A DNA stretch of 62,724 nucleotides, counting the filler. It is 7 parts of 7 records of this genome, joined end to end, with 100 filler letters (N's around TTAATTAATTAA, not from the genome) between each part and the next. Parts side by side here need not be neighbours in the genome. Positions count along the whole stretch, not along the records: positions 56,518 to 62,724 come from SRR31147125_19679; 6 more parts are not named here. One strand, given 5' to 3'. Of the stretch, positions 1 to 62,724 are shown one piece after another; within the stretch, counting starts at the first letter, position 1; every line of letters begins with the position of its first letter. A model generated the notes under the pieces. That model ran no database searches. It was not told the origin of the DNA and saw only the letters and a program-made list of their open reading frames with translations. The translations under genes and the position numbers were made by a program.

Positions 1-401
1 TCGATGTCAGATTTTGATATTGAAAATTGGAACAATTGTTATAATATCCTATTTTCATGTAAAATAAAGTAATAGTGTTTTATTTTTTTAAATATCAATT
101 CTACTAAGGTTAAAGAGCCAAAAATAAGGTTATCGAAAAGTCCGCAGGGTACAACGAATTAAGTATAAATAATTTTAAAGACATTACCAGAGATGTGTTA
201 TATCCCATTTTTATAATATTACTGTGCTAACCGTCCAAACGTTTTATTTTAGTATCGACACGTTTATGCAGAATATTCATTTAAAATGATGTTATGATAT
301 CTCTCAGGGCGGTAATTTTTAGGTACATGAATAAGGTAAAGTCAGGAATAATCTCTGGTCAGCAGAAGAGGTCGGAAGGGTGCACGTTTTATTTTTTCAT
401 T

Positions 402-450
402 ATTCAAATTGGCCCTCATTCAATAATGAGGGCCAATTTGAATTTCTTTT
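402..450. terminator. Intrinsic terminator-like hairpin just after the TonB receptor stop
   Basis: Perfect 19-bp stem attcaaattggccctcatt / aatgagggccaatttgaat with a 4-nt loop. The T-tract (ttcttttt) is on the + side. Confidence 0.65.
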
Positions 451-2826
451 TTAATGCCCAATGGAAAGTCCTACAAGAAATCGTCGTGGAACTGTAGGCC
501 CATAAACATAACCCGCGTCCCGCGCAACACCTTTATCAAAATCATCCTGAAAGGCATTTGTGATGTTATAAACACCGGCAGACAATTTAACAAAGGAATG
601 CCCTGATAATATTGGCAATTTATAGGAACAGTTCAGGTCAAAAGTCAGGAACGAATCGGTATGTTCCAGACGATCATCAACTATATAACCAGCATAATGA
701 GGCATATACATTCGACCGGTATAATTTGTTGCAAAGAGCATATTCATACGACTGGACATGTCGTAGGACAGACTCACAAATCCGTAAAGATTGGGTGTCC
801 TGAAAATATTTTTAGAATTAAAATCAGGCTCTGCCTCGTCCCATTCGCTTTTTTGCCAGGTCAATCCACCTGTGAGAACAATGCTTCTTAATTGCAGCCC
901 TATTTCAGCCTCAATACCTCTCACCCGGGCACCTTCACCATTAATACGATAAAATTCAAACTCTTCCGTATTCGGATCATCCATTTCATCCAGCATAAAG
1001 GTATTGGAAAGGCCGGTGTAAAATCCACTCAGGCTCACTCGTAGTCCCAAATCTGAAATAATGTCCTGATATTCAAATCCACCATACCAGGTTGTACTTC
1101 GTTCTTCTTTGAGATCATCTGTATTGCGTATAATCTGTCCCTCACCACCTACCTGGGTAATGTGTAAATCCTCATCAAACACCTGAGGTGGTTTAAAACC
1201 GGTAGAAACACCACCCCTGAAAGTCAAGTCCTCCAAAAAGGCCCACTTTAAAACAGCACGGGGACTCAAAATGGCATTATTTAATTCAGAGTGTTTATCA
1301 AGACGTGTACCAAAAATCAGTTCAGCTGTCCTGTTATCATCCAAAGGTACCTGATCCTGAAGAATGACACCCATATTTGAATAATCATCATCAATAATAC
1401 GACTGTAGGCTATTGCTTCATCCTTCAAACTCTCCATTTGATATTGTACACCAGCTGTCAGAAGATGACGACTTAATCTGTAATTTATCTGCAAACCGGT
1501 TATATAAAGTGGATTTGTTGTTTGACCATAGGCATTTGGATCCTGCTCTGCGCCATAATAGGTCTCCCGCTCTGTATAGGCAAACGAAAAATAGGCTTTA
1601 TAATCGAAAAGCGCTGTTGGTTTCTGAGTCCAACCTAAAGTACCTCCATATCGCCAGGATTCAATAGCCTCAGCAATGTCAGCCTCATGAGGCGGAAGAT
1701 CAAATTTATTACCACCACGACGATCTTCATGGAGATGATGCACTTTAACATAAAACTCGCCATCCTGCCGTGGCTTGAAATACCAGTTTATGCCAAAAGA
1801 TTCGTTCTCGAGGTTACCAATTTCACTAAAGCCATCTCCATTATGGTCATAATGATCCCGTCTACGAGCCGATGCAAAAACATAACCACTGGAACGTCTT
1901 GAGCGACTCATATGGGACAACGTTAGTCCAACCTGATGATCTGCTTTCCCATTAATGGATCCATTTTTATAATTAACGTTTACATTATTGTGTGTCGGGC
2001 GATTGGTGATCAAATTAACAACACCTGCCACGGCCATGCCACCATAAAGAGCCGATCCTCCACCTTTGACGACTTCAACACGTTCAATCATCTCTTCAGG
2101 AAATTGCTCTAATCCATATACGCCTGCCAAACTACTGATAACCGGATCACTATCCACTAAAATTTGCGAGTAATGACCTTCCAGGCCTAATAGACGAACC
2201 TGAGTAAAATTACAGTTTTGACAATTATTTTCCACACGTACACCTGTTTGTAAGGATAACACATCGGCAAGATTTTCTGAGTTCCTGGCTTCTATTATTC
2301 TTCTGGAAATAACGGTTGTTTTAACTGGCACATTTTTATACAGTTTTGGTGTACCCGTTCCGGTAACAACAATTTCATTCATTTCAAATACAGATTCATT
2401 TAGAGCAAAATTCAGTTGTGCCGTTTGTCCCGGGTCCAGTTTTATTTCCTGCTCCATTAGTTCATAACCCATCATCGAAGCACGAATTGTATATGTTCCC
2501 ACCGGAAGACGCTTTATGCAAAAGCTACCATCTTTATTTGTAGCCGAACCTAAATTCGTATCAACAATATTCACATTTACACCAGGAAGCGCCTCATTTG
2601 TTTTCGAATCTTTGATTGTTCCGGTTATTATGCATTTCTTTGCCTGTTTTCCGAATCTGTTTCTATTTTGATGGCGTCTTCCTCGATGCTGTCTATGAAT
2701 AGAGGAATTATCTTCCACCTGAATTTGCTTTTTTACAGTTTTGTCGTTTAAATTTTGAGCATAAATGATATTATTAAAAAAAAGAATCGCACATATAATT
2801 ATACTAACCACTTTATATTTTAACAT
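451..2826 (-). CDS. TonB-dependent receptor (carboxypeptidase-regulatory-like N-domain, plug with CxxC, beta-barrel)
   Basis: Signal peptide; ITGTIKDSKTNEALPGVNV domain; EIVVTGT TonB-box region; plug NNCQNCNFTQVRLLGL...IERVEVVKGGGSALYG; C-terminal YNITN...YVYGP. GGAGG precedes the ATG at 2826. Confidence 0.93.
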   Translation of the reverse strand: MLKYKVVSIIICAILFFNNIIYAQNLNDKTVKKQIQVEDNSSIHRQHRGRRHQNRNRFGKQAKKCIITGTIKDSKTNEALPGVNVNIVDTNLGSATNKDGSFCIKRLPVGTYTIRASMMGYELMEQEIKLDPGQTAQLNFALNESVFEMNEIVVTGTGTPKLYKNVPVKTTVISRRIIEARNSENLADVLSLQTGVRVENNCQNCNFTQVRLLGLEGHYSQILVDSDPVISSLAGVYGLEQFPEEMIERVEVVKGGGSALYGGMAVAGVVNLITNRPTHNNVNVNYKNGSINGKADHQVGLTLSHMSRSRRSSGYVFASARRRDHYDHNGDGFSEIGNLENESFGINWYFKPRQDGEFYVKVHHLHEDRRGGNKFDLPPHEADIAEAIESWRYGGTLGWTQKPTALFDYKAYFSFAYTERETYYGAEQDPNAYGQTTNPLYITGLQINYRLSRHLLTAGVQYQMESLKDEAIAYSRIIDDDYSNMGVILQDQVPLDDNRTAELIFGTRLDKHSELNNAILSPRAVLKWAFLEDLTFRGGVSTGFKPPQVFDEDLHITQVGGEGQIIRNTDDLKEERSTTWYGGFEYQDIISDLGLRVSLSGFYTGLSNTFMLDEMDDPNTEEFEFYRINGEGARVRGIEAEIGLQLRSIVLTGGLTWQKSEWDEAEPDFNSKNIFRTPNLYGFVSLSYDMSSRMNMLFATNYTGRMYMPHYAGYIVDDRLEHTDSFLTFDLNCSYKLPILSGHSFVKLSAGVYNITNAFQDDFDKGVARDAGYVYGPTVPRRFLVGLSIGH

Positions 2827-3148
2827 GTATACCTCCATGCATATAAGCTATTTTATAAATGAATAATTTTAAATTCGTTTATTGATACCATTCCGCAGGA
2901 TATTTCTATCCTGTGAACACAACTTGTTCACACTCTGATAGAAATAGAAAGTAATGTTCTTTCAATTACGCAAAAATCAAAAATAATAAATGAGTTATAT
3001 CCAAAAGGATATTGCACTTCACAAATGAATTCTCTAAAAATGAACTCACATCAGGAAATATATTGGTTCCCAGATGGATTTCACCAGGATTTTATATTCA
3101 CTTTCAGCAAATAATTACGAAACAGACAAAAAGATGTGTTTTTATTTG

Positions 3149-3520
3149 TTAGTTGTGGAGTAAAACAGGAGGAGCTCTTAGATGGACGGAAGAAAAGATG
3201 TCAAATGGAGTAGGTATTTTTACACATTTTATTTTTCTCTTGTTGGTTTGTGGAAGGAAAAAGAGAAAAATAAACAGAGTGATAAATAACGAGAATAATA
3301 GAGTGATTAAAATTTCATAAATGACAAACTGTGTTTTTGTATGAGTATGCTTTTGATCCGGAGACGAACTGTTTTCACCGCTGGCATAAGGGTGGGCATG
3401 AAAAATCACATGACCGTTTTCATCAGTATGGTAATGGCCGTTAAAAAAGGCATTATAACTTGACAAGAAAAAGGCAAAAAATAGTATAAATATGAAAATT
3501 ATTTTAAATTTATTATTCAT
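3149..3520 (-). CDS. His-rich membrane protein with C-terminal RAPP motif (candidate metal-responsive arrest-peptide uORF)
   Basis: Hydrophobic N-terminus, GHYHTDENGHVIFHAHP and HTHT motifs, a second TM segment, ends HLRAPPVLLHN. Co-oriented upstream of the TonB receptor. Confidence 0.75.
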   Translation of the reverse strand: MNNKFKIIFIFILFFAFFLSSYNAFFNGHYHTDENGHVIFHAHPYASGENSSSPDQKHTHTKTQFVIYEILITLLFSLFITLFIFLFFLPQTNKRKIKCVKIPTPFDIFSSVHLRAPPVLLHN

Positions 3521-3615
3521 TTCTATTATGGGTCTGTGAGGTTGGACATCTTAACAAAAAAAAATATATGAAATCTTTATTGAATTTTCAAGAAAAAGTT
3601 GGGATATCAAACTTT

Positions 3616-6600
3616 TTATGACCTCACTTCCTTCATTTCAGAATATGCCGGCCCAACCTCCCTAACGGTTTTAGTTTTATGAAATAGCAACTTTAGATCA
3701 CTGATGGCATAAAGTGCTGATGGTAACATCAATAACGTCAAAAAGGTACCAAATATTAAACCAAACGCCACCGAAACAGCCATTGGCACTAAAAACTGAC
3801 CTTGTTCACTTCTTAACAAAATAATAGGCGCTAATCCTGCGGCTGTGGTGATTGTCGTGAGTACGATCGGTCTGAATCTGGACATGGCAGCCTCGAATAA
3901 CGCGTCATCCAAGTCGCTCCCCTTTTTAGCTAAATTATTATACCTGTCAACAAGAACGACAGAATCATTAATAATAATACCTGCCAGGGCCACGAGACCG
4001 AGAAAAGAGATGATAGACATGGGTATGCCAATGATATAATGACCGATCACAGCTCCAATAACACCTAGCGGGATGAGACCCATTATCAGTAATGTTTGCA
4101 AATAAGACTTTAATAAAAACATGAGAATTGTAAACATGACCACCAATGCAATGGCAAAGGAATAGATCATCGAGTCTACCATTTTCGCAACTTCTTCCGA
4201 TTGCCCTCCATAACTTCTTTTAACGCCATCAACCTGAGCAAGAACTCCCGGAATCACCTCCGCGTCCAATTCTTTTAAAACAACAGCCAGGTCGTTTTGA
4301 GAATAATCCAGGTTCGCGTACACCATAATGGAGCGCTCGCCGTTCTCATGTCTGATCCTTCTCAAACCACGTTGTATTGTAAAGGTAGCCACTTCTTTAA
4401 ATGGGACATATTCACCTGCGGGCGTGATAACCTTGAGCGCTTCGATTTGACTGATCGAAACCCGGTCTTCTTTTTTGAACCGAACCCATACCTTGAGCTC
4501 ATCCCGTCCACGCTGTAATCGCATGACTTCCTGACCATAAAAGCCTTGACGTAGTTGTGACGTCAAATCTCTTAGTGTAAAACCCAACGCCTTTCCTTTT
4601 GGCTTTAATGTTACGACAAATTCATTGTTGCCAAGAGGAGTATCATCACGGATATCTTTAACCCCGGCAATGGTTTTCAATTCCTCTTTCAGGTATTCTT
4701 TTGCCTTCAACAGTTGTCGATAATCCGTACTTTTCAACTTGACGGAAATGGGACTACCACCGAAGGACCAGCCTCCGACTGTAATGTTTTCCGCTTCCGG
4801 CACAGATCCTATATATTCGCTCAATGCATCTGAAAATTCGCCGATCGAATAAGTCCTTTCACCTGAAGAGGGTAAAACAAAAAAGATGTTGATCGTGCCA
4901 CCAAACATCCATGAGGTAAAATTTTGAATGGGATTTTTGTGATCCTCTTCATCACTACGCCAGGATGTTGAAAATTCCAGAGCCTTGTCTATAAGTTTAT
5001 ATCTGATGGTATTGGCAACCTCCGCGGACATGCCCGCAGGCACTTCAACCTGAATCCTTGCATAAGGAGGCTCCAGGGCCGGAAAAAACTGGGCTCTAAC
5101 ATGCGATCCCTTTAATAATCCTGTTATGATCATCAAAACTGTCAGGACGACAGCAAGTAGTGCCCATCGGTTTTTTAAACTAAATTTTAATATCCTGCTG
5201 TATACACGATTTAATATATAATCTGCAGTCTTGTTTGTAAATTGACGGGCTTTGTCAAAGGAAGTGTTGCCCACGGATTTTATTTTCAGTGCCCTGGAAT
5301 GTGAAATGTGTGTGGGGAGGATAATTAATGCTTCTATGAGAGAAAATAAAAGAGAAATTATAACAACAGCCGCGATTTGCCACACATGTTTGCCCAGCAT
5401 TCCATAAAAATAAAAATAGGGAATGAATGCGACGATAGTCGTGAAAACGGAAATTGTAACTGGTTTAATAACATCCATCGTCCCATCAACAGCAGCCTGA
5501 ATGGGGCTCTTGCCGTACTTTTCCCATTGTGAATAAATACTCTCACCTATAATGATACCATCATCAACAAGGATTCCAATCACCATGATCATACCGAACA
5601 GGCTCATTTCATTGATGCTGATATCAAGCGCCCATAAAACAAAAAACATCCCCAAAAGTGATATTGGGATCCCTAAAGCAACCCAAAAGATAATCGTGTA
5701 TTTAGAAAAATACCCAGCATTACCAACACTAAAACCAGACCCAATAGACCGTTCATGCTCATCAGGTGGATTCGTTCCTCAAGATCATCGGTCTCTTTAA
5801 TAAATGTATTAAATTCAACAAGCCCGGCATATTTTTTTTCATACTCTGCAGCCAGTTTTTCAGTTATGTCAACAATTTCAACCACATCTTCATTGTTATT
5901 ATACATGACGTTAAACGAAACAGATCGTCGTCCATTGTACTCAGAAAAATCGGTTCTCCGGCCATTGCTCCTGGACGGTGCAGATATCAGAGAGAACAAT
6001 CTTTTGACCATTAATGGAGGATAAAATTTCTATATTTTCAAGTTCAATTGCCTCGTATTTCTTATTATACGCACGTATAAGTATCTCTTCCTGATCCGTT
6101 AATACAGAACCGGACGATATATTTAAATTATAATTACGAATGGCCTGAGCAATATCATTGATTGTTAATTTGTAACGAATCAGATCATCCGGCGAAATCT
6201 CTATTGAAAACTCTCTGGCCGGCAATCCCCAGGTAAACGTATTGGATATTTTTCCGGTGGCGTATAAATCGTCTCTAAACTCTTCGATGATTTTTTTCAG
6301 GGTAAATAAATCCTCAGGCCCATAAATACTCAGCATGATAGCCCGGTTCCACTGGGTTGTTTGATATATTACCGGTTTTTCTGCACCTGTTGGATAAGAG
6401 TTGATGGAATTCACCGAATTTTTTATATTCTGAATCGCTTTGTTCATATCATAACCGGGGATAATCTGCACTTCCAATGAACCATAATTATCCATCGAAC
6501 TGGATACAATCTTGTCAATACCTTCAAGTCCGCGCAAACTCTCTTCAATTTTGATAACAATACCCTCTTCAACCTCTAATGCTGAAGCTCCCGGATAAGG

Positions 6601-6750
6601 TACTTCTATTTCAATTTGCTCCAGCTCATATTTTGGATTGACTCGCTTGTTTAAATTAAAAAGAGCAAATAGTCCCGCAAGGCAAATAACCAGCATCACC
6701 CAATTAGTTATAACGGAATGTTTTATAAAATAAAGAGTAATATTTTTCAC
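3616..6750 (-). CDS. RND (AcrB/AcrD/AcrF family) efflux permease, split into three ORFs by two frameshifts
   Basis: ORFs 5941-6750, 5673-6011 and 3616-5655 join to about 1040 aa. Motifs YPGASALEVEEGI, GILVDDGIIIGE, GIIINDSVVLVD and SRFRPIVLTTITT. Confidence 0.92.
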
Positions 6751-6833
6751 TTTTTAGGACCTGTTAAAATACATAAACTCTGCATGACAACCATAATGAT
6801 TTTGTTTACTAGGATCCAATTATATGGAATCGT

Positions 6834-8020
6834 TTATTTCGTATCTGGTTGCACTGCCTGTATTTCTTTATTACTTGCCGCCTCCCCGCTGGCAGGCTGA
6901 ATCCTCATACCAACGAGCGGTTTCTGTAAAACAGTGGTCACAAGGATCGTCGCGTCCGGAATGGTATTACGAATGACCGCAACATCATTCTGAATTGTCA
7001 CCACATCAACCTTTTGACGGTTTAATGCTCCATCCACAAGTGTAAACACATGATTTTCATTATCCACAAGGTATCTTGGGATCGTGGCGACATTTTTATA
7101 TTTTCTCCCCTGTATCCTGGCGTGCACATAATTGCCTGGCAAAAAATAGGAACTTAATTTATCATTTTTGAACGATACATAGACATTAACCGTTTGGGAG
7201 TTCCTGTCCAGCTTGGTGTCCTTTCGGAGTATTTTGCCAGCCAAAACCTCACCGGTTTTTTCCGAATAAATGTCAACTGCCGGCACTTTTGCGAATTCGA
7301 TTTTATTTATTTCATCTGCTAATAACGGAACTGCCATTTCAAGATTCCTCGCATCCTCCAGGGTAAACAAATGTTGGCCTCTGGTAACAAAACTGTTTTT
7401 TATAATACCATTGGACCGTATAAACCCGTCAAAAGGCGCATGGATCTTGTATTTTGACAAAAGAATTTCCTGATTTTTTACAGCATAATATTTGCTGAAA
7501 ATATTCCTTGTGCTGATCTTTATTTTCTCTTGTGAGGTTGTAATTTCAGGCAAATCAGGAACGGGTTGATTTATATCCAATCCTGAAAAAAGGTGAGCCA
7601 TTTTTTATAGATCTGTTGATCTTCTATTTTCAGATCAGGAAGAAGAGTGGCTGTGGCATTTAAAAAATCGGATCTTTTGGCATAGAGATCATTTTCAATT
7701 TCTCGTGCATCTATTTCTAATATTTTTTCATGCTCTTTAACAAAAGTACCATTTTTTAAATTATTTTTCGCATAAAGAACGCGCCCGGTTGCCTCGGAAA
7801 CGGTGTACAACGTTTGGGTAGATTCTATCACCCCATTCCCTTCAATTTCCAGAGCAAGATCACGGAATGTTATGGTTTGCGTCGCAACAATCCTTATTTC
7901 CGGCTTTATATCCCGCTTTTTACTCTCCTTTTCCGTGGAGCCCAATAAGCTTAACCCTAAAAATCCAACTGCCAGGATTGCCACAACGACAAGACCTTTA
8001 ATTATTATTCTTTTCGACAT
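6834..8020 (-). CDS. RND periplasmic adaptor (membrane fusion protein), frameshifted near 7590
   Basis: ORFs 7571-8020 and 6834-7601. N-terminal TM anchor, IHAPFDGFI lipoyl-like motif, FLPGNYV, TIPR. Directly upstream of the RND permease. Confidence 0.88.
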
Positions 8021-8070
8021 TATTTAACCCTAATACATTAAAAATATAACATATGATCCTAATTTATCTT

Positions 8071-8096
8071 AACGTAAAGATGAATCAAAAGTTACA
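8071..8096 (-). promoter_or_regulatory. ECF-sigma-type promoter for the adaptor-RND operon
   Basis: The minus strand reads TGTAAC-N16-CGTT, about 50 nt upstream of the ATG at 8020. Confidence 0.55.
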
Positions 8097-8352
8097 ACTG
8101 TAAAAAATCAAAACAAATTTCAGGATAAACATCTCCTGAAATTCACTTTTTTGTTCAAAGATTCAACATGGGCTGGTACAAAAGGTACCACCCTGACTGG
8201 TACGAAACGTGTCAGGCATGGGGATTTCGAACCAGTCAAAAAAATATTACGTCCACAGCTCATTTATAACCGATTATAATATTTTTTTCATAACTTCTAT
8301 AATATCAATCATGATTGAATTTCTTTTTTCAATTTTTCATATATATAAATTA

Positions 8353-8368
8353 TTGGCACGCCTCTTGC
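8353..8368 (+). promoter_or_regulatory. sigma54 (-24/-12) promoter
   Basis: TTGGCACG-CCTC-TTGC with exact GG-N10-GC spacing, about 50 nt before the ATG at 8421. Confidence 0.75.
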
Positions 8369-8420
8369 CAAAGACAGGATTGAACAAACAATTCATTATA
8401 AAAAAAAGAGAGGTGAAAAA

Positions 8421-8834
8421 ATGAAACGATCCACAACTTTTAGCAGTCTTTTGACACTCGTATTTGTATTTACTCTTTGTGCAGCCGTTTTTGCAAACGA
8501 ACCTGCCGCCACAGAAGCCGATTTTGACAGCCAGAACAACGCAGCCCTGATAAAGTTACTCAAAGACAAAAACCTGGGTATCCGAACCAGCGCAGCTCAA
8601 TTATTAGCCGAAAGAAAATCAACTGAAGCCGTCCAACCTTTAACAGACATGCTCAAATGGGATAGTGACTCTCAAGCCAGAATCATAGCTGCCACGACTC
8701 TTCTGCAAATAGGTAACCAGGAGGTATTAGAAACCGTCAAACTTCAAGCTCAAAATGATATGAACAAGACAGTTCGAACAGTTCTCGCTGGAATCGTTCA
8801 AAAAATGGAAAAACAAAACGCAACCAACCTTTAA
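8421..8834 (+). CDS. Secreted HEAT-repeat protein
   Basis: GAGGTG RBS, signal peptide (AVFA), and repeats LKDKNLGIRTSAAQLL / DSDSQARIIAATTL / DMNKTVRTV. Confidence 0.8.
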   Translation: MKRSTTFSSLLTLVFVFTLCAAVFANEPAATEADFDSQNNAALIKLLKDKNLGIRTSAAQLLAERKSTEAVQPLTDMLKWDSDSQARIIAATTLLQIGNQEVLETVKLQAQNDMNKTVRTVLAGIVQKMEKQNATNL

Positions 8835-8879
8835 AAGGATATGAACGATCAGCACCTTTCTTCTATATACACTCTTACT

Positions 8880-8920
8880 AAAGACAAAAAGGCAGGTTTA
8901 AAACCTGCCTTTTTGTCTTT
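8880..8920. terminator. Bidirectional intrinsic terminator between convergent genes
   Basis: Inverted repeat aaagacaaaaaggcaggttt-a-aaacctgcctttttgtcttt. Confidence 0.85.
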
Positions 8921-8954
8921 CAATATGAAAAATAATTCATTTATTTAAATTCCA

Positions 8955-10038
8955 TTATTTCCTGCCAGAGATATCCTCTTTTATTTTCTTCTGAAGGCGA
9001 TCATCAATATAATGCTCCATAAGGTGAGCCGCTTCATGTGTATGATCCTGTGGCAATCCGACTTTATCAGATAAATACGTCTCCCACAACCTATGTCCCT
9101 GCAAAAGTTTGCGTGCCTGTTGCTGACCATTTACGGTCAAACTGAAATCGCCATGTGAGTGTTTCATTAATCCGGAACGGCTATTTCGAAAAAAGCCAGG
9201 CGAGCCTTCAAAGTCGTTGTACTGGCGCTATCAAACAAATCACGTCGAGTCATTATGGGGCTTTTATCTGTTTCATCTTTCCTTGATAAAGCAAGGAGCA
9301 TGTGATCAGCAGCATATTGAACACCGGATATAAATTGATTGTACAATTTTCCCAAAAGACCATATTTCGGTGAAAAAATAAAAGCCAGGACAAATTGAGC
9401 CCCTGCCGCAATAGTCATGGCACCGGCAATAGAGCTATCCCATATTCCCGCCAGCCAGTATCCAACAATGGAGGATATCGTCCCTACAAGAACAGTGAGA
9501 AACAGCATCACCTTTAACCTTTCTGTAAGCATATAAGCCGTGGCTCCCGGCACAATTAGCATAGCAACGACAAGAATGGCCCCAACTGACTCAAATGCAG
9601 CAACTGTTGTCATCGACACCGCACCCATCAGGATATAGTGTATCAGGGTTGCACTCAAACCAATTGACGTCGCCATTGCCGCATCAAAAGATGCGATCAC
9701 CAGCTCTTTATACAATAGTAAAACAATCAGTAAATCCAGCAAAAAAACAAATCCCAGTATCCAAACCGGGCGTGGGCCCAGCTCGACACCTGAAACAATG
9801 AGAACATCCCACGGAGTATAAGCAATCTCGCCATAAAGGACGCATTCCTGATCCAGATCTATATGGCCGGTAAAAGCTGTAATGAGCACAACACCAATGG
9901 CAAATAACGTGGTAAACACAATACCAATGGAGGCATCTTCCTGCACATGCCATTTCTTGTGCAAAAGTTCAATCAATATGGCTGTGACCAGGCCAAATAT
10001 AGAGGCACCAATGAACATGGGTAATACACTTCGGGATC
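8955..10038 (-). CDS. Mn/Zn/Fe ABC-3 permease fused to a DtxR/MntR-like C-terminal domain (5' truncated; frameshift near 9190)
   Basis: EDASIGIVFTTLFAIG and VGAILVVAMLIVPGATA permease motifs. The downstream ORF 8955-9167 has HRLWETYL...HEAAHLMEH. Confidence 0.85.
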
Positions 10039-10138
10039 NNNNNNNNNNNNNNNNNNNNNNNNNNNNNNNNNNNNNNNNNNNNTTAATTAATTAANNNNNN
10101 NNNNNNNNNNNNNNNNNNNNNNNNNNNNNNNNNNNNNN
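10039..10138. other. Artificial contig spacer
   Basis: 44 N + TTAATTAATTAA + 44 N. Composition changes across it. Confidence 0.98.
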
Positions 10139-10651
10139 CAGATCCTTTTCCCGGGTCTGGGAAATCATAAATTTCCGGATTGGCACCAGCGCCTTGTCCA
10201 GGGCCTGTTTCTGATTGATTTCCTTGGCGATCAGCGGCTGCAGCGCATCCTGATTGACCCGTTGCCACACGGGTGCCATCACGTAAAAGGTAAGAAAAAG
10301 CGACAGCCCGATCACGATCTGATTGGGGGGCAACTGATTGGTCCCCATGGCCTGTCGAAGCAATGAGAAAACAATGGCAATACGCGTGAAAGAGGTCAGC
10401 ATGATCAGAATCGACGGCGCCAGACTGATCACCGTCATAAGCAAAAACAGCTGCATGACCATGGCGACTCTGCCCGGATCCGCCTCCTGATCCAGCCCGA
10501 TACTGATCAACGGCGCCGGGGATTGCCCCCAGGCGCTGCCGGCCAGCATGACCAGACCGATCAGGACCACCACCATACCGCCCGGACGGAACATCGCCTG
10601 CAACCTGGCCGATGGCGTACCCATTTGCCGGCGATCAACCACTCGTCTCAC
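10139..10651 (-). CDS. fliP: Flagellar export protein FliP (3' truncated)
   Basis: LAPSILIMLTSFTRIAIVFSLLRQAMGTNQLPPNQIVIGLSLFLT. Confidence 0.95.
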
Positions 10652-11025
10652 GACTCGTCCTTTCCCTTGCGCCGCTGACCGATACGCCTCATGCGGTCAC
10701 TTAAGAGTGATCCGAATGGTTTGGCGTCGCTTTTCGCAACCGGAGTGTCGACGATGTCCTCATCTATCGTATCCAACAGGTTGATGCGATCCGCACAAAT
10801 GCCAAGTACCAATATTTTTCCCGGTACGTGAACCAAGGCGATGCTTTTCTTGACCCCCATGTAATGGCTCTCCAGGACGTGGATGCGCTTCGCGCCGACA
10901 GTTCCCATGCGCTGACCGGTCATCTTCCTGAACCCATAGAGTAGACATAGAATCAGCACCAGCACCACGCCCAGCGCCGCGATCATTTTCAGCCCAGCCG
11001 TAATCATATCCGGAGCGGCATTCAT
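10648..11025 (-). CDS. fliO: Flagellar biosynthesis protein FliO
   Basis: One TM segment, then IHVLESHYMGVKKSIALVHVPGKILVLG. Lies between fliN and fliP; ATG at 11025. Confidence 0.85.
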   Translation of the reverse strand: MNAAPDMITAGLKMIAALGVVLVLILCLLYGFRKMTGQRMGTVGAKRIHVLESHYMGVKKSIALVHVPGKILVLGICADRINLLDTIDEDIVDTPVAKSDAKPFGSLLSDRMRRIGQRRKGKDES

Positions 11026-11368
11026 CCTGCTTCTCCACCCGTTCCATGGGACTGATGACCTCGGTGAGGCGAATGCCATATTTTTTATTGACCACGACGA
11101 CATCACCCTTGGCAATCAGATGGTTGTTGGCAAGGATTTCAAGCGTATCGCCAGCCTCTTTGGTTAATTCGATCACCGATCCCTGGCCTAGCTTAAGCAG
11201 GTCATTGACCAACATTTTCGTGCGTCCCAATTCGATTGTGATCTCCAGCGGGATATCCAGCAGAAGATCCAGATTGTCGCCATCACCGTGCACCGTATCG
11301 CCGCTCTTCACGCCGGAAGATTTCGCGGTCGGGGTCAGTTCTGTTGCGGTTTGATTGTTTTCAGCCAT
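11022..11368 (-). CDS. fliN: Flagellar motor switch protein FliN (stop apparently lost to a 1-nt indel; reads through to 10760)
   Basis: LDLLLDIPLEITIELGRT...GQGSVIEL...IAKGDVVVVNKKYGIRLTEV. Confidence 0.93.
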
Positions 11369-11371
11369 CGA

Positions 11372-12355
11372 TTATCCTTTTCCTCGATCGGGATCGATCA
11401 CTTCGTTGATTTGAACGGCCTTGCTCCCTTTCACCACACCGGGCATCCCAAGAAATTTGGGAACGCGTTCAATGTTTACGATGACATTGTTTTGAGGCCC
11501 GGTGTTGAGTCGGATGATGTCATCAACCTCAAAGTTCAGTATATCTTCAATCGCATAGACGGTTGTGCCCAATTCGGCAACGACGTTGACCTTCGTCCGC
11601 CCGAGCAATTTACGAATCTCATCACCAAATGAACTGGCCCGGTCCTTTTCACGAAGATAGCTTGAGCTGAGCTGATCTTTGATGGGTTCGAGCATGAGAT
11701 ACGGCAGGCATAGGTGGATATTACCCGAGAACGACTCAGTGCTGATCTCAAAAACCACGATGATCAGTTGATCGCTGGGGTTTACCAGATAGACAAACTC
11801 GGGCTTGGTTTCAATTTTGCGCAGTGCCAGGCGGAGCGTGTAGGCCGCGTCCCAGGCGGTTTCAAGGTCTTTCAGAACGGCGACGGCCAGTTTTTGCAGC
11901 ATGCGCCGCTCTATCACGGTGAACTCACGGATCTTGTCAATGGGCTTGCCGTCTCCACCGAACATGCAATCGATTAAAGAAAAAACCAGATTGGGCTCAA
12001 ACGCCAAAAGCGAGGACCCGATCAGCGGCTCCATACTGAAAATGATAAATCCCGTCGGATTGGAGAAGGCTTTGATGAACTCTCCAAATTTTACCGTCTC
12101 CCGCGAGATGATCTTGACCGAAAGAGCTCTCTGGAAGAGGCTGGACAAGGATGCCTGAAAAAGATTGATGAATTTGTCGTGGACCTCTTCCAGCGCATCG
12201 AACTGTCCCCGCTCCATAATGTTTTGGGCGGTGAGGTCATAGGGACGGACTTCGGCGGCGACTTCCGGCTGTTCTTCGGCAACGTCGATTTCCCCGCTAT
12301 CCATCGCCGAAAGCAGCGCATCAATTTCCTCCTGGGATAATATCTGGTCAGCCAT
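11372..12355 (-). CDS. fliM: Flagellar motor switch protein FliM
   Basis: N-terminal ILSQEEIDALL CheY-binding motif, LCLPYLMLEPI, and a C-terminal SpoA domain. Confidence 0.96.
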   Translation of the reverse strand: MADQILSQEEIDALLSAMDSGEIDVAEEQPEVAAEVRPYDLTAQNIMERGQFDALEEVHDKFINLFQASLSSLFQRALSVKIISRETVKFGEFIKAFSNPTGFIIFSMEPLIGSSLLAFEPNLVFSLIDCMFGGDGKPIDKIREFTVIERRMLQKLAVAVLKDLETAWDAAYTLRLALRKIETKPEFVYLVNPSDQLIIVVFEISTESFSGNIHLCLPYLMLEPIKDQLSSSYLREKDRASSFGDEIRKLLGRTKVNVVAELGTTVYAIEDILNFEVDDIIRLNTGPQNNVIVNIERVPKFLGMPGVVKGSKAVQINEVIDPDRGKG

Positions 12356-12364
12356 GACGCGATC

Positions 12365-12823
12365 CTATTGAACGACAAATTCGGTAAAATAAATGTTGTT
12401 CACCTGCCCTTTGGTCATCAAACTATTGATGTTTTCCATCACCTCGTTACGTAGGGCAATTTTTCCTTCCGTCGTACTGATGTCATCATATTTTTTGGTG
12501 GGCAGGGTCATCAAAATGGCATCTCGAATCTGGGGCAACCGGCTCTCGATCGTTGCCTCGGCCTCGGCATCATTGAGCTCGAGGGCCATTGTCACGCGGA
12601 GATAGCGTTTCCCACCGTGGTCCGACAGGTTAACGATCATGGTGTCCAACGAGTACAACGGCCCCATGACATTTTCTTCTTCCTCCAAGGGTATTTCTCC
12701 GGTGGTCGGCGGCGTCTGTGGTATTTCCGATATTTTGTTCCAAAGAATAAAAAAGCCCGCGCCTACCATCCCCATGAAAAGAAGGACAACCGAAATAATG
12801 ATAATCAACACTGTTTTAGACAT
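12365..12823 (-). CDS. fliL: Flagellar basal-body protein FliL
   Basis: N-terminal TM, IVNLSDHGGKRYLRV, PQIRDAI, IYFTEFVVQ. Confidence 0.95.
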   Translation of the reverse strand: MSKTVLIIIISVVLLFMGMVGAGFFILWNKISEIPQTPPTTGEIPLEEEENVMGPLYSLDTMIVNLSDHGGKRYLRVTMALELNDAEAEATIESRLPQIRDAILMTLPTKKYDDISTTEGKIALRNEVMENINSLMTKGQVNNIYFTEFVVQ

Positions 12824-12895
12824 CCATCAACCTCCGCCAAAGCTTATTGCCTATGCCTGCTATTCTGCCCGCTACGAGCTATTGGCATACAGTAT

Positions 12896-12912
12896 AGCAT
12901 GTTGCATGCCAG
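12896..12912 (-). promoter_or_regulatory. sigma54 promoter for fliLMNOP
   Basis: The minus strand reads CTGGCATGCAACATGCT (GG-N10-GC), about 70 nt upstream of fliL. Confidence 0.65.
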
Positions 12913-13044
12913 TGTTAGCTTCCGGAAACGGTCGGCGAACCGACTTCCCGTTGGTTGGTGGATCTTTACCGGGTATTGAACGGAAAAAACGCTCGAAGAT
13001 GAAGGGACACTGTTTGAAATGAGGGCAAATACGCCATTATAGGC

Positions 13045-13076
13045 GTCAATTTTCGGAAAACAGTCAAGCTGTTGAC
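13045..13076. promoter_or_regulatory. FleQ/FlrA-like enhancer boxes
   Basis: GTCAA-GCTG-TTGAC (13063-13076) plus a degenerate GTCAA-TTTT-CGGAA (13045-13058), about 135-150 nt upstream of the sigma54 site. Confidence 0.5.
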
Positions 13077-13212
13077 AGCCGGAAGCGGCATATAAGGACG
13101 AGCACCATCGAGGGGCGGGAAGTGCCGATTTGCGTTGAACGCGGCGGCAGACGATCGTCCAGTATGAAACGAACCGTCTGCTGCCCGCTGATAGGCCATC
13201 AAGCGATTGATA

Positions 13213-14460
13213 TTATCGTTTGATATTAATCAGTTCCTGAAGAATCTCATCGCTTGTGGTGATCACTTTGGAATTGGCCTGGTATGCACGCTGGGTGGTG
13301 ATCATTTCCACAAATTCACCGGCCAAATCGACATTGGACATCTCAAGGGTGCTGGGTGCAACCGACCCCAAACTGGCGGTATTCGGTGCACTGACCAATG
13401 CCTGGCCCGAAGACAAGGACTCCGCATACAGATTGCTGCCCATTTTTGAGAGACCGGAGTAACTGGCAAAGTCTGCCAGGGCAAGCTGGGCGAAGGGAAT
13501 CATGGATCCATTGGAATAAACGCCTGTAAAATAGCCATCCTCATCCACGGACACCGATTGAAGACTGCCGGAAGGATAGCCATCCTGGGTCTGGGCGGTC
13601 TTGGTGGACTCCGAACTGTATCCCGTAATGCTGCCGTCACTCGTTGTGGCGTCGGATAGGTAGGTCCACGTCACCGCCATATCATCGGCACCATCGAGTC
13701 CGCTAATCTGGATAATTGGATTGCCATCGGCGTCGGCGCTCGGGGCTGCCCCGGCAGTCACTGTCGTTGCCGTCGGGTCCAAATTGCCATCCACGTCGAA
13801 GCCGATATAGCCGGCGGTGGTACAAGTACCCGGATCGGTAGAAACGCTCCAGTCCCACCGCGTATTTGTCTCATCGTATACAAACTCCATATCCAGGATG
13901 ACTTCGGACCCGAGGGAGTTGTACGTGGTGATCGAGCTGGTGAAGGAGTCCAGGTCCTCGGCATCGTTGTCCAGGTTGATGCCGAACGACATCTCCTGAG
14001 TCGCATTGGGTGCGCTGGTTCCGTTGGGCAGCGCGATGTCATCGATCCCTCCGATTGTTCCATCTGTGGCAATGGAATAGCCTTGCACGATGAAGCCGTC
14101 CGGAGTCACCAAGCGCCCCTCATTATCCCACTCGAATTGACCCGCCCGCGTATAATAGGAATTATTGGTGCTTGGATCGTCGACGATAAAAAGGCCGGTG
14201 CCGTTGACGGAGATATCGGTTGTACTGCTCGTATTCTCAAGAGAGCCGGCTTTCCACTGGGGATTCACGCCGTTGAGGCTGACACCGCGGCCGATTTCCA
14301 GGCCGGTCCGACTCATGGTCGAACTGAAGATGTTGGCAAAGGACACCTTTGAGGATTTGAACCCGGTCGTGTCGACATTGGCAATGTTATCGCCGATCAC
14401 CGCCATGGCGTTAGTGTTTGCTTTTAAACCTGAAATGCCTGAATACAATGAACCAATCAT
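13213..14460 (-). CDS. flgE: Flagellar hook protein FlgE
   Basis: SGISGL...IGDNIANVDTTGFK, YTRAGQF, LEMSNVDLAGEFVEMITTQRAYQANSKVI. Confidence 0.97.
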   Translation of the reverse strand: MIGSLYSGISGLKANTNAMAVIGDNIANVDTTGFKSSKVSFANIFSSTMSRTGLEIGRGVSLNGVNPQWKAGSLENTSSTTDISVNGTGLFIVDDPSTNNSYYTRAGQFEWDNEGRLVTPDGFIVQGYSIATDGTIGGIDDIALPNGTSAPNATQEMSFGINLDNDAEDLDSFTSSITTYNSLGSEVILDMEFVYDETNTRWDWSVSTDPGTCTTAGYIGFDVDGNLDPTATTVTAGAAPSADADGNPIIQISGLDGADDMAVTWTYLSDATTSDGSITGYSSESTKTAQTQDGYPSGSLQSVSVDEDGYFTGVYSNGSMIPFAQLALADFASYSGLSKMGSNLYAESLSSGQALVSAPNTASLGSVAPSTLEMSNVDLAGEFVEMITTQRAYQANSKVITTSDEILQELINIKR

Positions 14461-14509
14461 GATCGATCTCCTTTGCTATTTGCTATGAATTTCAAATTCT
14501 TTGAAAATG

Positions 14510-15193
14510 CTATAAATCATTATCATCGGTGACGACATCTTCGACGCGAATCAGAGAAGCGATGGAAACTTCCTGGTCACCAAGCAGCAGCATGGTATCC
14601 CCACTTTGATAGTCAATACCGGTCACTATCCCGGTGATATACGAGGTGCTGGCGACGCTGTTTCCATCGGCATCAACCGCCATGACGGAGAAGCTGTATC
14701 TGCCGTCATCCACGGTGGAGCCATACTGATCGGCGGCGTTCCAGGCGATGTCGTGCATGCCGGCGTCCAGGCTTCCGGCTTCGATATCCGCTACAAATTC
14801 GCCATACGCATCGTAAATCTGGATATAAACGGCTTGGCTATTCTCATTCAATTCAATGGATATGGGATCGGGCGTGCCATTTGCCACGGAAAGGGTGTCA
14901 CCCGAGGCGGTGACGGTTTTGCCGATAAAATTTGAAGATTGAATATTGTTTGATGTGGATTGGTAGACTTCGGAAGCTGCCAATGCATCATTTATATTCT
15001 GCAGCTGTTCAAGAGAACTGAATTGAGCCAATTGGGCGGTAAACTCGGTACTATCCGAAGGATTCATGGGGTCCTGGTTTTGCAGTTGCGCAATCAGCAA
15101 GTTCAAGAAATCGTCTTTTCCCATCACGGTTTCGGTGGCGCTGGTGGTCGTGTCGGCCTGACTGTATACTTCGGAAACACTCATCACTGTCAT
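14510..15193 (-). CDS. flgD: Flagellar hook cap protein FlgD
   Basis: DDFLNLLIAQLQNQDPMNP...FTAQLAQFSSLEQL. Confidence 0.96.
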   Translation of the reverse strand: MTVMSVSEVYSQADTTTSATETVMGKDDFLNLLIAQLQNQDPMNPSDSTEFTAQLAQFSSLEQLQNINDALAASEVYQSTSNNIQSSNFIGKTVTASGDTLSVANGTPDPISIELNENSQAVYIQIYDAYGEFVADIEAGSLDAGMHDIAWNAADQYGSTVDDGRYSFSVMAVDADGNSVASTSYITGIVTGIDYQSGDTMLLLGDQEVSIASLIRVEDVVTDDNDL

Positions 15194-15247
15194 GCGATCC
15201 TACCTTTCTATTTATTGGCAAGGGCCATCCGGTGCCCGGATTTGGGT

Positions 15248-16743
15248 TTAAACAAAATAGTTGATCCCATCATCCGTCGAATCGGGTTCGCTTTCATCAC
15301 TGTGTCTATTCTGGGAAGGCGACTCCTGTTGGTCGCTATTTCGTCTTTTTCCACGACCATCGGAGTTGTTTTTGAACATTTGGAAAAACTGCTCGCGGTT
15401 GTCCTGTTGATCATTGCCCGCGCTTATCATCACTTCAATTTTACCGACCGTAAGCCCTTGTTTATCCAATTCCGCCTTTAAATGATGCAGTTGGCTTTCG
15501 ATTATCTCTTTGGTTTCCGGCTTATCGGCAATCATCTGCACTACCATTTGATTTTTCTCGGCGACGATGCTCATGCGTACGTCACCCAAGGTGTCTGGCT
15601 TCAGTTGAATACGAATTTCAGAACGATCGTTAACCGACCGAAGGGTCGCCTTTTCCACAATCTGATCCATCACCGTTTTCTGGAAGGCGGAATCACTGGA
15701 TGCCTGCGGCAGAGCGCCACCGATCGTTGGGGGTATCAACGGCCTGCCGTCGATGGTCGAACCGGCAGACACCATGGCTTTCATGGAATTATTTAAAAGA
15801 GTATCGGTTTCACCGAGATCGGATGCGGCCATCTTGGTCGATTGGCTGTCAATCGCCTGCTGCGCTCGGCCATTTGCTGACGATTGTTTTTCACCGTCAA
15901 AAAGCGTTCATCGTGTTCACGGGAGAACCCGACGCCCTGATCGGCCCGGTAGGTGTCGATGTCGCCTTTAGTTCGCCCGTCGATACCTTTTTTGTTCAGG
16001 CCCTCGGACTCCACGGTCCGCGGTTTCTCGACGTTTTGTGGTGTCGGTGGCTGATCTGACACGTCCATGGATAGCCGTTGATTACCCTGGGAAGTCAAAT
16101 TCGGGTCAAGAGGCTTGGGGACAGCGATCTTACGGTCTGAATAAACGGCTTCTTCCGGGGCCGAGGATTCACTCCCCCCAGAGCCCAAAATATTTATATG
16201 GGTCGATTCCTTGGGCCAATCGAGACGTGTCGCCTGCTTTTTTATTACGCCGGCATCGGTAGGCTCATCGACTGAATCGACAAGCGAGTCACCATCCCCT
16301 CCCCTTTCAATTGGCGTTTGCTGACCAGTCGTCATCGTGGTACCGGGAAAGTCGCTTTTTGGGGTGAGCACCTTGCCTTCGGCAGGCACCTCTCCCCCCT
16401 TGGATTCATCCTTCGCTGGATGTAGCGCGTAGTCCCGATTTTGGCCAAGGTCTTTCCCGGCATCCATGTTGAAAACGGTCGCCGGTCCGGCAATCGATGC
16501 CTCCAAGGCGGCCACATTATCATTCAGCAGCGTAAGCGGATCGGTTTCAGTTTGCGCGGTGTCGGTCGAAACGTCGGTTAGCGTCGTTCCCACCAAAGAA
16601 GATAATCGTTCATTTAACAGCATCACCAGCTCGGATTCAACGCCGATCGTTTCTTGATCGTGTAGCGTGGCGTTGCCCGGTTGTGATTCACCGATTCCCC
16701 ATTGCCCCAAGACTTCCAAAATCAGACTCGACCGGGACACCTC
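15248..16743 (-). CDS. fliK: Flagellar hook-length control protein FliK (5' truncated, frameshifted)
   Basis: Low-complexity N-terminal part (15793-16740) plus C-domain IRIQLKPDTLGDVRM...LKAELDKQGL (15248-15832). Upstream of flgD. Confidence 0.85.
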
Positions 16744-16843
16744 NNNNNNNNNNNNNNNNNNNNNNNNNNNNNNNNNNNNNNNNNNNNTTAATTAATTAAN
16801 NNNNNNNNNNNNNNNNNNNNNNNNNNNNNNNNNNNNNNNNNNN
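16744..16843. other. Artificial contig spacer
   Basis: N-run containing TTAATTAATTAA. Confidence 0.98.
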
Positions 16844-17393
16844 GGGGCTTTTCGAACAGAAGGGGATTAACACGGCCATTGTTCCCTCAAACAATCCCGT
16901 GGAACTCTTCTTACGAGGCGCGACAGAGGGGACCCTCGCCATGTGGTACAACGAGTATCACACGCTTCTGAACTATGGCCTGCGTGAAGATGAGCTCACC
17001 TATTTCTTCTTCAATGTGACCCCCTTCGATTTTCCCGAAGACGGCATGTACTGCCTCTCCTCCACCTGTGAGCAGTACCTTGAAGAGGCGAGCGCACTTG
17101 TGGATGCGACATTCAGAGGCTGGCACTACGCCTTTGAACACCCGGACGAGGCGCTGGACATTGTCATCGCGAAAATGGAAGAGGAACATATTCCGGTTAC
17201 CAGGGGTCACCAGAGATGGATGCTGGAGAAAATGAGAGTCCTGCTGCTGGCTGACATTGGTGATGAAGATTCATATGGCAGGCTGTCGGAAGAACAGTTT
17301 GCAAACACGGTCAATGCCCTGAAAAATGCCGGAATTATCGAGAGCACTATCGCGTATGACCGATTTTACAAGGACGTACTCCATGTTCAATAA
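16844..17393 (+). CDS. NMT1/THI5-like ABC substrate-binding protein (5' truncated)
   Basis: AMWYNEY, DFPEDGMY and ATFRGWHYAFEHPDEALDIV are typical of SsuA/THI5-like C-terminal halves. Confidence 0.75.
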
Positions 17394-19307
17394 TCGCTCG
17401 ATTGTTTTCAAGGTTGCGGCTCTTTTTCTGATCTGTTCAACCGGTATCATCGCTCTGGCTTTTGGCTATAACTACTGGACTTCACGCAATACGATAATCG
17501 AGATGTCCCTCGAACATGGCTGGGACCTTGGCCGTGAAACGGCAGGAAGCATTGCGGCGCGGCTTAAACCCGTTGAGATGGTCGTGCAGAATGTCGCCAG
17601 AACCATGGAGGAAGATTCGGTAACCGGTGAGAGGATACCGAAGATACTGGGGCGGCTGATGGGTGAATATGAGACGGTCTTCGGGATGGCTGTCGCTTTT
17701 GAACCCTACACGATGGACAGCGAGAAGATTTTTATGCACCATATGGGTATCGGACAGAGGAGGAAATCTCGTTCAAGATGCTTGGCGGTCCGAACTATCG
17801 CTACTTTTTGATGGACTGGTATCAATTGCCGAAGGAACTCGGCAAACCCTATTGGACGGAGCCCTATTTTGATGAGCAGGGCGGGGAAGTGCTGATGGTG
17901 ACCTACTCCGTTCCGTTTTACCGGTTACAGGACGGGGTGCGCACCTTCACCGGTGTGGTGACCGCTGATATATCAATCGAGTGGCTGCATGAACAGCTTT
18001 CGTCTCTCAAGCTCTATGATAACGGCTATCCTGTACTCTACAGTCAGAATGGGACGGTGATCTACCATCCGGACAGCACCCTGGTGGCAAATGAAACAAT
18101 TTTTTCCTATGCGGAGCGGTTTGATGACCAGCGTCTGTGGAATATCGGTCGCAGGATGATCGAAGGACAAACCGGCATTGTCGAATATTCCAGCAATTAC
18201 AGCAAGCGTGAAATTTTCTTCCTGTTTATGCCCCTTGCCATTGGCAACTGGTCCGTCGGCCTGCTGCTGCCGAAGGAGGAGATGCTCAGTCCTCTGACGA
18301 AGATAACCCGCAACACGGTGATAATCAGCCTTCTTGGATTCCTCATTCTCGCCCTGGCGATCATCAATATAACACGAAGGGTGGCAAAACCGATCATTGC
18401 GCTTTCCTCCGCCACCAGGGAAATAGCGAAAGGAAACCTCGATGCGGAGCTCCCGGAATACCCGGGCAGGGACGAAATCGGTCAGCTGACGGAGGCTTTC
18501 TGCCAGATGGAGATTTCTCTCAAAACGTATATTGACGAACTGACCGCCACCACTATCAGCAAGGAGCGAATAGAATCGGAGCTGCGTATTGCCAGTGAAA
18601 TCCAGATGGGCATTCTGCCGAAGCTGTTCCCGGCCTTCCCGGAACGCCCGGAATTTGATGTCTACGCGACCATCGCCCCGGCCAAGGAGGTTGGCGGCGA
18701 CCTCTATGACTTCTTCTTTATCGATGACGATCATTTCTGTTTTCTGATCGGCGATGTCTCTGGCAAAGGGGTGCCGGCCGCTTTTTTCATGGCCGTGACC
18801 AAGACCATGCTCAATATCGTCTCCGAGCAGAAAAAGGATCCCGGCACCATTCTTATCAAGGTCAATGATGATCTGGCAAAGGACAACGACGCATGTATGT
18901 TCGTTACCCTTTTTCTTGGCATTATTGATATCGGATCAGGGATGGTCAGATATGCCAGCGCCGGTCATAATCCCCCGGTCCTGTTGAAAAAAAATGAGGA
19001 ACCGACCTGGCTGCCTGTCCCCAGGGAACCGGTCGCCGGTGCAATGGACGGTATGGCCTATACCACCCATGAAGTGAGCATGGCTCACGATGATACGCTC
19101 TTTCTCTACACGGACGGGGTAACCGAAGCGATGAATGAAGCTGAAGAATTTTACGGTGATCAGAAACTCCTGGATCTGCTGAAAGCAAAACGTGTGACAA
19201 CTTCACGGGAGCTCGTGCAGGTTGTCGAAACGTCCGTTGCTGAATTTGCCGGTGCGGCCGAACAGGCGGATGATATCACCATGCTTGCTCTTCAATATAC
19301 AAACTAA
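17383..19307 (+). CDS. Cache-HAMP-PP2C (SpoIIE/RsbU-like) sensor phosphatase, frameshifted near 17730
   Basis: TM; Cache (DWYQLPK...WTEPYFD); TM; HAMP (RDEIGQL); PP2C motifs EVGGDLYD, IGDVSGKGVPAA, SAGHNPP, YTDGVTEA, DDITML. Confidence 0.92.
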
Positions 19308-19321
19308 CGGTAATCTTACCG

Positions 19322-21679
19322 ATGAACAGGCGTATCCCCGGAGAAGCGCAGGCAGTCATTGCACCGTCTGAAAAACTGCGCCCCAAGTACGAGGTGCTGG
19401 CCGACGGCGGTGACGATCTGGGATCCCCCATTGGCGGAATTGGATCAGGCAGCATCGGGCGTTCTCCAAGCGGTCATTTCAACCGGTTCTTCATAGCTCC
19501 CGGCCGGTTCGATTTTCTTACCGAGAGTGCAAATATCTTCTCCGTCTTCCAGAGGCAGAAGGGGAAGAAACCATTTGCATCGGCCCTCGCCGACAGCTAT
19601 CGGGGAGCTGTTCGCAATGAAAAACCACTGTACGAATGGTATCGGAATACTCCCTCTATCTCCTGCGAGCACAAGGTTCTCTACCCGTTAGGCTGGTTCC
19701 ATTACAAACCAACCTCGAAGATGGCTGTCGAGATGGTATGCGAACAGTTTTCCCCGATCATCAAAGACAATTACAAAGAATCCAGTTTGCCGCTGGGTAT
19801 CTTCAGGTGGCATCTCGTAAACTCGAGCGATCGGGAAACCGAGGTTGCCCTGATGTTCTCGTTTGTCAACATGAACGGGTGGTTTGCCGACTCCAATCAT
19901 CACACAGCCCGGCATCTGTCCAGCGGTCTCTTCAACGAGCCCTGCACCAGCGATATTTCCCGCGGTGTTCTACTCAGACGCGAAGAAACGGATCCCTTTC
20001 CAACCAACCAGGGCAGCATGTGCATTGGCCTGAAAAAAGATGACGGGCTTGCGATCAGCACGCGCTCAACGTTCCACGGCGACCGGGACGGATCTGAAAT
20101 CTGGGGCAGCTTTTCCGACAGGGGCGAGATCGTCGAGGGTGAAAACTGGATGGGCTGTTGCGAGTTTTCCCCGTATCATACCGGCTACCCGGCAGCCGCG
20201 GTTTGCGGCCGTGTCACCCTGCAACCGGGGGAAACCCGGCAGATGGTGTTCGCCCTCTCCTGGGATTTCCCTGTGGTCACCTTCGGTGGAGGGAGAAGCT
20301 ATTTCAGGAAATATACCAGGTGCTTCGGAACAGCAGGGACGTGTGCGGCAGAGATTGTCGACCACGGCCTTGCAAACCATGAAGCATGGTATTCCCGGAT
20401 CCGCTCGTGGCAACAGGATGTTGTCGGGAGAACTGACGCACGGACAGCCTCCCTTCTTTTCAATGAGCTGTACCTGTTGACCGAGGGGGCGACGGTCTGG
20501 CTCGACAGGGGGCTTCACGAGGGTTCGAAGGCGCAGGACCTTTTTGCCATGATGGAGTGTGCCGACTATCCCCACTACAACACCCTCGACCTGTGGATCT
20601 ATGCATCGTTTGCCATCGCTGATAACTGGCCCGAGCTCGCCCGTACGGTGATCACCCAGTATGCCGACGCCGTATTGAGCGAGGACAGGAGGCTCATGCG
20701 CCGGATGCGCTATGCTCCCGCCGGGGAGGTGATCGACAGGAAAACAGAAGATGTCTGCATGCGGATAACGGAGAAAGGTCAGGCCCCCCACGACCTCGGC
20801 TCGCCGTTCGACGACCCGATCCACCTGGTGAACAGTTACAACTTTCAGGATACCAACAACTGGAAAGACCTGAACTCCAACTTCATCCTTGCCGCCTACA
20901 GGGAAAGTCACAACGGCACCGACATCGCGCTGTGCACACGACTCTATCCCGCTATTCTCAGCGCCTTTACCCGTTTGGCGACGCATGACAGGGATGGTGA
21001 CGGGTTGATCGAGAACGAGGGCAAAGACCAGACGTTCGACATGGTCGGCATGTTCGGTGCCGGGTCCTACTGTTCAGGGCTGTGGCTCGCATCGCTCTGC
21101 GCGGTGCATGCGTTTGCCGAAGCAGTTGGCGATGCGGAGACTGCGGCAAAAACCGCCTCCATCCTCGCCCAGGCGCGGATCTCTTTTATGGATAAGCTGT
21201 GGAACGGGGAGCAGTTTACAATTGACGAGCAGACGGAGAACTCCGCGATCGTCTTTATCGATCAGTGCTTCGGTCTCTGGTATGCAGATGTCCTCGGCCT
21301 CGATCACGGTATCGATAAAACGTATATACAGAGCGCTCTGAATCACGTTTTCATACATAACTTTGTAGAGAACAGGGGCGTCGTCAACATTTCGGGCTTC
21401 AGAAAAGATGAAAACAACATCGACAGAGACGGCGGGCAGACGGATGAAATCCTCATTGGAATAAACCTCGGTTTTGCGGCCCAGCTTGCCTTTTACAATC
21501 TCACAGAAGAAAGTAACCAGGTGCTGGAGGCCATGCATTCATGTCTCTACGAAAAAAATGGTCTTATTTTCAAGACTCCGGCAGCTGTCGGGATCGATCG
21601 GGATTGCTATCGTGCGGTCCGGAATATGAGGCCGCTCGGCGTGTGGGCGCTGCTTTTTAACCAACGGAAGGATGCGTGA
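19322..21679 (+). CDS. GH116 beta-glucosidase / non-lysosomal glucosylceramidase family
   Basis: PIGGIGSGSIGR, FSPIIKDNYKESSLP, MECADYPHYNTLD (nucleophile region), PHDLGSP, WKDLN, DQTFD (acid/base region), MRPLGVWA. Confidence 0.92.
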   Translation: MNRRIPGEAQAVIAPSEKLRPKYEVLADGGDDLGSPIGGIGSGSIGRSPSGHFNRFFIAPGRFDFLTESANIFSVFQRQKGKKPFASALADSYRGAVRNEKPLYEWYRNTPSISCEHKVLYPLGWFHYKPTSKMAVEMVCEQFSPIIKDNYKESSLPLGIFRWHLVNSSDRETEVALMFSFVNMNGWFADSNHHTARHLSSGLFNEPCTSDISRGVLLRREETDPFPTNQGSMCIGLKKDDGLAISTRSTFHGDRDGSEIWGSFSDRGEIVEGENWMGCCEFSPYHTGYPAAAVCGRVTLQPGETRQMVFALSWDFPVVTFGGGRSYFRKYTRCFGTAGTCAAEIVDHGLANHEAWYSRIRSWQQDVVGRTDARTASLLFNELYLLTEGATVWLDRGLHEGSKAQDLFAMMECADYPHYNTLDLWIYASFAIADNWPELARTVITQYADAVLSEDRRLMRRMRYAPAGEVIDRKTEDVCMRITEKGQAPHDLGSPFDDPIHLVNSYNFQDTNNWKDLNSNFILAAYRESHNGTDIALCTRLYPAILSAFTRLATHDRDGDGLIENEGKDQTFDMVGMFGAGSYCSGLWLASLCAVHAFAEAVGDAETAAKTASILAQARISFMDKLWNGEQFTIDEQTENSAIVFIDQCFGLWYADVLGLDHGIDKTYIQSALNHVFIHNFVENRGVVNISGFRKDENNIDRDGGQTDEILIGINLGFAAQLAFYNLTEESNQVLEAMHSCLYEKNGLIFKTPAAVGIDRDCYRAVRNMRPLGVWALLFNQRKDA

Positions 21680-21697
21680 GGAGAACAACGTTCACGA

Positions 21698-24220
21698 TCA
21701 TTTTATCTGGTGCTTCACGCTCTTCTTCGTCCCTCTGGTGGCAACGGCGCTCAGGGGATCGTCCGGCCAGAAGTGCCTGGGGTATCTTCCCTTGAGTTCC
21801 TTTTTGATTTCCGGATAGGTACGCTGCCAGAACCCCGCGAGATCATCCGTCACCTGCAGCGGCCGCTGGGCGGGTGAGAGGAGATGCAGCAGGACGGGGA
21901 CGGTACCGTCGCAGATGACCGGCGTCTCCCGGGTGCCGAACATTTCCTGAATGCGGACGGCAAGAAAGGGAGGGGCATCGTGGGTATAGCGAAGCCGAAT
22001 CCTTGACCCGCTGGCCACGCTTAAGGTGGTCGGAGCGAGGCGCGCCAGGGCCTGCTGTTCTTCCCACTTCAGCATGGACATGAATATCTCTCTCAGATTC
22101 AGCCGTTTCAGGTGTGCGGCTCTGTTCATGCCCGAAAGATACGGTGTCAGCCAGCACAGGTCCCGGATCAGGTTGTCATCACTGAGGTCGGGCCAGGACT
22201 CGTCGGGTTGCCATGAGCGGAGACAGGATATCCTGGCCTGGAGCTGGCGTGACTCTCTGTCCCAGGGCAGGCATTCTATTCCCATTGTCATGATGCCGTC
22301 CTCGAGGGCCTGGACCACCTGGTCAGGGGGGATCTCGCGGGCGGGGTGTTCTTCGACGACGATGGCACCCAGGCAGAGGCGCTCAGCGGCAACAACTTTT
22401 CCGGTAGTGTTGTCCCAGTAGACCGCAGTCTTCTCGCTCAGCAGGCCGCCGTGTTCCCGGCGCACGTCTTCAAGAGACAACGGTGCGGCAAGAAAGATTC
22501 TCCCCTGTTGAGCACCGGCATCAAGGCTGGGGATAACGAGGTAGTCACTGTTCGATAACGGGTCGAAGTCCGGGAGTGCTGCGCCGCGACCGGATGACAG
22601 GTGGTAGCGTTCCCGCTGCCCCGGGCGGCGTCGGGCAATCCGGTCCGGATACGCAAAGCTCAGCAGGAGACCGGCGGCTTCCGGGGAGCAGGGTTTTGGC
22701 TGTTCCTGCATCCGTTTCAGCCAGGCGCGTGCACTTTTGTCGACCCGGCTGCATGCCCCGGTATCTCCACCCTGGCTCGCACTGGTGTGATCTTTTTCTT
22801 ACGCCACATCTCGAGCAGGTTCAGTCTGATGAGCAGATCAGCGGTTGCGTTATCGGAATTTTTGCGCAGGATGTCGCGTTCCGATAGCAGGGCCGCCAGA
22901 TCGCATGCCAGTGTGGTCTGGCCTCGTTTTTTACCCTGGAGCAGCATGTGGCCAAGCCGGGGGTGGACGGCAAGGCTGGCCAGCTGTCTGCCGGTTCCGG
23001 TTATCGTACCTGAGCCGGTTACCGCGTTCAGTGAAATGAGGAGCTCCAGCGCCTGCTGGTAACTACCGTCACGAGGGGGTGAGCCAGAGCATCTCCGCCG
23101 GGTCTCGGACTCCCCACAGCGCCAGCTCCAGGGCGAGTTGCGCGAGGTCTGTATCGACAATCTCCGGCGGGTGAAAGGGGAGCAGGCTGTAGTGTTCCTC
23201 CCTGGTCCAGAGCCGCAGGCAGTGACCGGGACCAAGCCGTCCTGCCCTGCCGGCCCGCTGGTCTGCCGCAGCTTTTGAAACACGAACGGTGACAAGCCTG
23301 GAGAGACCGCTGCCCGGGTGAAACCGGGGGCGTCGCGACCAGCCGCTGTCAACCACACAGCTGATGCCGTCGATCGTGAGGCTGGTTTCGGCAATGGACG
23401 TCGAGAGGATGATCCGTCTGCGTCCACCCGGATCGGGGGTAAGCGCCTGATCCTGTTCCTTCTGGGAAAGATTTCCGTAGAGCGGTGCAATACGTGTGTC
23501 GCCCAGATCCGGATCATCCCGGAGTCGCCGGGCTACACCTTGTATCTCAGCTGCTCCGGGGAGAAAGGCGAGAACATCGCCCGGCTTTTCCCTGCACACG
23601 CGTCGTATGCCTGCAGCAGTCGTATCGGCTGTTGTGCCGGTGGCTCGTTTCGCCAGGTAGTCGACATGGACAGGATGGCTGCCGCCGTCGCCCGTGACCA
23701 CCGGTACGTTGCCCAGGAGCTCGGAAATGGGGCCGGTATCAAGGGTCGCCGACATGACCAGGATGCGCAGATCGTCACGAAGCTGGCAGAGGTCTAGACA
23801 GAGGGCGAGGGCGAGGTCCGCATGGAGCGAGCGCTCGTGGAACTCGTCAAAAATGATAAGTCCGATGTCCTGCAGTTCCGTATCATGCTGGATTCGCCTG
23901 GTCAGGATTCCCTCGGTGACCACTTCGATCCGGGTAGCCGGGGATACCTGTCGGTCGAAACGGATCTGGTAGCCGATGGTCCGGCTGAGAGGTTCGCCCA
24001 GCAGGGATGCCATCCTGGCGGCAGCGGCTCGGGTCGCCAGGCGTCTCGGCTCCAGGATCACTATTTTTCTGCCCTGCAACCACGGCTCATCGAGGAGGGC
24101 GAGGGGGACAATGGTCGTCTTCCCGGAACCGGGTGGCGCCGCCAGCACTGCCGACCCGTCGCACAGCGCATCTTTCAACTCGGGGAGGACAGTGTTGACG
24201 GGTAAATTCGGTAGTTGCAT
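21698..24220 (-). CDS. hrpB: ATP-dependent RNA helicase HrpB, split by frameshifts
   Basis: APPGSGKTT, DEFHER, MSAT, TSIAETSLTIDG, QRAGRAGR, HA2 region HPRLGHML, C-terminal LLSPAQRPLQVT...KGRYPRHFWPDDP. Confidence 0.95.
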
Positions 24221-24385
24221 AAAACTCGCGGAAAACGGATCTCGTTTCTGATTTCCTGCAGGAACAGAGCGAGAGGGTTGAAGTCAGGGAATACGTGTGT
24301 ACGGCTGTGGCTGCGTCCCTATTGTACCAGCAGATAATTGCCCGGCAAGAGTAATGTGGCTGACCGGACCTGTGTGTGCTATCGG

Positions 24386-24909
24386 CTAATACCCCTTCCG
24401 TGCCAGCAGCGCTTCAATATAGCGTGACTGCAGCTGTTTACTGGCGAGGATCTGTTTTACCGGCGGAAGTTTGAAAATTACCCCCAGCAATGCCGCCAGC
24501 GCCCGATGGCTGAACAATACCCGGTTATCAAAAATCAGATGCTGAAGTTTCCCTCGTTCAATCGCCATGAGCACGATCCGGTAGGCGCTGCTGACCGGGG
24601 TGACAACTTTTTCCGCACGGGGGCTCAGCGTTATCGAGTCAGTGGGGCAGGCGCGAACACAGAGGCCGCAGCCCAGGCAGATGGTTTCGTCCAGACGGGA
24701 CTTTCTTTTTTCGGCTTGTGCGGGTCATTGGCGGAAACCAAGGACAGCGCCTCGACGGGGCAAGTATCAACACAGCGGCCGCACCCTTTGCAGTTCTCTG
24801 CTGCCAGAACAGGAATATAGTTTGTTGTGTGGACCGGGTGCAGATGGGCGAAACGCTTGGCCGCGAGCATCGCCTCGCAGCAGCACCCGCAGCAGTTGCA
24901 GATGAAGTT
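24386..24909 (-). CDS. 4Fe-4S dicluster protein (5' truncated, frameshifted)
   Basis: ICNCCGCCC and CKGCGRCVDTCP motifs; a second CxxCxxCxxxC in a shifted frame; tail AIERGKLQHLIFD. Confidence 0.8.
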
Positions 24910-25009
24910 NNNNNNNNNNNNNNNNNNNNNNNNNNNNNNNNNNNNNNNNNNNNTTAATTAATTAANNNNNNNNNNNNNNNNNNNNNNNNNNNNNNNNNNN
25001 NNNNNNNNN
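24910..25009. other. Artificial contig spacer
   Basis: N-run containing TTAATTAATTAA. Confidence 0.98.
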
Positions 25010-25072
25010 TGTTTTTGTCAAGTTATCTTGTCATGAACCAAATTTTAGTAATAGATATTTATACTGTTTAAG

Positions 25073-25111
25073 AAAATAAAGCAGTGGCTTATTCAGCCAC
25101 TGCTTTATTTT
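25073..25111. terminator. Intrinsic terminator after cdsA
   Basis: aaaataaagcagtggct-tattc-agccactgctttatttt. Confidence 0.8.
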
Positions 25112-25138
25112 ATAATATTTACCAAATTTCATTACCAA

Positions 25139-26023
25139 CTAAAACACAGCCGGTCTCGCTCCGCATACAAAAATCAGATACAAATATGCTACCGGAGCAT
25201 TGAGCAGCAGACTATCCAGCAGATCCATTACACCACCATACCCTGGCAGAGAATTTCCCGCATCTTTAAACTGCGCCTCCCTCTTCATAGAAGACTCTAC
25301 CAGATCTCCCATCAAGCCAAGTACAGAAAGGATAATACCTAAAGGCAGAGCTTTAGCCCAGCCAATCTCTGCCATAGCAGAGTCAGGATGAAGTAGAATC
25401 ACAACTGCTATAAGAGCCATACTGGACAGCATCCCGCCAATAAAGCCTTCCCAGCTTTTCTTCGGAGATATTGCCGGCCACAATTTGGTTTTACCATATT
25501 TTTTTCCTACAAGCAACCCAGCGATATCACATATCTTGCTGCCACAGAAAAATACCACTACAAACTCCAGACCATCATACTCCCAACCATGCCGTACTTC
25601 CAGATACCTCATTCTCCCTAGAAAAGAAAGCAAAACCCAGAAGTATCCTACCCCAAAAATCGTAGTAGCAATATTACCAAGCGCTCTCTCAGTACCTCTG
25701 AAAATCGGTTGATACAATAAAGTCAACACAATAAACACAGCCAATAACATCCAATCATAACCAGGCAACCCTGCCAAAGGAGGATATATAGTCGAAAGCT
25801 GTTGCACTATATAAAGCAAAAGACAACTTCCTATCCCTAAAAGAGTAAATGGTTTATGCCCCTGTACACGAGCCAGACGGTAATACTCCCCAACTGCCCA
25901 GCTACAAAAGATAGCTTGAAATATGGTCATTGCCCAGGCACTGCCGGCTCTGGCATCAAGCCAGATAAACCCAACCATCAAGAAAAACAAAGGCACACCT
26001 AGAATCAACCTCATTCCCAACAT
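25139..26023 (-). CDS. cdsA: Phosphatidate cytidylyltransferase
   Basis: ISPKKSWEGFIGG and GDLVESSMKREAQFKDAGNSLPGYGGVMDLLDS. Follows uppS. Confidence 0.95.
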   Translation of the reverse strand: MLGMRLILGVPLFFLMVGFIWLDARAGSAWAMTIFQAIFCSWAVGEYYRLARVQGHKPFTLLGIGSCLLLYIVQQLSTIYPPLAGLPGYDWMLLAVFIVLTLLYQPIFRGTERALGNIATTIFGVGYFWVLLSFLGRMRYLEVRHGWEYDGLEFVVVFFCGSKICDIAGLLVGKKYGKTKLWPAISPKKSWEGFIGGMLSSMALIAVVILLHPDSAMAEIGWAKALPLGIILSVLGLMGDLVESSMKREAQFKDAGNSLPGYGGVMDLLDSLLLNAPVAYLYLIFVCGARPAVF

Positions 26024-26058
26024 TATTACTACTCCATTATCTTATTATATTAAATTAA

Positions 26059-26785
26059 TTAATTCTCTAATTTATCACTCTCAAAAACGTTACCAAATTT
26101 ACGTACTCTTAGCTCATAATCTCTTAATGCACTAATAAAATCATCTCTGGAAAAATCTGGCTAAAGCTTTTGTCGCATATAATTCTGCATAACTCAACTG
26201 CCAAAGCATAAAGTTTGATAGCCGTAATTCTCCAGCAGTTCTGATAAGAAAATCCGGATCAGGCATACCTGCAGTATCAAGGTATGACGTAATAAGGCTC
26301 TCATCAATATCCTCACTTTTTACTGAATCAGCAGATATTTTTCTTATAGCCCGTACAATTTCATCTCTCCCGCCATAACTCAACGCAAGCGTCAGAGTCC
26401 GCTTAAAATTATACTGCGCCAATTCTGCAATTGCTGAACCAAGCTTACACCTCACATCCTCAGGCAGATCGTCAATATTGCCGATTACCCGCAGTGCCAC
26501 CTGCCGTTTTTTCAATTTTTCCACTTCTGACTGAAGGTACTCTGCCAGCAAACCCATCAAGGCATCAACTTCTTCTTTTGAACGCTGCCAATTTTCTGTG
26601 GAGAATGCATAAGCAGTCAGATAGTCAATTCCGAATTCTTCACAATACTCCAGCACTTTCCGCAAAACCTCTACCCCTTTTGCGTGGCCATGACTCCTAG
26701 GCAACCCCTGCATCTCAGCCCACCTGCCATTACCATCCATTATTACTGCTACATGCTGTGGTAAACTCAAAAAGCTCTCTGACAT
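26059..26785 (-). CDS. uppS: Undecaprenyl diphosphate synthase (frameshift near the 3' end)
   Basis: HVAVIMDGNGRWA, YAFSTENW, DPDFLIRTAGELRLSNFMLWQ. The PDFSR...RKFG tail continues in another frame to a stop at 26059. Confidence 0.95.
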
Positions 26786-26925
26786 ATTTGCTATTAATTT
26801 CCTTCATAACAGTAATATTTATCCGAATATTGCCTTATTATTTTTAGTATACTCATTATTATTTTAACTCCTAAATTAAAATAAAAAAAATGCCGTTTTT
26901 AAGATATATCTCTGATTAATGGTTA

Positions 26926-26953
26926 TTGACAAAAATTTATTCTTAATTATAAT
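26926..26953 (+). promoter_or_regulatory. sigma70 promoter for ptsI
   Basis: TTGACA-N16-TATAAT. Confidence 0.7.
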
Positions 26954-27058
26954 TTTAGTAATAGTACATGTGAGAATCTTATTGAGTAATCTTACAAAAG
27001 TATGCTTACATATTAAATAAATATTAGTATTAATGAATCTCCTCCGAAAGACAGCATT

Positions 27059-28831
27059 ATGGAAATTTTAAAAGGTATTCCAGTATCTCCAGGCTTTGCA
27101 ATTGGTGAAGCATTTGTATTGGGTAATGAAGAATCTGTAATACCACGACGCTTTATTTCTGTTGCAGAAATAGACAATGAATTTGACCGTTTCCATGCTG
27201 CAGTAGAAAATGCAAAATCTGACATAAAAGATTTACAGGATAAAATTCGTTCTGATGAAATAGGCTCTGAAGCTGTCCCTATCTTTGATGCACACATTCT
27301 TATCCTTGATGACGCATCCCTACATCAGGAAGTTCTAAATCGCATTAGTAAAAACAGATTCTCTGCGGAGTATGCAGTAAGTAGATCACTACGTAAGTAT
27401 GAAAAAGCATTTGCAAAAATAGATGATGCCTACCTTGCCCAGCGTATCAGTGATCTCCATGATATTGAAAGACGCCTGTTACGTGCATTACTCGGCGAAC
27501 GCAAAGAAGATCTCAAACAACTCGACAGACAGGTAGTCGTTGTTGCTCACGACCTTACTCCGACTCAGACAGCATCCATGGATAGAGAACACGTTATCGG
27601 TTTCTCTACCGATGTAGGCGGTCTGACCGGTCATACTGCAATTATCGCTCGCTCACGTGAGTTGCCTGCTGTTGTCGGTCTGGAGACAGCAACCAGCGAT
27701 ATCTCCAGCGGAGACACCCTGATTATCGACGGTAACAGAGGTATTGTAATTGTCAATCCGAATCAGGAAACTCTTGAAACCTATGAACGCCTGACCTCAG
27801 ACTATCATGTTTTTGAAAAATCGCTGATTGGTGAAAAAGACCTTCCCGCCGAGACAATCGATGGCACAACCATCAGAGTAAGTGCTAATATCGAATTTCC
27901 AAACGAAATCGATGCGGTATTCCGTACCGGTGGTGAAGGTATTGGACTATACAGAACAGAATTCTTATACCTCAGTTCCAACACTGTACCTGATGAAGAA
28001 GCCCACTGGAAAGCCTATAAACAAGCTATAGAAAATCTTCCAGAGCAGAAAGTCACTATCAGAACACTGGATCTAGGTGCTGATAAATTCTTCCACCTTG
28101 AGAAGAATATAGGTAATGAAGACAAGGCTCTGCTGAATGAACGCAACCCTGTGCTTGGCTGCCGTGCAATCCGTTATTGCGCTCGTCACCCAAAGCTATT
28201 CAAAGCTCAGATCAGAGCAATCTGCAGAGCGAGTGCGCTTGGTAAAGTCAATCTTATGGTACCGATGATCAGTTGCCGAGAAGAGGTAGAGTATGTAATC
28301 CAGCTGGTTCGTAAAGAACAAGAAATACTTGATGAAGAAGGTATCGATTTCGACCCTGCAATGCCGATAGGTATTATGGTTGAAGTCCCTTCTGTAGCTA
28401 TAGATATCGAGAATTACCTTGATATCTGTGATTTTTTCAGCATCGGCACAAATGATCTGACTCAGTATACAATAGCTGTAGACAGAACCAATGAACATGT
28501 TGCCAACCTCTATAGCCCAACAAACCCTGCCGTCTTAAAACTACTTACCAACGTAATTAATGTTGGTAATGAAAACAACATACCTGTAAGTATCTGTGGT
28601 GAAATAGCAGGTGACCCTACTTTTACCTTCTTATTACTAGGAATGGGACTCAAACACTTCTCTGTAAGCCCTCCATTGATCCCTGAGATCAAAAAGTTAA
28701 TTCGTTCTATAACTATGGATGAAGCAAAGGCAATTGCAGAGGAAGCGCAAAAGCTCAAGACAGCGCGTGAAATAACAACTTATTTACGCAATAATACCCG
28801 TAAATTTCAGCCAGACTGGTCTTTCAATTAA
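27059..28831 (+). CDS. ptsI: PTS enzyme I (PEP-protein phosphotransferase)
   Basis: GGLTGHTAIIARS phospho-His motif, GIGLYRTEFLY, IRTLDLGADK, FFSIGTNDLTQY, SICGE. Confidence 0.97.
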   Translation: MEILKGIPVSPGFAIGEAFVLGNEESVIPRRFISVAEIDNEFDRFHAAVENAKSDIKDLQDKIRSDEIGSEAVPIFDAHILILDDASLHQEVLNRISKNRFSAEYAVSRSLRKYEKAFAKIDDAYLAQRISDLHDIERRLLRALLGERKEDLKQLDRQVVVVAHDLTPTQTASMDREHVIGFSTDVGGLTGHTAIIARSRELPAVVGLETATSDISSGDTLIIDGNRGIVIVNPNQETLETYERLTSDYHVFEKSLIGEKDLPAETIDGTTIRVSANIEFPNEIDAVFRTGGEGIGLYRTEFLYLSSNTVPDEEAHWKAYKQAIENLPEQKVTIRTLDLGADKFFHLEKNIGNEDKALLNERNPVLGCRAIRYCARHPKLFKAQIRAICRASALGKVNLMVPMISCREEVEYVIQLVRKEQEILDEEGIDFDPAMPIGIMVEVPSVAIDIENYLDICDFFSIGTNDLTQYTIAVDRTNEHVANLYSPTNPAVLKLLTNVINVGNENNIPVSICGEIAGDPTFTFLLLGMGLKHFSVSPPLIPEIKKLIRSITMDEAKAIAEEAQKLKTAREITTYLRNNTRKFQPDWSFN

Positions 28832-29419
28832 AAAAATGATTGACCTTTATCTTATTTAAGCTATAATAATACATATAGGTAATGATTTCGAGAATTTATT
28901 ATCTAAATGAACTATTGTGCTAAAACAATAAATATACAGTCAGATAATATTAAACTTTCGCTTTAATATTATTTTCATAAAAGTTTTATTCCTATTCACA
29001 TACTGTATATTTAACTGCTGATATCTTTAATCTCATGAAAAAGTTATGCTTCCTGATTAAAGAATTAGGGGTACTCTCTGATAAGGTATAATATTAATTT
29101 ATTCATAAACCTTATTACAATCGATAAGAATAAGCGATTACACTGCTTATCTCATTGGTCTACGCATAAAAGCCTTTATTCGAACGTTACAAATGTTCAG
29201 ATATCTCGATCAAAAGAGCTTTCATCAGACCATATAACATAATCGATGCCGTCACAGCAAATTCAAATGCTATAATTTTAATAACGTTTTAAAATAAATA
29301 GCTGGGAGTACTAGGTAAAAAATCATATTGTAAGCAGTTCCAATATTATATTTCGCATATGCTTTAAAGAAATATAAAGGTACTGTTCTTATTCGTTAAT
29401 ATTAATTATGAGGAGCCTT

Positions 29420-30358
29420 ATGAGTATTTCTAACAGTACATTACACGAGAATACCAAAGAAATTACAGACCTGATCCTAAAAGCAAAAGAACTCGCTTTT
29501 AAGGAGACTGACAATGAACCAGAACCAGAACTAACCCAACCACTCAAGTGGCCAGTCAAATCTACTGTCGGCCCCGGACTTGAAGGAGCTATAGCTTGCG
29601 AGACAAAGATTGGGTACGTAAACGGTCGAAAAGGTTGGCTTGTCTATCGGGGCTATAATATCTTTGATCTCTGTGCATACTCGACTTATGAAGAAGTCTC
29701 TTACCTGTTGCTTCATGGTAATCTCCCTAACAAAGAAGAATATGAAGCTTTTAGGCGCAGTCTCGCAGAAGCCCGTGCTATTCCAAATTCATTACGCCTT
29801 ATGATGGGTTTTCCTATTCAGGAAATGAACCCAATGGCAGCCCTGCGTGTCGGCACCAACATGCTCAGACACCGCCTAACCTGGAAGGATCTTGATTCTA
29901 ATCATCAATCTTCAGACAGCTATAACACTGATGAAGATGCTATTCCTCAGGAAGATGCCACTTCATGGGGTGAAGAGCAGGCTATCTTCGAATTCAAAAA
30001 AGAATTACGTAAAGCCCAGAAGCCAAGCTCAGCCCGTGATAGTCAGGATGATGCTGAAGATATTATTTCATGTATACACTTAATCTCAGCAATGTCTGTA
30101 TTGACCGCTGCTATCTCACGTATCCGTCAAGGTCATATGCCTATCGAATGGAATATGGAGCTCAGCCATGCTGCTAATCTACTCTACATGATGACTGGCA
30201 AAATTCCAACACCGATTGAAGAACGTGTAATGGATGTTGCTCTTATTCTTCATGCAGATCACGGAATGAATGCAAGTACATTTGCCTCAATGGTTGTTGC
30301 GTCAACTCTCTCTGATATCTACTTCTCAGTCGGCTCAGGTATTGCAGCACTCAATGGT
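29420..30358 (+). CDS. gltA: Citrate synthase family protein (3' truncated)
   Basis: GLEGAIACETKI, LVYRGYNI, LLLHGNLP, ALILHADHGMNASTFA. GAGGAG RBS precedes the ATG at 29420. Confidence 0.88.
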
Positions 30359-30458
30359 NNNNNNNNNNNNNNNNNNNNNNNNNNNNNNNNNNNNNNNNNN
30401 NNTTAATTAATTAANNNNNNNNNNNNNNNNNNNNNNNNNNNNNNNNNNNNNNNNNNNN
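30359..30458. other. Artificial contig spacer
   Basis: N-run containing TTAATTAATTAA. Confidence 0.98.
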
Positions 30459-30769
30459 CAAAACCTTTATTGCCAACGGGACTTTTGGATATCCGTTTTG
30501 GATTACCCATTGCTGCAGGATTTGATTCCACCGAGTATACCATAAATATTCAGCCAGGAACGTATCGTCTGTTTGGTGCTCTCCTGATTGAATCAGGATC
30601 CCCAATAGGAGTTGAAAGTATTAAAGGTATCTATTATAAAAATGAAGGGGATATTTTCCCTGGTACGGTAAAAATACCTACTGATACATCACAAATTAAA
30701 GATATTGATATTCAAATTGACTTTAATAGCAACCTTTTTTCAGTATCGAAAAATACAACTCTGAATTAA
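30459..30769 (+). CDS. Hypothetical protein, C-terminal fragment (beta-rich)
   Basis: Open frame close to the contig start (EYTINIQPGTYRLFG), co-oriented with the TonB receptor. Confidence 0.55.
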
Positions 30770-30826
30770 CGATGTGCAATTAGCACATTCGCGGTAGAAC
30801 ATTAGATTAACTTTTGGTAACGTTTC

Positions 30827-33014
30827 ATGTTCGATAAAACAGTAACATATCGCGCTAAAAAATTCCTCGCAAACGCCATAATCGTTCCTGGCCTATGTTT
30901 GCAATTTTTGGTTACTACATTATCGTTTTCCCAAACCAACGGGATAATTGTGGGTACAATAAACGATGATCGGACGCAGGAACCGTTACCAGGCGTGAAT
31001 ATTATGCTCGTGGGAACCGTACTGGGTACGACATCAAATCTGAACGGTTACTTTACTCTGGACAATATCACACCGGGCACCTATCATATCCGAATCACGA
31101 TGATGGGCTACAAACGAATTGACGCAAAACAGGTGGTGGTTCAGAGTAACCAAACCACAACTCTGAATCTAAAAATGGTAGAAACGTTGATTGAAACACC
31201 AGAGTTGATTGTTACAGCGAACAAGCGGAGACAGAGCATCCAGGATTCTCCAAACAGTATTGGTGTTTTAACCAGTACAGATTTGAAAAAAGAGTGAAAT
31301 TTACCTTGATGATTTGCTTGAATATGCCTCTGGTGTTAATTTTATGGGATCTCAGGTTAATATTCGCGGTTCATCCGGTTTTAACTACGGCGCCGGAAGT
31401 CGTGTTCTCTTTCTGGTAGATGGTGTACCGCTTATGCCGGGTGATAGCGGGGACATTAAATGGGATATGATACCGGCAACTCAAATCGAACGGGTTGAGA
31501 TCGTCAAAGGAGCTGGCTCTGCACTTTATGGCTCCAGTGCCCTGGGAGGCTTTATCAATATCATAACAAAAGGGGCTTCACTAAAACCACAAACAAATAT
31601 AAGATTATCTGCCGGAGCTTATGACAAGCCAGCTTACAGTGAATGGGAATGGACAGACAGACTGCTTCATTTTGACGATGTCGATATAGACCATTCCAGA
31701 CAACTGGGGAAATCAGAACTTTTCTTTGCATTTGGTCGGCATCAGTCTACAGGCTATCGTCAGAATGGAAATTACCAGCGGTATAATGGTTCCGCTAAAA
31801 TCAAAACAAAATTAAATGCACAGCAAAATATAACTTTTTCAATCAATTATGAGGGTGGCGACAGGGGTTCCGGCTTACTCTGGCGAAGCCAAAGGCAAGC
31901 ACTCGAAGTCAATCCTGAGGCTATTGGAGATTATGTTGTCTCAAACAAATTGAGCGTGAACGCATTTCACCAATGGGCCATAAATAAAAACTTGAATTTT
32001 CAAACACGACTTTCCTATTTCAGAAACTATTGGAAAAATCTATTTCATGATAATGTGACAGCAACTACGGCTCACCGTTATGGTGTTGAAATTCAAGGGA
32101 ATTATCAGTTTTCAGAAAAAAACTCGCTCATTTTCGGTACAGAAGAAACTCTTGATCATGTAAACTCTCAGCTTGTTGGTTTGCATGATCAGTATGTGTT
32201 ATCTGCTTATATTCAGAACGAACGTAGTCTGTTACCGACCCTGCTATTAACGCTGGGTGCCCGATATGATTATCAATATGTTGATGTGGGATTTGAGGAT
32301 TCAAAATTAAGCCCAAAAATCGGACTCGTTTGGCATGCTCAATCTAATTTATCATTTCGCGCCAGCTCAGGGAGAGGATTTCGAGCGGCAAGTATGTCGG
32401 AACGTTTCTCAGACTCTATTTACTCTGGTCTTCGGCTTATTCCCAATGAAAACCTTAAATCGGAAACAGCCTGGTCGCACGAAATTGGATTAAACTGGAC
32501 TCCAAATTCCAAAATATACCTGGACGTGGCAGGATTTTTAAGTGACTATTGGGATCTCATCGAACCGGAACCTGATGAAACACAAACCATACAATTTGTA
32601 AATGTCACAAGGGCACGAATTTCCGGCATTGAAACAAATTTAGAATATACACCATTATCCAAAAATCTGGCTTTTAATATTGGCTACACTTTAATGAATC
32701 CCAGAGACCTGGATAATAACTCTGATCTTGCATACCGTTCAAAACATATCTTTACCGGCTCTGTCACTTATGACATTGGTGCATTTAGTCTGGGTACAGA
32801 CTATCGATTCATAGCAAGATTGTTACAAGTCAAATTATATCCAAATGATGACAGGGTTGCACAAAAAGTATTAAATATGCGAATATCCTGCCACATTGGC
32901 AAAACAACTCTGACGCTGAATGCCAATAATATATTCAACCACAATCATACACAGATGGAAAGAACGATCATGCCAATCCGGCATTACGTGGCAACACTTT
33001 CAACTCAGATATAA
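30827..33014 (+). CDS. TonB-dependent receptor, frameshifted at the A-run near 31286-31292
   Basis: ORF 30827-31297 (carboxypeptidase-regulatory-like domain, LIVTANK) plus 31314-33014 (IERVEIVKGAGSALYGSSALGG, LKSETA, NNIFN). Confidence 0.9.
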
Positions 33015-33174
33015 AATAAAACCTGCCTTTTTATTATGAACTCATCTTAATATCCTGTCATGTATCCAGAATTATATGCCTCAATACAATTAAAATATTT
33101 GTTTATTCATTATAATTTTTTGTATATTAACAAGTTTGGTTAATAAAACTTTAATTATCCCGAAAGGAGGAAAA

Positions 33175-34842
33175 ATGAGATTCACATTAGTGGTAGGAGT
33201 TATCATGTCACTATCATTTTTTAGTTGCGGGCAAAAAGTATCCCTTGAAAAAGCGTCTCCTGACTATGTAAAAGGAGAATTGGAAAAATTAGCCCCGGTT
33301 ACTCTAAAGGTTGATCTTTCCTCAATCTCCGAATCAGATCAAAAAGCTTTAAAAAAATTGATTGAGGCAGGCAAACTGATTGACGAATTATTTCTTTTGC
33401 AGGTTTACCCGGAAAATCCACAAATCAAAAAACAACTGCAACAATCAGGCAGCGCTGATCAAGCTTATCTCGACCTTTTTACCATCATGTTTGGTCCCTG
33501 GAACCGCCTTGAACATGAAACACCGTTTTTGGTTGGCAAAGAAAAACCTTACGGAGCCGGATTCTATCCTGAGGATATGACAAAAGAGGAATTTGAAAGC
33601 TTTATTCAACAAAATCCTGATCTGAAAAAAGATTTTGAGAGTACGTTCACTGCCATAAGCCGACAAGATGGCAAGTTGGTGGCGATTCCCTATCACGTGG
33701 CTTACAATGACCTGGTGAAAAAAGTGAGTCAATTACTGAATGAGGCTGCGGACCTTACAGAAGATGCAACTTTAAAGACATTTTTGCAATTAAGGGCAAA
33801 AGCATTCCTTACAGATGATTATTTTGACAGTGATATGGCGTGGATGGATCTTGCCGGTGACCTTGAGGTTGTCATTGGTCCTTACGAAGTCTATGAAGAT
33901 AATATTTTCAATTATAAAGCCGCTTATGAAGCCTTTATCTGTATTGTCGATCATGAAGAGAGCAAAAAATTAGAAACTGTATCCAAATATTTGAATGAAA
34001 TGGAGGACCATTTACCGATTGCGGATAAGCACAAAAACTTTAACCGGGGTTCTTCCTCACCAATCAAAGTGGTTAATGAAGTCTTTACAGCAGGTGATAC
34101 CAAAGCAGGTATTCAAACAACAGCCTTTAACCTACCGAATGATGAGCGTGTTCGTGAGGCCAAAGGCTCAAAAAAAGTGATGCTGAAAAACATTGCTCAG
34201 GCCAAATATGAAAAATGCTGGATCCCGATTGTAAATACGATTCTTGCTGAAAAACCACTCAAAAATGTCTCTTTTGATGCATATTTCAATCATGTGTTAA
34301 TGCATGAAGTAAGTCACGGACTTGGTCCGGGAATTATCACACTCGCTGATGGCAGCAAATCGTCCGTGTCAATAGAATTAAAAGAGCTCTATTCTGTCAT
34401 TGAAGAGTGTAAGGCGGATGTATTGGGCATTTACAACCTGAAATTCCTCATGGACAAGGGTGTTTTTCCGAAAAATATGGAATATTCCATGTACTCAAGC
34501 TATTTAGGTGGTATGTTCAGATCTATTCGATTCGGCATAAATGAAGCACATGGTGGAGGTGTTGCCATTCAATTTAATTATTTCCTGGAAAAGGGTGCCT
34601 TTTTTGAAAATGAAAATGGTAAACTGGATTTCGATAAGCGCAAAATGCTACCAGCTGTTAAAAGCCTGGCTCAGGAATTACTTATCATAGAGGCTATGGG
34701 TGATTATAATGCAGCGAAAAAATTCATAGAAAAATATCGGCAAATGACACCCCTCATGCAAAAAAACATTGATAGATTGAAAAATGTACCGATCGATATC
34801 AGACCGTCTTATCCGTTAGAGAAGGATCTGGCAAGTCTCTAA
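33175..34842 (+). CDS. Dipeptidyl peptidase III (M49), HEXXH type, predicted lipoprotein
   Basis: AGGAGG RBS, lipobox-like FFSC, IGPYEVYED, AFNLPNDERVREAKGSKKV, HEVSHGLG, EECKAD. Confidence 0.88.
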   Translation: MRFTLVVGVIMSLSFFSCGQKVSLEKASPDYVKGELEKLAPVTLKVDLSSISESDQKALKKLIEAGKLIDELFLLQVYPENPQIKKQLQQSGSADQAYLDLFTIMFGPWNRLEHETPFLVGKEKPYGAGFYPEDMTKEEFESFIQQNPDLKKDFESTFTAISRQDGKLVAIPYHVAYNDLVKKVSQLLNEAADLTEDATLKTFLQLRAKAFLTDDYFDSDMAWMDLAGDLEVVIGPYEVYEDNIFNYKAAYEAFICIVDHEESKKLETVSKYLNEMEDHLPIADKHKNFNRGSSSPIKVVNEVFTAGDTKAGIQTTAFNLPNDERVREAKGSKKVMLKNIAQAKYEKCWIPIVNTILAEKPLKNVSFDAYFNHVLMHEVSHGLGPGIITLADGSKSSVSIELKELYSVIEECKADVLGIYNLKFLMDKGVFPKNMEYSMYSSYLGGMFRSIRFGINEAHGGGVAIQFNYFLEKGAFFENENGKLDFDKRKMLPAVKSLAQELLIIEAMGDYNAAKKFIEKYRQMTPLMQKNIDRLKNVPIDIRPSYPLEKDLASL

Positions 34843-34982
34843 ATATAATATAAAAGTGGTTATTGAAACCCTGGCATTATTTTTTCGTATACGTTTGCAC
34901 TGCCATAAATGTTCTGGCGTACTGTAAATAACGAATAGTTCAAGTTTTTACTAACCAGGGGCAATAAAAATAAGGAGTTAAC

Positions 34983-36869
34983 ATGAAATCAATATTGGGT
35001 GGACTGATGGTAGTTACAACATTAATGATGTTCTCGCAAAAAGATGTCATTTCTCAAACAAGAGAAAGGTCTGATGTGCCTGTTGAACACACATGGAAAC
35101 TTTCTGATCTTTATTCTACTGATGAAGCATGGCATCAAGCAAAAGATGACCTGGCCAGCAAAATGGAAAATATTACACAATACAAGGGCACACTTGCCTC
35201 GTCAGCAACTCAATTGCTTGCGTGCCTGGACCTGGATAGTGATATATCCAAGGAATATCGACGACTTTACAGTTATGCTTCCATGAATTCGGATCAGGAT
35301 ACACGTGAATCAACGTATCAGGCTATGAAACAACAAATTTCTCAATTAGGGACCGATTATGGATCAAAAGCGTCATTTATTGAACCTGAAATTGTAAAAA
35401 TGGACAAACAAAAGATCAACGGTTTTATGCAGGAAAAACCTGGTCTAAAAGTCTATAAAATGTATTTGGGAGACATTGAGCGTCGCAAAGCCCATAAGCT
35501 ATCGGAAAAGGAAGAAAAAATCATAGCTCAAGCTGGTATGATGTCGGAAAGCCCCTACTCTATTTATAGCATTTTCAGCAACGCGGAATTACCTTATCCC
35601 GATGTAACCCTGAGCGATGGAAAGACGGTAAAAGTCAATCAGGCAGGCTATTCACGATTTAGAGCTGTACCGAATCGTCAGGACCGTGAAACTGTTTTTA
35701 AAGCATTTTGGAGCACCATTAATAGTTTCCGTCGCACGATGGGCGAACAACTTTATTCCAATGTTAAAGCAGATATGTTCTATGCTAAAACCCGTGGTTA
35801 CAAATCATCGCTTGAGAGCTCACTGGACGTAAACAATATCCCAACAGACGTATACTATGCTCTTATTAAAAACGTTAATGATAACCTGGATTCATTTCAT
35901 CGTTATTTAAATTTACGTAAACGTATGCTGCAGGTAGATACATTAAAGTACTCTGACCTTTATGCACCTGTAGTCAAAGGCGTTGATTTACAATACACTA
36001 TAGAAGAAGCCAAAAAAATCGTCAAAGAATCTCTAAAGCCAATGGGTAAAGAGTATTTGCAGGCTGTGGATGTCAGTTTTACTAACCGCTGGATAGATGT
36101 TTATCCGACTCCAGCAAAACGTTCAGGTGCTTATATGAGTGGCAGCGCATATGACGTTCATCCTTATATGCTCCTGAATTACAACGGACAATATGACGAT
36201 ATGAGTACATTAGCGCATGAGCTAGGACATGCCATGCATAGCTACTTTTCCAATAAGACACAACCTTTTCCAACCTCCCGTTATTCTATATTTGTGGCTG
36301 AGGTAGCCTCAACCTTTAACGAAGCTCTTTTAATGAACAAAGTATTAAAAGAGATCAAAGATGATGACACTCGCCTATCTCTTTTGATGAGCTACCTGGA
36401 CGGCTTGAAAGGGACCGTATTTCGCCAAACTCAATTTGCCGAGTTTGAGTTAAAAATACATGAGACAGCTGAAAAGGGTGATCCTCTGACAGGTGATGTT
36501 CTGACAGAGATTTATGCTGACATTCTGAAAAGATATTATGGCCACGACAAAAAAGTCTGCAATATCGAAGACTATGTTACAGTCGAATGGGCTTATATCC
36601 CCCATTTTTACTACAATTTTTACGTCTATCAGTATGCGACCTCTTTTACGGCTTCTACAGCATTATCTGAAAAGGTCATAAATAATGAAAATGGTGCTGT
36701 TGACAAAATGATAAAATTCCTGTCATCAGGTGGTTCTGATTATCCAATTGAAATCTTAAAATTGGCTGGAGTTGATATGACAACGGCTGAGCCTTTTAAC
36801 AAAACAATGCAAGCGATGAACAGAACGATGGACGAAATTGAAAAGATTTTGGATAAAAAAGGGCTATAA
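34983..36869 (+). CDS. pepF: Oligoendopeptidase F (M3B) with signal peptide
   Basis: TWKLSDLY, KRSGAY, HPYMLLNY, TLAHELGHAMHS, AEVAST, WAYIPHFY. Confidence 0.95.
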   Translation: MKSILGGLMVVTTLMMFSQKDVISQTRERSDVPVEHTWKLSDLYSTDEAWHQAKDDLASKMENITQYKGTLASSATQLLACLDLDSDISKEYRRLYSYASMNSDQDTRESTYQAMKQQISQLGTDYGSKASFIEPEIVKMDKQKINGFMQEKPGLKVYKMYLGDIERRKAHKLSEKEEKIIAQAGMMSESPYSIYSIFSNAELPYPDVTLSDGKTVKVNQAGYSRFRAVPNRQDRETVFKAFWSTINSFRRTMGEQLYSNVKADMFYAKTRGYKSSLESSLDVNNIPTDVYYALIKNVNDNLDSFHRYLNLRKRMLQVDTLKYSDLYAPVVKGVDLQYTIEEAKKIVKESLKPMGKEYLQAVDVSFTNRWIDVYPTPAKRSGAYMSGSAYDVHPYMLLNYNGQYDDMSTLAHELGHAMHSYFSNKTQPFPTSRYSIFVAEVASTFNEALLMNKVLKEIKDDDTRLSLLMSYLDGLKGTVFRQTQFAEFELKIHETAEKGDPLTGDVLTEIYADILKRYYGHDKKVCNIEDYVTVEWAYIPHFYYNFYVYQYATSFTASTALSEKVINNENGAVDKMIKFLSSGGSDYPIEILKLAGVDMTTAEPFNKTMQAMNRTMDEIEKILDKKGL

Positions 36870-37022
36870 GTCAGGATGAGCACATTCATGGTATACTGAA
36901 ATAACATCAACATCTGGGATTGAGGTGAAATGAAGCAAAATTCATCACCTTTATAATCCAGGTTACCATTGCGTTTATTATGATTGAAATAAACTTTAAT
37001 TATTTGAATTTTTCATAAATTT

Positions 37023-37066
37023 AAAAAAGCGTGGCAGAAACCCGAGTGCTCTCTGTCACGCTTTTA
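37023..37066. terminator. Bidirectional terminator between pepF and glgB
   Basis: aaaaaagcgtggcaga...tctgtcacgctttt. Confidence 0.7.
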
Positions 37067-37120
37067 TTTATAAGGGATACAAACATTTATATATATTTAT
37101 AATCAAAAAAAAACTTAGAG

Positions 37121-39352
37121 TCACATCTCCGGCTTGAAAACTACCGTTGCTAATGGTGGCAATTTTAAATTCAGGGAACACTCTTTTCCATGCCATGGAA
37201 TGTGGTCACTGTGAAGTTTTCCATAATTGCCCTTATTACTTCCGTAATAAATTTCCGAGTCAGTATTTAATATCTCTTTATAATTGCTAAACATGGGTAC
37301 TCCAACCCGATAGTTTTCTCTGTAAACAGGTGTGAAATTACACACAAAAACCAGGGTATCCTCAGGCTTGCTGCCTTTACGCATAAAAGCAATAACACTG
37401 TTATCTGAATCTAAAAAGTCAATCCATTCAAATCCGTCATGGTCAAAATCAATTTCATATAATGCAGGCTCTGACTGATAGAGTTGGTTTAGATCTTTGA
37501 CTAATTTTTGCAGTTTTTGATGCGGTTCATGAGCTAAAAGATGCCAATCAATACTCTGATCTTCGCGCCACTCATTCCACTGGCCAAATTCCGAACCCAT
37601 AAAGAGTAACTTTTTCCCGGGATGACCAAACATAAAACCTAACAGAGCTCTCAAATTAGCAAATTTTTGCCAAAAATCGCCCGGCATTTTATCCAGCAGA
37701 GATTTTTTACCATGCACAACCTCATCATGGCTGAGCACAAGCATAAAATTTTCATGAAATGCATATAACAAAGCAAAAGTGATCATATTATGATGATATT
37801 TTCGATGCACAGGTTCCTTTTCAAAATAGGTGAGAAAATCATTCATCCACCCCATGTTCCACTTTAAGTTAAATCCCAGACCGCCCAGATAAGTTGGTTT
37901 AGAGACACCCGGCCAGGAAGTGGATTCTTCAGCTATACTCAGTACACCCGGGAAATAGCTGAATATAAGTTCATTAACATGTTTAAGAAATTCAATGGCC
38001 TCAAGATTCTCCCGGCCACCGTATTTATTCGGCACCCATTCCCCATCTTTACGTGAATAATCAAGATAAAGTATGGAAGCAACAGCATCAACACGGATAC
38101 CATCGATGTGATATTTTTCGAACCAAAAAAGGGCATTTGCTTCCAGAAAATTACGCACTTCATTTCGTCCGAAATTAAATATAAGTGTTCCCCAGTCAGG
38201 ATGTGATCCCTTACGGGGATCCAGGTGCTCATACAAGTGGCTGCCATCAAAATAAGCCAGTCCATGAGCATCACGCGGAAAGTGTGCCGGCACCCAATCA
38301 ATAATGACACCGATTCCGTTTTGGTGACAGAAATCGACAAAATATTGAAAATCAGCGGCTCCGCCAAATCGTGAGGAAGGGGCATAATAACCTGTCACTT
38401 GATAACCCCAGGAAGCATCAAAAGGATGCTCAGCAACAGGAAGCAATTCGATATGTGTATAGCCCATTTCTTTAACATATTCCACCAATTGATGGGCCAA
38501 TTCTTTAAATGTCAAAAACCGGTTATCTTCTTCCGCACTTCTTTTCCATGAACCCAGGTGTACTTCGTAAACAGAAATCGGTTGTTTTAAAGGATCCGTT
38601 TCTTTTCGTTTTTCAAGCCATTCCTGATCATGCCATTGATAAGCATTAATATCAGCGACAACGGAGGCAGTCTTTGGTCGGACTTCACTTTGGAAAGCAT
38701 AGGGATCTGCTTTTAAAATTATATGTCCTTTCTGGTCCTTTATCTCATATTTATAGACCTCGCCGGTTTTTAAACCCGGTATAAACAATTCCCAAATTCC
38801 GGAACCACCCAGAACCCGCATCTGATGTTTTCCACCGTGCCATTGATTAAAATCACCCACAATGCTCACATTTCGGGCATTTGGCGCCCAAACAGCAAAA
38901 TGAATACCGGTTACGTTATTTAATTTTAGAGGATGTGCGCCAAGTTTTTCATAAATTTTATGATGATCGCCTATTCCAAAAAGATGAATATCCAAATCAG
39001 ATATGTATGGCAGAAAGGAATATGGATCATAAATAATACGCTCATGATTATTGCTGGCAACAATTCGAAGTTGATATTTGGGTAGCTTTTTCCAGGATGG
39101 AATCTCAACCTCAAAAAACTGAGGATTAAATTTTGCTTTCATTTGATATTCGTTTTTACCTCTGGAGGTACGAACAAAAACTTCTTTTGCATCCGGCAGC
39201 CAGGCCCGAACAACCCATACCTTTGTATTACCTTTTTTAATTTGATGTGGCCCCAGAACCTCAAATGGATCATGGATTTTGTTTTTTGCTATTCGATTCA
39301 CTTGCGCCTGAGTCAAGGTCTTTTTGATATAATCATCTGCCATTGAGTTCAA
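37121..39352 (-). CDS. glgB: 1,4-alpha-glucan branching enzyme
   Basis: [56 protein letters not shown]. Confidence 0.98.
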
Positions 39353-39610
39353 TTTTCCTTTTCAACTTAAAACGTCATTTTATTAGTCTCGAACATGTCA
39401 AATAAAATCAGACTTTTTCCAACAACATCATGGCACTTATTGGGTATAATAAAATGGATTTGCCGAATAAATTCATGTAATTTACCATTTAAATCCATCA
39501 TTTTTTTAAACGTCATGCTGGTAATTTATAATCCCCACCAACAGTAATACCCCCAATATATTCTTACCAAAAATTGACGGGCAAAATATGTCCCCCTTTA
39601 ATAATCTGTT

Positions 39611-40249
39611 CTAGTTATTCAGAAAAAAAACAACTCCAACAGAGATAGCCAAATCCTGCGCATCATTCTCTGTGGTTTTTCCGTCAAATGTTGACTTTAC
39701 GGCGCCCGGGATGGTCTGGTATTTTACATTAACATCAATGTGAGGTCCCAGGCCGATATCAAGCAAAAAACCGCCATTGACATTCCAGCCCAATTTTGTT
39801 ACACTTTCAGTCGTTTCAGTATAAGGATAACTATAATAACTATAGTAATACGAATCCAAAGAAGCAACTGTTCTGTAATTATAGATCCCTCCCAAGGCTG
39901 CCATGTAAGCTGTGAATCTGCCAATTCGTCGGCTTACTTGCGGGCCAAGAGTCAGCTGGAAAGATTCGTTTCGTGTTGTAATGATATCATACACACTCAG
40001 ACCTGAATTCCTTTTTTCGCCATAAGAGAGATAGCTAAGATCGAGTCGCCAATTTAAAAACGGTAAGGATTCGCCCATTTTATACAGCAATTTTCCACCA
40101 ATGCCCTCTCCGTGTTGTGAGACCTCATCAAAATCACCTTGTGGTAATGAAAACATAAGATGCGGTCCAATAGCCCAATTTCCTTCCTGAGCTAAAACAA
40201 CACCACCAGTCAGAAATAAAATTATAAAAAGAGTAGAAAGTTTCTTCAT
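39611..40249 (-). CDS. Outer-membrane beta-barrel protein (OmpA/OmpW-like)
   Basis: Signal peptide, alternating aromatic/hydrophobic strands, ends ISVGVVFF. Confidence 0.75.
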   Translation of the reverse strand: MKKLSTLFIILFLTGGVVLAQEGNWAIGPHLMFSLPQGDFDEVSQHGEGIGGKLLYKMGESLPFLNWRLDLSYLSYGEKRNSGLSVYDIITTRNESFQLTLGPQVSRRIGRFTAYMAALGGIYNYRTVASLDSYYYSYYSYPYTETTESVTKLGWNVNGGFLLDIGLGPHIDVNVKYQTIPGAVKSTFDGKTTENDAQDLAISVGVVFFLNN

Positions 40250-40400
40250 CAGAATCTCCTTGTCATATTATTAACAGGATTTTGAAAAATGACAAATTAT
40301 ATAGTACAAGCAGCTTTTCTTACCAACAGAAACAAACATCAATCATAGGTTTTAAACAGAGAATGGTTATTGCTTGTTCCAATTCCGTACATATTTTACG

Positions 40401-40933
40401 TCATTTATCGAATATTAACAGATTTTCATTAAAAACATCAAACGAGTTGTCATCGAAGAGACAAAATACGATTTTTACTGAACCAGCACTTTTGGTAAAA
40501 TTCAGTGCTGCATTCAGCATAATATGTGCACACTTTTCTAAAGGATATCCAAAAATCCCTGTACTAATAGCCGGAAAAGCAATACTAGACAAATCATTGT
40601 CTTTGGCGAGTTGCAGAGCGCTTTTTGTTGCGGATTCAAGTTTAAAATCTTCATTCCCGGATCCCATAACAGGCCCAACAGCATGTATAACATATCTAGC
40701 TTTTAAAAATCCGGCATTTGTTATAGCTGCGGATCCTGTTTTCACAATGCCGTTTTTGATCCATTCATTACTTTCTTTCTGAATCTGAACGCCACCTTTC
40801 CGGACAATAGCTCCTGCAACACCTCCGCCATGAGCCAAATGCTCATTTGCCGCATTGACAATGGCATCGGTTGTCATGTCGGTAATATCCCCTTTTAAAA
40901 CAATTATTTCAACATTATTTTTTTCAAAACCAT
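40401..40933 (-). CDS. Macro domain protein (YmdB-like); N-terminal frameshift
   Basis: GDITD...AIVNAAN...GGGVAGAI, VIHAVGP, FPAISTGIFGYP. Confidence 0.93.
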
Positions 40934-40980
40934 AAAAAATATCCCGGATACCAACTGGATTATTTTTTTTAAACGAACTC

Positions 40981-42099
40981 TTACTGATCCACTTTTACAC
41001 TAAAATCGCGAGGGCGGTCATCACTCAAATCTACAATAGTGTAGGCTAATTTATCAATACCTTCTTTTTCAAAAAGTTTTAATATTTGTAGATTTATATT
41101 CTCTCTGACTTGTTCATGGTCTTTCCATATTGTTGTATTGGTAAAATAATATAATCTCAATACACGAGAATTTCCATTTAATTCTCGAAAATTAACCATA
41201 TGAAAATCCTGATGAACATCCGGATTATTTGACAGAATCTCACGAATATCTGCTAAAAGCTGTTCGAGTTTATCTGCATAAATACCATCTATGGTAAAAT
41301 TATATTTAACGCGTCGCTTGTACATACGGGACCAATTCTTGATAATGCCATTGGCAATCAACGCATTTGGAACAATGGAGACCGTTTTATCAAAATTACG
41401 AAATTTCGTACTCCGGATACCAATTTCTTCCACATCTGCATCAACAATTTTACCATCATCAAGCTGAATCCAATCTCCCTCCCGAAATAAATTATCGATA
41501 TAAATAATACCTGTACCAAACCAATTAGCGATAATATCCTTGAACACCAATCCTAATGTTAATCCCATGCCACCAAGTAATCCAAATAAGGCAGCTGCGG
41601 ATAATCCGAGAAATATTTCCGCAGATTTCAACAAAACAATCAAGATAGCAGCAATTTTTATTACTTTCGTAATGTAAGGGGCGATGAGATCATCTAATTC
41701 CGTGGCTGTTCGTTTGGCCATCCTCTCAAAAAATCGAGTAAAAACATCCGCGCTCCGGTATATTAGCCAGCAAAAAACAACCACAAAACCAAAATCGAGT
41801 ACCTTTGAAAATGCTTTATCTACAATTGGATTTATGGGCCCCAATATCATTTGCGTCAATGCAATGCCAAGAAGAATAATCAAAAATCCTATAGGAGGAT
41901 TCAAGATATCTATCAAAGCATCATCCAATTCAGTTTTAGTCCTTTTTGTTATCCTTCTGATATTGTTAATAGCAATTTCTGAAAAGAGTTTTCGAAATAA
42001 AAATGAAAAGACAATAATTAAAGTTGCTATTAATAATTTGAGACCGGGTATACCAAAGATCTCTAACCTTGTATCGAAAAATCGAAAAAGACCTTCCAT
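40981..42099 (-). CDS. MscS-family mechanosensitive channel
   Basis: Multiple TM segments, FREGDWI, VEEIGIRSTKFRNFD...VPN...NWSR. Confidence 0.92.
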   Translation of the reverse strand: MEGLFRFFDTRLEIFGIPGLKLLIATLIIVFSFLFRKLFSEIAINNIRRITKRTKTELDDALIDILNPPIGFLIILLGIALTQMILGPINPIVDKAFSKVLDFGFVVVFCWLIYRSADVFTRFFERMAKRTATELDDLIAPYITKVIKIAAILIVLLKSAEIFLGLSAAALFGLLGGMGLTLGLVFKDIIANWFGTGIIYIDNLFREGDWIQLDDGKIVDADVEEIGIRSTKFRNFDKTVSIVPNALIANGIIKNWSRMYKRRVKYNFTIDGIYADKLEQLLADIREILSNNPDVHQDFHMVNFRELNGNSRVLRLYYFTNTTIWKDHEQVRENINLQILKLFEKEGIDKLAYTIVDLSDDRPRDFSVKVDQ

Positions 42100-42398
42100 T
42101 TTCCATTCCTGTTATTTTTAAAAGATGAGATAAAAAAAATGTGTTAAAGTATCTATTTTGAGCGGTAATATAAACTATAATATTGAAAAAGTTGGTAAAT
42201 TGCAAGTATTTGGTAAAGAAGATATTAAGAAGATTAAAACAAATACTATTGAGGATGGGAACAGCCCCAAAAAGGATAAAGCCATCTTCCCTGCTTGTAA
42301 AATAGCAACAGGTTCAAAAAGATGGCATTATAGTGATGAAGGGAAAACGAGCAGCACTAGCTCTATTAAATAATCATGAAAAACAAAAACCACCCGGC

Positions 42399-42917
42399 TT
42401 AATCACTTATTTTTTTATTTCGTTTTGACAGGGAATTAAGCACAAGCCCGAGACCGATAATAACCAATATCAGTGGCCAACCCTTATAGATCACTTCCAT
42501 AGTTATCCAACCCAGGCCCAAATTATACGCAATAAATATGCTGCCTATTAGAACAAATATACCACCTGGAATTAAAAGTCCCCAATCATAGGATTTAATG
42601 AAATAGAGAGCAATAAAGGCTATTCCCAAAGAGAAAATAAGCACAGCCCATATATCAATATCCCAAAAGAAAAGAAAAATATCATAATTTCGTAAGAAAA
42701 AATAAAGACCAATGACACCAGTAAAGGTCGCCCAAAATGCAGCATCTTTATTCCCACGTAAAACAGAGGTGATGCTGTAAAAACTAATAGCTAGTAAAAT
42801 TAAAGGGTAAGCTTCAAACCACGTAAAAGTAATTATATCCCATTTATTCAATAATAGTGCGGCGCCAAACAAAATGAGCATTATGCCACTGATGAGAGAT
42901 GCAGATTTACCCTTCAT
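42399..42917 (-). CDS. LiaF/LiaI-like membrane protein
   Basis: GIMLILFG, YPLILL, LLIPGG, WPLILVIIGL. Downstream of the PspC gene. Confidence 0.7.
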   Translation of the reverse strand: MKGKSASLISGIMLILFGAALLLNKWDIITFTWFEAYPLILLAISFYSITSVLRGNKDAAFWATFTGVIGLYFFLRNYDIFLFFWDIDIWAVLIFSLGIAFIALYFIKSYDWGLLIPGGIFVLIGSIFIAYNLGLGWITMEVIYKGWPLILVIIGLGLVLNSLSKRNKKISD

Positions 42918-42948
42918 TGGATTATCCTTTTCTAAAATTTAAACCAGA

Positions 42949-43725
42949 TTACATATTAATATTGTGGAATATCTTTTTATTTTTCTTCTTTATCAGAATC
43001 TTCCTGCTTTGGTTCAACTTTTTTCGTTCTAGTCCGCCTTTTAGCAGGTGCTTTTTCTTTTTTTCAACCATTTGTTCGTTTTTTTCAGGAACGGCAATAA
43101 GAAAAACAATATATGCGACAATACCGGGAACAATGTGAGTAAACAATGTAATTAACGCATATCCGACGCGAATAATTGTCACATCAATGCCCCATAGATC
43201 TGCCAGGCCACCGCAAACGCCACCAATCATTCGTTCATCTTTACTACGCATAAACCTCCTGGGCGTCGCTGTTTCCGCAGTGCTGTTATTTTGAGCAGAT
43301 GATTTTTCTTTTTTTAGACTATAATGAATATACCAGGCTCCAAAAGCGATGAGTAAAATGGGCCAGAAATAGTCCCAATGCAGGGGTAAAAAAGGCCAGT
43401 CAAAACCAAACCTGAAAATGAAACCATTTCGAAAGAAAAATAACAATCCAACAGCAATCAAGGCCGTTCCAATAAAGAGGCTCTTGTCCCGGTGTTTTTT
43501 CTTTTCACTATCCGATAATGAAGCATGTTCGGGGTTTTCAGGAATTAGAACGAGACATAAAATATAAGCCACAACTCCTATTCCATTAAAAAGCGACGCT
43601 AATATCCATATTATACGTATAATAGTCGGATCGGCTGAAATATATTCCGCAACACCTCCGCAGACACCTGCCGCCATTCGATCCGCACCGGACCGATACA
43701 ATTTTCGAACGTTTTGTTCAGGCAT
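42949..43725 (-). CDS. pspC: Double PspC-domain membrane protein (3' end probably frameshifted)
   Basis: LYRSGADRMAAGVCGGVAEY and FMRSKDERMIGGVCGGLA flank a LiaF-like TM pair. Confidence 0.88.
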   Translation of the reverse strand: MPEQNVRKLYRSGADRMAAGVCGGVAEYISADPTIIRIIWILASLFNGIGVVAYILCLVLIPENPEHASLSDSEKKKHRDKSLFIGTALIAVGLLFFFRNGFIFRFGFDWPFLPLHWDYFWPILLIAFGAWYIHYSLKKEKSSAQNNSTAETATPRRFMRSKDERMIGGVCGGLADLWGIDVTIIRVGYALITLFTHIVPGIVAYIVFLIAVPEKNEQMVEKKKKHLLKGGLERKKLNQSRKILIKKKNKKIFHNINM

Positions 43726-43777
43726 TTTCGTCCCTTATTTAAAAGTGATATTCGTTACAATCATCTTTAGTTATAAT

Positions 43778-43803
43778 GACGTCGATAAATCAATATAGTT
43801 TCA
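43778..43803 (-). promoter_or_regulatory. ECF (SigW/SigM-like) promoter for the pspC operon
   Basis: The minus strand reads TGAAAC-N16-CGTC, about 50 nt upstream of the pspC ATG. Confidence 0.65.
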
Positions 43804-44123
43804 CAATATTTGGTTCCGGAATTTAAAAGAGAAATATAATATTAAACGTGCGGACAAATAATACAGAACATAACATTCTATATTTTTTGATATTAAACAA
43901 CTCTGAGAAAGATAATTAGAAAAACGCGCACAAACAAGTCAAATATCTTTAATTCTAACAGGATTAATACAATAAATTAAGAGCTGTACGCATTTTTTAT
44001 AATTTATATAAATACAGTGCATTATACTTTATTCGATCAACGATATTATTAACAGTATAATCGTAAAAACCTGTTTGAGGCCTTTGAACACTCACGGATC
44101 GATGTATTTACCCGGTTCCACTG

Positions 44124-44866
44124 TCAGTCATTGTTGCCCTCAGCCTCACCGGTCATGGGTACAAACCGTACTGGAATTAATTTTTGTCGCGTAAAAGATT
44201 CATCTTTTTTCTTGTAATTAAAACAAGTTCCTGAAAATATTTCCCCACAGGGGCTATGAGGCGCCCGCCAACTTTGAGTTGTTTTAATAATGGTAATGGC
44301 ACTTGCTTTGGAGCAGCTGTCACCAATATGGCATCAAAAGGCGCTTGTTCAGGCCAACCGCGATACCCATCACCGCATCTAATATAAATATTTTCATAAC
44401 CCAGTGATTTTAGCCGTTCATCGGCACTATCACATAATTCATCAACAATTTCTATGGAATAAACTTGTTTCACAAGTTCACCAAGAATCGCAGCCTGATA
44501 ACCAGAACCTGTGCCTATTTCCAGGACTTTTTCATCCGCCTTTAAATCCAATTTTTCAGTCATATAGGCGACAATATAGGGCTGCGAGATCGTTTGACCA
44601 TATCCTATGGGCAATGGGGTGTCATTATAAGCAGAGCTTCTTTCTGTGTGGGGCACAAAATGATGACGTGGGACTTTAAGCATTGCCGAGAGCACGCGCT
44701 GGTTTTGTATGCCTCTTTTTTTAATCTGCTGCCAAACCATATTTTCCCGTAATTGCCTGAATTGCTGAGGAATGCTAGATTGACTATTATTTTCTTTGCC
44801 GTTATTATTCATGCAAAATGCCCACAATGATATAATTGAGAGACTAAAAAATGCAAAAAGGTGCAT
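44124..44866 (-). CDS. pcm: Protein-L-isoaspartate O-methyltransferase (3' frameshift)
   Basis: [42 protein letters not shown]. The VRFVPM tail is in a shifted frame ending at 44124. Confidence 0.95.
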
Positions 44867-45012
44867 GATTATTTTTCACCTCCCGTCAAGATAGCAAATT
44901 ACCGTTAAAAGAGCGGATATCTTTCTCTCTTAACGTATTGTTTTCTATCTTAATAGATCTCCAATTTATAATTGGAGATCATGAGAAAGAACCTTTTTTA
45001 TGCCATTCACTT

Positions 45013-45360
45013 TTATGCTATATTTTTTCCCTGTTTCAATCCCTTGACCGTACACTTTTCCTCAAATTTGACAATCATTTGAATCACAATCAAATTGGGA
45101 TCATAACTCGCCCAGGGAGTGATTTTTATTTCATCTTTTACTACGTTTGTCTGAATATGGTCCAATTTATAAGCTGGATTCGGTAATGTGCCTTTGAGCA
45201 AAAGTTCAACAACCCCCTTGCGGCTATTAATGGAACTAACCGTAATGGAATCCACACTTACTTTTTTAAGATTTTGTGGTTTCATCTTTGGTGGCCTCTT
45301 TGCTGTGGAAAAAGACGCTGATGATATATAGCACATAATTAAAATCAAAAGGCAATTCAT
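45013..45360 (-). CDS. Hypothetical secreted protein
   Basis: Hydrophobic N-terminus and a GTLPNPAY beta-rich body. Lies in an operon between the NUDIX gene and pcm. Confidence 0.6.
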   Translation of the reverse strand: MNCLLILIMCYISSASFSTAKRPPKMKPQNLKKVSVDSITVSSINSRKGVVELLLKGTLPNPAYKLDHIQTNVVKDEIKITPWASYDPNLIVIQMIVKFEEKCTVKGLKQGKNIA

Positions 45361-45394
45361 GATGAATCGTTTTTTTCTACCATAATAAATCTTT

Positions 45395-45904
45395 CTAATT
45401 ATCGGGAATAATGTCCCGTTGCATATAATTATCTATCGCATACCTATGATTGACAAATGCGATATTTTCAGGTAGTGCATTTAACGAAAAAAATCGTGCA
45501 TCACTTGCATCATCACCAGCCTGTAAATCACCTCCTAAAATGGTCGCAATATAGATTACAAGCACAACATGAGATCTTGGATCGTCACACCCGCTGTAGA
45601 TATCCAAAAGCTCTTTAATTTGAACATCAATACCGGTTTCTTCTTTTGTTTCGCGAATGGCTGTTGCAGAAGGTCCTTCATCATATTCAACAAAACCAGC
45701 AGGCAAACTCCAGTCACCCGCTTTTGGTTCAAACTTTCTTTTCACGAGTAATATCTTATTATCTTTTACCAGGACGACACCAGCAGCCGGTAATGGATTT
45801 TTATAATGAATAAATTCGCAGTTTAAACACACTTTTCTGATACGACCATCCTGTTCACGTTCCGTTAAGGGATGCGCACATTTAGGACAATATATAAATT
45901 CCAA
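45395..45904 (-). CDS. NUDIX hydrolase with N-terminal Zn ribbon
   Basis: YCPKCA...CLNC, and Nudix box GFVEYDEGPSATAIRETKEETG. Confidence 0.92.
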   Translation of the reverse strand: MEFIYCPKCAHPLTEREQDGRIRKVCLNCEFIHYKNPLPAAGVVLVKDNKILLVKRKFEPKAGDWSLPAGFVEYDEGPSATAIRETKEETGIDVQIKELLDIYSGCDDPRSHVVLVIYIATILGGDLQAGDDASDARFFSLNALPENIAFVNHRYAIDNYMQRDIIPDN

Positions 45905-46008
45905 TGACCCTCCTTTTCTTTCAATTTTCTTTTAAATTTATGAACATAATTGTTCTCTTATTATAAAACAAAAACAAACAAAATTGTTCCTAATTCTTTA
46001 ACATAAAA

Positions 46009-47853
46009 TTACTTTGATTTATGTAAAAATTCCTCTAAAGCATCAACAATAGCATCAGAACAATCATTTCGATATTTCTGTGATAAAATAAGCATTTCCT
46101 CTTCCGGAAACATTAAAAAGGCTGGTTCCAGCAGCACAGTTGGCATCTGTGGAATGCGACACATGGCCAGATTGTCAAAAAAGAGGCCATAATTATTTAA
46201 TTTTAGCTTTTCCAATAATTTATTTTGAATCAGACTGGCCAGAGCATAACTTTGAGGAAAATAATAGTAACTACTTGTTCCATGATTTCTGAATGGATTA
46301 ACGCCATCAGGAAGCGCATTATGGTGCAGGCTAAGCGTCATATCGGCATCAAGCAGTGCTGCCAGTTTCATTCTACTGCGTAAGGTAATACCTGCTTTGC
46401 CGTAACGTGTATAATAGACCTTTGCGCCCTTGCTTTTCAATTTGCTCCCCAGTGCCTGTGCCAGGAGTAAATTGGCATCTTTTTCCATAAATCCTGTTGG
46501 ACCAACAGCTCCTGTATCCGGTCCATGCCCCGGATCCAATAGAATAGAAATATTCTTTAACGGAGAACTGGGCCAGCCTGCAATTTTGGGAGTCTTTTTA
46601 ATATCAAGATAAAAGTTATCTCCCTCATCATAACCGGCATTATATCCCCACTGTTGCTTTTGATCTAGTTCAATATTTAGCTGATAAACATTGTTGGCAA
46701 CTTGTTTCCATGTGATCGTGCGAATGAGTTTATCACTAAAATCATAGCGTATCCAATCCGTATCGGCCTGGATTCCATAAAAATTGACAACAAGTGATTG
46801 TGGAGTTGTTTTTTGTTCAATTCGAAACGGGATCCGCTCTCCAGTGAAGACATGTACTCTTGTTTTGCGATTCAGGCTCTTTGTTCTGACAAGACTCACT
46901 TTTGATAAAGGAGGCAAAGTACCGACCGAAAGCATCCGAATATAACTTTCATGAACCCAGGCTTCTTCGGTATCAGATAGTTTAACCCGCAGTTCACTTC
47001 CTTGCTGACCGGTTACCAGCAATCTAACTCCTTTGGGTAAAAAATAATAATAACTTAAACCTGGAGAGGTTCGTAAATTTGACATATCCGGAGTCAGTTC
47101 AGCTACTCGTGGAAAACGAGCATCAAGAATGGTCAATGTACCTTTTGTTGTCGCGACAGTCGTATCACCCACATTATTTACAAGCTGACACATTATTGGC
47201 ATAGTTGTTCCACTATCAGACGTCTGTATGTAATAACTTCCGGTATAGATACCATGAACCTGATCCTCCGCAAGTACAGCATTTTCACCAAAAACGCTTT
47301 GTCCCCAATAGGGTTTCTTCTGTAGCACAGTTTCAGTCATGGGAATATCTTTACACAGTCCTGAAATTGAAAAAAGTGCCTTTTTTCCGGGCGTTCCCTT
47401 AAATGAGACTTGTAGAAGATCATTCTGAAGCAGTTTCACGTCTTTTCCGGGTTGAACAGAATCCATTTCAATTAAAAGCGAATCATCCGAAGTACTCTTG
47501 ATTGGAAAAGGTATAAAAACGTTTCGATCCAGCAAAAGCGTATCCTGTCCCAGCACGCTCTCACAGTGAAATACAAAATCACCATAGTGTACAGGTAAAA
47601 AAGCTAAAAAAGAACCGTTTGGATACACTTTGACATCAAATTTGTTTATTTTTAAGTTGCAATCCGGCTCAGACATTTGACCAAAAATGAAAACAGAATC
47701 TGTTGCGCCTGATTGTACGATACTTGCTTCTTTTGGGTAGACGATGTTTATTTGATGATCAGCTGCCCAAACAGAGGAAATGAAAACAAGCAGAAAAATA
47801 AATAAAGTAAAAATATTTTGGGGGACTTTTTTCAATATATCCGTCATCGACAA
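46009..47853 (-). CDS. N-acetylmuramoyl-L-alanine amidase (Amidase_3) with large N-terminal region
   Basis: LDPGHG, EKDANL, SLHHNA, LLEPAF. Signal peptide and an SH3-like segment. Confidence 0.92.
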   Translation of the reverse strand: MSMTDILKKVPQNIFTLFIFLLVFISSVWAADHQINIVYPKEASIVQSGATDSVFIFGQMSEPDCNLKINKFDVKVYPNGSFLAFLPVHYGDFVFHCESVLGQDTLLLDRNVFIPFPIKSTSDDSLLIEMDSVQPGKDVKLLQNDLLQVSFKGTPGKKALFSISGLCKDIPMTETVLQKKPYWGQSVFGENAVLAEDQVHGIYTGSYYIQTSDSGTTMPIMCQLVNNVGDTTVATTKGTLTILDARFPRVAELTPDMSNLRTSPGLSYYYFLPKGVRLLVTGQQGSELRVKLSDTEEAWVHESYIRMLSVGTLPPLSKVSLVRTKSLNRKTRVHVFTGERIPFRIEQKTTPQSLVVNFYGIQADTDWIRYDFSDKLIRTITWKQVANNVYQLNIELDQKQQWGYNAGYDEGDNFYLDIKKTPKIAGWPSSPLKNISILLDPGHGPDTGAVGPTGFMEKDANLLLAQALGSKLKSKGAKVYYTRYGKAGITLRSRMKLAALLDADMTLSLHHNALPDGVNPFRNHGTSSYYYFPQSYALASLIQNKLLEKLKLNNYGLFFDNLAMCRIPQMPTVLLEPAFLMFPEEEMLILSQKYRNDCSDAIVDALEEFLHKSK

Positions 47854-47943
47854 TGTTTCTCTTTTTGAATAGTGAACTGGAATAGTATTATTTCATAACT
47901 TACAAACTGCAGGGATTTCGGACAAACATCTGTTTATTATTAA

Positions 47944-48525
47944 CTAATGATAAACAAACAGAGGTATCGTTCCATCTTTAATAAGGGCTTGAGCTGTACT
48001 GCCAAAAATCCATTCCCGTAGTGAGGATTTACTATAAGCTCCCATAACGACCTGGACAGGCATCAACTTTTTAGCGATATCCAGAATAACCTCACCCGGA
48101 TCACCGGGAATATTTAATGTTTCTGCGTCAATGTCATGAGCATCCAAATACTTTGTCAAACCAGATAACAAAGCCTGACTTTTTTCGGCATCATCTGAGA
48201 CATGTAAGGCAATATAATGAAACGGCATTTTTTGGTGAGGTGTATACGCATTCGTATAGCTTTGGCAGAAGTTACAGAACCATCATACGTTAACAATACA
48301 TTTTCAGGTGTTTTCATATTCTCCGGAACAGCCAGAACAGGAGCTGCTGTCTCGTCCAATACCTTTTTGAGTGTATCTCCGGGACCTGTTTGCGTTTCAT
48401 AATGATAAAAAGTCTTTGTACCGACGATAACCAAATCAACAGCCCTGGATTCTTCAATAATAATTTTATGAGGCAATCCGGTCCGGGATAATAATTCACA
48501 CCTGAGAGCTTCAGCATCACATTTT
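47944..48525 (-). CDS. Universal stress protein (5' truncated, frameshifted)
   Basis: DLVIVGT, APVLAVP, YDGSVTSAKA, VVMGAYSKSSLREWIFGSTA. Confidence 0.85.
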
Positions 48526-48625
48526 NNNNNNNNNNNNNNNNNNNNNNNNNNNNNNNNNNNNNNNNNNNNTTAATTAATTAANNNNNNNNNNNNNNNNNNN
48601 NNNNNNNNNNNNNNNNNNNNNNNNN
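48526..48625. other. Artificial contig spacer
   Basis: N-run containing TTAATTAATTAA. Confidence 0.98.
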
Positions 48626-50665
48626 TTATCTACCTTAGACGTTAGTTTCAATAATATAAAAAGTTTGGATAGATGGGTTTTTGAAAAAGATTGGAGTGTT
48701 TCGTCTGAATTTGGACCAAGTGGTATATCTATTGGCGACAAGATACAAACCCCACCCAAAGAAGTTATAGAATCGGGTAAAGAAAATGTCCTTAAGTGGT
48801 TTGATAAAAACAGAGCCCCAATAAAAGAAATGAGAGTTATCTTATTAGGCGAAGCGGAAGCTGGAAAAACATCTCTTGTAAAGGCATTAACAGGTGAGCC
48901 TCATGACAAAGATGAACCTACCACTCATGGAATCAATATAAAAAAATATGACTATGATGATTTAACAATAAACTACTGGGATTTTGGCGGACAAGATATT
49001 ATGTTTAGCACTCATAAATTCTTTTTATCCGAGGATTGTATATATATTGTGGTGATTGATTCAAGAAAAGATGAGTTACCAGAAAAATGGCTTAAGCAGA
49101 TAGAATCCTTCGGGAAGTCATCCGATACTTTTATTGTTGCCAATAAAATTGATGAGAACAAAAATATAGCTGTGCCTCAATACGAACAATACAACTTTAT
49201 AGTGGATACTTTTAAAGTGTCCTGTAGAGAACACTACAGAATCGATTTTTTTAAGCAAGAATTCATTCAATATATAAAAGATCATAATTCTTATAAAAAA
49301 GAATACCCTGTTGATTGGATTAATATAAAAAGCGCAATAGAAAATAATCCTGACGATTTCATATCACTTGATGCATATAAAAAGATATGTGAGGTTAATC
49401 ATGTTTTGGATATTGATGAGCAAAATAACTTACTAACAGTTTTACATCATCTTGGTACTATCCAGCATTTTGAAGATATTGAAGATAAGCAGATATTGAA
49501 GTCAGAATATATCACCGAAGCTGTATATGCTATTGTAACCAGCGACAAATACTTTGATAAAAAATGCGGAATACACAAGGACGATATTATAAAAATATTA
49601 AACGAAAAAGGTATAGATTCCAGACCACAGGTATCGCAAATTATTGAAATCATGAAAAGATATCAACTTTGTTATGAGAATTTGAATGGCAGAATAATTA
49701 TGCCCATTAAACTTGGAGTTAAACAAGATTATAATTATAAAAAGAGTGATGATCTCCTTAAAATCTATTACGATTATAATGATTTTATTGATGAATCTAT
49801 TCTACATAAAATCATAGTAAGTTTACATGATAAAATTTACAAAGAAATCGTTTGGAGAAAAGGTGTAGTTTTAGATTATTCTGAGAACTGCGGTTGTATG
49901 GCGGAGATTATTATGGATGAAATAGCAAGAAAAATTTATATCTCCATTTGGACTGTAAGTGATTTTTGCGACAAAAGAAATGTCTTATTTGATATAAGGC
50001 AGACAATCGATAGGATAAATCTTGAATACTACAAAGTTGTCGATAGTTCGCGTTATAAATGTATGATACCCATAATAAATAGCAAAGGGCAAGTTATAAG
50101 TGATGAAGGTGTGGAGTACAGCGAATTGATTAACATGCTTAAAAATAACGATAACACTTATACAAATCGCGTACCCTATGAGAAAATAAATATTTATACT
50201 TTACTTGGGTATATAGAAACAATAGAAAAGACTAATGAAAGTGTTAATAAAGAAAGAGGTGTACAACAGATGAAGTCAGAAACTCATATACATGTCGAGG
50301 GCGACTATATTGATCAAAAACATGCCAAAGGAAATACTTTTGGTAGAGTTGAAAATTCAAAAGTCAAAGCAGTTAATAAAGATTCCTTTAACAAGACTAA
50401 AGGACTTGATTTTGATATCAATGAACTTTTTAGTGCAATGCTTAATCAAAAACTAGATGATGAGCTAAGGGAGGATATTGAAGATTTAAAAGATAGAATT
50501 GAAGAATGCAAAGGACAGTATACCGCTAAACAGAAAAATAGATTTGCTCGTTTGTTTGATAGAATAAAAAACAAAATTGGCGAAACTATAAGCCTGCAAA
50601 ATTTTGCAGATGGAATAACTGTAGCTAATGGTATAGCCAAAGCTATCGCCTATTTTAGTGCATAG
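48626..50665 (+). CDS. Roco protein (LRR-Roc-COR), 5' truncated
   Basis: In-frame LRR LSTLDVSFNNIKSL at the contig start; TPPKEV; GEAEAGKTS P-loop; TTHGINI; WDFGGQ; NKID; COR motifs LHHLGTI and VWRKGVVL. Confidence 0.92.
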   Translation, partial: LSTLDVSFNNIKSLDRWVFEKDWSVSSEFGPSGISIGDKIQTPPKEVIESGKENVLKWFDKNRAPIKEMRVILLGEAEAGKTSLVKALTGEPHDKDEPTTHGINIKKYDYDDLTINYWDFGGQDIMFSTHKFFLSEDCIYIVVIDSRKDELPEKWLKQIESFGKSSDTFIVANKIDENKNIAVPQYEQYNFIVDTFKVSCREHYRIDFFKQEFIQYIKDHNSYKKEYPVDWINIKSAIENNPDDFISLDAYKKICEVNHVLDIDEQNNLLTVLHHLGTIQHFEDIEDKQILKSEYITEAVYAIVTSDKYFDKKCGIHKDDIIKILNEKGIDSRPQVSQIIEIMKRYQLCYENLNGRIIMPIKLGVKQDYNYKKSDDLLKIYYDYNDFIDESILHKIIVSLHDKIYKEIVWRKGVVLDYSENCGCMAEIIMDEIARKIYISIWTVSDFCDKRNVLFDIRQTIDRINLEYYKVVDSSRYKCMIPIINSKGQVISDEGVEYSELINMLKNNDNTYTNRVPYEKINIYTLLGYIETIEKTNESVNKERGVQQMKSETHIHVEGDYIDQKHAKGNTFGRVENSKVKAVNKDSFNKTKGLDFDINELFSAMLNQKLDDELREDIEDLKDRIEECKGQYTAKQKNRFARLFDRIKNKIGETISLQNFADGITVANGIAKAIAYFSA

Positions 50666-50729
50666 TCTATTAAGGCAATATAACCTCTTTACATAAATCC
50701 ACACCCAAACTCGCAAATTTTACAAACAA

Positions 50730-50789
50730 CATATTGACAAACGTCTATGTGTTATGTATTATAAAAATACATCGATAATTGTCGATGTA
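50730..50789 (+). promoter_or_regulatory. sigma70 promoter with two ArsR/SmtB-like operator palindromes
   Basis: TTGACA(50734)-N17-TATTAT overlapped by catattgacaaacgtctatgtg, followed by the near-perfect palindrome tacatcgataattgtcgatgta (50768-50789). Confidence 0.65.
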
Positions 50790-50874
50790 AAAATTTAGAT
50801 TTGAAATAATTCCATTATAAGTGCAGTTTATCTTTGATTTTTTTGCTCTGCTAATATGGTATTAAATCAACTCA

Positions 50875-50970
50875 TTAGATTGTAGTAAATCTAGAAAGGA
50901 ATATATTAAAACAGCAAAAATCATTGAATCTAAAGTTATAGAATTTAGAGATAAAATTAAAAATAGTTAA
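50875..50970 (+). pseudogene. Remnant 3' end of a second arsC
   Basis: Translates LDCSKSRKEYIKTAKIIESKVIEFRDKIKNS*, versus the adjacent ArsC tail EFINTAKTIEEKIMDLKERILN (10/22 identical by hand). No start codon. Confidence 0.65.
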
Positions 50971-50990
50971 TAAATAGGAGAATAAAAAAA

Positions 50991-51404
50991 ATGTCTAAAC
51001 CAAAAGTTGCATTTGTATGCGTACACAATTCATGTAGATCACAAATGGCGGAAGCAATATCTAAATTGAAAGTTTCTGATGTATATGATGCTTATTCTGC
51101 AGGTACACATATTAAGCCACAAATCAACCAAGATGCAGTTGCAGTTATCAAAAAGCTTCACGGAGTTGATATGAATGAAACTCAAAAAAACAAGTTATTA
51201 GACGGAATCCCAGAAGTAGATATTGTTATTACAATGGGATGCAATGTGGATTGCCCTATGCTACCTTGCAAGCACAGAGAAGATTGGGGATTAGATGACC
51301 CAAGCGGAAAAGAAGAACAGGAATTTATCAATACTGCAAAGACAATCGAAGAAAAAATTATGGATTTGAAAGAAAGAATATTGAATAACACAATTTCTCT
51401 ATAA
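50991..51404 (+). CDS. arsC: Arsenate reductase (LMW-PTP/thioredoxin type)
   Basis: FVCVHNSCRSQMAE, YSAGT, ITMGCNVDCP, WGLDDP. Confidence 0.92.
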   Translation: MSKPKVAFVCVHNSCRSQMAEAISKLKVSDVYDAYSAGTHIKPQINQDAVAVIKKLHGVDMNETQKNKLLDGIPEVDIVITMGCNVDCPMLPCKHREDWGLDDPSGKEEQEFINTAKTIEEKIMDLKERILNNTISL

Positions 51405-51428
51405 TAGGCCCTTACAAAACAGACATAT

Positions 51429-51468
51429 AAAGTACGCTATTTAAAAATGGATAACGTACTTTTTATTT
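51429..51468. terminator. Terminator between convergent arsC and GNAT genes
   Basis: aaagtacg...cgtacttt followed by a T-tract. Confidence 0.55.
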
Positions 51469-51480
51469 TCATCAAAATTT

Positions 51481-52005
51481 CTACTCTAACCCTATTTCCC
51501 AAATAGAATTATCAACCCCATCCGCCCAATAATCTTTGATTACATAAGTTGGTTTGCCATATTTATTTGTCCAAGTAGCTACTGCTGTTTCATATCCGCT
51601 ATCAAGATAATATACGTTTTTTCCTTGTTCTTTTATCTTGCTTTCCATAAACTCAATCATATTGGTTGCAACTCCTCTTCTCTGGTATTCTGGCAATACA
51701 AAGACAGATCCAAACTCAATTTCGTCTTTAACGTGCGTACCTAACCCATTTATAATATCATCGCTGACAGGTTTCGCTTCCATTGTTCCAACAATCTTCC
51801 CATCTATTATTGCAACCACAAAGCTAAGGTTTACATGATCTTTTTCAAAAAAAGATTTGATGATGCTTAGTTTTGTGTTTAATTGCTCTTCAAATAAATC
51901 CGTTAAATGTAAGATTTCATTCTTTGTAAATAAATCTGTAAGAACGGTCTTTATCATCGCTTCTAACTCGTGTTTGTGTTCCAATTTCAGTAAAGTAATT
52001 TCCAC
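51481..52005 (-). CDS. GNAT acetyltransferase
   Basis: FVLPEYQRRGVA acetyl-CoA-binding motif, LDSGY. Confidence 0.88.
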   Translation of the reverse strand: MEITLLKLEHKHELEAMIKTVLTDLFTKNEILHLTDLFEEQLNTKLSIIKSFFEKDHVNLSFVVAIIDGKIVGTMEAKPVSDDIINGLGTHVKDEIEFGSVFVLPEYQRRGVATNMIEFMESKIKEQGKNVYYLDSGYETAVATWTNKYGKPTYVIKDYWADGVDNSIWEIGLE

Positions 52006-52182
52006 TCTATTCGTCTCCTTTTGTGCTATGAGTATAACATAAAATATACTAGGATTTTAAATGCTTTACTGAAAAAATAAAAAAATATCATATAATTACG
52101 CCCTTGTTATATAGACAGAAATTTATGTAAGTGATATTATCAAATAAGATTTTAATATAGGCACTGACCTTTAGGAGTATTT

Positions 52183-52883
52183 ATGCAAAAAGCAGCCATT
52201 TTTGATTTTAACGGGACACTATTACCTTATGATTTTGGACCTCTTTTATTAAAGTATCATAGGGATTTTTTAATAAAAAAAGCACAATGGTTAGAACCTA
52301 TGTAAAATTTGCAATAAGTATCGCTAAATACAAGCTTTTTAAAAGCTATACAAAGGAGCAGTTTCATGTAGATGCCTTTGATGAACTAACCTATACGCTT
52401 AAGGGTTTTGATAAAGACAAAATAGATGAGTTTTTTGAGTATTGCGGCAAGAAGTTTTCGAAATTAATGGATGAAGATATCCTGTTGGAGCTTGACCGTG
52501 CTAAAAAAAATGGATACTATACGGTTATATTATCAGGAACTTACACTCAATTTTTAAATCACTTAATAAGTCATATTGGCATAGATAAAGCTATAGGCAG
52601 TGATTTAGATTATATTACTGTTGACGGCAAGGAATATATTGATTATTCTAAAAAACTTGATGTCGTAAAAAATGAAACGAAAGCTTTAAGGGTAAAAGAA
52701 CTTTTAAATGATATAGATTATAAAAACAGTATAGCTTATGCTGATAGCTATTTTGATAAGCCAATTCTTGATTTAGTGGGTACTCCTATATGTGTGAATC
52801 CAGATGAACAATTATTAGAAATTGCTAAGCATCAAAACTATCAGATTCTCTATACAAAATATAAAAATTCAAAGATGAAATAA
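52183..52883 (+). CDS. HAD-IB family hydrolase (frameshift near 52270)
   Basis: AGGAG RBS, then MQKAAIFDFNGTL; continues in ORF 52287-52883 with ILSG, AYADSYFD and VNPD. Confidence 0.8.
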
Positions 52884-52926
52884 CTAACTTTTTAAGACAT
52901 AGACTAAACTTTATTTGAGGTGACTT

Positions 52927-54122
52927 ATGAAATACAACTTTGACGAAATCATTGACCGTAAACAGACGAACTCCCTTAATGTGGATGGATACAAAGACTA
53001 TATGTTTTCTGGCAACAAAGATGCATTATCTGAATGCGAAGACGAAAGCCTTATACGCATGTGGGTTGCAGATATGGAATTTGCAACACCTCCTGCTATA
53101 ATCGACGCCATAAAGGACAGATTGGACAAACGGATATTGGGCTATACAAAAATATTTGATCCAAACTATTATAAGGCTTTTTTAAATTGGACGCTTAAAA
53201 ACTATAATTGGGCTTTTAACGAAGACCATCTACTCACATCTCCAGGTATAATCCCTGCACTTTATGAGCTTGTTGGGTATATCTGCAAACCGGATGAAAA
53301 GGTGCTGATACTTACCCCATCGTATGCTTATTTTAAATATGCTGCAGACCATAACGATAACGAACTTGTGACATCCGATTTAACTAAAACCGACGGTTAT
53401 TATACAATTGACTATGATGATATTGAGCAAAAAATAAGCGACGAAAAACTGACACTTTGTATTTTTTGTAACCCTCACAACCCAACTGGCAGAATATGGA
53501 CACAGCAGGAGCTAAAAAATTTGGCGATATTTGCGTTAAAAATAATGTTTGGGTTATTTCAGATGAAGTCCATTGCGATCTATTAAGAAAAGGCAAAACT
53601 CATATACCGTTTGCAAAATTATTCCCAAGCTACGATAAAATCATCACTTGTATGGCTCCAAGCAAAACATTTAATCTAGCAGGACTTATGATAGCAAACA
53701 TCATAATTCCAAATGATGACCTTAGAGAAGTTTGGAAAATACGACATTATTCAATGGAAAACCCACTAAGCATAGCAGGCGCTATGGCGGCATATAGCCA
53801 CGGATATGAATGGCTAAGCCAACTAAGAGAATATCTTGATAACAACTTTGATTACCTAAAAAAATACCTTGAAGAGCACTTGCCTCATTCGGTCTTCCAT
53901 ATTGCCGAAGCAACGTATTTGGCGTGGATTGATATTAGCTACTATACTGATGGCAACAAAGATATGTCCTTGTTTTTTGCAAAAAATTCTGGTGTTTTGC
54001 TTGAGGATGAAAATCTATTTGTAAACAATGCCGATGGATATATAAGGCTAAACCTTGCTTGTCCAAAATCTGTACTAGAGGAAGGTTTAACAAGAATAAG
54101 TAAAGCCTTGCTGAAAAGTTAA
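52927..54122 (+). CDS. PLP-dependent cystathionine beta-lyase MalY/PatB family (frameshift near 53515)
   Basis: MWVADMEF, FCNPHNPTGR, ISDEVHCD, APSKTFNLAGL, RLNLACP. Confidence 0.92.
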
Positions 54123-54365
54123 CATCTATTATCGCTTCATTAATCATCAAACCTGATTGGCCTTAAGGGATCATACGATCCCTGATGAAGGTGTAAAAAT
54201 GGAAGTTGCTGAGATTAAAGAAGATGCATAAAAGCATTGACTCAATTATAATAATTATTTAAGAGCATAGCAAAAATGTTATGCTCTTTTTTACTGATCT
54301 ATATTATTATATTGAAAAGAAAATTATGCTATAATTGTTTTATTAATATAAAATGGAGAATTTCT

Positions 54366-55808
54366 ATGAGTATTGTTTCTTGGGATGGTCTTGCAGTTTT
54401 TATATATGTACTATTTCAAATAAGTATAGCTGTAACTTTAATTTTTGTCGAAAGACGTTCGCCTGATAAAACATTGACATGGCTAATGGTTATTACGCTA
54501 ATACCAATTGCTGGTGTTGTTCTTTATCTATTGTTTGGGCAAGATTTAAGTAAAAGAAAGATGTTCAAAGAAAAACAGTATGAGGATTTAGATAGACTTT
54601 TAGAAACACAAAAAGCACTTCTTTGTGAAAAATCAGAAATATCCGAAAAAGATTCAAAGCATCATCAGCTTATGAGTATTGCACTTAATTCTAACAATGC
54701 CCCATTAATGTCTGATAATGAAATTTTAATATTAAACAACGGTAAAGAAAAATTCCCTGCCCTTGTTAAAGCGCTCCAGAATGCAAAAAAGCATATACAT
54801 ATGGAGTATTATATATTTCGCGATAGCGGAATTGGCATGCAGATATTGAATATTCTTAAGGATAAGGCAAAGCAAGGTGTTGAAGTTAGGTTGCTTGTTG
54901 ATGGAATGGGTAATTGTATAAAGAAAAAGACTTACAAGGCTCTTGAAAAAAGCGGTGTTGAGTATGCTGTGTTTTTCCCAACCAAACTACCTTCGCTTGT
55001 GCACCCTAGGTTAAACTTTAGAAACCATAGAAAAATCGCCATTATTGATGGCGAAGTTGGCTTTTTTGGCGGTTTAAATGTTGGAGACGAATATTTAAGC
55101 AAGAGTAAAAAGTATGGTTTTTTTAGAGATACCCATTACAGAGTAAAAGGTTCGGCTGTATATGAGCTACAACTAAGATTTGCCATGGATTGGGAATTCG
55201 CATCCAAAAAAACCATTGATGAAACTGAATTTTATTTTCCTAAAGCAAAAAAATATGACGGCGTAGATATGCAAATTTTAACAACAGGACCTGATAGTAA
55301 ACATCCTACAATCAAGCAAGCTTTATACGAGATGATAACAAACGCTCAAAGAAAAATTCAGATTGTAACGCCTTACTTTGTACCCGATGCTTCAATTACT
55401 GGGCTTTTACAGAATGCACTGCTTAGCGGTGTTGAAGTAGAAATTATGATCCCATCAGTTATTGACCATCTTTTTGTTCATTGGGCAAGCACATCTCATC
55501 TTGCTGATCTATTAGATTTGGGTGCAAAAGCTTATATATACGATAAAGGATTTGTTCATAGTAAAATTGTTATGGTGGACGATGAAATTGTGCTGACTGG
55601 AACCGCCAATTTTGATATTCGATCTTGGGTTTATAACTTTGAAATATGTGCTATTATTTATGATGAAAAATTCACTAAAAAGTTATCTTTTGAGTTTGAG
55701 AAGGATAAAAAGGAATCTAGCTGGTTAACAAAAGAAAAGTACGATAAAAGAGACATTATGTGGAGAATTAAAGAGGCCTTTAGCAGATTGGTAAGTCCGC
55801 TATTGTAA
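54366..55808 (+). CDS. cls: Cardiolipin synthase
   Basis: Two N-terminal TM segments; HKD motifs HRKIAIID and HSKIVMVD. Confidence 0.95.
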   Translation: MSIVSWDGLAVFIYVLFQISIAVTLIFVERRSPDKTLTWLMVITLIPIAGVVLYLLFGQDLSKRKMFKEKQYEDLDRLLETQKALLCEKSEISEKDSKHHQLMSIALNSNNAPLMSDNEILILNNGKEKFPALVKALQNAKKHIHMEYYIFRDSGIGMQILNILKDKAKQGVEVRLLVDGMGNCIKKKTYKALEKSGVEYAVFFPTKLPSLVHPRLNFRNHRKIAIIDGEVGFFGGLNVGDEYLSKSKKYGFFRDTHYRVKGSAVYELQLRFAMDWEFASKKTIDETEFYFPKAKKYDGVDMQILTTGPDSKHPTIKQALYEMITNAQRKIQIVTPYFVPDASITGLLQNALLSGVEVEIMIPSVIDHLFVHWASTSHLADLLDLGAKAYIYDKGFVHSKIVMVDDEIVLTGTANFDIRSWVYNFEICAIIYDEKFTKKLSFEFEKDKKESSWLTKEKYDKRDIMWRIKEAFSRLVSPLL

Positions 55809-55934
55809 GTCATAAAAACTAAAATTATATCATGAAAATCTTCTAAATAGATTATTTGTTTTATTTTTAAGTACAGCGAGCTCATTTAATAAAATAAAAA
55901 TTAGAAAATTTACATAAAAAAGAAAGGTTTTTGA

Positions 55935-56417
55935 ATGAATTTTATATTTGACCTTGGTAAAGTACTGATAGGCTTTAAACCAAAGCAATTTCTTAGTGAT
56001 TTATTAAATAATCCAACGGATGAATTTAAGATCAACAAATTGATTTTTGAAAGTGAAGAATGGCTTTTGCTTGATAGGGGTATCATTACAAACCAACAAG
56101 CATGCACAGTGTTTTGCGAAAAAGAGCCAGCGTATAAAGAAATTATTATTAAAGTTATGGATAAGCTTTCCGATACACTTTGTCCACTTGAACAGAGTAT
56201 TAAGATGCTTCCTAAAATAAAGCAGCAAGGACATCGGTTATACTTCCTATCAAACTTTCATAAAGACCTTAGTGAGTTTGTTCTAAATGAATATTCTTTT
56301 TTCGAACTGTTTGACGGCGGAGTGTTTTCTTGTGATGTACATATGATAAAGCCAGATTTAAAAATATATCGTTATATTCTTGATAAATACAAGCTTGTTC
56401 CAAGCGAGTGCGTTTTT
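55935..56417 (+). CDS. HAD-IA family phosphatase (3' truncated)
   Basis: FDLGKVL, YFLSN, IKPD..IY. Confidence 0.85.
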
Positions 56418-56517
56418 NNNNNNNNNNNNNNNNNNNNNNNNNNNNNNNNNNNNNNNNNNNNTTAATTAATTAANNNNNNNNNNNNNNNNNNNNNNNNNNN
56501 NNNNNNNNNNNNNNNNN
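56418..56517. other. Artificial contig spacer
   Basis: N-run containing TTAATTAATTAA. Confidence 0.98.
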
Positions 56518-56758
56518 AAGGTCATTCGGAATATTCCGAATGACCTTCACTGTTATTTGTCATAGATATGTGCTTTATCGGATACACTTTACGAAAGAAA
56601 CTTTTTTCAAATTATTTCTTTTCGTACTCTACAATTCAAAAAGTTTTGAAATTAGAGTGTTGCCCCTTTAATAATATACTTTCCAATTTACTCTTGCTAT
56701 TATATTGAAAGCTTAAGTTTATGCCACACATAGCTATGTGTGGTATTTTTATTTTGCA
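56518..56758 (+). repeat. Structured non-coding element, copy 1 (5' truncated)
   Basis: 30-bp perfect palindrome at 56518-56547. Core 56550-56662 is about 83% identical (hand alignment) to 62575-62685. Terminator 56721-56758 is homologous to 59406-59442. Confidence 0.8.
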
Positions 56759-56766
56759 TAAACTGC

Positions 56767-59040
56767 CTAATTTAATTGAAAACCATCAAAGCTAAACATC
56801 TTTATGTCATACACATCCATCCTGTTGTTAAATACTAAAGTTGCACAGTAGTGCCAGTTGGCAATTTTATCAAGGTTGCATGAACACTCTGCACGATTAT
56901 AAAAATTATCTTTTTCCCATATAACGCTGTTGAATTGCCCATTTTCATCGAAAGTTACAAGCATACAATATGTAACTCCGTGATGCAAGTGCATATATTG
57001 ACTGTTAAAAGTTTCATAATACACCCTTTCATCGGTGTGATAATTAAATAAATATGGAACATTATCTCTGAACTTTATAAAACACCTATCTTCTTCGTTG
57101 TCGCTTTGGAACTCGAAATGGGTGTATTTTGCGTCCTTAGGATCAAACTCAATGTAAACCCCTTGCTGCTCTTTTTCGCCTCCGCAGTACTCTTTTATGG
57201 ATGTCTTTGTCCTAAAATATCCTTCGCCTTTACCTGATGTATATACGCAATAATCACTTTGCCCATTATTTTTCTGCTTAACATCCGCACCGTCATATGT
57301 ACTTATATCTAGGAAATCAAAGCCTTCCTGCTTAATTTCAACATTCGTTAAGTACACATCCATTATCTCGCTTAATGCTGCACCCTTTTCAAGTCCATAG
57401 TTTTCCTCAGGAGTACTGACTATTTCAGCCTGCATATCAGACTCTAAATCAGTATACTCCTCAAAGGCGAGAGTGATAGTTTCATATAGCTCAAATGTGT
57501 TATTTTCCTGCATGCGAAATGATAATTTCCAGTCACTGGTATCTGTAATTTTTGTTCTGCCCGACATATCACAGCTCTGATATGTACGGTTATAGTAATT
57601 ACCCTTTTCCCATAGAATTATCCTGAATACTCCTTGGTCATCAAAGGCTGCAGCCATGCAGTATGTACTGCCGTCTACCAGGTCAAACCCTGTTACAGAG
57701 TTATGAGGTGTTAAAGGTGCAGTCAGACAACTGAAATACGTATGTAAGTACTCTATATACATACCGTCTCTATTAAAGTATAAATAAATATCCTCTGCGC
57801 CACTGAATATAAACTTATGATTTTGATATTTATCAGCCTTAAACTCTGTATAGAATGCTACGTTACCAGAATTACCCGGTGTTACCTGACCTATTGTCAT
57901 ACCTCGCCAAAGTGATACATCTCCTGTATTGTCACCTGTGGTAAACGCATAATAATCATGTTCGCCGTTATTTGCTAATTCATAACTAGCTCCTATGCAG
58001 TCAAAATCAAATCTAACTGAATCCAGCGTTCCGTCATTTATTAAGTTTATACCCTCGAAGTATTTGCTCAGGATTTCATATTCCCCTGCATCAGTATCCA
58101 GTGAATAATTATACTCAAGAGAGTCTATATAGCCCTCACCAAATATATTACTATCTTGGTTATCATCATTCTGCTCATTTTCATCCCCGTGACTTTCGTC
58201 AAAGTATGTATGTTTGCTGTCTTCCAGCACCACCGGCTCTATGCTAAAGTACCTGTCCATCATGTCCGCATTACTTCGATACGCCGCTACATTGCTTTTT
58301 ATATACTGCTCAAAATCACCCTCATAAATGCCCAGCCAATCAATATGAGCAACCTCTGCATTATCCACACTCATCCAGTTTTCATCCACTGCTTCGCTAA
58401 ACATGCTTATTTCCACCGTGTCTGTCAGCCACTCTTCAGGCAGCTTTACAGAATTGTAGACGATTTTATCGTTATTTTCAGCGTCGGCTACCACTGTGCT
58501 AAGTGTGGCATCTTCCTTGCTGTAGTGTATAACCACATCCAGCCACTTATCTCCTGATAACAACGCTGTGCCTCTCAGCCAGAACCCCGTGAACCACTCG
58601 TCTGTATGAAGTTCGATATTTGGTGTTTCAGTGCAGGGCAGATAAAATCTTGCACCTTCGTTCATGCGATCCGGCCTACTGATATCTATCATATACCCTG
58701 AATACATCGTTCCCTTTGTAGTATTCTGCTTTACTCTTAAATGTATCAGCATATTGTCTTCCAGAAAATATTTTAATCCCGTTTCATGGTTTAGGATAAA
58801 CTGACCGTTCTCTATTGTGTTTTCCTCCCAGTAGCGGAACCATTCAGCATCTTCAATATCATCAAATTCAAGTTTCAGAATCTCCTGTATAGGGTCTGCC
58901 GTAGGCTGCGGCGTTGGGGTAATCTCTATAACAACTTCATCTTTTTTTAATAGGTTAATATCAAATACCTGCAATAATATTATCGCCGCAATCAATAGTA
59001 TGATTACGCCGATTAACACAAACAAAACGGACTTTTTCAT
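56767..59040 (-). CDS. Membrane-anchored acidic protein with internally repeated beta-rich domains
   Basis: N-terminal TM, TPTPQPT linker, repeats YCMAAAFDDQGVFRIILWEKGNYYNR / YCMLVTFDENGQFNSVIWEKDNFYNR. Confidence 0.85.
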   Translation of the reverse strand: MKKSVLFVLIGVIILLIAAIILLQVFDINLLKKDEVVIEITPTPQPTADPIQEILKLEFDDIEDAEWFRYWEENTIENGQFILNHETGLKYFLEDNMLIHLRVKQNTTKGTMYSGYMIDISRPDRMNEGARFYLPCTETPNIELHTDEWFTGFWLRGTALLSGDKWLDVVIHYSKEDATLSTVVADAENNDKIVYNSVKLPEEWLTDTVEISMFSEAVDENWMSVDNAEVAHIDWLGIYEGDFEQYIKSNVAAYRSNADMMDRYFSIEPVVLEDSKHTYFDESHGDENEQNDDNQDSNIFGEGYIDSLEYNYSLDTDAGEYEILSKYFEGINLINDGTLDSVRFDFDCIGASYELANNGEHDYYAFTTGDNTGDVSLWRGMTIGQVTPGNSGNVAFYTEFKADKYQNHKFIFSGAEDIYLYFNRDGMYIEYLHTYFSCLTAPLTPHNSVTGFDLVDGSTYCMAAAFDDQGVFRIILWEKGNYYNRTYQSCDMSGRTKITDTSDWKLSFRMQENNTFELYETITLAFEEYTDLESDMQAEIVSTPEENYGLEKGAALSEIMDVYLTNVEIKQEGFDFLDISTYDGADVKQKNNGQSDYCVYTSGKGEGYFRTKTSIKEYCGGEKEQQGVYIEFDPKDAKYTHFEFQSDNEEDRCFIKFRDNVPYLFNYHTDERVYYETFNSQYMHLHHGVTYCMLVTFDENGQFNSVIWEKDNFYNRAECSCNLDKIANWHYCATLVFNNRMDVYDIKMFSFDGFQLN

Positions 59041-59316
59041 ATGCTGCCTCTTCTCATATATTTACTAAGTGAATTATATCATAATAAGGAAATTGTATCA
59101 ATTATATGCAATCTCAGTTTGCACTATAAAATATCCCGTTTACCGAGGTTTATTTATGTAATATTGCGCCCTTATATGGATGAGCTAAATCAGTTTCATA
59201 TTGTTGACAATGGTTTTCGCAATCATCGTTTAACAGCCTATCCGCTGTTATCTAATGTGTACTTTTTTTGTTAAATATATTTTTACTGTGCCAAATAACG
59301 CCAAATATAGATAATC

Positions 59317-59442
59317 AATAAAAAGTGTACAGTGGAGAGCCAAGCGGTGAAGACTTGAACTTGTTAATATTTACTATTAACAAGTTGGAGTTGGATATGA
59401 AATTTATGACACACAATAATATGTGTGTCATTTTTATTTGCA
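59317..59442 (+). repeat. Structured non-coding element, short copy 2
   Basis: Shares 5' blocks (aataaaaagtg, tacagtgg.ga..caag) with copy 3 and the terminator with copy 1. Has a 12-bp hairpin at 59358-59386. Confidence 0.6.
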
Positions 59443-59510
59443 AAGAAATTCTATTATTGCTACAGTATTTAGATGAGTATATAAAAACATATATAATCAC
59501 AGGGCAATAT

Positions 59511-59840
59511 TTAACGTCTTCTTCTCTTCTTTTTCTTCGGCATAATAATATCCATAATCTCTGTATGCGAACTGTAGCCTTTGTTAATAAACTCAACCTC
59601 ACTCATCTGATGAACGATTGAAAGTTTAACAAAAATTGAACCCGGCTTGTTGTTGTAATACATCAGCTCCAGAAAACCATCAGCTTTTAATTTGTTAATA
59701 GATTCAATAAGTTCTGATTCTTTATTGTCAGCAAAGTTCTTTGCTACATCATTGAATGATGTATTTGAAGAATTATTGCTATTTTTACAGCGCTTTAATA
59801 AGTACACCAGTACTTTGTCAGCAAGTTGATATGACTGCAT
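59511..59840 (-). CDS. Small winged-helix-like protein with polybasic C-terminus
   Basis: GAGG RBS before the ATG at 59840; helix pattern ELIESINKLKADGFLEL; ends PKKKKRRRR. TTGACA-N17-TAATAT upstream at 59952-59980. Confidence 0.7.
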   Translation of the reverse strand: MQSYQLADKVLVYLLKRCKNSNNSSNTSFNDVAKNFADNKESELIESINKLKADGFLELMYYNNKPGSIFVKLSIVHQMSEVEFINKGYSSHTEIMDIIMPKKKKRRRR

Positions 59841-60019
59841 AATCACTTCCTCATTTCATAATAAAAATTATACTTAGCTTTTAATAATTCATCAATCTTT
59901 CTATAATATCAACGTTAAAAAAATTTACAAAAATTATACTGATGATTTGAAATATTACACCTAAAATTTCGCATTGTCAATCAAATTTTTTTGTTTTTAT
60001 TTTGCCTTAAAAATAAATA

Positions 60020-60047
60020 TTGACAAAATGAAAAAAAGTAATATAAT
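60020..60047 (+). promoter_or_regulatory. sigma70/sigmaA promoter
   Basis: TTGACA-N16-TATAAT, divergent from the promoter at 59952-59980. Confidence 0.75.
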
Positions 60048-60101
60048 TTCATTATCAAAATAATATTCGTGAAAAATTTCTGCAAGAATGAGGTGAAAAA
60101 A

Positions 60102-60251
60102 ATGTATGAATGTTGGCAATGCGGCGAGATATATGAAGGTAAAAAAGTTAATGGAAAAATAAAGGTATATGATGAATATGAAGATGAGTTTGTATCCTCT
60201 TGTCCTAATTGCGGTAGTAATGAATTTATGAAATATGAAGAAGAATACTGA
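60102..60251 (+). CDS. 49-aa Zn-ribbon protein with acidic tail (ends KYEEEY)
   Basis: GAGGTG RBS; CWQCG...CPNCGS. Confidence 0.8.
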   Translation: MYECWQCGEIYEGKKVNGKIKVYDEYEDEFVSSCPNCGSNEFMKYEEEY

Positions 60252-60413
60252 CAAGTTTTATTTCTTTTATTTATATATATTCATTCATTACCGTGATAAG
60301 AAAGACTTCTTTAATAACTTGAAAACAGGGGTCTTTTTTAAAAATCAGAATTAGAGTTAATTCTAATAAATTTCTATAATCTATAATACAAAATAAGAAT
60401 ATTGGTGAACATT

Positions 60414-61856
60414 ATGAAAATAATTTTTGGACAGCCAGCTAAGAAGATCCACCCGGATAACTTCGTTCTTGAACAGCATTATTATAACAAAGTAGTAAAC
60501 TCTCAAATCCATAAAGATGTTAGTTTCTTTTTTAACATGGGGAAAAACAGAATAATCGAAAGATACTGTCACCTCAATCCACTTATAGACAAACAATTTC
60601 TAAATAACTTATTAAATTATAAAGCCAAATACATTAATTGGTCAGGTACTGACTTGTTCCATGTTACCACTGAAAAAGGTAATAAAAGAATGGTTGTTAT
60701 TGAGACGAATTCATGCCCATCAGGCCAAAAATCAATGCCCCTTTTAAATGACTACAACGAAATGGGTGGATACGAACGCTTAATCAAAGAATCTTTTTTG
60801 CCTTATGTGCGAGAAAAAAGGATGATTAAAGGTGTTTATGCTGTTATTTATGATAAAAATGAAATGGAAGCTTCAGGTTATGCCAGTGCACTATCAAACA
60901 TTCTTAATCAGAATGTATATTTAGTTCAGTATTTTAATAATGATAATAATCCCAGTGTACGATTTAGAAACGATATTATGGAAATAAGAAATGAGCAAGA
61001 TGAATGGCTCCCTGTTTGTGCAGCATTTAGATATGTTACACAAAAACCTTGGAATAGAATACCAGTTAAATGCAAAACCATTATTTATAATCCTATAATT
61101 GCATGTCTTGCTGGCGGTAGAAATAAGCGTACTGCTTCTAAAGCTTATGATCTATTTAATGGTGAGTTAAAACCTTATGGACTAAAAATTCAGATACCTG
61201 AAACGATACAGGACGTAAAAATCCATGAAATTCCGTTGTGGATTGAAAGGTTTGGTTACCAAGCTGTAATTAAAAACCCGTATAGTAATGCAGGGCAAGG
61301 TGTTTATACCGTAACAAACAAAAGAGAATTAGATGATTTTATGAGTATTGAACACTCATATGATGATTTTATAATCCAAAGTTTGATTGGAAATTATCAG
61401 TGGAGCTCAACTAGCAGTGAAGGCAAATTTTATCATGTTGGTATGATACCAAACAAAAAAAATGAAATATTTGTCGCTGACCTTAGAATGATGATAGCAT
61501 CCACTAATAATGGATATAAACCTATAGCTATGTATGCCAGAAAGACTGCTGCGCCACTAAAAAATAATCTGACAGAAAATGATGATTCTTGGGAAATGCT
61601 TGGAACTAACTTATCTGTTAAGTTAGAAGATGGCTGGGGTAGTCAAATTGATAGATTAAAACTTATGGATAGGAAGGATTTTACTCTACTTGGACTAAGT
61701 TTAGATAATCTAATTGAAGGATATATCCAATCTGTGATGTCAACAATGGCTATAGATAAATTATCTGGACAGTTATTAACATCAAAAGGCCAGCTAAGAA
61801 AAAAATTGTTTAAAGCAATAAATGGTGACGAGATATTCAATAGTGAAATCATTTGA
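60414..61856 (+). CDS. Circularly permuted ATP-grasp-like putative peptide/amine ligase
   Basis: N-terminal IETNSCPSG (ExN motif), then VIKNPYSNAGQGV, IIQSLI, ADLRMMI and GTNLS in circularly permuted order. Alternative TTG start at 60402. Confidence 0.7.
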   Translation: MKIIFGQPAKKIHPDNFVLEQHYYNKVVNSQIHKDVSFFFNMGKNRIIERYCHLNPLIDKQFLNNLLNYKAKYINWSGTDLFHVTTEKGNKRMVVIETNSCPSGQKSMPLLNDYNEMGGYERLIKESFLPYVREKRMIKGVYAVIYDKNEMEASGYASALSNILNQNVYLVQYFNNDNNPSVRFRNDIMEIRNEQDEWLPVCAAFRYVTQKPWNRIPVKCKTIIYNPIIACLAGGRNKRTASKAYDLFNGELKPYGLKIQIPETIQDVKIHEIPLWIERFGYQAVIKNPYSNAGQGVYTVTNKRELDDFMSIEHSYDDFIIQSLIGNYQWSSTSSEGKFYHVGMIPNKKNEIFVADLRMMIASTNNGYKPIAMYARKTAAPLKNNLTENDDSWEMLGTNLSVKLEDGWGSQIDRLKLMDRKDFTLLGLSLDNLIEGYIQSVMSTMAIDKLSGQLLTSKGQLRKKLFKAINGDEIFNSEII

Positions 61857-62026
61857 TATTTCATCAACGAAATAGACTTTATCTTTGCAGTTATCGAATA
61901 TTTTTTATACTTCAAATGGTTCCGTTATTTACAGGCATAACAATTTTTTGTATCCTAAAATAATTGTTTATTAACAATTATTTCGGATTATAAATACCAT
62001 AATCTATATTAAAAAGGAGGAGTGGG

Positions 62027-62248
62027 ATGTATACATTTAGTGTTCAAGAGCAAGATGTTCTTATCAAAGCAATTGATGAATATTCATCCTGGTATAAGCT
62101 AACTAATCCAGAGTTTTTTGAAAATCTTAAATCATGCATCAGACAAGGAGATTTTTTAAGATTGGGTTACAAGGAAGTAATGTTTATTGCATCAATAAGC
62201 AAAAAACACTCAGATTATCAAGATAAAATATATAGTAGAAAGTATTAA
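62027..62248 (+). CDS. Hypothetical 73-aa protein
   Basis: Strong AAGGAGG RBS; co-oriented with the neighbouring genes. Confidence 0.7.
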   Translation: MYTFSVQEQDVLIKAIDEYSSWYKLTNPEFFENLKSCIRQGDFLRLGYKEVMFIASISKKHSDYQDKIYSRKY

Positions 62249-62307
62249 ATATACTTGTTATTGTTATAAATCTTAGATAATCAAAATTATTTTTAAGGAG
62301 GATTCGT

Positions 62308-62436
62308 ATGTTTTGTTGTAACGATTGCGGCGAGTTTTTTGATATTACTAAAAGACAAAAGCTTGTTTGCCCAAATTGCGGCAGTGTTAATGTTTATGAT
62401 GAAGAAGATGAATACTATTATGATGACGAAGATTAA
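62308..62436 (+). CDS. 42-aa Zn-ribbon protein with acidic/Tyr tail (not in the ORF track)
   Basis: AAGGAGG RBS; MFCCNDCGEFFDITKRQKLVCPNCGSVNVYDEEDEYYYDDED*. Confidence 0.8.
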   Translation: MFCCNDCGEFFDITKRQKLVCPNCGSVNVYDEEDEYYYDDED

Positions 62437-62502
62437 TCCGGATATAATCTAAACAAATTATATATTCTTTCTGTACAATATTTAAGATTGCAAAAAATGA
62501 CG

Positions 62503-62724
62503 AATAAAAAGTGCGGATGGCACATACAGTGGGGAAACAAGAGAACCTGTATTAGTTATCTAATGCAGGTTCTTCTGTTATCTATCATAGATACATACTA
62601 TGTGGATACACTTTACGAAAGAAATTTTTTCACAGTATTTCTTTGCGAACTATACAATTCAAAAAATCTTAAAAGTAAAGTGTTGACTCATTTGTAGGGG
62701 CTTGTTGAGTAATAATATTATTCA
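62503..62724 (+). repeat. Structured non-coding element, copy 3 (runs to the window end)
   Basis: 5' blocks shared with copy 2, a 14-bp hairpin at 62542-62573, and core 62575-62685 shared with copy 1. Confidence 0.8.

Follow-up and report, generated by a model that had tools for sequence, protein, structure and literature searches.

A core of ∼120 nt is repeated at both ends of contig G; the repeat is confirmed as real and matches nothing known among the sources that we searched. At somewhat less than an even chance, we tentatively favor the view that this core, which sits beside terminator-type hairpins, is a module belonging to a family of small, interspersed, non-coding repeats that is restricted to one lineage. 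In other bacteria, this class of repeats is represented by BOX, ERIC, and BIME-type elements. The window, by which we mean the whole stretch of DNA analyzed (62,724 nt), is a concatenation of seven contigs that differ in G+C content (0.32 to 0.56), and contig G (positions 56518–62724) was therefore taken as the relevant unit. The G+C content of contig G is 0.33 and that of cores A and B is 0.29 and 0.27, respectively, so that the cores are AT-rich.

The cores and their flanking hairpins

A sequence-only reading of the window had claimed a repeat of ∼113 nt near both ends of contig G, and our recount returned exactly its figures (94 of 113 positions identical, 17 mismatches, and 2 gaps). Alignment of the two cores (Table 1) with MAFFT gave 98 identical columns out of 120, with 20 substitutions and 2 one-base gaps. 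The local alignment score of cores A and B was 74, compared with a mean of 12.6 and a maximum of 23 in 1000 dinucleotide shuffles and with a best score of 20 for the 336 other tiles (120 nt each) taken from contigs F and G. The cores stand in direct orientation at a distance of ∼6 kb and share an exact center of 21–27 nt (an invariant 27-mer); the exact 21-mer common to both, also singled out by the earlier reading, occurred twice in the window with up to three mismatches allowed and in none of 100 shuffles. Only these two copies of the core are present within the window.

Table 1. Features of contig G that bear on the repeated core (positions are those of the window)
Feature	Position	Strand	Evidence or remark
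Perfect 30-bp palindrome, terminator-like hairpin	56518–56547	+	First 30 bases of contig G; ends 2 nt before core A
Core copy A	56550–56669	+	Repeat/alignment evidence; 145.3 bits
Promoter-like site in core A (TTCAAA, 18 nt, TACAAT; 9/12)	56606–56635	+	Predicted
Predicted intrinsic terminator, repeated hairpin type	56718–56754	+	50 nt after core A
Second hairpin of the 56718–56754 terminator type	59403–59439	+	One compensatory pair change compared with 56718–56754
14–15-bp stem, terminator-like hairpin	62541–62574	+	Ends directly before core B
Core copy B	62575–62692	+	Repeat/alignment evidence; 139.3 bits
Promoter-like site in core B (TTCACA, 18 nt, TACAAT; 10/12)	62629–62658	+	Predicted; register as in core A

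As the earlier reading had also stated, each core is preceded by a hairpin of unrelated sequence. Both hairpins, a 30-bp palindrome for core A and a 14–15-bp stem for core B, are real. The core starts 0–2 nt behind a strong hairpin in both copies, and the homology between A and B starts exactly after the two unrelated hairpins, leaving a sharp break at the hairpin/core junction. Because the hairpins ahead of the core differ in sequence from copy to copy and at least one hairpin type of contig G is itself repeated, the locus has the look of a mosaic built from repeat modules and not of one conserved gene. The repeated type is that of the 56718–56754 terminator; the compensatory change in its second example was read from two matched sequences. 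The summed depth at position 56731, inside the 56718–56754 hairpin, is 348.9 compared with 13.5 for the contig. The motif aataatat, which had been noted as a tail common to both cores, does lie directly behind core A but follows core B only after 19 nt, and as a common 8-mer with seven occurrences in contig G alone it carries little weight as a shared signal. A segment upstream of the core B hairpin appeared to recur at 59255–59350; its score of 23 was equaled or exceeded by other tiles (the top score among 3736 being 24), and this candidate was rejected.

The cores are non-coding. As previously suggested, they have no ORF in common: the two indels put the open frames over A and B into different registers, and where the frame is common, ∼1 of ∼12 changes is synonymous by a count made by eye. 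The open frame of core B, translated and used as a protein query, returned no candidate. A small protein or type I toxin was rejected on the absence of a ribosome-binding site (by eye), the shift of frame between the copies, and the almost entirely nonsynonymous nature of the changes. Core A lies within a tail-to-tail intergenic region that contains no + strand gene, a 757-aa gene on the − strand being convergent toward it and ending at 56767. The downstream side of core B ends at the end of contig G.

Further copies of the core in the source sample

The sample from which contig G derives holds at least two more contigs with the core, and the known copies therefore number at least four, all of them beyond contig G coming from this one sample. 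One further contig (207 nt) spans 56527–56732 with 31 differences and 6 gaps (∼82% alike). The other (1246 nt, depth 59.4) matches only 56527–56605, that is, the 5′ half, with 9 differences and 1 gap (∼87% alike); a joint with a side of 26 nt places this partial copy next to the hairpin at 56715. Three contigs fit two places of the stretch. In contrast to the depth of 59.4 of the partial copy, the bins over the 757-aa gene (56932–58794) have a steady depth of 13.5, and nearly all other gene bins lie at 13.5–19.5. Because the genes between the cores are thus at single-copy depth, the further copies are dispersed and do not represent a sister-strain version of the locus. The partial copy, given its depth, could derive from another organism of the sample.

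These results support an interspersed repeat: at least two further copies exist in the sample, they are dispersed by depth, and one is partial; the core is AT-rich and non-coding, and its copy A is intergenic. To judge by the partial copy, the homology that starts after unrelated hairpins, and the recurrence of the 56718–56754 type, the family looks modular. The count stands at two copies in contig G and at least two further contigs of the sample, and against an interspersed repeat stands the possibility that the partial copy belongs to another organism.

Two observations concern the contig ends. A joint that links 62535 to 56518 through 6 letters may mean that a segment resembling 62502–62535 is present on the contig to the left of contig G; as its sides are short and the likeness was set to 80%, we regard it as a lead only. 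The last bin of contig G has a summed depth of 675.7 with no listed variant, and it was not counted as core copies because it may reflect short end overlaps of neighboring contigs.

Searches beyond the sample

The window gave no match at the gathering score among the 4227 families of Rfam 15, as would be expected of the undescribed family proposed by the sequence-only reading. With E values up to 10 admitted, the best match over a core was Prevotella-2 (19.7 bits compared with a gathering score of 72.1), and the other sub-threshold matches rest on the flanking hairpins. A csRNA match was dismissed as noise (17.9 bits compared with a gathering score of 57, on the opposite strand, and outside the core).

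Pattern searches were similarly negative. In viral contigs, a 17-mer of the core gave three matches, all in coding sequence with unlike flanks, and of two more patterns, one gave no match and the other gave 9, which all failed to extend; the 21-mer had no match in genome contigs and two chance matches in one coding sequence in metagenome contigs. A blastn search against phages and plasmids returned a single 28-nt match (E = 0.07) and nothing else. In 27 loci that surround homologues of the 484-aa gene of contig G, matches were no better than E = 0.002 and did not exceed 58 nt, and five related genomes held no copy (best E = 0.057). Among 399 sampled genomes of the class (two beyond these were left unscored), only AT-rich matches of 19–53 nt were detected, with a best per-genome E of 1.5e-4. 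A covariance model of the core found nothing in 11, 151, or 102 genomes, a second run on the 151 genomes using the same sample as the first and giving the same result. The genomes searched are samples of their groups and include no positive control genome, so that absence here means not found in those searched. With this scope, our favored reading takes the core family as lineage-restricted, and the lack of a copy outside the sample in the sequences searched speaks for an interspersed repeat.

Marks of mobility and possible role of the repeat

The earlier reading had offered the core as an undescribed ncRNA family or a small mobile or recombination element. The first half of this proposal holds insofar as the core belongs to a multicopy family without an Rfam match; the mobile half found no inverted repeats, duplication, or recombinase. 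Specifically, the first 20, 30, or 40 nt aligned with the reverse-complemented last 20, 30, or 40 nt scored only 3–7, at or below the shuffle means in six of six tests, and 305–500 of 500 shuffles scored as well; terminal inverted repeats are therefore absent. No direct repeat is common to the core flanks, which with a fuzzy right boundary is weak evidence against a target-site duplication. A transposase, recombinase, or reverse transcriptase gene, whose presence nearby had been proposed as a check, was not found among the six larger ORFs of contig G. The absence of these marks also counts against the interspersed-repeat reading.

If the interspersed-repeat reading is correct, the core may spread or be copied through recombination or through a trans-acting enzyme encoded outside contig G, and the homology break at the hairpin/core junction would be the joining point. 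Once transcribed from the + strand, the core is predicted to fold and could affect the 3′ ends or the stability of adjacent transcripts. It would then represent one more lineage-specific family, chiefly of use as a marker of assembly breaks and of an uncultured AT-rich Firmicute.

Predicted RNA structure of the core

Only somewhat less probable than an interspersed repeat is a different origin of the copies, in which they form a paralogous family of small non-coding RNA genes on the + strand with the core as the RNA body. In this case, the preceding hairpin would serve either as a leaky terminator or as an internal stem whose sequence is free to vary, and the copy A RNA would end at the 56718–56754 terminator. 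Core A is indeed flanked on both sides by terminator-like hairpins of the + strand, and no gene is present there on that strand. The + strand terminator 50 nt past core A has no ORF of that strand ahead of it, which suggests that a non-coding unit is transcribed and speaks against an interspersed repeat, and the unrelated hairpins stand at equal spacing ahead of both cores.

The predicted + strand fold consists of a long-range helix of 8–9 bp (P1, 56584–56591 with 56653–56660) around a bulged hairpin of 10 bp (P2, 56592–56602 with 56614–56624), the two helices taking up ∼40% of the core length. The pairings named by the sequence-only reading were found in both copies, but each of the four changes that fall in paired columns affects one side only (G-U to Watson-Crick), and none is compensatory. 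With only two sequences, a comparison that has no power, two-sided changes were present in 0 of 26 predicted pairs. The four one-sided changes all leave the pairing intact, and the two indels are located in unpaired columns. The one-sided changes are G-U pairs on the + strand and would be A-C mismatches on the − strand. The consensus fold scored better than column shuffles on the + strand only (z = −2.26, with 5 of 300 shuffles as low; z = −0.97 and 45 of 300 on the − strand). This signal, confined to the + strand, suggests that a + strand RNA is under selection and that the core is not neutral repeat DNA. Further, 4 of 52 paired compared with 18 of 68 unpaired columns were changed (Fisher p = 0.009), a circular comparison, since these two sequences also yielded the structure.

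Other comparisons gave no support to the claim that the core is structured. The single-sequence folds of A and B were no better than shuffles (z = −1.07 and −1.57), and in the third, partial copy, changes at 56565–56567 break two of the six pairs of the 5′ hairpin, as judged by eye. Together with the 0 of 26 covarying pairs, which also speak for an interspersed repeat, these findings count against a small RNA. What had been described as pairing-preserving substitutions between two copies are one-sided transitions, and these alone cannot establish structure. The evidence for an RNA structure of the core is weak.

Promoter conservation upstream of the core is likewise lacking between the two copies, the only conserved promoter-like site being inside it, and a partial copy would be unusual in a functional small RNA paralogue. 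Paralogous small-RNA families of Gram-positive bacteria, such as the csRNAs and LhrC, have diverged copies, an intrinsic terminator, and a central block that is best conserved. The core resembles them in having several diverged non-coding copies, a terminator at the end, and a best-conserved central block; it differs in having no promoter conserved upstream of that block and in that one of its copies is partial.

An extended form of the RNA proposal has a small chance. Here the core, the variable hairpin, and a short upstream segment would together make up an undescribed multi-stem ncRNA of ∼200–300 nt, encoded on the + strand and present in several copies in an uncultured Clostridia-like lineage, with a closing helix, a junction carrying a long stem of free sequence, a small hairpin, and the P1/P2 domain. 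This build is suggested by the minimum-energy fold of copy B (62484–62724), in which a 9-bp helix (62525–62533/62687–62696) closes the hairpin and the core; the z value of −4.56 stems largely from the long hairpin. This closing helix also favors a small RNA in general. A structured + strand RNA would constitute a new multicopy ncRNA class without an Rfam relative and would merit a covariation study.

Promoter, leader, and attachment-site readings

Improbable, in our estimation, is a promoter or regulatory DNA module, in which a sigma-70-type site (TTCAMA, 18 nt, TACAAT), preceded by the invariant 27-mer as an A/T-rich binding region, would drive a short + strand transcript predicted to run from near 56642 to the 56718–56754 terminator. 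The site stands in equal register in both copies (Table 1) and the core begins right behind a terminator-like hairpin. Between A and B, the second hexamer is unchanged (0 of 6 positions), the first differs at one of six positions (toward consensus), and the spacer differs at 4 of 18; because both indels lie upstream of the site, the hexamer spacing is kept. However, the contig has 49 such sites compared with 34.7 expected, so that finding one in an AT-rich core of 120 nt is no surprise, and copy B has it by virtue of the similarity of the two sequences. In addition, copy A, in its tail-to-tail setting, has no + strand gene to drive, and the part that would be transcribed is the less conserved one (8 of 34 positions downstream of the site differ, and the further copy diverges most past 56676).

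Much less probable still is a cis-acting leader (a riboswitch or attenuator) with the downstream terminator as its expression platform. The terminator does lie 50 nt past core A, and the core segment 56657–56663 could, by eye, pair at 6 of 7 positions with the 5′ arm of the terminator as an alternative to P1. Yet beyond this terminator there is no + strand gene, only the convergent 757-aa gene, and no cis-regulatory family of Rfam reached even half its gathering score over the core. On the downstream side, copy B is cut by the contig end.

The least probable of these readings takes the cores as attL and attR, the directly repeated attachment sites that would bound an inserted island of 6 kb, and it draws on the 6-kb distance of the direct repeats and their exact 21–27-nt center; no integrase or recombinase was found in the 6 kb (six ORFs), the interval carries the widely conserved 484-aa gene, whose 3797 homologues include ones at 90% and 81%, more copies occur elsewhere in the sample in other contexts, and the similarity extends over 120 nt at 82% and is not a short identical core. 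An integron attC site was rejected, since ends of the GTTRRRY type, the motif of attC sites, were not seen by eye and the context is not a cassette array. The template and variable repeats of a diversity-generating retroelement were rejected on the mixed substitution spectrum between A and B (six G>A, three T>C, three T>A, three T>G, two C>A, and three others), which is not confined to adenine, and on the lack of a reverse transcriptase.

Comparison with known repeats

ERIC consists of a single long imperfect palindrome, and REPs are rich in G+C. The core is like ERIC and BIME/REP in its imperfect dyad symmetry, in occupying putatively transcribed intergenic sites near gene 3′ ends, and in forming a mosaic with hairpin modules; it differs in being AT-rich and in having two helices over only ∼40% of its length. 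ERIC and BIME/REP of enterobacteria are named as repeat background in an account of pneumococcal repeats (PMC3049150).

The BOX, RUP, and SPRITE repeats of Streptococcus pneumoniae are described in that account as <200 bp, AT-rich, multicopy, intergenic, narrow in lineage, and predicted to fold when transcribed (PMC3049150). By description, they resemble the core family, which is small, AT-rich, multicopy, intergenic, and lineage-restricted. The same holds for miniature elements of the MITE type, which are small, AT-rich, non-coding, and dispersed (as defined in PMC3049150). The core differs from MITEs in having neither of the features that define them there, terminal inverted repeats and a target-site duplication (PMC3049150), and it differs in the same two respects from BOX and RUP, for which terminal inverted repeats and target duplications are described in the same account (PMC3049150). 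Copy number also differs, with at least four cores in one sample compared with the 30–125 copies per genome given there for pneumococcal repeats (PMC3049150). According to the same paper, BOX is modular and its modules may be missing, and SPRITE, a terminator-like hairpin that occurs as a repeat, is enriched where convergent genes have their 3′ ends (PMC3049150). As described there, SPRITE is much like the repeated 56718–56754 hairpin type of contig G.

Two diverged copies of a non-coding repeat lie on contig G

Contig G (56518-62724; 6207 bp, 0.33 G+C) carries near its two ends a pair of related sequences, cores A and B. The seven contigs of the window range from 0.32 to 0.56 G+C and therefore need not share one organism; the N spacers between them carry a TTAATTAATTAA linker. 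Cores A and B are identical in 98 of 120 aligned columns, with 20 substitutions (11 transitions and 9 transversions) and two one-base gaps, and our recount over the shorter 113-column alignment of the sequence-only reading agreed with its 94 identities. The alignment score was 74; 1000 dinucleotide shuffles averaged 12.6 and never exceeded 23, and the top score among 336 other tiles of the two AT-rich contigs was 20. The exact 21-mer reported earlier occurs in both cores and at no other place in the window with three mismatches permitted, and a covariance model derived from cores A and B recovered just these two places in the window, the next match reaching 19.2 bits (E 0.1). The hairpins described ahead of the cores are both real and unrelated in sequence; homology begins abruptly at CTGTTAT, 0-2 nt 3′ of the hairpin in both copies, and peters out past ∼120 nt. 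The core family is thus real.

Features of contig G
Feature	Position	Strand	Remark
Perfect 30-bp palindrome	56518-56547		precedes core A
Core A	56550-56669	+	
757-aa protein	56767-59040	-	hydrophobic N-terminal segment
Promoter-like site	59288-59315		near candidate small RNA 59320-59442
Small zinc-ribbon protein, 60 aa	60069-60251	+	CxxC...CxxC, acidic Y/E/D-rich tail
484-aa protein	60402-61856	+	widely conserved hypothetical
Small zinc-ribbon protein, 42 aa	62308-62436	+	CxxC...CxxC, acidic Y/E/D-rich tail
14-15-bp stem	62541-62574		precedes core B
Core B	62575-62692	+	

Both cores are crossed by open frames of 43-69 codons, which lie in different registers owing to the two indels. By eye, no ribosome-binding site was seen for these frames and ∼1 in 12 changes in the shared-frame stretch is synonymous; a protein search with the core B frame returned no candidate. 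The cores are non-coding, as had been proposed.

Scanning the entire window against Rfam gave zero matches at the gathering score, and permissive scans of both loci gave weak matches only, resting on the flanking hairpins. No core copy outside the source sample (the single public run with a contig identical to contig G, which may be its source) was found by exact-word searches of viral contigs, species-representative genomes and JGI metagenomes; by blastn of phage and plasmid records; in 27 syntenic loci, five related genomes and 399 sampled genomes of the class; or by covariance-model search of 11 + 151 + 102 genomes. As these searches drew on samples and had no positive control, the family counts as "not found" there rather than "absent." It is unmatched by the Rfam library and, as far as searched, confined to one sample.

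Further copies are dispersed in the source sample

The single most informative analysis was the mapping of sample contigs onto contig G at 80% likeness, which added further copies to the two known from the sequence-only reading. A 207-nt contig aligns over 56527-56732 (31 differences, 6 gaps); because it shares many states with core A in the 5′ half of the core and with core B in the 3′ half, it represents a distinct copy. A partial copy lies on a 1246-nt contig (depth 59.4), which matches 56527-56605 only and then jumps to the hairpin at 56715. The depth at 56557 is exactly that of three overlapping contigs (13.5 + 10.8 + 59.4 = 83.7). Depth is constant at 13.5 across the bins of the 757-aa gene (56932-58794) and 13.5-19.5 in nearly all other gene bins (single bins, 27.2 and 30.8); therefore, the additional cores are dispersed relatives rather than alleles of this locus from a sister strain.

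Contig G begins exactly at the 30-bp palindrome, and its assembly collection presumably uses 31-letter words. A palindromic 30-mer would break such a graph, which would account for the repeat's apparent position at a contig end. In the last bin (62521-62724), the summed depth is 675.7 compared with 13.5 for the contig, with no variants listed, and 31 sample contigs extend over the ends of the stretch; this depth may reflect end overlaps, and the final 30 bases may lie within high-copy sequence.

The terminator-type hairpin at 56718-56754 reaches a depth of 348.9 at 56731 (contig, 13.5), is matched by many other sample contigs and has a relative at 59403-59439 (+), with one compensatory pair change between the two hairpins and flanks that are conserved. 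This hairpin type is therefore a repeated module itself, and both hairpins may represent a repeated, terminator-like element similar to SPRITE. A candidate small RNA at 59320-59442 (+), between two minus-strand genes, has a strong hairpin of 17 bp and, after it, a terminator of this type (fold z -5.25; equally good shuffles, 0 of 200).

Given the partial copy, the exact break in homology at swapped hairpins and the second repeated hairpin type alongside, we tentatively favor small interspersed repeats, a class described for other Firmicutes (PMC3049150). Against this, classical MITE marks are missing: the core ends form no terminal inverted repeats, and no duplication was seen in the flanks of core A or B. 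Substitutions between the cores are not specific to adenines. Among the six larger ORFs of contig G, none encodes a transposase, recombinase or reverse transcriptase.

Pairing within the core and alternative readings

A small-RNA gene family is possible, and only somewhat less likely than interspersed repeats, given the plus-strand terminator that follows core A and the bias of the fold signal to the plus strand. The consensus energy gave z -2.26 on that strand (as low in 5 of 300 column shuffles) and z -0.97 on the minus strand (45 of 300), and single-copy folds were ordinary (z -1.07 and -1.57 on plus; -1.31 and -1.55 on minus). The fold predicted by RNAalifold comprises a hairpin of 6 bp at the 5′ end and a long-range helix, P1 (8 + 2 bp), within which sits P2, a bulged hairpin of 10 bp. 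Four of the 26 predicted pairs carry one-sided transitions between G-U and Watson-Crick that keep pairing, and none is changed on both sides, a count that has no statistical power with two sequences. Changed columns are fewer among paired (4/52) than unpaired (18/68) positions (p 0.009), a circular comparison because the structure derives from the same two sequences. One of three stems offered earlier as pairing examples, the 5′ hairpin, is unsupported, since changes at 56565-56567 in the partial third copy would break two of its six pairs (by eye). In a longer core B fold, a helix (62525-62533/62687-62696) closes hairpin and core; the equivalent core A segment lies beyond the contig. The sequence-only interpretation therefore holds in part: the family is real, non-coding and unmatched by Rfam, but "structured" and "pairing-preserving" were overstated for two copies.

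It is unlikely that the core is a promoter module. A sigma-70-like site (TTCAMA, 18 nt, TACAAT) does lie within it in the same register in A and B, with both indels upstream and the second hexamer unchanged, but such sites are frequent in contig G (49 found versus 34.7 expected) and core A has no plus-strand gene to serve. A leader is highly improbable, and island att sites marginally more so; all three readings rank below interspersed repeats and small RNAs.

Genes around the cores

Core A is flanked by the palindrome and the good plus-strand intrinsic terminator at 56718-56754, 3′ of which lies the 3′ end of the convergent 757-aa gene. Core B lies ∼140 nt past the 42-aa zinc-ribbon gene, and the contig ends 32 nt after it. 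The 757-aa protein matches no Pfam, NCBIfam or PHROGs family, and distant relatives (26-27% identity) occur in only 2 of the 399 sampled genomes of the class. The 484-aa protein, with no Pfam family and a weak RimK/ATP-grasp-like stretch only (E 0.002), has 3797 homologues (E ≤ 0.001; 50-69% identity) across Firmicutes, Bacteroidota, Myxococcota, cyanobacteria and archaeal MAGs, and thus represents a large conserved family without a name. Among the named relatives of this protein, the best are Firmicutes of Clostridia type (63-69% identity); the organism is thus probably an AT-rich Firmicute for which no close reference genome exists. The two small zinc-ribbon proteins, whose family matches (zinc-ribbon) are sub-threshold only, are probably paralogues.

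Follow-up and report, generated by a model that had tools for sequence, protein, structure and literature searches.

A predicted ligase with a circularly permuted ATP-grasp fold, from an unnamed family, and the acidic-tailed small proteins encoded near it

Judging from its modelled structure, the 480-residue protein that we call X (positions 60414–61856, + strand) has the circularly permuted ATP-grasp fold and is a predicted ligase; its family is unnamed. In our comparison of X loci, what appears to recur near X is an acidic protein tail and not the fold that carries it. We therefore favour, tentatively, the reading that X makes amides on acidic protein tails and that two small Zn-ribbon proteins, Zn1 and Zn2, may be its substrates in the lineage analysed here.

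Organisation of the locus

The window, that is, the whole stretch of 62,724 nucleotides that was analysed, consists of unrelated contigs strung together with runs of N. The locus lies on the last of them (56518–62724; 6.2 kb, 33% GC), which was assembled as a single contig in run X1 (this run may be the source sample). The four ORFs share the + strand. Zn1 (60102–60251) encodes a 49-aa candidate tail substrate with the pattern CWQC..CPNCGS..KYEEEY and is followed by X; a 73-aa orphan ORF (62027–62248) precedes Zn2 (62308–62436), a second candidate substrate of 42 aa with the pattern CNDC..CPNCGS..YDEEDEYYYDDED. ORF calling recovered the genes, motifs, co-oriented mini-ORFs and orphan as the initial annotation had described them, together with the ribosome-binding sites that it had assigned to the mini-ORFs, GAGGTG before Zn1 and AAGGAGG before Zn2. 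The orphan has the same strong AAGGAGG site, and X has GGTG only. The orphan product belongs to no Pfam or NCBIfam family and has no relative among the X loci tested. The 6.2-kb contig contains neither a second ligase gene nor a hydrolase gene.

Upstream of Zn1, a sigma-70-type promoter (TTGACA-16-TATAAT; 60020–60047, + strand) is assigned by a 12/12 consensus match only, the best of 42 sites. The terminator-like hairpin that had been described between Zn1 and the enzyme is present at 60297–60340 (+ strand; –12.4 kcal/mol, z –3.1, equalled by 2 of 200 shuffles), with a T-run ending its 3′ arm; a strict terminator scan did not pick it up. An AT-rich 7-4-7 inverted repeat (60347–60364, no strand assigned) has two TATAAT hexamers directly 3′ of it and a fold that is not above chance (z 0.98); this element is possibly an operator, or X's own promoter. 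Another AT-rich inverted repeat, I8 (61947–61994, no strand assigned; 22-nt arms, 77% complementary), lies between X and the orphan, and the RNA fold of this region is not significant (z –1.4). The gene run ends in a strong hairpin (62541–62574, + strand), next to which a dispersed repeat lies where the contig ends.

Fold, conserved residues and family of X

The AlphaFold model of X (pLDDT 93.7) bears out the permuted ATP-grasp fold that the initial annotation had proposed. Foldseek returned 87 PDB matches at E≤0.001, which among the matches listed are ATP-grasp proteins, and VIA-align returned 42 chains at Z≥8. The top structural match is the GshA-type protein 3K1T (Z 18.1, rmsd 4.0, 327 aligned residues, 11% identity), and others with the same permutation include 3N6X (Z 13.2), YgiC (Z 12.7), GspS (Z 12.6) and eukaryotic glutathione synthetases. 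In the modelled X, the segment with D80 and E97-x-N99 is moved to the N-terminus, ahead of the other motifs; unpermuted RimK, LysX and Ddl cover only residues ~140–449, whereas permuted GshA, GspS and GS start at residues 16–49.

The motifs of X comprise D80, E97-x-N99..PSG, R236/K238, K287-x-P..G294-Q-G296, Q322, D356-x-R358, R376 and T398-NLS. The E97-x-N99..PSG, K287-x-P..GQG, Q322, D356-x-R358 and T398-NLS elements are invariant in 110/110 aligned homologues, as are K238 and R376; we take the roles of these conserved residues to be those of their counterparts in GshB and RimK. The fold and the conserved residues support the prediction that X, in an ATP/Mg-dependent reaction, activates a carboxylate as an acyl phosphate and joins it to an amine.

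Homologues of X number 3776 among 8000 scored, and the family is present in 69 of 121 sampled Saprospiraceae-family genomes. The closest, P0001 and P0002, are 81–90% identical to X, and a quick tree groups X with them within a Bacillota clade. Identity stays at ~50% out to distant homologues that sequence features mark as probably eukaryotic, which fits a small-molecule substrate at least equally well and to that extent counts against a tail ligase. A search of 50,697 phage records did not find X, and among 72,556 plasmid records a single one has it, next to an AstE/AspA gene.

A Pfam search of X gave no family at E≤1, which covers PF08886, TTL (PF03133), RimK (PF08443) and the glutathionylspermidine synthetase, YgiC and CP_ATPgrasp families. 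Among 53 distant members, none matched PF08886 and two had YheCD matches below cut-off. With the RimK model TIGR00768, whose cut-off is 143.4 bits, X reached only 17.3; no LysX model matched and PDB sequence searches found nothing. An Atlas feature search placed GshA PF08886 at rank 19 only (score 0.91). No paper on the family appeared among the listings of our full-text literature search; the amidoligase survey of Iyer et al (2009) may include it.

The nearest structural relatives raise the main alternative, serious although we consider it doubtful, that X is a small-molecule ligase making a gamma-glutamyl amide or a peptide–polyamine conjugate, with the Zn ribbons as bystanders. X would then carry out either a first step in the manner of GshA or chemistry of the glutathionylspermidine/YgiC kind, the GshB- or RimK-like partner would add a residue and AstE/AspA would hydrolyse the product. 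Tailed proteins would bind polyamines or cations under shared regulation, or would be hitch-hikers; the Zn ribbons would be two paralogues within an accessory region where X chanced to land. The top same-permutation structures, listed above, are indeed small-molecule enzymes. With the 'putative' GshA of Methylobacillus flagellatus (3K1T, PF08886), X shares the permutation, an ExN near the N-terminus and a frequent GshB-like partner; it differs in its low identity, in the missing PF08886 match and in pairing also with RimK, AstE/AspA and acidic-tailed proteins. To our knowledge, the acceptors of glutathionylspermidine synthetase and E. coli YgiC/YjfC are small peptides and not protein tails. 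These enzymes share the permuted ATP-grasp architecture (Z 12.6–12.7), and X loci recur near polyamine genes, whereas X is 9–12% identical to them and has no family match. They link a peptide carboxylate to a polyamine, and YgiC/YjfC are termed peptidyl-polyamine synthetases (PMC12568646). Against a small-molecule ligase of these kinds, no tested X member reaches the Pfam GshA, GSP_synth or GSH_synth model.

Neighbours of X and the Zn ribbons

Among 73 informative, non-redundant X loci, 60 have a cassette with a second ligase and/or an AstE/AspA hydrolase; by type, the partners are GshB-like at 43, RimK-like at 11 and AstE/AspA at 50. RimK lies immediately 5′ of X in 12/13 intact loci of the G002 family. 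The pairing of X with a GshB-like gene mirrors gshA–gshB and speaks for the small-molecule alternative, as do polyamine genes within 6 kb of X in 11/97 clusters (Clostridia, Bacteroidota and one metagenomic locus). DksA-like proteins, most of them acidic-tailed, occur in 13 of 80 X loci; they were discounted as tail partners, being present in 1–3 long copies per genome, mostly not close to X. MscS was also observed near X in 11 of these 80 loci and CorA in 5.

Zn1 and Zn2 are ~31% identical to each other. Sequence comparison identifies both as real genes because homologues exist, all with an acidic/aromatic tail: two for Zn2 (72% and 87% within the portion aligned locally, tail kept) and one for Zn1 (76%, ending KYEEDF). 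Zn1, Zn2 and their homologues all have CxxC..CPxCG; Zn1 ends YEEEY and Zn2 YDDED, and the homologues end in F, E and D. The Pfam and NCBIfam matches of Zn1 are to generic Zn ribbons, all under cut-off. The initial annotation had staked its proposal on X homologues being co-located with acidic-tailed Zn ribbons. This expectation failed: no Zn ribbon lies beside X at any of 125 other X loci, a set that omits those of P0001 and P0002 and in which 89 of the first 114 had at least 500 nt upstream and at least 700 nt downstream. This absence, like the hairpin that parts Zn1 from X, favours a small-molecule ligase. Zn-ribbon relatives were absent from viral contigs, and stand-alone relatives from 5 X genomes (E≤1) and from 35 genomes of an X-rich family. 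A profile search of 401 Clostridia with the Zn ribbons gave weak matches in 212; in the best 30 loci, seven small proteins were FmdB-like without an acidic tail, and the others either belonged to longer frames or were broken matches. The Atlas returned unnamed clusters only for Zn2 (≤0.90). Complex prediction for X with Zn2, ADP and zinc, with the alignment unused, scored 0.00 twice, which counts neither for nor against their pairing.

The Zn ribbons could also be LysW-like amino-group carriers, with X loading a pathway intermediate onto a C-terminal Glu, an option raised by the initial annotation that we now consider very improbable. The likeness to LysW/LysX (ArgW/ArgX) consists in a small Zn ribbon that has four Cys and an acidic end and is encoded beside an ATP-grasp ligase; Zn1 also has a faint match to the Pfam LysW domain PF21344 (12.9 bits, E 0.089, cut-off 27), and ArgX (Z 13.9) and LysX (Z 13.3) are among the high structural matches of X. 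LysW is described as a carrier with 3–4 Zn-binding Cys and a C-terminal EDWGE ending in Glu, and LysX as having a GSWGR loop (PMC10433800). Zn1 and Zn2 lack EDWGE and the C-terminal Glu (they end in Y and D), and the loop of X is NAGQG instead of GSWGR. LysX is unpermuted and aligns to X residues 140–449 only, and the Zn-ribbon pairing of X is not conserved. No lysZ, lysY, lysJ or lysK gene is present in the 6.2-kb contig or recurrent in the 80 X loci, where no kinase, reductase or aminotransferase neighbour recurs either. Because the motif is absent from both Zn ribbons and the pathway genes from the contig, the carrier reading appears largely refuted.

Acidic tails near X and a proposed function

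Two further families of acidic-tailed proteins were found in X operons. The first, T, is a basic 62–72-aa protein of Clostridia with a D/E/Y tail and is unrelated to the Zn ribbons. It lies within the RimK–X operon in G003, G420, G421 and G428 and elsewhere in five further genomes. X is present in 8/9 T genomes; in the ninth, G414, the entire region is missing, flanking genes included. T was found in none of 398 other Clostridia, a sample that has no X, and in only 7/14 X genomes of its own family. The confinement of T to X-bearing genomes is left unexplained by the small-molecule alternative.

The arrangement of T suggests another reading, which we judge improbable, namely that the partner RimK- or GshB-like ligase modifies the tails, while X either provides a donor (activated or dipeptide) or works in parallel; the Zn ribbons would then depend on a RimK whose gene lies elsewhere in the genome. 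EE is the classical RimK acceptor end, and T tails end in EE in five genomes; rimK directly adjoins T in 4/4 linked loci, and the position of RimK directly 5′ of X in the G002 family points the same way. This reading sits poorly with the 6.2-kb contig, which has two tails and no second ligase, with the tails whose last residue is Y or F (Zn1, its relative among the Zn-ribbon homologues P0271–P0273, namely P0273, and L169 and L170), which are not RimK-type ends, and with the position of the second family, C12.

C12 is an unrelated acidic-tailed protein of 95–140 aa, studied in the 121 Saprospiraceae-family genomes. It lies within 6 kb of X in 11/25 genomes having both, against an expectation of ~0.3% per genome, and is directly adjacent to and co-oriented with X in five genomes, on either side (upstream of X in three). 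C12 does not depend on X, occurring in 25/69 genomes with X and 13/52 without (p 0.24). It is tied to genes of the deoxyhypusine synthase family, arginine decarboxylase and agmatinase, a tie that supports the small-molecule alternative; C12 has polyamine genes next to it in 11 of 30 loci and the X cassette in 8, about equally often. The orders X–C12–GshB (L096, L258, L268) and T–RimK–X (G420, G421, G428) occur with no polyamine genes nearby, and such unrelated tailed genes inside X operons are not explained by a small-molecule ligase. In Heimdallarchaeon L016, the AstE gene adjoining X carries a fused EEEDDYYFDDDDDD tail.

Acidic-tailed ORFs were commoner within 2.5 kb of X than in random DNA of like genomes in both of two comparisons (3 in 63 kb versus 1 in 490 kb, p 0.005; and 10 in 333 kb versus 0 in 240 kb, p 0.004); these p-values overstate independence because the tail thresholds were fixed after the data were seen and the matches stem from three families. 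Such ORFs total 13 over 96 clusters, most X loci being without one, and near-versus-far tests inside X loci were not significant (7 versus 7, p 0.12; and 11 versus 11). The tails of Zn1 and Zn2 exceed chance, in that no ORF under 150 aa with such a tail was found in 490 kb of Clostridia control DNA, a comparison qualified by the fact that the Zn1/Zn2 locus had been chosen for the acidic tails themselves. The broader idea of tail modification in the initial annotation gains support from two unrelated acidic-tailed families that recur in X operons and from the usual partners of X, a second ATP-grasp ligase and an AstE/AspA hydrolase; the pairing with Zn ribbons is not conserved.

Tubulin tails rich in D, E and Y are written by the ATP-grasp enzymes TTL/TTLL and erased by zinc carboxypeptidases, the M14 cytosolic carboxypeptidases. 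Zn1 ends EEEY and TTLL11 matches X at Z 11.3, whereas TTL enzymes are unpermuted, TTLL11 aligns only from X residue 139 and X has no TTL family match; the resemblance is an analogy of logic and not membership. In the RimK/RimB system, an ATP-grasp ligase acts on the acidic C-terminus of ribosomal protein S6, with a dedicated eraser (PMC11957791), and RimK itself is the operon partner of X in Clostridia. RimK is unpermuted and ~300 aa long, in contrast to the permuted 480-aa X, whose candidate substrates are small and non-ribosomal.

In the tail-ligase reading that we favour, the carboxylate would be a Glu or Asp within the D/E(/Y) tail of a small partner protein, more likely its side-chain (gamma) carboxyl, since many tails have Tyr or Phe as the last residue and the closest fold is of the GshA type that activates the glutamate gamma-carboxyl. 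The amine donor would be an amino acid or polyamine. A partner ligase resembling RimK or GshB would, in most genomes, extend or complement the product and the AstE/AspA zinc hydrolase would take it off. The tail-bearing fold would be interchangeable (T in Clostridia, C12 in Saprospiraceae, two Zn ribbons in the 6.2-kb contig), and the tailed proteins would serve as substrates or scaffolds, not as LysW-type pathway carriers. The assignment of Zn1 and Zn2 as substrates is itself conjectural; Zn1 is separated from X by the hairpin and Zn2 lies two genes off, which weighs against a tail ligase. The lack of a second ligase or hydrolase on the contig, the 125 other loci free of Zn ribbons, the many X loci with no tailed gene close by, the presence of T in only half of the X genomes of its family and the independence of C12 from X count in the same direction. 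A bolder version, which we regard as unlikely, is that X founds a permuted ATP-grasp class that covalently branches acidic protein tails, plausibly with polyamines (spermidine, homospermidine or agmatine) or a first gamma-linked residue, the mini-proteins acting as scaffolds. RimK- or GshB-like partners would extend the gamma-linked residue and AstE/AspA would remove it. Prokaryotes would then have either a 'tail code' or a nitrogen/polyamine store primed on proteins, and scattered eukaryotes would have orthologues.

The X family is large and very conserved, and the searches made turned up no Pfam model, solved structure or paper for it. The unrelated acidic-tailed mini-proteins that recur in X operons are concrete, cheap candidate substrates. 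The 6.2-kb contig is a minimal test case, in which a lone ligase is accompanied by two tiny soluble proteins and a confounding second ligase is absent. If X is instead a small-molecule ligase, it would still define a new small-peptide or polyamine pathway, and the Zn ribbons would be of no importance. One source describes the C-terminal poly-alpha-glutamylation of proteins as known only for ribosomal protein S6 (PMC11957791). If the tail-ligase reading is true, this S6-only picture would be widened, either by another writer that acts on new substrates or by the polyamination of proteins through an ATP-grasp enzyme.

Locus and fold of the predicted ligase

The locus occupies the last contig of the window (56518–62724; 6,207 nt, 33% GC), which is a single contig in sequencing run X1, possibly the source sample. 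Neighbouring contigs are unrelated and separated by N-runs, and the genomic context of X, the predicted 480-residue ligase, is 6.2 kb. Promoter and ribosome-binding-site style and a quick tree point to a Clostridia-like host within the Bacillota. A promoter matching the consensus at 12 of 12 positions (60020–60047) is followed by the 49-residue Zn ribbon Zn1 (60102–60251), a terminator-like hairpin (60297–60340; fold z −3.1), X (60414–61856), a 73-residue orphan ORF (62027–62248) and the 42-residue Zn ribbon Zn2 (62308–62436), all on the plus strand. ORF calls and the hairpin fold agree with this arrangement as initially annotated. Because the intergenic gaps measure 162 (Zn1–X), 170 (X–orphan) and 59 nt (orphan–Zn2), the gene run is not a tightly coupled operon.

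Facing the Zn1 promoter is a divergent ORF of ~110 residues (59511–59846, minus strand) with a faint HTH_36 match (E 0.044) and a KKKKRRRR end, which may encode a regulator or be what is left of a gene. Beyond it, a 757-residue acidic protein (56767–59040, minus strand) has a membrane anchor at its N-terminus and a C-terminal module that appears to be repeated, and matched no family in Pfam or NCBIfam. A diverged (~80%) direct repeat of ~120 nt lies at both contig ends (56550–56669 and 62575–62692), with a strong hairpin ahead of each copy (56518–56547, a perfect palindrome, and 62541–62574). Read depth in run X1 rises to 94 and 676 at the ends versus 13.5, so this repeat is a dispersed multicopy element; it had no Rfam match above the gathering score. 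A second, palindromic repeat of ~40 nt (56715–56754 and 59400–59439, 80% alike) flanks the 757-residue gene region, recurs on other contigs of the run and is likely a shared terminator or REP-like element. Another contig of the window carries, unrelated to the X locus, a 666-residue fragment with GEAEAGKT and WDFGGQ motifs (48665–50665, plus strand), which we take to be a Roc/COR-like GTPase.

X matched no Pfam family, gave only sub-cut-off matches to RimK/MptN models (17.3 bits) and had no relative in PDB sequence searches. Its predicted structure (110-sequence alignment, pLDDT 93.7) placed eukaryotic glutathione synthetases, 3K1T, 3N6X and GspS in the top Foldseek ranks. In VIA-align the closest structure was the putative gamma-glutamylcysteine synthetase 3K1T, of the ATP-grasp type (Z 18.1, rmsd 4.0, 327 aligned), followed by ArgX/LysX (Z 13.9/13.3), 3N6X (13.2), YgiC (12.7) and GspS (12.6). 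Alignments start at residue ~140 of X for unpermuted enzymes and at residues 16–49 for permuted ones; the permutation is therefore real, and the proposed circularly permuted ATP-grasp fold is confirmed by the model and both structure searches. Residues D80, E97, N99, K238, K287, Q322, D356, R358 and R376 and the GQG and TNLS motifs are invariant in 110/110 aligned sequences. Given the permuted fold and these motifs, X is very likely an active ligase, as predicted from sequence and model.

Homologues of X numbered 3,776 among 8,000 candidates scored, the best 120 being 54–90% identical and coming from Bacillota, Bacteroidota and Woesearchaeota. Some of the 707 representatives at the 50% level look eukaryotic, judging by gene-model fusions and long N-termini. 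Two gene models (P0155, P0156) join an X-like domain to what is, from its motifs, presumably a Ctf18-like replication-factor protein, and are probably mis-fused eukaryotic models. The distribution is patchy: X is present in 69/121 Saprospiraceae-family genomes, in 0/399 other sampled Clostridia and in 0/200 genomes in the order of Wukongibacter.

Zn ribbons and other acidic-tailed neighbours

Zn1 and Zn2 share ~31% identity, and close homologues in the protein collection keep the acidic tail (P0273 ends KYEEDF, P0271 YYYDDDE, P0272 YDYGPDYEYDD). Both ribbon genes are real, if rare. The initial annotation expected X homologues to neighbour such ribbons. With small ORFs re-called down to 20–25 residues, an acidic-tailed CxxC..CxxC mini-ORF was found in 0/125 other X loci (the top 80 of 584 loci from genomes, 34 from metagenomes and 11 wider loci from a Clostridia family with X in 14/35 genomes; flanks were adequate on both sides in 89 of the first 114). 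The few pattern matches were shadow frames lacking acidic ends, and searches of the 35 genomes of that family returned no free-standing ribbon homologue. A family-wide X–ribbon module is thus refuted. Since the closest of the 125 loci are 61–68% identical to X, more distant than its 81–90% relatives, a lineage-specific link may exist. That the ribbons are LysW-type carriers is very improbable: the absence of the EDWGE motif, already remarked upon, holds, and the terminal Glu and GSWGR loop that also define LysW/LysX (PMC10433800, in part) are missing.

The acidic tail does recur near X on different folds. ORFs with such tails are enriched in the 2.5 kb around X, at 3 in 63 kb versus 1 in 490 kb of random DNA from like genomes (90 kb of the latter being loci picked for Zn-ribbon matches), and 10 in 333 kb versus 0 in 240 kb in a second comparison; these counts leave the window out, use thresholds set after the data were seen and draw on three families. 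Near-versus-far tests of tailed ORFs inside X loci were not significant, and the majority of X loci have no tailed neighbour. That X serves a small-molecule pathway, with the ribbons incidental, is a substantial possibility, if short of probable.

The first tailed family, T, comprises basic, Cys-free Clostridia proteins of 62–72 residues (example ends YDDYDYE, YYNEFEEY, YDYDQF, YDYEYEE). T lies inside a RimK–X operon in G003, G420, G421 and G428 and elsewhere in G002 and G413–G416. X is present in 8/9 T genomes; in the ninth the whole 7.8-kb X region including flanks is absent, probably an assembly gap. T was found in 0/398 other Clostridia and, within its family, in 7/14 genomes with X versus 1/21 without (Fisher p 0.003, uncorrected for kinship). 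An acyl-carrier-like ORF adjoins T in six genomes (L169:4637–5499; L180–L184:1255–1677; PP-binding 22.5 bits in L180), its attachment serine absent by eye; G428 has two in tandem before T–RimK–X.

The second, C12, is a Bacteroidota protein of 95–140 residues that has a long D/E tail and matches no Pfam family, first spotted near X in five of the best 80 of 584 loci and in L096/L097. In a fresh sample of 121 Saprospiraceae-family genomes, 38 had C12 and 25 of these also X, within 6 kb in 11/25. Among these 11, five C12 genes are adjacent to and co-oriented with X (three upstream, two between X and the GshB-like gene) and three copies lie ~2 kb downstream. C12 presence is independent of X (25/69 with X versus 13/52 without, p 0.24), and within 1.5 kb the best 30 C12 loci hold polyamine genes in 11 and cassette genes in eight (only three of these without polyamine genes); part of the adjacency could therefore reflect a connection of both C12 and X to polyamine metabolism. 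C12 adjoins a deoxyhypusine-synthase-family gene in 9/30 loci (L260, L262, L264, L267, L269–L272, L283). With its invariant N-terminal Lys, it is a candidate protein substrate of bacterial deoxyhypusine synthase. In a Heimdallarchaeon (L016), the AstE gene beside X itself carries a C-terminal EEEDDYYFDDDDDDSDL. DksA-like proteins with acidic tails occur in several copies, most of which lie away from X.

Partner enzymes and a possible reaction

Collapsing X loci at 90% identity gave 97 clusters including the window, 73 of them with at least 900 nt on both sides. In these 73, the cassette around X includes a GshB-like ATP-grasp enzyme in 43 clusters, a RimK-like enzyme in 11 and an AstE/AspA hydrolase in 50; at least one partner occurs in 60 and none in 13. 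In the family of G002, 12/13 intact loci, several near-identical, have rimK immediately upstream of X. Tail modification by the partner ligase instead of X is unlikely. Within 6 kb of X, 11/97 clusters carry polyamine genes: arginine decarboxylase, agmatinase, members of the deoxyhypusine-synthase family, and carboxyspermidine dehydrogenase and decarboxylase. The names of the two carboxyspermidine enzymes are our interpretation of their Pfam families. One operon-like run (L003:3–7446) comprises arginine decarboxylase, carboxyspermidine dehydrogenase and decarboxylase, a GNAT-RLAN-RimK fusion, T and X. A stand-alone SET-domain gene is near X in four of the best 80 of 584 loci (L037, L046, L058, L080).

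Our tentative proposal, close to an even call, is that X acts as a ligase on acidic D/E-rich protein tails. ATP-grasp enzymes convert a carboxylate to an acyl phosphate, which an amine then attacks. The carboxylate activated by X would be a tail residue, and the reaction would form a branch on its side chain, favoured because many tails end in Tyr/Phe and the nearest fold is of the GshA type. By analogy with the writing and trimming of tails in the tubulin code, RimK/GshB-like partners could extend this branch and AstE/AspA could trim it. RimK/RimB provide the other model (PMC11957791, in part). A polyamine is a credible amine donor, given the polyamine neighbours and the likeness of X to peptide-spermidine ligases (named in part of PMC12568646).

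The X system would work like known ligase/peptidase tail or peptide systems, yet it belongs to none of their families. The most relevant review is reportedly that of Iyer et al. from 2009, in which, or in supplements, the X family may already be mentioned. A full-text literature search, judged mainly from abstract openings, returned no description of it, and passages of PMC2034487 were uninformative. The specific pairing of X with Zn ribbons is not conserved; the locus nonetheless suggests candidate substrates that can be tested for this large family of orphan enzymes.
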